Notes under the pieces: generated by a model
What the model was told of the DNA's origin: nothing
Database searches by the model: none
Seen by the model: the letters and a program-made list of their open reading frames with translations, nothing else
Shown: positions 1 through 23,153 of the stretch, piece by piece
Position numbering within the stretch: the stretch's first letter is position 1
How the letters are laid out: each line of letters starts with the position of its first letter
Translations under genes and position numbers: made by a program
Virus record (IMG/VR): IMGVR_UViG_3300007734_000759
Span: 1-23,153 of that record
Reading direction: 5' to 3' (one strand)
DNA length: 23,153 nt
From: a virus

Positions 1-1
1 A

Positions 2-259
2 CAAGGTTTAGGTCTTGGACAGTACTTAACAAAGTTAGAGGATGAATTGAATAGTACTTTTGAAGAACATGAGATAGGAGAATTTGGTTTAGGATTAGGA
101 GAGAGTGGAGAGTATGAAGGAAAGAAAGTAAGAGTGTTCTTTACAGGTCCTGATGATTGGTCTATTGTGATTGAGTATAGTGATGATTTGTTGATTGAGT
201 TGAATAGGATTGAGGATGTAGAGGAGTTGTGTGAGAAGTTAGGATTAGAAAGTTTTTAA
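2..259 (+). CDS. Acidic hypothetical protein, 5'-truncated by window edge
   Basis: The frame of ORF 47..259 stays open back to position 2 (QGLGLGQYLTKLEDELNSTF...). Its TAA at 257-259 lies just before the first cassette element. Confidence 0.7.
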   Translation, partial: QGLGLGQYLTKLEDELNSTFEEHEIGEFGLGLGESGEYEGKKVRVFFTGPDDWSIVIEYSDDLLIELNRIEDVEELCEKLGLESF

Positions 260-292
260 TATCTTAACAAACCTTAAAATCTTGGAGAGGAG

Positions 293-323
293 TTGCATAC
301 TTGAATTCCTCTCCCTATCTTTA
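293..323 (+). promoter_or_regulatory. Bacteroidetes sigma-type promoter, cassette 1, overlapped by a hairpin
   Basis: TTG 293-295, 20-nt spacer, TATCTTTA 316-323. Resembles the Bacteroidetes -33 TTTG / -7 TAnnTTTG consensus. Inverted repeat GGAGAGGAGTT/AATTCCTCTCC. Confidence 0.75.
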
Positions 324-343
324 GGTATCAAACAAAAACAGTT

Positions 344-505
344 ATGAAAACATTTATTATTGACCTCTACACAGGAAAAGTGGATGTCCTTCCTAAAGGA
401 GAGTTTAAAGATGCTATTGATGGACTTGAGGAAGTAGTGAGTGAAGGTGGTATTACATCCTATAGAGGAGAAGAGTACATTGTTGTAGTTCTTAAAAAAC
501 CTTAA
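344..505 (+). CDS. Small hypothetical protein, 53 aa (MKTFIIDLYTGKVDV...VVVLKKP)
   Basis: Hand-translated; below the ORF-track cutoff. The ATG is the conserved GTTATG of element 1 and the stop lies in the second CTTAA of element 2. Confidence 0.8.
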   Translation: MKTFIIDLYTGKVDVLPKGEFKDAIDGLEEVVSEGGITSYRGEEYIVVVLKKP

Positions 506-511
506 CAAAGG

Positions 512-541
512 TTGCATATCGAATCAATAGGAGTATCTTTA
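512..541 (+). promoter_or_regulatory. Bacteroidetes-type promoter, cassette 2
   Basis: TTG 512-514, 19-nt spacer, TATCTTTA 534-541. Confidence 0.75.
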
Positions 542-569
542 GGTATCAAACAAATAAACAAAAACAGTT

Positions 570-665
570 ATGGTAGTAGTAATCTTTATGCTGTTCCTGA
601 TCTTGATGGGTCTAGGAAACATGAACAAGAAAATGAACAGGTACAATCGAACAAAACTAAAGTAA
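570..665 (+). CDS. Small membrane peptide, 31 aa (MVVVIFMLFLILMGLGNMNKKMNRYNRTKLK)
   Basis: Starts at the GTTATG of element 2. Hydrophobic N-terminus with basic tail; TAATG stop/start overlap with the next gene. Confidence 0.7.
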   Translation: MVVVIFMLFLILMGLGNMNKKMNRYNRTKLK

Positions 666-865
666 TGAAGAAAATCAGATTAGTAGGTCGCTTAGCGGCA
701 TCAGCTCTTATAGCAATCTTTCTTGAAGGTTTGATGACATTGGGTCATGCATACAACTTCTCAGAGTACGGACCAATGGGATGGATCGTGCAAGGTTTGA
801 TCTTGGTATTGGTAGCTTGGATTGGTGCTGAGTGGCATGACCACGAAGAGAAGTTGAATTCTTAA
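665..865 (+). CDS. Two-TM small membrane protein, 66 aa
   Basis: Likely true start of ORF 512..865 (MKKIRLVGRL...), translationally coupled via TAATG. Two hydrophobic segments; stop supplied by element 3. Confidence 0.8.
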   Translation: MKKIRLVGRLAASALIAIFLEGLMTLGHAYNFSEYGPMGWIVQGLILVLVAWIGAEWHDHEEKLNS

Positions 866-876
866 AAAACCTTAAC

Positions 877-911
877 GGAGTGGGATCATAAGATCCCATT
901 CCCTATCTTTA
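877..911 (+). promoter_or_regulatory. Hairpin-type cassette element 3 with -7 box
   Basis: GGAGTGGGATC-ATAA-GATCCCATTCC (877-902), then TATCTTTA at 904-911. Confidence 0.7.
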
Positions 912-931
912 AGTATCAAAAGCAAACAGTT

Positions 932-1480
932 ATGAAAAAAGCATTCGCATTAGCAGCATTGGTCCTATCCTTAGCAAGCTGCACAAAGTCAAAGTGGGAC
1001 GACAACCAACCTGTATGGGTTTATGAGTTTTGGTACAAGAAGTACATGATCTTGAATAACGGAGATACTGTACAAGGTATCAAAGTGAAACCGGATCAGT
1101 TTGGTAATCCAATCAAAGAGCTAATCAACTACAGCGGTCAAAGACCTTCAGCTCAAGGATGGACACCTATCGAATTGAATGCTGAGCAATTGGAAAACGT
1201 TCGTTGGAATTTAGGTAAGGATGATGGAGGAGCAAGGACGTTACAAGTTTGGAAGACAAGGTATGCAGGGAAGACTTTGAAAGAGATGATGAACTTCGGA
1301 GATCCAAACCATGATGGGTATGTTATAGATCCTGCATATGAGAATATGACTGTGGAGGATCTTAAAGCAATTGTTGAAGTATATGAACCTGGAATCTTGA
1401 TTGAGCATACTACGTACAAGTTAAGTCAAAGAGGAGAGACTACAAGGATCAGAGAAGAGATGTATTCCAAGAAAAACTAA
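932..1480 (+). CDS. Lipoprotein (paralog of 1795..2274)
   Basis: Type II signal peptide with lipobox: MKKAFALAALVLSLAS-C. Shares ILNNGDTV and YxNxTxxDxKxIV with 1795..2274. Confidence 0.85.
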   Translation: MKKAFALAALVLSLASCTKSKWDDNQPVWVYEFWYKKYMILNNGDTVQGIKVKPDQFGNPIKELINYSGQRPSAQGWTPIELNAEQLENVRWNLGKDDGGARTLQVWKTRYAGKTLKEMMNFGDPNHDGYVIDPAYENMTVEDLKAIVEVYEPGILIEHTTYKLSQRGETTRIREEMYSKKN

Positions 1481-1504
1481 TATCTTAAAAAACCTTAACA
1501 GGAG

Positions 1505-1534
1505 TTGCATCCTAAGCAATTGGTTGTATCTTTA
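1505..1534 (+). promoter_or_regulatory. Bacteroidetes-type promoter, cassette 4
   Basis: TTG 1505-1507, 19-nt spacer, TATCTTTA 1527-1534. Confidence 0.7.
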
Positions 1535-1557
1535 ATTCAAGAAAGGAGAACAAAGCA

Positions 1558-1728
1558 ATGGAACAAATTGGTCTTTATGTAATATCAGGATTGCTTGTAG
1601 CAAGCATGCTTGAATACCTTAATGGTCAAACAGGAAGTGATATCAAACTTAACTTGTTCGACAGATTATTGTTCGTTGTACTATGGCCTTTGTTTGGAGG
1701 TATGTTAGTAAAATCTCTAATATCTTAA
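1558..1728 (+). CDS. Small two-TM membrane protein, 56 aa (MEQIGLYVISGLLVASML...LWPLFGGMLVKSLIS)
   Basis: Hand-translated. Follows element 4; stop supplied by element 5. Confidence 0.75.
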   Translation: MEQIGLYVISGLLVASMLEYLNGQTGSDIKLNLFDRLLFVVLWPLFGGMLVKSLIS

Positions 1729-1744
1729 AAAACCTTAACACCGG

Positions 1745-1774
1745 TTGCAGATCCAACCATCAGTCGTATCTTTA
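1745..1774 (+). promoter_or_regulatory. Bacteroidetes-type promoter, cassette 5
   Basis: TTG 1745-1747, 19-nt spacer, TATCTTTA 1767-1774. Confidence 0.75.
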
Positions 1775-1794
1775 GTTATCAAACAAACACAGTT

Positions 1795-2274
1795 ATGAAA
1801 AAAGCAATCTTAATCATCGCAGCAGTAATCACATTGGCATCTTGCTCAAAGCCAGAGCCATGTTGGGTTCAATTCACCCACTACAACGAATACGTGATCT
1901 TGAATAACGGTGACACTGTCACCTACGAAGATGGATTCGTAATGAGTGGAATGGCTACTGGAGCAACAAAGAGACAACTAACTCCACAAGAGCAAGAGCA
2001 ACTACAAAACCATCTCGACACAATGTGTCGTACAACGGTGAAGGGTTTCGAACCATTCCGTGACAAGGGAGAGAAGTGGAGAGAGATGGATTCCATTACT
2101 GGAAAGAAGCATACGTTGGATTACTGGATGAAGTTTCAAAACCATACCATCAAGGAGGAGTACAAGAACCTTACAGCGGACGACGTTAAGATGATTGTAT
2201 GTGATTACTACTACACCTACCAAATGTTCATGGATGATGGAGAGAAGAGATTGTACTACGACATCTTCGAATAA
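1795..2274 (+). CDS. Lipoprotein (paralog of 932..1480)
   Basis: Lipobox MKKAILIIAAVITLAS-C; shared ILNNGDTV motif. Confidence 0.85.
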   Translation: MKKAILIIAAVITLASCSKPEPCWVQFTHYNEYVILNNGDTVTYEDGFVMSGMATGATKRQLTPQEQEQLQNHLDTMCRTTVKGFEPFRDKGEKWREMDSITGKKHTLDYWMKFQNHTIKEEYKNLTADDVKMIVCDYYYTYQMFMDDGEKRLYYDIFE

Positions 2275-2300
2275 AAAGCAATATCTTAAAAAACCTTAAC

Positions 2301-2335
2301 GGAGTGGGATCTTCGAATCCCATTCCCTATCTTTA
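2301..2335 (+). promoter_or_regulatory. Hairpin-type cassette element 6 with -7 box
   Basis: GGAGTGGGAT-CTTCGA-ATCCCATTCC (2301-2326), then TATCTTTA. Confidence 0.7.
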
Positions 2336-2356
2336 GGTATCAAAAGCAAACAAGTT

Positions 2357-2503
2357 ATGGCAGCAGTTTACAAAGTAGAAGTAGTTTCACATTGGAAAAA
2401 CTACACTAAGGAAGAACTTGAAAAGATATTGAACGAAGCAATTAAAAAGCAAATTGAAACAGAATCAAATGAGATTACTATCGAAGTGCAAGAAAGAGTT
2501 TAA
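2357..2503 (+). CDS. Small hypothetical protein, 48 aa (MAAVYKVEVVSHWKNY...EVQERV)
   Basis: Hand-translated; starts at the GTTATG of element 6. Confidence 0.8.
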   Translation: MAAVYKVEVVSHWKNYTKEELEKILNEAIKKQIETESNEITIEVQERV

Positions 2504-2514
2504 ATAAAAAAGTT

Positions 2515-2721
2515 ATGACACAACAAACAGCAGTAGAGTGGTTGGAAAATGAATACAATACAAAGGGTAAATTGACTGCAGTTGACTTTTACCAAGCCAA
2601 AGCAATGGAGAAGGAGCAAATCAAATTAGCATTCAGTATAGGAATGAATAGTAGTGTAGATTACTTTGATGGAGTTACTGATGAGGATGAGAATTACTAC
2701 AACGAAACATTCAATAAGTAA
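2515..2721 (+). CDS. Small phage hypothetical protein (QTAVEWL-type N-terminus)
   Basis: ORF track; A-rich leader ending GTTATG. The MTQQTAVEWL...AKAMEKEQI pattern is one I recall from aquatic phage hypothetical proteins. Confidence 0.8.
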   Translation: MTQQTAVEWLENEYNTKGKLTAVDFYQAKAMEKEQIKLAFSIGMNSSVDYFDGVTDEDENYYNETFNK

Positions 2722-2747
2722 GAGTTCTTAAAAAACCTTAACAAAGG

Positions 2748-2777
2748 TTGCAGATCCAATCAATAGGAGTATCTTTA
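2748..2777 (+). promoter_or_regulatory. Bacteroidetes-type promoter, cassette 7
   Basis: TTG 2748-2750, 19-nt spacer, TATCTTTA 2770-2777. Confidence 0.75.
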
Positions 2778-2798
2778 GATATCAAAAGCAAACGAGTT

Positions 2799-2921
2799 AT
2801 GAATTATACTGAAAAGGAGATAAAGGTTATAGAGCAAAGAGCATATGACAAAGGTAGAATGGAAGGGGTTGTAGTAACCTTACTAATATGCCTACTGGGT
2901 TTAATCCTTGTGTTACTATAA
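2799..2921 (+). CDS. Small C-terminally anchored membrane protein, 40 aa
   Basis: Hand-translated MNYTEKEIKVIEQRAYDKGRMEGVVVTLLICLLGLILVLL; starts at the GTTATG of element 7. Confidence 0.75.
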   Translation: MNYTEKEIKVIEQRAYDKGRMEGVVVTLLICLLGLILVLL

Positions 2922-2927
2922 TAAAAT

Positions 2928-3040
2928 AGTCAGGTGGCGGAATTGGTTAGACGCTGCCCGTGGAGGGTTGATTGGTTCCGTTCGACTCGGACGTTGGAAA
3001 TGGTGTTCCACAAATACAGGTTCGAATCCTGTCCTGACTG
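2928..3040 (+). ncRNA. Non-canonical tRNA-like RNA (113 nt) with expanded centre and no canonical anticodon arm
   Basis: Perfect acceptor stem AGTCAGG/CCTGACT, Leu-type D arm GCG-GAATTGGTTAGA-CGC and T arm ACAGG-TTCGAAT-CCTGT. About 60 nt lie between the D and T arms. Confidence 0.75.
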
Positions 3041-3084
3041 CAAAATAAAGAATTTAGGTATTTCTTAAAAAACCTTAACAGAGC

Positions 3085-3114
3085 TTGTCATTCAAATCAA
3101 TAGGAGTATCTTTA
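3085..3114 (+). promoter_or_regulatory. Bacteroidetes-type promoter, cassette 8
   Basis: TTG 3085-3087, 19-nt spacer, TATCTTTA 3107-3114. Confidence 0.75.
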
Positions 3115-3135
3115 GTTATCAAAAGAAACAAAGCT

Positions 3136-3315
3136 ATGACAAAGAATCAAAAAAGCAGATTAGTTGAGGTGATCAACTTAAACATCGAAGAAGCAAATCG
3201 TCTATTCAAAACAAAAGAACAGTCTGATGCTTACATCATCGGCTTCCTGCAAGGAGTATTGAGAGTAGTAAGAGATGAACTTGAAGAAGGTATAGAAGAA
3301 AAAGTAATATCTTAA
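3136..3315 (+). CDS. Small hypothetical protein, 59 aa (MTKNQKSRLVEV...)
   Basis: Start moved from 3085 to the ATG after element 8; stop supplied by element 9. Confidence 0.8.
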   Translation: MTKNQKSRLVEVINLNIEEANRLFKTKEQSDAYIIGFLQGVLRVVRDELEEGIEEKVIS

Positions 3316-3331
3316 AAAACCTTAACGAGAG

Positions 3332-3361
3332 TTGATCATTAAACATTCAGTCGTATCTTTA
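3332..3361 (+). promoter_or_regulatory. Bacteroidetes-type promoter, cassette 9
   Basis: TTG 3332-3334, 19-nt spacer, TATCTTTA 3354-3361. Confidence 0.75.
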
Positions 3362-3382
3362 GATATCAAAAGCAAACAAGTT

Positions 3383-3541
3383 ATGAAAACAATCATGTCA
3401 CTAATCGTAGTCGTTCTTATCTCAAGTTGTATGTCAACGAACGGATGTATCGGAGGAGCTGATCATAATAAGAGAGTAGCTCAGAAGAGACATCACTATC
3501 GAGCTAAACATCGTTCATACACTCACTCATATTACAACTAA
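3383..3541 (+). CDS. Small lipoprotein with His/Arg/Tyr-rich tail, 52 aa
   Basis: Starts at the GTTATG of element 9; lipobox MKTIMSLIVVVLISS-C. Confidence 0.75.
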   Translation: MKTIMSLIVVVLISSCMSTNGCIGGADHNKRVAQKRHHYRAKHRSYTHSYYN

Positions 3542-3580
3542 TCTAATTTCTTAAAAAGTCTTAACAAAAGAAAAAAAAAG

Positions 3581-3610
3581 TTGAAGATCGAAAAGTAAGT
3601 AGTATCTTTA
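3581..3610 (+). promoter_or_regulatory. Bacteroidetes-type promoter, cassette 10 (degenerate element)
   Basis: CTTAAAAAGTCTTAAC at 3550; TTG 3581-3583, 19-nt spacer, TATCTTTA 3603-3610. Confidence 0.7.
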
Positions 3611-3660
3611 AGTATTGAAAAAATAAACAAACATTTAAACAAACATTAAACAAAAACGTT

Positions 3661-3906
3661 ATGAAAAATTCAAAAAACAAAACAACTGAAACTCAAGTAG
3701 TTAACACAGTAGTTGAAAAAGTAATCTCTAAATCAGACGTATGTCGTGAGTTAGTTATTAAAGACTCTACTATTACTTTAAAGTATGTGAATCAAGAATT
3801 AACAAAGAGAGGTTTTAATACTATGTACTACTCTGAGTTACTTCGAGTTAAAGTTCAAGTTAAGAAGATGAACGAAAAAGCTAAGACTGAAGAAGTTACA
3901 GCTTAA
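3661..3906 (+). CDS. Hypothetical basic protein, 81 aa
   Basis: ORF track; starts at GTTATG after a leader with repeated TAAACAAA units. Confidence 0.8.
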   Translation: MKNSKNKTTETQVVNTVVEKVISKSDVCRELVIKDSTITLKYVNQELTKRGFNTMYYSELLRVKVQVKKMNEKAKTEEVTA

Positions 3907-3937
3907 GTAAAAAAAGAATATGTAAATGATTGATACT

Positions 3938-3964
3938 GAGGAGCGAGAGCTCCTCTTTCTGTTT
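3938..3964 (+). terminator. Hairpin / probable terminator closing the cassette array
   Basis: GAGGAGC-GAGA-GCTCCTC (GNRA loop) followed by TTTCTGTTT. Confidence 0.55.
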
Positions 3965-4182
3965 CAACGAGTAACGTAGAAAAAAAATCTCGAATATGTA
4001 GTGACGTAGAAAATAATACGATAGCACTATGCACATAGTATGCATGTACTATATACGTACTAATAACACACACATTATCATACATATACGCACTATCTAG
4101 TATATGAGCACCTAATACGTTGAAATATAGGAATTCTAGATTTTCGCTTAAAGGCCATATATATGTATATATGTATATATCC

Positions 4183-4285
4183 CTTTCCCAACCCTTCTTA
4201 ACCACCTCCACCCTTTACCTTTCCCAACCCTCCTCTGGCGTAGAAGGCACCCCTACCTGTTTCCACCCTCGTTTTCTTTCCCAAC
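4183..4285. repeat. Three copies of CTTTCCCAAC in a pyrimidine-rich tract
   Basis: Copies at 4183-4192, 4219-4228 and 4276-4285. Confidence 0.75.
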
Positions 4286-4364
4286 TTTTTGGCGTATATT
4301 TCAATAGGGCAAAAAAAATTGAAACAAAAATTTTTCACCTATAGAAGATATATATTTATCATTA

Positions 4365-5423
4365 ATGAAAAGAGCTATTAACGAAAATACAATCCCAAAG
4401 TGGGTTGCCGACATTTTTAAAACTAAGAAAGAAAAGAGATCGGAACAAGATCAAGTAGATCTAGATAGATACGTGGCTGACTTACGTTTCACAGACCCCA
4501 AGAGGTACGAACGCCTACAGGACATACTGAAGCATGTTGATCCGGATACCGGGCACCTTCCAACCGGGTTAAACACTGGTAATGTTGATGAGTCGGTACT
4601 TGACGATATTAAAGCAAGTCCTAACAAATTTACAAATTGGGAATATAAAGATCCAAAAAATCCATCCCTCGCAAGAAGAATTGTATCAAAGGGTAGGAAT
4701 GCCAACGAAGCAGCTTTGTATGTTAAAATGAGGTATCCAGAATACCCAAAGCTAAACCCACAATACTTTGAGGATACTGGTGTGGTGGTTTCATTGATTG
4801 ATAGATATGTCGAGGCTATTTATAATGGAGAGACAGAGGCTCCCGAAAAAGGGGAGACTCCTTACTTTATGAGAGAAACTAATAACAAAATGAAAAAAAG
4901 TGATTTAATGGAAATGATCCGCGAGGTTATTGCGGAAGAAGTAGGTAAGGTGGATGTTGTCCTTCCTGGAGAAGGAGTGATCGCCTCCGTAACCCCTGAG
5001 CAGAAGAAAGAGCTAAACGGTAAGGGATTTACAAAGAAAGAGCTTAAGGCTTTCGGAATCGATCACGAAGCGATCCGGGATGATATCCGATACAAGGTAT
5101 CAGGTGATAAGTCTTTGCAGCTTACATCTATTCTAAATAAAATACCTGATAACCCGTATTCACATAAAAAAGTAACAGAAAATAAAATGAAAGTAAATCA
5201 ACTAAGACAAATCATTAGAGAAGAAATCTCTAAGGTGTTGAAAGAAAACGCCCTTGGTCTTTCCCCCGATGGAGAGATGTTGTTCAACAAGTGGAAAGCT
5301 GTAAAACTTAAATACAACCCTGAGCTCGCAGCAATGTCTGATGAAGAACTTCTTGCTATGATGAGAGAGTTCGAAAGACACGAAGAGGAAATAGATCGTA
5401 GAGAGCGCTTGAGAGATATGTGA
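4365..5423 (+). CDS. Hypothetical protein with two internal MK..L..(M/I)IRE.I..E modules
   Basis: 352-aa ORF with TATTTAT upstream (4353-4359). Motifs MKKSDLMEMIREVIAEE and MKVNQLRQIIREEISKVLKE. Confidence 0.8.
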   Translation: MKRAINENTIPKWVADIFKTKKEKRSEQDQVDLDRYVADLRFTDPKRYERLQDILKHVDPDTGHLPTGLNTGNVDESVLDDIKASPNKFTNWEYKDPKNPSLARRIVSKGRNANEAALYVKMRYPEYPKLNPQYFEDTGVVVSLIDRYVEAIYNGETEAPEKGETPYFMRETNNKMKKSDLMEMIREVIAEEVGKVDVVLPGEGVIASVTPEQKKELNGKGFTKKELKAFGIDHEAIRDDIRYKVSGDKSLQLTSILNKIPDNPYSHKKVTENKMKVNQLRQIIREEISKVLKENALGLSPDGEMLFNKWKAVKLKYNPELAAMSDEELLAMMREFERHEEEIDRRERLRDM

Positions 5424-5462
5424 GTATTAACAAATAGTTAAACTACATAACAATTCCTTAAC

Positions 5463-5494
5463 AGAGCCGCGTTAATTCGCGGCTTTGCTTTTTT
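5463..5494 (+). terminator. Rho-independent terminator overlapping a degenerate cassette-type element
   Basis: AGAGCCGCG-TTAATT-CGCGGCTTT plus T-run; preceded by CCTTAAC and followed by TATCTTTA at 5500-5507. Confidence 0.7.
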
Positions 5495-5543
5495 ATTAGT
5501 ATCTTTATAGTAAAGGTAATTAGTTAAACTAAAAGATACACTA

Positions 5544-6173
5544 ATGAAAAAACTAATGGTTGCGGTTGTATTAACGCTATTGACGTTATTTAATTTTCAA
5601 ACTGAGGCAAGACCTCGAACCCATAAAAAGCACGTGGGTAAAACCACGCACACACGAGTTCACAACCGCAAAAAGCACAAACCTCATCATAAGAAGGTTA
5701 GAAGAAAAAAGAATGTAAAAAGGAAAAATCGTTGTCCAAAATTCGCGCGGACTAATCCTAAGGCTGTTCACGACATAGTACTTGATATGAGTGCTAAGCA
5801 TGAGGTACCTGCTGAGATTGTGTTTGCCGTAATGTATTATGAGACTGGATACCGTGGTGTAGATCACAAGTCTTATAATGGTAAACGTGTCTCAAGATGT
5901 GGTGCCGTAGGACCTATGCAAATTATGCCTCGTTATGCTGGGAAGGTATTAGGACGTAGGGTGTCTCGTTCCGAGCTTCTAACCAACTACCATACTAACA
6001 TTGAGGTTGGAGTTAAGATGCTTGCTCGTCACTATAAGATGTACGGTTCTTGGTTGAGAGCATTGGGAGCGTACTCAACAGGCAGACCTTATGCCAACAA
6101 GTACGGACGTAGGATTCTCAACAAAGCTAATCAGATTGAAGAGCAAATGCTTATAGCAGGTACGAATTGTTAA
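5544..6173 (+). CDS. Exported lytic transglycosylase (SLT domain) with basic His/Lys-rich linker
   Basis: Signal peptide; SLT motifs AVMYYETG (catalytic Glu), GAVGPMQI, NIEVGVKML and ALGAYSTG. Confidence 0.85.
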   Translation: MKKLMVAVVLTLLTLFNFQTEARPRTHKKHVGKTTHTRVHNRKKHKPHHKKVRRKKNVKRKNRCPKFARTNPKAVHDIVLDMSAKHEVPAEIVFAVMYYETGYRGVDHKSYNGKRVSRCGAVGPMQIMPRYAGKVLGRRVSRSELLTNYHTNIEVGVKMLARHYKMYGSWLRALGAYSTGRPYANKYGRRILNKANQIEEQMLIAGTNC

Positions 6174-6219
6174 AATTCCTTAACACAGTTGCTATTTATG
6201 ATACAAGTTCGTATCTTTA
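6169..6219 (+). promoter_or_regulatory. Degenerate cassette-type element/promoter upstream of the lipoprotein and tRNA cluster
   Basis: GTTAAAATTCCTTAAC 6169-6184; TTG 6189-6191, 20-nt spacer, TATCTTTA 6212-6219. The spacer contains TATTTAT. Confidence 0.7.
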
Positions 6220-6257
6220 TATTATAACACAACAGAAACATTTAAAACCAAATTTAT

Positions 6258-6440
6258 ATGAAACAGTTATTTTTAATCGGTGCTCTAGGATTGGCTTTGG
6301 CATCTTGCAATGGTGGTTCTACAAAAGGTGAAACTACTACAAATGATTCTACAATGGTATGTGATTCTACCGTATGTGATTCTACCGTATGTGACTCAAC
6401 CGCTTGTGATACCACAGTTGTAGATACAACCTCTAAGTAA
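6258..6440 (+). CDS. Small lipoprotein with (V/A)CD(S/T)T tandem repeats
   Basis: Lipobox LALAS-C; DSTMVCDSTVCDSTVCDSTACDTTVVDTT encoded by 15-bp tandem repeats (GATTCTACCGTATGT). Confidence 0.85.
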   Translation: MKQLFLIGALGLALASCNGGSTKGETTTNDSTMVCDSTVCDSTVCDSTACDTTVVDTTSK

Positions 6441-6441
6441 T

Positions 6442-6558
6442 ATGCCTAGAACATCACGAAAAGTTGCTAAGAAGGCTAGTAAGTTGTTAAAGACTTCAAA
6501 AAGCAAGACAGTTAAATCTGTTGCAGCATCAGCCCTCAGCAACCGCAAGAAAAAGTAA
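6442..6558 (+). CDS. Small highly basic protein, 38 aa (MPRTSRKVAKKASKLLKTSKSKTVKSVAASALSNRKKK)
   Basis: Hand-translated. Begins 1 nt after the previous stop and ends just before tRNA-Glu. Confidence 0.7.
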   Translation: MPRTSRKVAKKASKLLKTSKSKTVKSVAASALSNRKKK

Positions 6559-6566
6559 TCTTGCAA

Positions 6567-6638
6567 GCTCCGTTCGTCTAGGGGTTAGGACATCTCCCTT
6601 TCACGGAGGAAACAGGGGTTCGATTCCCCTACGGAGTA
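6567..6638 (+). tRNA. tRNA-Glu(TTC)
   Basis: Acceptor GCTCCGT/ACGGAGT; anticodon arm TCTCC-CTTTCAC-GGAGG; T arm AGGGG-TTCGATT-CCCCT. Confidence 0.95.
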
Positions 6639-6645
6639 CAAGTTT

Positions 6646-6726
6646 AGGATAGGTTACGGTAACGTAGAAACATAATACTCGGGCAGGGTTAGTTTCTATT
6701 AAGGGTTCGATACCTTTTCTATCCTC
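6646..6726 (+). ncRNA. tRNA-like RNA with minimal D arm and 20-nt 'anticodon' loop
   Basis: Acceptor AGGATAG/CTATCCT; TACG-GTAA-CGTA; GAAAC-20 nt-GTTTC; T arm AAGGG-TTCGATA-CCTTT. Lies between two canonical tRNAs. Confidence 0.6.
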
Positions 6727-6733
6727 AAAAAAT

Positions 6734-6814
6734 GCCTCTGTGGTGGAATGGTAGACACGCTAGACTTAGAATCTAGTGCCGCAAGGTGTGAGAGTTCGAG
6801 TCTCTCCGGAGGTA
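6734..6814 (+). tRNA. tRNA-Leu(TAG)
   Basis: Acceptor GCCTCTG/CGGAGGT; anticodon arm CTAGA-CTTAGAA-TCTAG; long variable arm; T arm GAGAG-TTCGAGT-CTCTC. Confidence 0.95.
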
Positions 6815-6820
6815 CAGAGA

Positions 6821-6922
6821 GCCCTAAGGCCACGGGATCGTAGTTCCTCAACCTCTGTGATTAAGTTGAGTGGGATCGTAAGCCCGATAGGTTGGCAACT
6901 GACCTACTGACCCTTGATAGGC
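6821..6922 (+). ncRNA. Putative structured non-tRNA RNA in the tRNA cluster
   Basis: GC-rich. Closing stem GCC(C)TAAGG/CCTTG(ATA)GGC, inner stems CGGG/CCCG and CTCAAC/GTTGAG, and TAGGTT-GGCAACT-GACCTA. Confidence 0.5.
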
Positions 6923-6935
6923 AATAGTTGCAAAC

Positions 6936-7009
6936 TACCCTCTCGTCTAACGGCAGGACAACTGGTTTTGGTCCAGTTAATTGAGGTTCGAATCCTTGGG
7001 GGGTAACCA
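6936..7009 (+). tRNA. tRNA-Gln(TTG), CCA encoded
   Basis: Acceptor TACCCTC/GGGGGTA; anticodon arm ACTGG-TTTTGGT-CCAGT; T arm TGAGG-TTCGAAT-CCTTG; ends ACCA. Confidence 0.93.
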
Positions 7010-7020
7010 ATTAAAATGTT

Positions 7021-7203
7021 ATGGATAAATTTAGAGAACTACCTATCAAGGAGTATGATATAGTGTCGCAAATGATGAATGCCGCTTCCGAACATGGTTT
7101 AGAAGTTGAAGTTGTGACAGAGTTTATAAGCATTCTTAGAAATGATATGGACATAGATCTTGCAGAGGCAGCAGCTATGGCTTTAATTGAATGGGATATT
7201 TAA
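7021..7203 (+). CDS. Small acidic hypothetical protein
   Basis: ORF track, 60 aa, GTTATG start. Confidence 0.75.
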   Translation: MDKFRELPIKEYDIVSQMMNAASEHGLEVEVVTEFISILRNDMDIDLAEAAAMALIEWDI

Positions 7204-7216
7204 TCAAATTAATAAT

Positions 7217-7528
7217 ATGGAACAAATGTTGTTTGGGTTAGGAGCCCTTTGTACAGTAGTACTTGGAGTATTAGTGTACGTGTTTATTATGACTATTCAG
7301 TCTATCAAAAAGTTCAAATCGTCTCAAGAACGTATGGAGTACTTCTCTCGTGCGGTAGAAGAGTTTAGGTCAACTGCGTGGAGAAATCGTGAGGAGAGTG
7401 AGCGGTTCACTAACAATCGTATTGATGCAGTTTACCAACACATTCATATGGATGTTGAAAAACGTATCGAGAAGTTGGAAGAGAAAATGATTCCTAAAGA
7501 AGCTAAGAAAGAAGTATTGAAAGGTTAA
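7217..7528 (+). CDS. Membrane-anchored coiled-coil hypothetical protein
   Basis: ORF 7187..7528; likely start ATG 7217 (MEQMLF) after an A-rich leader; N-terminal TM helix. Confidence 0.75.
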   Translation: MEQMLFGLGALCTVVLGVLVYVFIMTIQSIKKFKSSQERMEYFSRAVEEFRSTAWRNREESERFTNNRIDAVYQHIHMDVEKRIEKLEEKMIPKEAKKEVLKG

Positions 7529-7563
7529 TATTAAATTAAACTAACCTTACTACTTTCTTAAAC

Positions 7564-7596
7564 AGAGTCCCTTGCATTAGGGACTTTTTTGTTTTT
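7564..7596 (+). terminator. Rho-independent terminator
   Basis: AGAGTCCCT-TGCATT-AGGGACTTT followed by a T-run. Confidence 0.85.
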
Positions 7597-7611
7597 ATTT
7601 ATCAATAAAAA

Positions 7612-9132
7612 ATGCTTATGAAAAAATTAATTACGTTACTAACCTTGTTACTAACTTTTGGAGCAACCGCTCAGTTCCTAGACTCAACAAACTACAAAGG
7701 AGCTTTCCCCGCAGATCAATCAATGTGGACAAATGGATGGTGTAATTGGAATCCCGATTCAACCAACTACCCAGCAATTAATATAACCGTCTCAGGAAAC
7801 ATCACTTCAAACACTACTTGGACGTCAAACAACACTTACCTTCTATCCGGTACTGTTTACGTTGACTCAGGTGTTACTTTAGTTATACAACCCGGAACTA
7901 TCATTAGAGGTAATGATTTAATTGCTAATTCAAGTTTAATTATTAAAAAAGGTGGTAGACTTATTGCTCAGGGTACTTCAACTAATCCAATTGTATTTAC
8001 TTCCAATAAACCTATCGGATCTCGAGGTGTTGGAGATTGGGGTGGAGTTATCTTGTTAGGCAGAGCTACAATGAACCAAGGTGTAGGATTTATTGAGGGA
8101 TTAGCAGCTATCGCAGATCATCAATATGGTGGTTCAGATGATAATGATAATTCAGGTATCCTATCTTATGTTCGTATTGAATATGGTGGTTATGTATTTG
8201 CCCAAAATAAAGAGATTAATGGATTAACTATGGGTGCTGTAGGAAGAGGTACTCAAATTGATCATATCCAATGTTCTTTTATTAACGATGATGCTTTTGA
8301 GTGGTACGGCGGAGCAGTAAATTGTAAATACTTAGTTTCTTATAGAACCGTAGATGATGACTTTGATTCTGATTTCGGTTATCACGGATTTGTACAGTAT
8401 GGTTTGTCAGTTAGAGATCCACAATTAGGGGATCCTTCTTACTCACTTCCTTCCGGTGCTTCTACTTCTGAAGGATTCGAATCAGACAACGATGCTGCGG
8501 GTTCAAATTTACAACCATTTACAAATGCTACATTTGCTAATTTTACAATGATTGGCCCTTTTAGAGGAAACAATACTTCAACAGTACATCCAGCATATAG
8601 AAGAGGAGCTCGTATTCGTCGTAACTCTCAAATTAAAATTATCAATACTATCTTTACAGATTGGGCAACTGGTGTGATGATTGATGGAGTTGCTTGTGAT
8701 TCTAATGCAATTCGAGGCACTTTAATTGTACGTGATAATCTAATCACCAATTACAGGACCCGAGTAGCAGAGAGAAGTTCCGCTAGCACGTTTAATGTGT
8801 TGCAGTTTATTGGATCAAATAACGATACTCTACCAACTAGTAATATCCTAACTCGTCCTTACGACTTTAATAATCCAGACTATCGTCTCAAATCATCAGT
8901 AAATAGTGAAGATCTTACCTCAATGTTACAAGCGTATCCTAACCCTTGTTCCGATGTGTTATTTGTTATAGCAACTAAAAACGATGTTTTAATGATAACC
9001 GATCTATCAAATAAGTTGATTTTAACGCAAAAGGTTACACAGGGGACGAATATAGTAAATGTTAACTTTTCTAATGGAATTTATTTAGTGAAAGTTGGAA
9101 ATCATACTAAAAAGGTAATTATTAGTAGATAA
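7612..9132 (+). CDS. Secreted beta-helix-type protein with T9SS type A C-terminal sorting domain
   Basis: Signal peptide (start 7612 or 7618). Core motifs GDWGGVILLG, DNSGILSYVRIEYGG, EINGLT, DDAFEWYGG, DDDFDSD. CTD pattern YPNP...GIYLVKV...KKVII. Confidence 0.85.
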   Translation: MLMKKLITLLTLLLTFGATAQFLDSTNYKGAFPADQSMWTNGWCNWNPDSTNYPAINITVSGNITSNTTWTSNNTYLLSGTVYVDSGVTLVIQPGTIIRGNDLIANSSLIIKKGGRLIAQGTSTNPIVFTSNKPIGSRGVGDWGGVILLGRATMNQGVGFIEGLAAIADHQYGGSDDNDNSGILSYVRIEYGGYVFAQNKEINGLTMGAVGRGTQIDHIQCSFINDDAFEWYGGAVNCKYLVSYRTVDDDFDSDFGYHGFVQYGLSVRDPQLGDPSYSLPSGASTSEGFESDNDAAGSNLQPFTNATFANFTMIGPFRGNNTSTVHPAYRRGARIRRNSQIKIINTIFTDWATGVMIDGVACDSNAIRGTLIVRDNLITNYRTRVAERSSASTFNVLQFIGSNNDTLPTSNILTRPYDFNNPDYRLKSSVNSEDLTSMLQAYPNPCSDVLFVIATKNDVLMITDLSNKLILTQKVTQGTNIVNVNFSNGIYLVKVGNHTKKVIISR

Positions 9133-9154
9133 AAATAAAGTAACATTTTTTCGG

Positions 9155-9183
9155 AAAGGCCTCCATTAGGAGGTTTTTTCTTT
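9155..9183 (+). terminator. Rho-independent terminator
   Basis: AAAGGCCTCC-ATTA-GGAGGTTTTTT. Confidence 0.8.
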
Positions 9184-9211
9184 ACTATTTATAAGAAACA
9201 AACATAAAATT

Positions 9212-9427
9212 ATGGTACTATTAGATTCAACTGCCGTGGCTACACAAGCCTCTCAATTTGGAGTTTTCGAAAAGCTTACCGATTACGGAGCGTTAGGACT
9301 CATCGTTTTGGCATTAGGTTATGTATCATGGATGTTCGTTCAAAAGAAGCTTAAAGAAAACGAAGAGCTTAAAAAGAAAATTGAAGATCTAAGAGAGGAA
9401 TTATTAAGAGCTAAATTACATAAGTAA
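9212..9427 (+). CDS. Holin-like single-TM protein
   Basis: One TM helix plus coiled coil; GVFEKLTDYGALG motif; first gene of the lysis cluster. Confidence 0.55.
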   Translation: MVLLDSTAVATQASQFGVFEKLTDYGALGLIVLALGYVSWMFVQKKLKENEELKKKIEDLREELLRAKLHK

Positions 9428-9705
9428 TGCTTTTACAGACAGTACCTTCAGCGGGAGTCTTTGACTCCCTTATCCAGTATGGTGTATTGGGTATAGCTAC
9501 GTTAGGTTTAGGTTGGGCTTGTTGGAAACTACTTCAGCGTCAGCTTGAAACAGAAGAACGTCTGACTAATAAAGTGGAAGAACTTGAAAAGAAGTTCGAT
9601 GGGTATATAGATAATGATCACACTAAGTTGAAGAACTTGGTTGATTCTAATACTAAAGCCTATCTAGAATTAAGAGATATGATTGTTGTTAATACTAAAA
9701 AGTAA
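9427..9705 (+). CDS. Holin-like single-TM protein, paralog of the preceding gene
   Basis: GVFDSLIQYGVLG motif, TM helix and coiled coil; TAATG coupling to the previous gene. Confidence 0.55.
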   Translation: MLLQTVPSAGVFDSLIQYGVLGIATLGLGWACWKLLQRQLETEERLTNKVEELEKKFDGYIDNDHTKLKNLVDSNTKAYLELRDMIVVNTKK

Positions 9706-9708
9706 AAA

Positions 9709-10098
9709 ATGAAATCGAAGTTGCTTTATGCTATCTTAGCTATGGCTGGGACAGTTGGGTTTGTTGTATTTCAAGTTGGGTTTGCTGGAGATAAGCACGT
9801 TACGGTTGTAAAAGAGAATATATCTCTGTACAACGAGAATACAGCTCTGCGAGCTGAGAATGAGGCTTTAAAGGAGGAGAATGCTGCTTTGGATAGCATG
9901 GCAGGTGGAAAGCTCGATAGCTTCAATACCGCTTTGCAAAACAGTGTTGATAACGCCATAGATTCAACTAAAGCAAGTACGGAAGCGAAATTTCAAAAAG
10001 AAATAAAAACATTAAACGATGAACTTCAGCAGATTAAAAGTGATCTTTACGATCTTGATGGTAATGGTCGTAGGATCTCTCTCGGCCCAATCAAATAA
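9709..10098 (+). CDS. N-terminally anchored coiled-coil protein (i-spanin-like candidate)
   Basis: N-terminal TM, heptad-like coiled coil; overlaps the next gene by 80 nt within the lysis cluster. Confidence 0.5.
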   Translation: MKSKLLYAILAMAGTVGFVVFQVGFAGDKHVTVVKENISLYNENTALRAENEALKEENAALDSMAGGKLDSFNTALQNSVDNAIDSTKASTEAKFQKEIKTLNDELQQIKSDLYDLDGNGRRISLGPIK

Positions 10099-10861
10099 AA
10101 ATAAGTATCCACAAACTAAAGTATATCGTGGTGATTCTGTTGTTATTCTATCTGTTGATCAATCGAATTACATCAACAAAACGTTTAAGGAACAGAAACA
10201 AGCTCTTGATTCGTTTAAAGTAGTTACAGATACCTTAACCAAGTATAGAGATTCGGTTATTGTAAAGTATGTCACTACCGATAGTATTCTAACAGTAACT
10301 GATTCACTTCGTAGAGAGCTTCTAGCTTATAAGAATAAAGTAGAAGAGGCTGCTAAATTAGGTTTATACGTTACCTACGACACTATTAGAGAACAAGCTA
10401 AGTTCTTGCCATTTGATAAGGATTTCAAAGTTCAGATGAAGGAAACTGAAAATGGGGTTAAGCTATTTGCTACTAGTTTTGATCAGTTCACAAAAACTAG
10501 AATTATTACAGGAGGAAGTTTAGCTTTGTTGAGTGGATTGTCGTATGGTATTAATAGTGAAGTAGTTAATGATCCTTACGACTTTGCTAAAAGGTTTCCT
10601 AACATGCCTACTACGTTTTGGGATCATTATGGTAAAACAGGACCAAGTAGTTGGGCTAGAGAAACTAGAGTTGGCAACTTAGTATTCAAATCAGATCTAT
10701 GGCACATCTCTAAAGGAGTTGGTGTTACGGCTATGACGTTATCGTTTCCTATATCACTATACGAAGCAACAAAATGGAAACAAGTTATTTATAGAAGTCT
10801 AATAAATTCAGTATGTTACACAATAGGTTACAATGTATCAACAAAATTAATAATTAAATAA
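10019..10861 (+). CDS. Exported/membrane hypothetical protein in the lysis cluster
   Basis: Signal peptide ending ...GSLSA-Q, coiled-coil region and hydrophobic C-terminal segments. Confidence 0.7.
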   Translation: MNFSRLKVIFTILMVMVVGSLSAQSNKNKYPQTKVYRGDSVVILSVDQSNYINKTFKEQKQALDSFKVVTDTLTKYRDSVIVKYVTTDSILTVTDSLRRELLAYKNKVEEAAKLGLYVTYDTIREQAKFLPFDKDFKVQMKETENGVKLFATSFDQFTKTRIITGGSLALLSGLSYGINSEVVNDPYDFAKRFPNMPTTFWDHYGKTGPSSWARETRVGNLVFKSDLWHISKGVGVTAMTLSFPISLYEATKWKQVIYRSLINSVCYTIGYNVSTKLIIK

Positions 10862-10862
10862 T

Positions 10863-11459
10863 ATGAATATTCAAAATTTAAAAGGTCACATCCCCGACAC
10901 AGTACTCGCTCAAATTCCATCTGTGATGGAGAAGTTCAAAATTGATACTCCATTGGAGTTAGCTCACTTCTTGGCTCAGTGTGGTCACGAAAGTGGAAAC
11001 TTTAAAGCAGTATCTGAAAACCTAAACTACTCAGCTGATGGTTTAAAGAAAATCTTTCCTAAATACTTTCCTGGAAACTTGAATGAATCCTACGCTCGTA
11101 AGCCAGAGGCTATTGCTTCTCGTGTCTATGCTTCGCGTATGGGTAATGGAGATGAATCTTCTAAAGAGGGTTTCAAATTTAGAGGTAGAGGCTACATCCA
11201 ATTAACCGGTAAAGCTAACTACGCTGAATTTGATAAATTTGTAGAAGATGACATTCTAGCAAATCCAGATTTAGTAGCAACTAAGTATCCCTTGCTTTCA
11301 GCTGCTTGGTTCTTTTCCAAGAATAAACTAAATGAAATTGCTTCTAAAGGAGCTGACGATGCTACTGTTACTGCTGTTACTAAAAGAGTGAATGGTGGAA
11401 CTATTGGATTGGCTGATCGTATCAAGCATTTTAAAGAGTTCTACGCTCTATTAAAATAA
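10863..11459 (+). CDS. Glycoside hydrolase family 19 endolysin
   Basis: AHFLAQCGHESGNF, ENLNYS, FRGRGYIQLTGKANY and VTKRVNGGTIGLADR motifs. Confidence 0.92.
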   Translation: MNIQNLKGHIPDTVLAQIPSVMEKFKIDTPLELAHFLAQCGHESGNFKAVSENLNYSADGLKKIFPKYFPGNLNESYARKPEAIASRVYASRMGNGDESSKEGFKFRGRGYIQLTGKANYAEFDKFVEDDILANPDLVATKYPLLSAAWFFSKNKLNEIASKGADDATVTAVTKRVNGGTIGLADRIKHFKEFYALLK

Positions 11460-11490
11460 CAGATATTTATTATAACAAACAAACAAAACT

Positions 11491-11736
11491 ATGAAGAAAT
11501 TCTTTAAATCAATGTTGAGTTCCACATCAGGTGATGTCAGCTCAAAAAGAGTTATAGCATTTTTAGGCTTTTTAGCTTTAGCCGGTACAATGATTATCAA
11601 TAGTAACACTCACGAAGAAATTAAACCTTCTGCAGAGTTGGTAAGTGCTGTTGAATATATCACCATTGCTTGTCTTTTTGGTACTAGCTTAGATAACTTT
11701 GCTGCTCCTAAAAAACCTAATAAAACAGAAGAATAA
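11491..11736 (+). CDS. Two-TM holin-like protein
   Basis: SSKRVIAFLGFL motif and two hydrophobic helices; sits between two endolysin genes. Confidence 0.6.
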   Translation: MKKFFKSMLSSTSGDVSSKRVIAFLGFLALAGTMIINSNTHEEIKPSAELVSAVEYITIACLFGTSLDNFAAPKKPNKTEE

Positions 11737-12203
11737 TGTTAACAACACAGCAGATAATTGAAAGGTACGGTAAACCTGATGATGACGGTTCTGATTACTT
11801 GGTACTCTTAGATTTACCCTACCCAATGAGACTGGCATGGGATAAGGATACAATAGTATCTAGAATTAGATGTCATAGGTTAATCAAAGATAGATTATCT
11901 GCTGTTTTTTCTGATTTATTAGAACATTACGGATTGCCAGAACTCCAGAGACTAGGTATTGATTTGTTTGGAGGATGTTTTGCTTTTCGTAAAATGAGAG
12001 GCGGTAAGGATTGGTCAAGACATGCTTGGGCAATTGCTATTGATTTAGATCCAGATAGGAACTCGTTGAAAGCAACATCTAAGACAGCTCAGTTTGCTAA
12101 ACCCGCCTACAAAGCTATGATTGATATATTCTATAAACATGGATTTATATCTTTAGGCAGAGAAAAGAATTATGATTGGATGCACTTTGAAATAGGAAAC
12201 TAA
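11736..12203 (+). CDS. M15-family zinc peptidase (endolysin, L-Ala-D-Glu peptidase-like)
   Basis: SRHAWAIAID (SxHxxxxAxD) and DWMHFE zinc-ligand motifs. Confidence 0.88.
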   Translation: MLTTQQIIERYGKPDDDGSDYLVLLDLPYPMRLAWDKDTIVSRIRCHRLIKDRLSAVFSDLLEHYGLPELQRLGIDLFGGCFAFRKMRGGKDWSRHAWAIAIDLDPDRNSLKATSKTAQFAKPAYKAMIDIFYKHGFISLGREKNYDWMHFEIGN

Positions 12204-12204
12204 T

Positions 12205-12810
12205 ATGAAAAACTTAAACATACTTAAGAAATTAATAAAAGAAGAACTTGATAGAGTTCTAGCTGAAGATCATAATAGCTTTGATAACTATATGTTTTTT
12301 CAAAACCTACAAACAATTAATAGAGCTACGGGAGAGATGCTTCAAATGAATCCTAGGTACGTAGATGCTATTTTATCTGACGGTCATCAGTGGGCGGTAG
12401 ATCATATTGCAACATCTGCCGATGATGTAAGTGAAGTTCATGGTTTTTTGTTGAACCGTCAACCTATGATGGAGAGTGATGATGAATTATTTAAGCCTCT
12501 CGATCCTAATCAAAATAGCGATACTATCCTAAGTAAGATAGTAAAGCATGGCCAGGAGTTGCTAAAGTATAATTTAGGATTAGATATCGCAAAGTTAAAT
12601 CAGATTGAATCTACTCTACGAGCTATGGTTGCTGATATGGATAAGGGAAGTGATGGATCCAATCAGGCAGGTAATGATGATTTGTATGAAAAACGTCTGA
12701 CTAAAGCTGCTAAAGGATATACTTCAAAATTCGATAACGATCCTAATTTAACAAAGAAGCAAAAAGGATTTTCTGACTTTATCCAGGGTAAGATTTTAAA
12801 ATCTAAATAA
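12205..12810 (+). CDS. Hypothetical protein with N-terminal LKKLIKEEL motif (possible virion protein)
   Basis: 201-aa ORF; motif shared with the 4365 and 18607 products. Confidence 0.75.
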   Translation: MKNLNILKKLIKEELDRVLAEDHNSFDNYMFFQNLQTINRATGEMLQMNPRYVDAILSDGHQWAVDHIATSADDVSEVHGFLLNRQPMMESDDELFKPLDPNQNSDTILSKIVKHGQELLKYNLGLDIAKLNQIESTLRAMVADMDKGSDGSNQAGNDDLYEKRLTKAAKGYTSKFDNDPNLTKKQKGFSDFIQGKILKSK

Positions 12811-12897
12811 CGCAGGTTTTAGTAGCGTTATTGTAAGGATTTATTTATATTAGTATATACAATCCAAAACTAATCGATAATCGCTACAAACCGATGT

Positions 12898-13329
12898 ATG
12901 GCACATACACAAAACATAATTGACATAGAGAAGATATTTGATATCTTCGAATCTTCTAATCCTAATACTGCTGAGGAAAAGCAAGTAGGGCAGCACTATA
13001 CTAATATTGCCTTCTTTACTAAGATGGTAAACCAAGCTCATGTATATCCTAAAACTTTAGGTATTCTGAGAGAAATGTTTACAAATATTGACGATATAGG
13101 TGAGTTGGAGTTCATGGGAACATTAATGCTGATCAGCAGGGCATTTAGGAGAATAGAAAATATACCATTAGATAATCTTACTCTAAAGGAACTAGTTATC
13201 GAAAGTAAAATTAAAGAAAGCTATTTCAAAGCATTAAATACAGCAATCAAGTACTTTGTGGAGGTTGAAGAATACGAGAAGTGTGTAATTCTTCAAAACC
13301 ATCTAAACTTTTTCTATAAGGATTGTTGA
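12898..13329 (+). CDS. Hypothetical protein with C-terminal UVR (UvrB/UvrC)-like motif
   Basis: C-terminal AIKYFVEVEEYEKCVILQN. Confidence 0.65.
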   Translation: MAHTQNIIDIEKIFDIFESSNPNTAEEKQVGQHYTNIAFFTKMVNQAHVYPKTLGILREMFTNIDDIGELEFMGTLMLISRAFRRIENIPLDNLTLKELVIESKIKESYFKALNTAIKYFVEVEEYEKCVILQNHLNFFYKDC

Positions 13330-13356
13330 CTTTTTGGAAAAAATTTATTATCTTCT
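13326..13356 (+). promoter_or_regulatory. Probable Bacteroidetes-type promoter for the HD/sigma operon
   Basis: TTG 13326-13328, 20-nt spacer, TATCTTCT 13349-13356, then a very A/T-rich leader. Confidence 0.5.
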
Positions 13357-13441
13357 AATTATTATTAAAATAATAAGAATAAAAAGAAATAATAGATAAG
13401 AAAATAATTAATAAATAATATTAAAATATAATAATAAAATT

Positions 13442-13630
13442 ATGAGAAACCGCAATCTATACTTTGCAAAAATTGAAGCTGTTGAAGGTAAACTTAAAGC
13501 TTTACAAATGATGGTTAAGATGAGTCAATCTGCCGATGAGTTTTTGAGAGTAGCTCAAGAAGCAGAAGAGATACTACAAGATGTGAAAGATATGTTTAAT
13601 AGAGAGCCTGTTGCTCCTAACGAATATTAA
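13442..13630 (+). CDS. Small helical hypothetical protein
   Basis: ORF track, 62 aa, A-rich leader. Confidence 0.75.
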   Translation: MRNRNLYFAKIEAVEGKLKALQMMVKMSQSADEFLRVAQEAEEILQDVKDMFNREPVAPNEY

Positions 13631-13631
13631 T

Positions 13632-14411
13632 ATGTCCTCAAATAGACACTTAAAACTTACCGCTGAGCAGATATTAGAAAACTGGGAGAAGTTCTTAGGT
13701 AATATTGATAAATATATTCCTGGGGAGAGGGGTGAAACTCTTAGAGCATTTTATGAAAAGTATGCTGAGAGATTCATAGCTTTACCTGCTTCACATAAGA
13801 GTGATTATCATAATTGTTTTGCAGGAGGTTATGTAGAACATGTTAATAGAGTAGTAGATGCTGCTCTTCGGTTACACGCAGTTTGGAAAGACTTTGGAGC
13901 TGAGGATTCCTATACAGTGGAAGAACTGGTATTTGCAGCTTTAAATCACGACTTAGGTAAATTTGGAGACTTAGAACATGAGTCAGTATTTCCTAATGAT
14001 AACGATTGGGAGATTAAGAATAGAGGAATGCTATACAAATTTAATCCAGACTTAACCTTCATGACAGTTCCGGACAGGGGTCTTTGGCTACTTTCTCAGC
14101 TAGGTATTAAAGTTTCAATTAATGAGATGTTAGGTATTAAACTCCACGACGGACTATATGATGAGGCTAATAAAGCGTATTACATCTCCTACTATGAGGA
14201 ACGTAAAATGAAAACGTCTCTTCCATATGTACTACATCAAGCCGATTTATTAGCTGCGAGGGTTGAATACGAGAACAGAGACAAAACTCCAGCTACAACC
14301 TTGAAACCTAAAGTGCAACCAAAAAAAGAAGCTATCAAAACTAAGGCACTAACATCGGTGGGATCGGATAGCTTAAAGAATGTTATAAGTAATTTTTTTG
14401 ATAACGACTAA
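13632..14411 (+). CDS. HD-domain metal-dependent phosphohydrolase (YhaM-like HD motif pattern)
   Basis: ASHKSDYHNCFAGGYVEH, AALNHDLGK, IKLHDG, LHQAD. Likely start ATG 13632. Confidence 0.85.
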   Translation: MSSNRHLKLTAEQILENWEKFLGNIDKYIPGERGETLRAFYEKYAERFIALPASHKSDYHNCFAGGYVEHVNRVVDAALRLHAVWKDFGAEDSYTVEELVFAALNHDLGKFGDLEHESVFPNDNDWEIKNRGMLYKFNPDLTFMTVPDRGLWLLSQLGIKVSINEMLGIKLHDGLYDEANKAYYISYYEERKMKTSLPYVLHQADLLAARVEYENRDKTPATTLKPKVQPKKEAIKTKALTSVGSDSLKNVISNFFDND

Positions 14412-14683
14412 TGGAAATAATTATAGGAATCACATCAGGCCTGCTTTTAATAGCGGGCTTTGTTATTTGGAATCTACTAAGCAAAGTAGAACGCCAAGAA
14501 GATTTAATTGAGAAGTATCAACAATATCTTACATCTTTAGACACATCAATTAAACTTTCATCAAAGAGATTGGAAGAAATAGATGTTAAAGGAATGTTTA
14601 GTTCCGATGATGAGATAGGTTGGTATTTTAAACAGATAAAAGAAATCCAATTAATATTGGATGACTATAAGCTTAAAATATAA
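14411..14683 (+). CDS. Membrane-anchored hypothetical protein
   Basis: N-terminal TM, coiled coil, FSSDDEIGWYF; TAATG coupling at both ends. Confidence 0.8.
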   Translation: MEIIIGITSGLLLIAGFVIWNLLSKVERQEDLIEKYQQYLTSLDTSIKLSSKRLEEIDVKGMFSSDDEIGWYFKQIKEIQLILDDYKLKI

Positions 14684-15384
14684 TGGTGGAGAAAAAATCT
14701 AAAAACTATTTTACAAAGGAAACTGAAGATGCTATAGTTCTATACAATAATAGTAGTGATTCTTACTATAAAAATAAGATATACAATGAAAAGATAAGAT
14801 ATGCTTTCTTTAAGCTAACAGAAAATATCATACATACGTATAAATTTTACTACACAGAAGAAACTTCCATTGAGGATCTACAGCACGAAGTTACCACCTT
14901 TCTACTATCTAAGATACACCTATTTGATATATCGAAAGGTGCTAAAGCTTATTCATACTTCGGTACCATTGCCAAGAGGTATTTAATAATGACAAATACC
15001 AAAAACTATAAACGTAAAATAGAAAAAACATCGGTATCTGAGATAGAGGATAGTGCGGATTTTAGTTATAACCTAACAGATCAGGATAACTTACAAGATG
15101 AGCTATCAGACTATATTAATAAATTCATAGACTACGTAACAGATAATATATATGAGTTGTTCCCTAAGGATGAAGATGCCCAGATAGCTGATGCAATACT
15201 TGAATTGTTTAGGAAACGTATGAGCTTGGATGTGTTAAATAAAAAAGCTCTTTACATTTATATTAGAGAACAGATAGACGTTAAGACTCCCAAAATTACA
15301 AAGGTAGCTAACGATTTACATAGTATCTTTAAGAGAGGTTACATCCACTATATAGAGGAAGGTTATGTTTCTTTTGAAAATTAA
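14683..15384 (+). CDS. Phage sigma-factor-like protein (sigma70 region 2; gp55-like late sigma candidate)
   Basis: EDLQHEVTTFLLSKIHLFDISKGAKAYSYFGTIAKRYLI resembles sigma region 2.2-2.4; N-terminal KNYF. Confidence 0.65.
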   Translation: MVEKKSKNYFTKETEDAIVLYNNSSDSYYKNKIYNEKIRYAFFKLTENIIHTYKFYYTEETSIEDLQHEVTTFLLSKIHLFDISKGAKAYSYFGTIAKRYLIMTNTKNYKRKIEKTSVSEIEDSADFSYNLTDQDNLQDELSDYINKFIDYVTDNIYELFPKDEDAQIADAILELFRKRMSLDVLNKKALYIYIREQIDVKTPKITKVANDLHSIFKRGYIHYIEEGYVSFEN

Positions 15385-15415
15385 ACAAATTCATATTTAT
15401 TGTAAATAACGCTAT

Positions 15416-15754
15416 ATGAGCAATTTAGATAGTATAATATTCAAAGAAAAGAAATTCTCAGACATATTAGAGGAAATTTACAACAATTCGAAAACAAAAG
15501 AGAAACAAATAGCAGCTCTAATCTCAGAACTTAAACCTTTAATAAACGACATAGGAGATGCAGTATTAGTTGTTCCATTGATCAAGGAGTACATGGAGGT
15601 AGGTGTGAAGAATGATGAGCAACTTATCAAAATGGCAACTATTGTGCAAAGAGCATTAAATAATAGCTCAGGAGGAGATGATGGAGGATTAGGCATAAGC
15701 GATGCTGAAAAACAACAATTGTTGGAAGAAATTCAAAAATTTAATACTAATTAA
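15416..15754 (+). CDS. Helical phage hypothetical protein
   Basis: 112-aa ORF; TATTTAT at 15394-15400; coupled to the next gene by TAATG. Confidence 0.8.
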   Translation: MSNLDSIIFKEKKFSDILEEIYNNSKTKEKQIAALISELKPLINDIGDAVLVVPLIKEYMEVGVKNDEQLIKMATIVQRALNNSSGGDDGGLGISDAEKQQLLEEIQKFNTN

Positions 15755-17028
15755 TGGCTACTAGATTTGGATTTGATGCTTTAAATAGAGGCTTAACTTC
15801 GGGACTTAGAGGCAACTTTATAACAAAGTTTGCTATGGGTACGGAAGGTTTGATCATACAAGGAAGGGTAAAATCTATAGTTTTAGACAGTACTCATCCA
15901 AGGTTTTTGGAACTAGGAGAGTGGAACGGACTAGGAACAATTGAATTCACATCAGTAACACAACCAACAAGTGGTAAGCAAACTACCACAAATACAACAG
16001 CTCGTCCCGTATTTTCAAATATAAAAGTATATCCACTAGAAAATGAATTAGTGTATTTAATAGCATTGCCAACTACTGAAATAGGAACAGATACTAATAG
16101 TACATCCTACTACTATATTAACAGTATTGCATTGTGGAATCACCCTCACCATAACGGATACCCTGTTAATGCTGTCGAAGTGCCAGAAGAGCAGCGTAAA
16201 GATTATATACAAGCAAGCTTAGGATCTATTAGGAGAGTTACAGACGGTAGCACAGAAATAAGTTTAGGTAAAACTTTTCAAGAACAAGCTAATATACATC
16301 CAATACTACCTTATGAAGGAGATGTATTAGTTGAAGGGAGATTTGGAAATAGTATCCGATTAGGAAGCACTGTTGTTAGTAAAGATACAAATCAAGGACA
16401 AAATAACTGGTCAAACATTCCTACATCAGGAACTCCCATTACCATTATAAGAAATGGACAACCATCAGATGCAAGTGATGAAGGATGGGTACCTATTGTA
16501 GAAGATATCAACAAAGATCAATCATCAATCTACTTAACGTCAACTCAAAAGATAAACATACAACCTGCATCAATTAACGATGTAGCCTATGACTCTCCTC
16601 CTAAAAAACCTAATGAGTATTATGACGCACCTCAGATTCTACTAAATTCAGATAGAATATACCTAAACAGTAGGAAAGACAGCATATTATTATCATCAGG
16701 AGGCTTAATAAGCTTACTAGCACAGAACAGTGTAAATATATCAGCAAAAAAGACAATAATATTAGATAGTCCAAATATAAGATTAGGCAGCAAGGCGGCT
16801 AAAGAACCCTTACTAAAAGGACAACAGACAGTTGATTTATTAAGAAAACTACTTGTAAATCTTAATGAATTTATGAAGGTATGCCAAACACAAGCAGTGC
16901 CACTACCTGACCAAAAAACAGTACCCTTAACCAAAATTAATCAAGCATCCCAGCAAATGGCAGGAGTACTAGAAGGACTACTTCAGCAAGTTGATGATTT
17001 AAAATCTAAAACAAATTTCACAATATAA
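15754..17028 (+). CDS. Baseplate hub/spike protein (gp5-like)
   Basis: N-terminal OB-fold-like segment (YPLENELVYL), EGDVLVEGRFGNSIRLG and short beta-strand repeats (ILLNSDRIYLNS...); baseplate gene context. Confidence 0.6.
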   Translation: MATRFGFDALNRGLTSGLRGNFITKFAMGTEGLIIQGRVKSIVLDSTHPRFLELGEWNGLGTIEFTSVTQPTSGKQTTTNTTARPVFSNIKVYPLENELVYLIALPTTEIGTDTNSTSYYYINSIALWNHPHHNGYPVNAVEVPEEQRKDYIQASLGSIRRVTDGSTEISLGKTFQEQANIHPILPYEGDVLVEGRFGNSIRLGSTVVSKDTNQGQNNWSNIPTSGTPITIIRNGQPSDASDEGWVPIVEDINKDQSSIYLTSTQKINIQPASINDVAYDSPPKKPNEYYDAPQILLNSDRIYLNSRKDSILLSSGGLISLLAQNSVNISAKKTIILDSPNIRLGSKAAKEPLLKGQQTVDLLRKLLVNLNEFMKVCQTQAVPLPDQKTVPLTKINQASQQMAGVLEGLLQQVDDLKSKTNFTI

Positions 17029-18578
17029 TGGCAGAGTTTACATATAGGATAGCTTTTAGAGATGATATTGATAATCAATACATCACCAGTTCTATAATAT
17101 CTCCATATTTTCCACCATCAGCAGCAAACCTAAACACAGTTGTTGAAAATAATATATTTTCATTTACAGAGGATGATGCAAACTTTGTAGGATTTAATTC
17201 ACAACCCACTAAACTACAAGCATATAAACTTCCCGATGACCAAACTGTAGTAGTTAAGCAAACATATAACCAAGACTACTACATAGAAGTAACAATACCT
17301 GCAGGATTACAGAATCCTACAAATCCGCAACAAAACGGACCTTACATCTTTCAGTCCAACGAATCGACGGTAGAACCAAGTCCTTCTAAAATTATAGACT
17401 ACATTAATGTGAGGGAATCCCGAGTAGATTACGGAAGTACTTGGACAAAATTCAAAGTGGAAGATTTACAACCAGTTAATCCTCCTCAAAACCCTAAGTC
17501 GTACGGATTTAGAGTACAAACTCCAGGATACCAAGAGTTACAATTCTTTTCCGAGGCAGGAGTGCAGTCTCAAAATGGAGTAGTAGATTTAGGAGTAAAA
17601 GTTCTAAATAGGATACAAACAAACCAGCAGAAAGAGATAGCAGCATTTCAAGAAGTTGATAGTAATGGTATAAATAACAACAGCCCCTCAGGAGAAAAAG
17701 CAAAAGGTCTAGATAGACTATCTCAACTATTGCAGAAACGTTCGAGCACATTAAAAACAGTATTAGTAACAGCTCTTACAGCAGAGATAACTCAATTTGG
17801 TATCAGCAATATTAAAGAACTTATTGACCAAACACTTCCAGGACAGCAACAAATATCCTTAGATAAACTATTAGAAAAACTACCCAAGCTCTGCCCAACA
17901 AAGAGAAAGATAGAACAGATTATAACTATACGTAATAGATATACAGATCAAATTAACACATTCTTCACAAACGTTCAAAGACTTTCAACAGGGTTAACAG
18001 GAACACAGCAGGTAGCACAGGCTATATCAATAGGTATAACAGTTACATCAACCGTACGTAAAGCAGCAAACGCAGCACTCGCCTTCGTTCCTGTAACACC
18101 AGGTGCTGCACCATCTAGTATTAATATTTTAAAAGATTTAGAGGATGAAATTAAACCTAGATTAGATAAGATCCTCAAAACGGTAGGAGTACTGACATCT
18201 ACAATTGCTTTTGTTGCAGCTATACTGAACACAATAATCCAACTACTAAAGATATTGGATACTTTAATACTTCTCTGCTCACAGCAATTAGGAATACCTT
18301 TTGATGAAATTAATAACTTATTAAATTCATTAGATAATCAATTAATATCAAATCTACAAAACACAACATCAGATACGAACAACACGTATAAAGGTTTTAA
18401 ATTTGAAATAGTGTTAGATGTAACAAATAATACAAAATATCCAAAAAGATTTGTTGTTGCAAAAGATAAGTTCGGAGTTATTTTATTAAAAAGTGATTCA
18501 TCCTTTGCTCCAAATCCACAAATATTGATTGACGAGTTAAAATTTATTATAGATAGAGACAAGCTATCAGCAGGATAA
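17028..18578 (+). CDS. Hypothetical structural protein with long hydrophobic/amphipathic helices
   Basis: 516-aa ORF within the baseplate operon, TAATG-coupled. Confidence 0.75.
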   Translation: MAEFTYRIAFRDDIDNQYITSSIISPYFPPSAANLNTVVENNIFSFTEDDANFVGFNSQPTKLQAYKLPDDQTVVVKQTYNQDYYIEVTIPAGLQNPTNPQQNGPYIFQSNESTVEPSPSKIIDYINVRESRVDYGSTWTKFKVEDLQPVNPPQNPKSYGFRVQTPGYQELQFFSEAGVQSQNGVVDLGVKVLNRIQTNQQKEIAAFQEVDSNGINNNSPSGEKAKGLDRLSQLLQKRSSTLKTVLVTALTAEITQFGISNIKELIDQTLPGQQQISLDKLLEKLPKLCPTKRKIEQIITIRNRYTDQINTFFTNVQRLSTGLTGTQQVAQAISIGITVTSTVRKAANAALAFVPVTPGAAPSSINILKDLEDEIKPRLDKILKTVGVLTSTIAFVAAILNTIIQLLKILDTLILLCSQQLGIPFDEINNLLNSLDNQLISNLQNTTSDTNNTYKGFKFEIVLDVTNNTKYPKRFVVAKDKFGVILLKSDSSFAPNPQILIDELKFIIDRDKLSAG

Positions 18579-18606
18579 ACATTTTCTAAAACAACTATTT
18601 ATTAAT

Positions 18607-18975
18607 ATGAAAGCAGGAGATTTCAAAAAAATGATTAAAGAGGCTGTACGTGAGGTATTTCAAGAGGAAATGCGTGAAATACTTTTAGAAGCAGTTAAGA
18701 GTCCTAAAGTACCTGTAGGAGCAGGAAATTATGGATCTGTTACAGAAACAAGATCAACCACAGGAACAAAAACTCTTTCGGAAGCATCTAGACAAGCATT
18801 TAGAGACATGATGGGAGGAAACTTTTCATCAAAAGAACAAGACACTTTTACCTTCAATACAAATAACATCCAACCTGCGTATACACCTCCACCGATCTCG
18901 ACAACAGGAGAAGGTTCAGCTCTCCCTGCAGGAGAAGTAAATTTAGACCAGATAATGGGATTAATGAGTAGATAA
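18607..18975 (+). CDS. Hypothetical protein with FKKMIKEAVREVFQEE N-terminal motif
   Basis: 122-aa ORF; TATTTAT at 18596-18602. Confidence 0.8.
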   Translation: MKAGDFKKMIKEAVREVFQEEMREILLEAVKSPKVPVGAGNYGSVTETRSTTGTKTLSEASRQAFRDMMGGNFSSKEQDTFTFNTNNIQPAYTPPPISTTGEGSALPAGEVNLDQIMGLMSR

Positions 18976-18976
18976 C

Positions 18977-19393
18977 ATGGCATTTGGCATTAGAACAATA
19001 AACCCTATCGACACAAAACCAGGCACAGCCGTAGGTGTTAGTCTTCCTTTCAATGGACCTACAGGGTTTAATTCTACATTCACTACTAGAGATGCTATTA
19101 AAACAAATCTAATTAATTACTTTTTGACTAATGTAGGTGATAGGTACGACAATCCAAATTTTGGAGGAAATCTAAGGCAGTATATTTTTGAGCAAATTCA
19201 ACAGGATACGTTTGACAGTATTACGCAGGATCTTCAAGCAAAGATAAATACTTATTTCCCATCAATTACGATTACCAATATCGAAATAGAACAAGCAAAT
19301 ACTCAAACAGATCTAAATACTACAATCGTAACTATAACCTACGATATAGTAGGAACAGGAAATACAGACACACTACAAATAGGATTTTCATAA
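18977..19393 (+). CDS. Baseplate wedge protein, gp25/GPW family
   Basis: AIKTNLINYFLTNVGDRYDNPNFGGNLRQYIFE matches the gp25 signature (LxTxxGER..P.FG..L...FE). Confidence 0.85.
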   Translation: MAFGIRTINPIDTKPGTAVGVSLPFNGPTGFNSTFTTRDAIKTNLINYFLTNVGDRYDNPNFGGNLRQYIFEQIQQDTFDSITQDLQAKINTYFPSITITNIEIEQANTQTDLNTTIVTITYDIVGTGNTDTLQIGFS

Positions 19394-21240
19394 TGGCAGT
19401 AAAAAGAGATATCAAATACTTGAATAGAGATTTTAGCGATTTGAGAGAGACGCTAATAAACTTCACAAGAACATATTATCCAACAACATATAACGACTTC
19501 TCTCCAGCATCTCCAGGGATGCTGTTTATGGAAATAGCCGCATACGTAGGGGATGTATTATCCTTTTACACAGATAATCAAATTCAAGAAAATTTTTTAC
19601 AATATGCAAGACAGACTAATAACCTATTCCAACTTGCATATATGTTTGGATATAAACCCAAAATAACAGGAGTAGCATCAACTACAATAGACATTTACCA
19701 ACAGGTACCAGCGAAGTTTGAAGGAGGGTCCTACATTCCCGATTTCTCATATGCACTATATGTAGCACCAAACGCTACTATAACAGCTAATACCGATGCA
19801 ACCACAACTTTCTTAATAGAGGACGCAGTAGATTTTTCAATATCTAGCTCCTTAGATCCAACGGAAGTATCAGTCTATACAACAGCAGGAGCTACGCCTA
19901 CAAATTACCTACTTAAAAAAAGTAGACAGGCTATATCGGCAGCAGTAAACACAACAACTTTTACTTTTGGAGCTCCTGAAAGATTTACGACAGTTGAAAT
20001 TAATACGAGCAATATTATAGGAATTTTAGATATTGTAGATAGTGATGGTCAAGTTTGGTATGAAGTAGATTACTTAGCACAAGATGCTGTGTTTGATTCT
20101 ATTAAAAATAATAATGTAAACGATCCAACCTTTTCAACTGCAAACGATACACCTTATCTTTTAAAGTTAAAAACAGTACAGAGAAGATTTGTAACTAGAT
20201 TTATAAACAACACAACTCTGCAATTACAATTTGGAGCAGGAACAACAAACGATAACGATGCCGAATTAGTACCAAATCCCGATAATGTTGGATTAGGCCT
20301 ACCGTTTGGAAGATCAAAACTTACAACAGCGTACGATCCTACTAATTTTATTTTCACACAAACATACGGTATAGCTCCTGCAAACACTACTCTAACAGTA
20401 AGATACTTAACAGGTGGGGGAGTCAACTCAAATGTAGCAGCAGGCACTTTAACTATATTTAACGGAACTACTACATTTGCAAATATACAAACAGATAATA
20501 CAACAGCAAATCTAGTATTTAGTTCACTAGCAGTAACAAATCCAACAGTAGCCTCAGGTGGAGGAGACGGAGATACAATCGAAGAACTTAGACAAAACAC
20601 AATAGCAAATTACGGAGCCCAACTAAGAGCAGTCACTCAAAATGACTATTTAATACGAGCGTTATCGCTACCACCTAAGTACGGAACAGTTGCAAAAGCG
20701 TATATAGAACCTACAAAAGCACAAAATGTTAATGTAGGAGAAATACCATCTGTTTTAGATTTATACATTCTAACGTACAACAGCGGAGGAACATTGACAC
20801 AAACCTCAAACGCTCTTAAAACAAACCTGATAACCTACTTATCGCAATACAGAATGATAGGCGACTCAGTAAGGATCGTAGATGCATTCATTATCAATAT
20901 AGGCGTAGATTTTGAAATAGTCACATTACCTAACTATAATAATAACTTAGTTCTAGTGCAATGCATACAAACCTTGCAGGAATTGTTTAACGGAAGTAAG
21001 TGGCAAATAAATCAACCAATTGTATTGAGAGAATTGTACACCGCATTAAATAATGTACAAGGAGTCCAATCCATTAAACAAATTAACATCACAAATAAAG
21101 TAGGATCAGGTTATTCAAATTATGCTTATGATTTAAAAGGAGCAACATTGAATGATGTAATCTATCCTTCGTTAGATCCTTGTATCTTCGAAGTTAAATA
21201 CCCAAACTCTGATATAACAGGAAGAATAGTAACTATATAA
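19393..21240 (+). CDS. Baseplate wedge subunit (T4 gp6 / baseplate J-like)
   Basis: RDFSDLRETL...YNDF...GMLFMEIAAYVGDVLSFY, YLTGGGVNSNV and GGGDGDTIEELR...RAVTQNDY; follows the gp25-like gene. Confidence 0.85.
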   Translation: MAVKRDIKYLNRDFSDLRETLINFTRTYYPTTYNDFSPASPGMLFMEIAAYVGDVLSFYTDNQIQENFLQYARQTNNLFQLAYMFGYKPKITGVASTTIDIYQQVPAKFEGGSYIPDFSYALYVAPNATITANTDATTTFLIEDAVDFSISSSLDPTEVSVYTTAGATPTNYLLKKSRQAISAAVNTTTFTFGAPERFTTVEINTSNIIGILDIVDSDGQVWYEVDYLAQDAVFDSIKNNNVNDPTFSTANDTPYLLKLKTVQRRFVTRFINNTTLQLQFGAGTTNDNDAELVPNPDNVGLGLPFGRSKLTTAYDPTNFIFTQTYGIAPANTTLTVRYLTGGGVNSNVAAGTLTIFNGTTTFANIQTDNTTANLVFSSLAVTNPTVASGGGDGDTIEELRQNTIANYGAQLRAVTQNDYLIRALSLPPKYGTVAKAYIEPTKAQNVNVGEIPSVLDLYILTYNSGGTLTQTSNALKTNLITYLSQYRMIGDSVRIVDAFIINIGVDFEIVTLPNYNNNLVLVQCIQTLQELFNGSKWQINQPIVLRELYTALNNVQGVQSIKQINITNKVGSGYSNYAYDLKGATLNDVIYPSLDPCIFEVKYPNSDITGRIVTI

Positions 21241-21242
21241 CA

Positions 21243-22352
21243 ATGGCAGTATATAAATTATTTCCGGAAAAAGATGCAACTTTGTATTCACAATATCCCT
21301 CCTCAAACACAGGAATAGATGAGATAGTGGAATCAAGTATTATCCCCTCACAATTCAACCTACTCACATCACTACCACAGGCTTCTAGATTTTTAATAAA
21401 ATTTTCACAACAAGAACTTACAACTATAAGCGCAAGTCTATTAGCAGGATCACCTTTTTACTCAGCAAGTCTAAAACTATATGCAGCCAATGCATCAAAC
21501 ATTAACCAAACAACAACCTTACAAATTTTTCCAGTATCAGGCTCGTGGAATAACGGAACAGGGAAGTACGGCGATGTACCACCTACTACAAACGGAGTTA
21601 GTTGGCTATATAGAAGTTCGGAGCTGATTGATCCATGGCTAACTGCATCCTTTGCTCAGGGAAGCACAGGATCCTTTCCAACTACAAATCCAGGAGGAGG
21701 CACTTGGTATACCAGCTCTGCCTATACAGCATCTCAAGTGTTTGAATATGCAAATTCGGTAGACGTAAACGTAGATGTAACTTCAGCTGTAAATGCGTGG
21801 CTACAAGGAACGATCTCAAATGATGGATTTATACTAAAACAAAAAGATGAGTTTATTAATAGTAGTAGTTATGCTACAACTCTAAAATTCTTTTCAATAG
21901 ACACTAACACAATATATCCTCCATGTCTTGAGTTAAAATGGAGAGATTATCAATTTAACAAAGGAACTAATCCAATAATTACAAACACCAATATATACGT
22001 AAGCCTACAGGACAATCCAGGAATATTCAATACCGGAGCAGTAAATAAATTTAGGTTAAATGTTAGACCTAAATTTCCAACAAGAGTATTTCAAATAACT
22101 CCACTGTATACTAATAATTTTTATTTACCGACATCTTCGTATTATGCTATTCAAGATGTTGACACCAACGAGTATATTGTAGACTTTGATGAAACATTTA
22201 CACAAATAAGCGCAGATGTACAATCTTCATATTTTACTGTATATATGAACGGTTTAGAACCTGAAAGATATTATAAAATTTTAATCAAAACTATTCTAGA
22301 CGGTAGTACTTATATACTAGATGAGAATTATTATTTTAAGATCGTCAAGTAA
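21243..22352 (+). CDS. Virion structural protein (DNRLRE-like beta-rich domain)
   Basis: EKDATLYS...NTGIDEI, SRFLIKF, VDVTSAVNAW...NDGFILK and FFSIDT...PCLE pattern. Confidence 0.6.
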   Translation: MAVYKLFPEKDATLYSQYPSSNTGIDEIVESSIIPSQFNLLTSLPQASRFLIKFSQQELTTISASLLAGSPFYSASLKLYAANASNINQTTTLQIFPVSGSWNNGTGKYGDVPPTTNGVSWLYRSSELIDPWLTASFAQGSTGSFPTTNPGGGTWYTSSAYTASQVFEYANSVDVNVDVTSAVNAWLQGTISNDGFILKQKDEFINSSSYATTLKFFSIDTNTIYPPCLELKWRDYQFNKGTNPIITNTNIYVSLQDNPGIFNTGAVNKFRLNVRPKFPTRVFQITPLYTNNFYLPTSSYYAIQDVDTNEYIVDFDETFTQISADVQSSYFTVYMNGLEPERYYKILIKTILDGSTYILDENYYFKIVK

Positions 22353-22738
22353 TGGAAAATATTAGACTAAATAAAACTGTATTCGATAAAACAAATTATA
22401 CAAAAATTGTAGATACGCAATTTGCGGAGCTAGTACCTCAACAAAAACAACCTATAATAGCAGTAGAATTACCAAGCATTGATCAGTTTTTTAATTTCTA
22501 TAATCAATTATTTTATACAATTCCCAAAACAGGAGATACAAACTCTCACACATACTTAATACAACAAAGTAGTAATTATATAGGAGATATACAAGTAAAT
22601 GAGGATGTACAAGCATTATTAGATGAAATAGATCAACTTAGAACAGAAAACCTGTTGTTAAATCAGCAAGTTGTACAACTACAATCACAAACAACTAAAG
22701 AACAAGCTAAACAAGCATTAGATGCAGCAACTAGTTAA
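22352..22738 (+). CDS. Hypothetical protein with C-terminal coiled coil
   Basis: 128-aa ORF, TAATG-coupled. Confidence 0.8.
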   Translation: MENIRLNKTVFDKTNYTKIVDTQFAELVPQQKQPIIAVELPSIDQFFNFYNQLFYTIPKTGDTNSHTYLIQQSSNYIGDIQVNEDVQALLDEIDQLRTENLLLNQQVVQLQSQTTKEQAKQALDAATS

Positions 22739-23153
22739 TATAAGACCAATAGTACCTACTGACTTCGAGACTCAAGCATATTCACTTAATGACAGTGCTT
22801 TGATGAATTCTTTTGAAATTGAAGATACCTTCAATGCTCAAACAGATTATATTGAATATCACATATATGACTACAATCAGGAGCTGATCTATACAACAGA
22901 ACAAGGGTCGTATGCAACTTATAATAACGTAGTTAATATAGATCCTAAAGAAGATATACTAGCAGTGGGATTTGATCAAGGATCCTACTACACAGTGTAC
23001 AATTTTCTAACATCTCTAGCTAATTCAAATCCAACAAATAAATACTACATTAGTGAGATAAGTAGTGATAGGACAGAAATTAGATTAGATAGTAACGTAA
23101 TTACCAACGAAGATTTACAGCAAGGAGCCCAGCTAGTAATTTCAAAAATTGAA
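22722..23153 (+). CDS. Probable structural protein, 3'-truncated by window edge
   Basis: Hand-translated open frame of 144 codons, MQQLVNIRPIVPTDF...YYISEISSDRTEIRL...; overlaps the previous stop. Confidence 0.75.
   Translation, partial: MQQLVNIRPIVPTDFETQAYSLNDSALMNSFEIEDTFNAQTDYIEYHIYDYNQELIYTTEQGSYATYNNVVNIDPKEDILAVGFDQGSYYTVYNFLTSLANSNPTNKYYISEISSDRTEIRLDSNVITNEDLQQGAQLVISKIE

What the first reader, a model, noticed from the sequence alone, without database searches (positions are those of the whole stretch)
263..3906. Phage gene-cassette array: 10 units, each bounded by a conserved stop + operator + promoter + leader element
Seen: every 230-620 bp the same ~75-bp element recurs, with one or two short, mostly unrelated genes between copies, many of them membrane proteins or lipoproteins. 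The element supplies the downstream ATG context. In four cases (505, 865, 1728, 3315) it also supplies the upstream gene's stop codon. Known: T4-type phage PeSL (promoter early stem-loop) repeats promote shuffling of small early genes, and integron attC arrays are an architectural analogue. Inference: this is a modular, recombination-shuffled array of early or host-takeover genes in a Bacteroidota phage, where DNA captured between two elements becomes an expressed gene. No recombinase is visible in the window.
Basis: partly seen in the sequence, partly recalled or inferred. Interest (0 to 1): 0.85.

Follow-up and report, generated by a model that had tools for sequence, protein, structure and literature searches.

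The report
Phage promoters doubling as gene-swap sites
An uncultured phage, likely of Bacteroidota bacteria, puts a copy of one predicted early promoter in front of each of dozens of small genes, and related phages differ by whole gene units joined inside that repeat, so the repeat likely serves as the short-homology crossover site that swaps accessory genes, as already known for T4-type phages.

Summary
The repeat is real. Ten copies lie in 262-3660, and they end a 36-copy, one-strand array that crosses the origin of a 159-kb circular Immutovirus-like myovirus genome. Each copy has a TTAA-N6-TTAAC box, a Bacteroidota-type -33/-7 promoter and an A-rich leader.

Metagenomic relatives show unit deletions, insertions, a duplication and order changes. 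All 11 of 11 joints with both parents in hand switch inside the element, in 11-47-nt identity windows at no fixed base. The genome has a UvsX-like gene and no integrase match.

Against: gene junctions without the element also break often (18 of 38, versus 20 of 28; p=0.08), and no excised circles were shown. The 'operator' looks more like a UP element or activator site.

Verdict: a Bacteroidota-type variant of T4 PeSL shuffling. One unit carries an anticodon-less tRNA-shaped RNA of a large phage family. The scan noted both features before on other genomes (e1-5825587, e1-5390908).

The parts
262..343 (+). Element 1: box shifted 10 bp upstream, -33/-7 promoter with embedded hairpin, leader
344..505 (+). 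53-aa ORF, stop inside next box; unit absent in L011
490..569 (+). Element 2
570..665 (+). 31-aa ORF with hydrophobic N-terminus; a similar-looking 30-aa ORF heads its own unit in L055 (by eye)
665..865 (+). 66-aa predicted membrane ORF, stop inside next box; its homologue (family hn12) has its own element in relatives
860..931 (+). Element 3, with hairpin 877-902
932..1480 (+). 182-aa predicted lipoprotein, no family match
1483..1557 (+). Element 4
1558..1728 (+). 56-aa predicted membrane ORF, stop inside next box
1723..1794 (+). Element 5
1795..2274 (+). 159-aa predicted lipoprotein sharing a DNA stretch with 932-1480
2284..2356 (+). Element 6, with hairpin 2301-2326; left parent of the joint that removes units 6-7 in L014 and L070
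2357..2721 (+). Two ORFs, 48 aa (2357-2503) and 68 aa (2515-2721)
2726..2798 (+). Element 7
2799..2921 (+). 40-aa ORF with one predicted TM helix
2928..3041 (+). tRNA-shaped RNA gene with acceptor, D and T arms but no canonical anticodon arm; member of a large phage family with hypervariable middles
3063..3135 (+). Element 8
3136..3315 (+). 59-aa ORF, stop inside next box
3310..3382 (+). Element 9
3383..3541 (+). 52-aa predicted lipoprotein; unit absent in L038
3549..3660 (+). Element 10: box shifted 10 bp upstream, long leader
3661..3906 (+). 81-aa conserved ORF closing the dense array; 28 homologues, paralogue at genome 157,576; fold not obtained
6168..6257 (+).

Best explanation
The repeat matches the Bacteroidota -33/-7 promoter consensus and is predicted to be a strong host-polymerase early promoter, and related phages differ by whole gene units joined inside it, so it likely doubles as the short-homology crossover site that deletes, inserts, duplicates and moves small accessory genes. 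Shown: the anatomy, the 36-copy one-strand arc, unit-level differences between relatives, and hybrid elements at the joints with no fixed switch point. Inferred: (1) host primary-sigma RNA polymerase fires each copy early in infection, starting about 4-5 nt after TATCTTTA; (2) the TTAA-N6-TTAAC box, with half-sites at about -54 and -44, boosts the promoter as a UP element or activator site; (3) selection for many strong promoters creates 10-45-nt identity patches that the phage's general, T4-like recombination machinery (UvsX-like and gp32-like genes) or host enzymes use for unequal or inter-phage crossovers; (4) any crossover in the element rebuilds a working promoter and start context, so the products are viable and persist. 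Gene-wise gain and loss by other routes runs alongside.
For: Promoter: Bacteroidetes -33/-7 consensus TTTG/TANNTTTG, with T-12 and 4-5 nt to the start site (PMC6847099, passages). TTG lies 19-20 nt before the -7 box in 110 of 161 distinct elements. TATCTTTA lies within 60 nt upstream of 20 of 62 array ORFs and 1 of 69 structural ORFs; a different motif, ATATTTAT, precedes 13 of 69 structural ORFs, and a sigma-70-region-2-like gene sits at window 14683 (E 0.001, below the Pfam cut-off). Box: 141 of 161 at 26-28 nt from the -7 box, 17 at 36-38 nt, none at 29-35. Immuto has the same core promoter array at the syntenic place with A-rich upstream tracts instead. Shuffling: 111 distinct unit adjacencies, 75 not in this genome, 32 of those in at least 2 loci; 20 of 77 unit tails have at least 2 different followers. 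In 21 same-upstream/different-downstream pairs, 20 keep the 14 nt before the box and 14 keep the spacer. In 39 different-upstream/same-downstream pairs, 37 change those 14 nt and 18 keep the spacer; background spacer sharing is 1.5%. All 11 of 11 three-way joints switch inside the element: 5 at the -7 box or leader, 3 at the box, 3 spanning the spacer; windows 11-47 nt; 6 with no residual mismatch. Mid-gene points are broken in 0 of 26. Enzymes: UvsX-like (E 1e-13) and gp32-like SSB; 0 matches for PF00589, PF00239, PF03837, PF04404 and PF04098 in a genome rated 100% complete.
Against: Gene junctions without an element are broken in 18 of 38, against 20 of 28 at elements (Fisher p=0.077 per junction; 32 of 79 versus 55 of 96 per observation, p=0.034 but pseudo-replicated). 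Stops lie in or within 30 nt of the box in 123 of 134 cases, so 'at the element' partly coincides with 'at a gene boundary'. L013 has a joint inside a gene (159,039 to 157,160). Order is mostly kept: 4 of 6 joints between units of this genome are forward skips. Loci were fetched by the element pattern, many share accession prefixes and are not independent, and short-read assembly chimeras at repeats cannot be excluded for joints seen once. No excised circle and no transcription start was shown (one search holds contigs only). The -7 box ends in A where F. johnsoniae has a nearly invariant G-5.
Confidence: 0.72

Rival explanations
1. Merely repeated early promoters. Genes come and go by illegitimate or microhomology recombination anywhere, selection keeps the events that fall between genes, and the element is there only because every gene boundary has one.
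For: Plain junctions break nearly as often (18 of 38 versus 20 of 28); stops abut the box; one mid-gene joint in L013.
Against: Joints are clean hybrids of two different element copies, with exactly one element left after a unit is lost (L011, L014, L070, L038, L058, L082, L068). The spacer travels with the upstream gene in 14 of 21 pairs and with the downstream gene in 18 of 39, against 1.5% background. A diverged tandem duplication of a whole unit exists (L072, 82% and 92% to the reference).
Confidence: 0.15
2. Integron-like or otherwise dedicated system: the palindromic box is a recombinase site and a phage enzyme cuts there.
For: The box is the most conserved part and reads as an inverted repeat with a 6-nt centre; 3 of 11 switches map to it. 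A RecA/KaiC-like ATPase with a weak Sak4-like hit is encoded inside the array at genome 146.3 kb (phrog_124 E 6e-4).
Against: No tyrosine or serine recombinase match; 5 of 11 switches lie at or after the -7 box, away from the palindrome; the box-to-promoter distance is helically phased; immuto has the array with TTAA-N6-TTAA in only 2 of 23 elements.
Confidence: 0.07
3. The unit rearrangements are mostly assembly chimeras among co-occurring strains.
For: All relatives are short-read metagenome contigs; Logan contigs break at elements; 43 of 75 non-reference adjacencies occur in one locus only.
Against: Exact identity between element copies is short (median 18, maximum 30 nt among the ten window copies; maximum 41 over 595 pairs in the genome). 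32 of 75 new adjacencies recur. L014 and L070 give the same deletion with different switch points. Many units are unrelated genes absent from this genome.
Confidence: 0.06

Closest known systems
PeSL (promoter-early stem-loop) cassettes of T4-type phages RB49/phi1, PST/T4, nt-1/KVP40 (Arbiol et al. 2010, PMC2839356, passages read; Comeau et al. 2014, PMC4122927, parts 1-2 of 3 read)
   Same: Repeated host-sigma early promoter with an AT-rich upstream part and a translation start, dense in a hyperplastic region of small ORFans; indels and replacements leave one chimeric element; crossovers at several places in the element, including between the -10 box and the ATG; no dedicated recombinase, T4-like recombination genes present.
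   Different: Bacteroidota -33/-7 promoter and a Shine-Dalgarno-less A-rich leader instead of sigma-70 boxes and SD. The upstream part is a fixed, phased TTAA-N6-TTAAC box. A stem-loop is present in only 8 of 36 copies and overlaps the -33 element and spacer instead of lying upstream. The box often supplies the upstream stop codon. Mini-circles not shown here.
Flavobacterium phage vB_FspM_immuto (Immutovirus; MW353175-7)
   Same: Closest cultured relative by the baseplate protein (45% aa). Same core promoter and leader repeated before single small genes, between the DksA-like/HNH genes and the HD-hydrolase/sigma-like genes.
   Different: Lacks the fixed box (2 of 23 elements with TTAA-N6-TTAA). 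None of the 12 window cargo proteins and 7 of 70 other array proteins hit its array region. Isolates 2-6A and 3-5A show the same gene layout there, so they do not test shuffling.
Integron attC cassette arrays (recalled)
   Same: One or two genes per unit, units bounded by a repeat, unit-level excision and insertion.
   Different: Integrons use an IntI tyrosine recombinase, a fixed crossover and mostly promoterless cassettes. Here every unit has a promoter, the crossover floats, and no integrase matched.
T4 stable RNAs rnaC and rnaD (recalled; search listing only), for the RNA at 2928-3041
   Same: Phage RNA genes near tRNA clusters whose job is unknown; tRNA-like ends (recalled).
   Different: No sequence comparison was made. 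Here one constant frame holds many unrelated middles: 64 families among 75.

Membership tests
PeSL | Strong host-sigma early promoter repeated in a hyperplastic region of small ORFs | tested here: met
   By sequence only: 36 copies in one arc, Bacteroidota -33/-7 type; activity not measured
PeSL | Terminator stem-loop just upstream of the promoter in each copy | tested here: not met
   Strong hairpin (z below -3.5 against base shuffles) in 8 of 36 copies, 3 of 10 in the window, overlapping the -33 element and spacer; the terminator scan found 4 sites against 2.3 +/- 1.8 in shuffles
PeSL | Shine-Dalgarno sequence plus start codon at the 3' end | tested here: not met
   A-rich leader ending in GTT-ATG with no SD in most copies, as expected for Bacteroidetes; the functional equivalent is present
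PeSL | Indels and replacements between relatives leave a single chimeric element | tested here: met
PeSL | Element-bounded mini-circles form during infection and in virions | tested here: inconclusive
   Only assembled contigs could be laid; back-joints have short sides or are explained by element similarity
PeSL | T4-like phage with general recombination genes and no dedicated recombinase | tested here: met
   Myovirus head, portal and sheath genes, gp32-like and UvsX-like hits (that these PHROG families are the T4 ones is recalled); negative
Integron cassette array | IntI tyrosine recombinase | tested here: not met
   PF00589: 0 matches at E<=1, control rings in 14 of 14
Integron cassette array | Fixed crossover position in the site | tested here: not met
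   Switch windows range from the box to the ATG
Host-regulator operator or regulon site | Same box at the same distance in host promoters | tested here: not met
   2 of 61 Bacteroidota-phylum genomes at 26-28 nt, against 8 of 61 at the control distance 31-33 nt
tRNA (for 2928-3041) | Acceptor, D and T arms | tested here: met
   Rfam RF00005 36 bits, E 9e-5; D stem GCG/CGC in 57 and GTG/CAC in 7 family members
tRNA (for 2928-3041) | Canonical anticodon arm | tested here: not met
   57 nt stand where the model has 18; 0 of 75 family members with a canonical D arm pass my anticodon-arm test. ARAGORN misses it by default and calls it Ser only by assuming an intron

The most novel reading that the evidence does not exclude
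The array is an evolved gene-trading platform with two nested cassette systems. Promoter-bounded units are swapped through identity patches as short as 11-20 nt by a phage annealing/RecA-like ATPase that the array itself encodes (genome 146.3 kb). The element's built-in stop codon and start context let foreign DNA become an expressed early gene on arrival. Among the cargo, an anticodon-less tRNA frame carries interchangeable RNA inserts, possibly as decoys or guides against host defences.
Probability: 0.15. Interest if true: 0.8.

Novelty: new variant of a known kind. Interest (0 to 1): 0.5.

Why it matters
It extends promoter-mediated modular shuffling, described for enterobacterial and Vibrio T4-type phages, to a distant lineage with a different promoter grammar, which suggests the trick follows from having many strong early promoters rather than from one sequence. 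The short (11-47 nt), floating crossover windows and a cultured relative with the same array (immuto on Flavobacterium LMO8) make mini-circle formation and the enzyme behind it directly testable. The array also delimits a pool of dozens of unannotated early genes that are candidates for host takeover or counter-defence, and it carries a tRNA-shaped RNA family for which my searches found no description.

Tried and rejected
The window 4365 protein found no related viral loci. The capsid search gave 80 loci at 60-77% identity with 2-kb flanks that do not reach the array, so they were not used.

Host-activator idea: the GTDB scan gave 120 matches, 44 of the first 80 Bacteroidota by title (my hand count), but the distance control showed no preference for the phage spacing; rejected. 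only re-found the five sites that had brought those genomes in. E. coli sigma-70 promoters are fewer than chance (8 versus 14.7).

The '572 goes back to 1' joint is not read as a circle: the element at genome 159,205 has nearly the same leader as element 2 and lies about 100 nt before position 1 (inference). The X4 joint 2352 to 3135 matches the L014/L070 deletion but has only 23 nt on its short side, so it is not counted as support. X1 may be the source sample.

Cargo function: PHROGs and Pfam gave no hit above cut-off for the window's array proteins (the 31-aa peptide was not scanned); ESM Atlas scores were under 0.9; the PDB sequence search gave nothing meaningful. No structure prediction of the 3661 protein was obtained, so the idea that it is a helix-turn-helix factor for the box stays untested. 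No read or contig evidence was obtained for the part of the array before the contig origin, and no RNA run was laid.

Middles of the tRNA-shaped family fold only slightly better than shuffles (mean z -0.8; 9% below -2), so a conserved inner structure is not claimed.

Rows dropped: 8 of 82 metagenome loci were removed as overlapping pieces of the same contigs before all unit counts.

Literature: no paper on this array in Bacteroidota phages turned up in searches, and none on the tRNA-shaped family in searches (listings only). The original immuto genome paper and its supplements were not among the listings and may mention the repeats.


Full report
Setting. The window is the first 23,153 bases of a 159,435-base contig whose ends overlap by 127 bases, so it is a circular 159,308-bp genome, rated 100% complete. 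It encodes a myovirus head, portal, terminase and sheath, a DNA polymerase, DnaB, a gp32-like SSB and a UvsX-like recombinase. Its baseplate protein is 45% identical to that of Flavobacterium phage immuto, 160 kb. The host is not known; Bacteroidota is inferred from this kinship and from the promoter type.

Observation. Ten copies of the element lie in 262-3660, 218-623 bp apart. A PWM finds 39 copies in the genome, all on the + strand: 36 in one arc from 128.3 kb across the origin to 6.2 kb, and 3 elsewhere. Shuffled genomes give 0-1 per strand. The four shared stop codons are confirmed, and 50 of 134 distinct elements carry the upstream stop inside the box. Membrane proteins and lipoproteins are common in the window part (6 of 11 screened) but rare in the rest of the array (3 of 70).

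Anatomy. (i) TTG, 19-20 nt, TATCTTTA matches the Bacteroidetes -33/-7 promoter, TTTG/TANNTTTG with T at -12 and the start 4-5 nt downstream (PMC6847099, passages); the TTG spacing holds in 110 of 161 distinct elements. The last base is A, not the usual G, here and in immuto. Structural genes are preceded more often by another motif (ATATTTAT, 13 of 69), and a sigma-like gene lies at window 14683 (weak Pfam hit), so the element is read as the early, host-polymerase promoter (inference). (ii) The leader is A-rich and lacks a Shine-Dalgarno sequence, as in Flavobacterium. (iii) The box TTAA-N6-TTAAC lies 26-28 nt from the -7 box in 141 of 161 elements, 36-38 nt in 17, and never 29-35. One helical turn of shift, upstream of -33, fits a UP element or activator site better than a repressor operator (inference from established promoter geometry, recalled). 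Immuto has A-rich tracts at this place. Host genomes show no preference for this spacing (2 of 61 versus 8 of 61 at a control distance), so a host regulon is not supported. (iv) A strong hairpin occurs in 8 of 36 copies and overlaps the -33 element and spacer; 6 of the 8 genome copies with the shifted box have it. Whether it terminates read-through is untested.

Shuffling. A metagenome scan gave 98 stretches in 82 loci; 74 were kept after removing 8 overlapping pieces. Cut at elements, they give 111 distinct unit adjacencies, 75 absent from this genome and 32 of those seen in at least two loci. Examples: unit 1 missing (L011); units 6-7 missing (L014, L070, with different switch points); unit 9 missing (L038); an extra unit between 157,126 and 157,532 (L033, L072); a diverged tandem duplicate (L072); order changes (L058; L011 and L028 jump back several kb after unit 2; a 69-70% homologue of the 159,205 unit follows unit 5 in L035 and L071). 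Near-identical flanks localise the switch. With the same upstream gene, 20 of 21 pairs agree up to the box and 14 through the spacer; with the same downstream gene, 37 of 39 differ just before the box and 18 share the spacer; unrelated pairs share a spacer in 1.5% of 8,123. In all 11 joints with both parents at 93% or better, the switch lies in the element: 5 at the -7 box or leader, 3 at the box, 3 spanning the spacer, in windows of 11-47 nt, 6 of them without a residual mismatch (some of these are the same event seen from both sides).

Evidence against. Measured on this genome's own junctions, 20 of 28 element junctions, 18 of 38 plain gene junctions and 0 of 26 mid-gene points are broken in at least one relative; element versus plain gives p=0.077. 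Gene-wise turnover therefore also happens without the element, and one joint lies inside a gene (L013). Order is mostly conserved (4 of 6 joints between this genome's units are forward skips). The loci were selected by the element and are not independent. Chimeric assembly is possible for singletons, though exact identity between copies is short (median 18 nt, maximum 30, among the ten window copies). Contigs of four public runs bridge several elements in the window's order (X1, possibly the source sample) and show no convincing circle.

Mechanism. No tyrosine or serine recombinase, RecT, ERF or Rad52 family matched. A floating crossover within short identity, in a phage with UvsX-like and gp32-like genes, points to general homologous or annealing-type recombination (inference). 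A RecA/KaiC-like ATPase with a weak Sak4-like hit inside the array is a candidate helper, untested. A crossover anywhere in the element restores a promoter and a start context, so products would be viable. Depending on the switch point, the moving unit is either promoter plus gene, or gene plus the following promoter. Confidence 0.72; rivals are plain promoters with boundary selection (0.15), a dedicated recombinase (0.07) and assembly artefact (0.06).

Comparison. It works like the PeSL cassettes of T4-type phages: chimeric elements at indels, crossovers between the -10 box and the ATG or in the upstream part, no special recombinase, mini-circles shown by inverse PCR (PMC2839356, passages; PMC4122927, parts 1-2 of 3). 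It is not filed as a PeSL, because the defining upstream stem-loop is missing in most copies and there is no Shine-Dalgarno sequence. Cyanophage S-PM2's ORFanage was judged not PeSL-driven (PMC4503421, passages). It is not an integron. Searches returned no paper on such arrays in Bacteroidota phages; the library lacks most subscription journals.

An unexpected cargo. Position 2928-3041 is a tRNA-shaped gene with 57 nt where the anticodon arm should be. Its exact 24-nt 3' end was found in 130 loci from 6 of 64 parts of IMG/VR, about 1,300 stretches by the tool's estimate. Of 148 matches, 138 have a matching 5' acceptor strand (118 exactly the same heptamer); 75 have a canonical D arm, none of these a canonical anticodon arm, and their middles (20-130 nt) fall into 64 families. 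The D stem covaries. Relatives carry other versions in the array, one directly behind an element (L044). Searches found no description. Its function is unknown; I treat it as cargo.

Earlier notes of this scan (AI notes, not evidence; looked up after my own readings were written down): e1-5825587 reports the same kind of promoter array on another genome, e1-5390908 the same RNA family, and e1-5957254 and e1-5948765 gene exchange at the tRNA-like ends.

Verdict. Observation confirmed and larger than reported; interpretation right at its core; a new variant of a known kind. Interest 0.5.

Noticed in passing
window 2928-3041 (+); L292-L421; L026, L031, L044, L056, L058, L075: Anticodon-less tRNA-shaped RNA with a constant frame and hypervariable middle, often several different copies per contig (L302 has 4); about 1,300 IMG/VR stretches by estimate.
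   Followed up: partly
genome 146,311-147,147 (L008:6876-7709): RecA/KaiC-like P-loop ATPase with a weak Sak4-like hit, encoded as a unit of the array; candidate short-homology recombination helper.
   Followed up: partly
window 3661-3906 and genome 157,576-157,818: Paralogous, strongly conserved 80-aa proteins; one closes the dense array in several relatives. The conserved core might be a three-helix DNA-binding fold (by eye); no structure obtained.
   Followed up: partly
window 3907-4364: Gap after the array with a terminator-like hairpin (3938-3955), TA-rich repeats and a C-rich stretch, where GC skew turns negative; possible replication origin or genome end.
   Followed up: no
window 14683-15384: Sigma-70-region-2-like gene (Pfam E 0.001), 45% identical to an immuto gene at the same place; candidate late sigma factor. 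ATATTTAT(A/C) occurs 24 times on the + strand, 14 of them in the structural stretch 28-76 kb.
   Followed up: partly
genome 84,754; 94,263; 98,776: Three element-like promoters outside the array; the first is in front of the gp32-like SSB and UvsX-like genes.
   Followed up: no
genome 94.8-101.9 kb: QueD-, QueE- and FolE-like genes, as in immuto's deazaguanine DNA-modification cluster.
   Followed up: no
genome about 110-128 kb: Long block of ORFs that by their N-termini and by synteny with immuto's glycosyltransferase and sugar-epimerase block look like sugar-modifying enzymes; mostly not scanned.
   Followed up: no
L009:41316-41872 (immuto 66.3-66.9 kb): Short ACCCGT-containing repeats at about 12-bp spacing and TTTAAG/TTAAAG 18-bp repeats (42375-42446) in the middle of immuto's array; possible origin iterons.
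   Followed up: no
L173, L189, L245, L259, L266, L271, L287: Several cellular genomes (Bacteroidota where the title was shown) keep a TTAA-N6-TTAAC box 26-28 nt before TATATTTA in front of one apparently orthologous exported-protein gene; the wider spacing control gave no support for a general regulon.
   Followed up: partly

Follow-up and report, generated by a model that had tools for sequence, protein, structure and literature searches.

The locus and its genomic setting

The window analysed here is a stretch of 23,153 nucleotides that forms the start of a 159,435-bp viral record (IMGVR_UViG_3300007734_000759, here G000) with a 127-nt terminal repeat. Its genes include those for T4-like capsid, portal, and sheath proteins, for a family A DNA polymerase, and for a RecA-like protein. 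A reverse transcriptase, integrase, RtcB, CCA enzyme, Ro60, or tRNA synthetase was not found by Pfam among its 166 ORFs of at least 100 aa. An array of promoter-like repeats occupies window positions 272 to 3631 and G000 positions ~128,000 to 159,000, each copy followed by a single small ORF or a few of them. The core 8-mer of the repeat occurs 45 times on the plus strand and 12 times on the minus strand of the genome, and the repeat probably resembles the -7 promoter motif of Bacteroidota.

The tRNA-shaped element at 2928 to 3040 lies inside this array and away from the tRNA cluster, as an earlier note on this DNA had described; the distance to the cluster is about 3.5 kb. We call its tRNA-like frame the shell and the insert within that frame the cargo. 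The features are as follows.

2726 to 2798, plus strand: promoter-like repeat copy (repeat family D1, nine copies)
2799 to 2921, plus strand: hypothetical ORF of 40 aa, with its stop 6 nt upstream of the RNA
2928 to 2954, plus strand: shell 5' box, with the acceptor 5' strand, U8-G9, and a Leu-type D arm (A14 A15, GG)
2955 to 3015, plus strand: structured cargo of 61 nt, replacing the anticodon and variable arms
2956 to 2968, plus strand: cargo hairpin 1, 4 bp including a G-U pair, 5-nt loop
2977 to 2991, plus strand: cargo hairpin 2, a second T-loop (T-loop-like), with a G-C closing pair and a TTCGAYT loop
2995 to 3010, plus strand: cargo hairpin 3, 5 bp, at the position of the variable arm
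3016 to 3040, plus strand: shell 3' box, with the T arm, acceptor 3' strand, and discriminator
3063 to 3135, plus strand: next promoter-like repeat

The repeat at 2726 to 2798 likely drives both the 40-aa ORF, which has no Pfam family, and the tRNA-shaped RNA. Because the next repeat follows at 3063 to 3135, the RNA is the final item of its own cassette.

A tRNA frame without an anticodon arm

The acceptor strands (2928 to 2934 and 3033 to 3039) pair at all seven positions. The D stem is formed by 2937 to 2939 and 2952 to 2954, and the T arm spans 3016 to 3032. A T stands at -1 (position 2927). The discriminator (N73) is G3040, the next base is C, and a full CCA is not encoded. The element has the 7-bp acceptor, the D arm, and the 5-bp T arm with conserved elbow bases of a decoding tRNA; a 5-bp anticodon stem with a 7-nt loop, U33, and a purine at 37 was not found right after the D arm. 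Promoter- or terminator-like sites were not found within 2928 to 3040.

Rfam assigned 2928 to 3040 to the tRNA family with 36 bits (gathering threshold, 29), aligning the acceptor, D, and T arms and skipping 57 nt in the middle as an insert. The perfect pairing of the outer frame that the earlier note had reported was borne out. No Rfam family other than RF00005 was found at the element, which removed Y RNA (YrlA) and tRNA-Sec as candidates. We also rejected tmRNA, since there was no tmRNA call and pair 3-70 is U-A, not G3-U70. ARAGORN in its default mode, a check proposed along with Rfam, made no call and thus saw no standard tRNA with a normal anticodon arm; when introns were allowed, it called a Ser(cga) tRNA with a 20-nt intron.

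The single sequence of 2928 to 3040 folds only modestly better than its shuffles (z = -1.44). The minimum-energy fold (-37.8 kcal/mol) pairs a D-arm strand with the insert, whereas a model with three separate cargo hairpins has -32.5 kcal/mol.

Covariation in the cargo

We found 12 further copies of the 2955 to 3015 insert, 11 of them full-length; the cargo alignment consists of the window and these 11, and the copy cut at a contig end was left out. Over these 12 sequences, the pairing of the three-hairpin model reaches 99.1%. Eight pairs changed on both sides, four of them within the insert, and none of 500 shuffles matched this. Both-sided changes occurred in two of the four pairs of hairpin 1 (which has one broken cell), in one of the four pairs of hairpin 2, and in one of the five pairs of hairpin 3, there in one sequence only. 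The reading of the middle as a multi-hairpin insert with a second T-loop therefore held for all three hairpins, with one correction: the hairpin given as CCC-GTGGA-GGG is present and is one base pair longer, with 4 bp including the G-U pair. The suggested alternative pairing of GTGGA with TCCAC failed, its central pair being broken in 6 of the 12 copies. The minimum-energy fold that joins D arm and cargo was also rejected, because its own helices have no both-sided change in the 12 copies; it could still exist as a minor form.

The same signal appeared in 22 other cargo families, in which there were 11 both-sided compensatory changes versus 1.5 for random placement (maximum of 5 in 200). Judged by these alignments, the cargo structure is kept by selection, and the covariation in the 12 copies and the 22 families agrees with the earlier argument that the element is not a simply decaying tRNA. 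Loops are conserved as well. In this cargo, 5 of 35 unpaired and 9 of 26 paired positions vary (p ~0.07, a comparison partly biased by the search pattern), and in the 22 other families, unpaired sites are 8.5% variable versus 7.6% for paired sites.

Cargos in general are structured and vary widely in length. T-loop hairpins occur in 9 of 221 cargo clusters versus 0.03 in shuffles, and GNRA hairpins number 50 versus 27. Folding relative to shuffles is moderately better only, with a mean z of -0.64 (n = 202).

A large family of near-invariant shells derived from tRNA-Leu

The exact 23-nt 3' box was found at 135 loci in 6 of the 64 parts of IMG/VR, which gives an estimate of ~1,400 stretches. A single control, the corresponding 23-mer from the ordinary tRNA-Leu of this phage, gave 4. 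Nearly all 3'-box matches share the acceptor 5' strand, and their middles differ. A search with the 5' 26-mer alone gave 72 distinct elements, 68 of which carry a T arm and a 3' strand able to pair; 36 of the 68 end in the exact consensus 3' box, and three of the four misses are cut at the locus end. The pooled loci comprise 309 distinct elements with a median middle of 57 nt, a few long middles being due to mis-set 5' ends. They fall into 222 cargo clusters, of which 174 are singletons. Some family members have almost no insert.

Among the 309 elements, T is at -1 in 253, T48 in 262, and A73 in 269, and a full CCA is rare (10). The D arm is of the Leu type in 214, with A14A15 in 209 of those, and a canonical anticodon arm is present in just 8 of 230 family members. 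In the 12 aligned copies of the present cargo, A73 is found in nine and G73 in one, that of the window. A shell-like D arm and T arm are nearly whole in a host-type tRNA-Leu(CAA) from a Chitinophagia bin (L288). This gene has near-identical D and T arms and likewise ends in N73-C, but several acceptor pairs differ, and the element studied here lacks the anticodon arm and has G73. By sequence comparison, the shell frame is a tRNA-Leu-derived, near-invariant phage element.

Shells are numerous within genomes. Of 34 chosen records, 33 hold between 1 and 14 matches each, and in four mapped arrays the shells are co-oriented, with tRNA genes, small ORFs, and further folded spacers around them. An ORF starts within 60 nt downstream of 80 of 232 shells, versus 13 on the opposite strand. 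Rfam returned nothing beyond tRNA and one tmRNA on 20 shell loci. In annotated phage records, no match covers 80% of a 161-nt query, and the best 40 of 1,940 records matched by a 30-nt 3' box include no exact full-length match. We rejected a depth peak over the element as a sign of expression, since it sums the shells of other phages and comes from contigs only. At L136 (~270 to 405) there is a second shell type with another acceptor and T stem; its middle resembles that of L102, which has the main shell type.

Of 20 shell-bearing loci in genome_contigs, all of them MAG contigs, 11 come from Bacteroidota bins. From this and the likeness of the repeat to the promoter motif, we infer a Bacteroidota host for the phage. 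A 506-aa protein at window positions 7612 to 9132 (plus strand) carries the C-terminal sorting domain of Bacteroidota type IX secretion (PF18962), something phages do not usually carry and an indication of the same host.

Cargos change in place and recur at unrelated sites

We compared the flanks of shells with like and unlike middles; contigs and pairs in these comparisons are not independent, and some contigs are near-duplicates. Where both flanks are homologous, 17 pairs have different middles versus 5 with the same middle. Conversely, 132 pairs have the same middle and neither flank homologous. Among 37 pairs with identical cargos, the flanks are related on neither side in 24, on both sides in 7, and on one side in 6. 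Identical cargos also sit in shells with different variants.

Two sites, both picked because they already showed differing cargos and both searched by the upstream flank only, were followed across contigs. At site 1, a shell starts at the identical base in 19 of 19 contigs and holds 12 cargo families; the upstream flanks are about 90% identical, and the downstream flank is kept in 17 of the 19. At site 2, a shell is present in 10 of 10 contigs with about six cargo families by eye, the same terminator-like flank in 8, and extra modules ahead of the shell in 6. An empty site without a shell was not found in these 29 contigs. For the site of the present phage itself, no useful close relatives were found; the end of the DUF932 gene in G000 is unlike site 2.

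The present cargo behaves in the same way. The window and the 11 full-length copies have no common adjoining flank, and the carriers include both the T4-like 159-kb phage and a contig that has a tape-measure gene and a Sak4-like gene in place of a T4-like set. The comparison of sequences thus shows different cargos at one site and the same cargo at many sites, also in unrelated phage types.

In L311, two shells stand in tandem at site 1, and the spacer between them recurs between shells elsewhere. This arrangement matches what an exchange intermediate should look like. Because the spacer that moved lies outside the mature RNA, DNA recombination is favored over copying of the mature RNA. Among the 34 chosen records, many of them fragments and 12 at least 90% complete, a reverse transcriptase was found in none and an integrase in two. 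With no reverse transcriptase and almost no integrase, short-homology recombination at the shell ends is the likely route. Overall, we have good confidence that the cargos are exchanged as cassettes by DNA recombination. Three cargos also occur free-standing, which suggests that cargos are captured from a pool of folded RNAs between tRNA genes.

Folded spacer modules recur between or before shells in L012, L027, L211, L311, and L340 to L347, often with the same terminal small hairpin, and they move between sites independently of the cargos.

Relation to known RNAs and exchange systems

The closest known RNA is RNA2 of phage T5 (rna2, AY543070, positions 32959 to 33083), which, like the element, has a tRNA frame without an anticodon arm and an enlarged, structured interior. 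T5 RNA1 and RNA2 are annotated as "tRNA-like stable RNA with unknown functions." In RNA2, a 16-nt stretch of the T arm is identical to that of the element, an inner T-loop hairpin has the loop found in 9 of the 12 copies of this cargo, and the final bases are ACA; the D arm of RNA1 is of the Leu type. RNA2 differs in its acceptor and D arm, its insert is unrelated, T5 has single copies, and the T5 annotation makes no mention of insert exchange. Whole-length homology to RNA2 was rejected because identity is limited to the T arm and the inner T-loop, and T5 was not among the 35 matches of annotated phage records to the 161-nt query. The element probably works like a T5-type tRNA-like RNA and shares with it T-arm and T-loop motifs, but no homology beyond them.

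The exchange resembles that of the PeSLs of T4-type phages. These are short conserved recombination sites at which modules are shuffled via circles and tandems with no dedicated recombinase, according to PMC2839356. The promoter array of the window is of a PeSL-like kind. The shells also show a conserved element at the junctions of exchanged modules and, in L311, a tandem intermediate; a promoter and terminator stem-loop was not found, the element being a tRNA frame. In that description, a PeSL consists of a single promoter-terminator box and exchanges the genes on its outside, whereas a shell is two boxes that swap an RNA domain inside. Shells also swap the spacers or genes that lie between them.

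An engineered tRNA scaffold offers a structural parallel. In PMC3753655, the acceptor, D, and T arms are kept and foreign RNA replaces the anticodon arm, as here. That scaffold was built in the laboratory on human tRNA-Lys3, and a stem closes its insert, whereas the natural cargo is mobile and forms a multi-hairpin junction. Allo-tRNAs and irregular tRNA polycistrons are likewise odd, arrayed tRNAs, some untranslated and some linked to toxin-antitoxin loci, but PMC5389517 and PMC7609411 give them 8/4 or 9/3 frames and an anticodon; the element is 7/5 and has no anticodon.

Our literature search found no description of the shell family or of cargo exchange in place; the older T5 literature likely lies outside its scope. 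Three short shell motifs are absent from six supplementary files of PMC10690425, and the remaining three files may list the family among the 10,006 candidate RNAs of that paper.

A mobile RNA cargo in a probably processed tRNA frame

We consider it fairly probable that the element is a tRNA-Leu-derived frame with an exchangeable folded cargo, made by host processing into a stable, non-decoding, protein-binding RNA and swapped by recombination. Transcription would start at the upstream repeat. RNase P would cut the 5' end, and the host would trim the 3' end and add CCA, as for host tRNA genes that likewise end in N73-C. RNase P, 3' trimming, and the CCA enzyme recognize the acceptor/T half of a bacterial tRNA; the frame should therefore release and protect the cargo. 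The product, a processed stable RNA of ~116 nt, is predicted with good confidence. According to PMC3753655, E. coli processes and accumulates an engineered scaffold in which acceptor, D, and T arms enclose a foreign insert.

Charging would not be essential. The determinants for LeuRS are A73, U8-A14, G18-U55, G19-C56, and an oriented variable arm, with the anticodon arm dispensable and A73 required, according to PMC2377443. The core bases are present in 2928 to 3040, but with G73 the element is without the A73 determinant of leucylation. Judged by these bases, most family members could be leucylated and this copy probably is not; hence charging should not be essential.

For the exchange, a crossover at one box would first bring in shell-bounded DNA and create a tandem; another crossover, at the second box, would then leave the new cargo in place. 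The two boxes would double as PeSL-like recombination sockets, with RecA/UvsX-like or Sak4-type recombinases rather than a dedicated enzyme carrying out the exchange.

What the cargos do is a matter of weaker claims. The conserved loops, rapid turnover, and location among accessory genes point to protein binding in an arms race. A cargo-specific protein-binding function stands at even chances in our judgment. An anti-defence role, in which the protein-binding cargo would most plausibly decoy host defence, is a tentative proposal. Of 202 neighboring ORFs collected, 150 were scanned and 19 had a Pfam match, with no control set. Two of the 150 are Acb2/Tad1-like anti-defence genes, one of which directly precedes a copy of this cargo, a link to anti-defence that is suggestive only. 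Acb2/Tad1-like genes directly follow a shell in L137 (2594 to 2908) and L211 (880 to 1140), and the L137 gene lies between two shells.

The earlier note had proposed a non-decoding tRNA mimic or a tRNA scaffold that is processed to release a small RNA. Its non-decoding part stands by covariation, by the family, and by the failed intron reading; a constant frame with exchanged cassettes was not visible to its reader. Its suggestion of a decoy for anticodon nucleases is now doubtful: what stays constant is the acceptor/D/T frame, and just 8 of 230 members have a canonical anticodon arm.

Other explanations

A serious rival, which we rate as rather unlikely, holds that the shell itself is the functional part, acting either as a signal for RNA processing or as a decoy that draws off enzymes attacking the acceptor end or elbow of tRNAs, and that the cargos are passengers, required merely to fold without upsetting the shell. 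It fits the presence of a shell in all 19 and all 10 contigs despite cargo turnover, the 80 of 232 shells that precede an ORF start within 60 nt (versus 13 on the opposite strand), the members with almost no insert, and the retention of processing determinants. However, loops and linkers vary about as little as stems do, and a single record can hold up to 14 shells with different cargos. Shells are also found at the ends of transcription units: in the window, as at site 2, the shell closes its unit, so there is no downstream gene there to punctuate. Insertion of the whole as a selfish, tRNA-derived mobile repeat (MITE- or SINE-like), with the terminal TA as a target duplication, would account for the inverted ends, the TA on both sides of most elements (T at -1 in 253 and A73 in 269 of 309), the many copies per genome, and the same element at unrelated sites. 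We consider this candidate improbable. No empty site was found in the 19 and 10 contigs of the two sites, the site stays while the cargo changes, identical cargos sit in variant shells, and none of the 34 records has a reverse transcriptase; the TA is explained by U-1 and A73 of a tRNA precursor.

The constant ends and variable middle resemble a repeat-spacer design, and phage RNA anti-CRISPRs exist, so that the cargo might be a guide or antisense sequence on a tRNA handle. This is very improbable, since cargos are structured and their length varies widely. When this cargo was compared with 401 genomes of the phylum presumed to contain the host, its best match was no better than chance (E = 0.0035 per genome). 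Of 288 cargos, 33 match outside masked shells, nearly all of these matches being other shell variants, and none is a gene by eye. We give hardly any weight to a spliced, decoding tRNA-Ser(CGA) with an intron, a reading that the earlier note had also thought the less likely. The Ser(cga) call with its 20-nt intron is in its favor, and G73 and a hairpin at the variable arm suit a serine tRNA. But the call requires the anticodon stem to have a mismatch and position 37 to be a pyrimidine, only one of the 12 copies has G73, the supposed intron contains a covarying hairpin, and the supposed anticodon loop fits the T-loop consensus. The canonical anticodon arm in only 8 of 230 members and the absence of RtcB or another splicing enzyme among the 166 G000 ORFs of at least 100 aa point the same way.

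Implications

Phage tRNA-like RNAs such as T5 RNA1/RNA2 and T4 rnaC/rnaD have gone decades without a function, and rnaC/rnaD are still "of unknown function" in PMC12685909. In the class described here, the chassis is constant and the payload varies, and fixed sites offer natural alleles in which the cargo has been swapped. Therefore, whether fitness follows the frame or the cargo is a directly testable question. If the cargos are effectors, they would be an overlooked reservoir of more than 200 RNA genes in phages, and the shell would be nature's counterpart of a standard trick for producing RNA. Shell genes are missed or miscalled by tRNA annotation. More speculatively, freshwater Bacteroidota phages might share a "tRNA-scaffold display library," in which a standard chassis that hijacks tRNA maturation and serves as a recombination socket presents hundreds of structured RNA effectors, such as decoys or aptamers that target host defence proteins, traded among unrelated phages. 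If so, the library would be an RNA counterpart of integron cassettes and anti-defence islands.

Other tRNA-like elements in the genome

A second noncanonical tRNA-shaped element lies at window positions 6645 to 6728 (plus strand), between tRNA-Glu and tRNA-Leu. Its acceptor stem differs, its anticodon region is enlarged, and it has a T arm; ARAGORN in its default mode gave no call there, and Rfam listed nothing at E values up to 1. Between tRNA-Leu and tRNA-Gln, at 6816 to 6935 (plus strand), there is a folded spacer with two predicted hairpins. A degenerate tRNA-like 3' half is located just upstream of tRNA-Met, at ~143,925 to 143,990 of G000.
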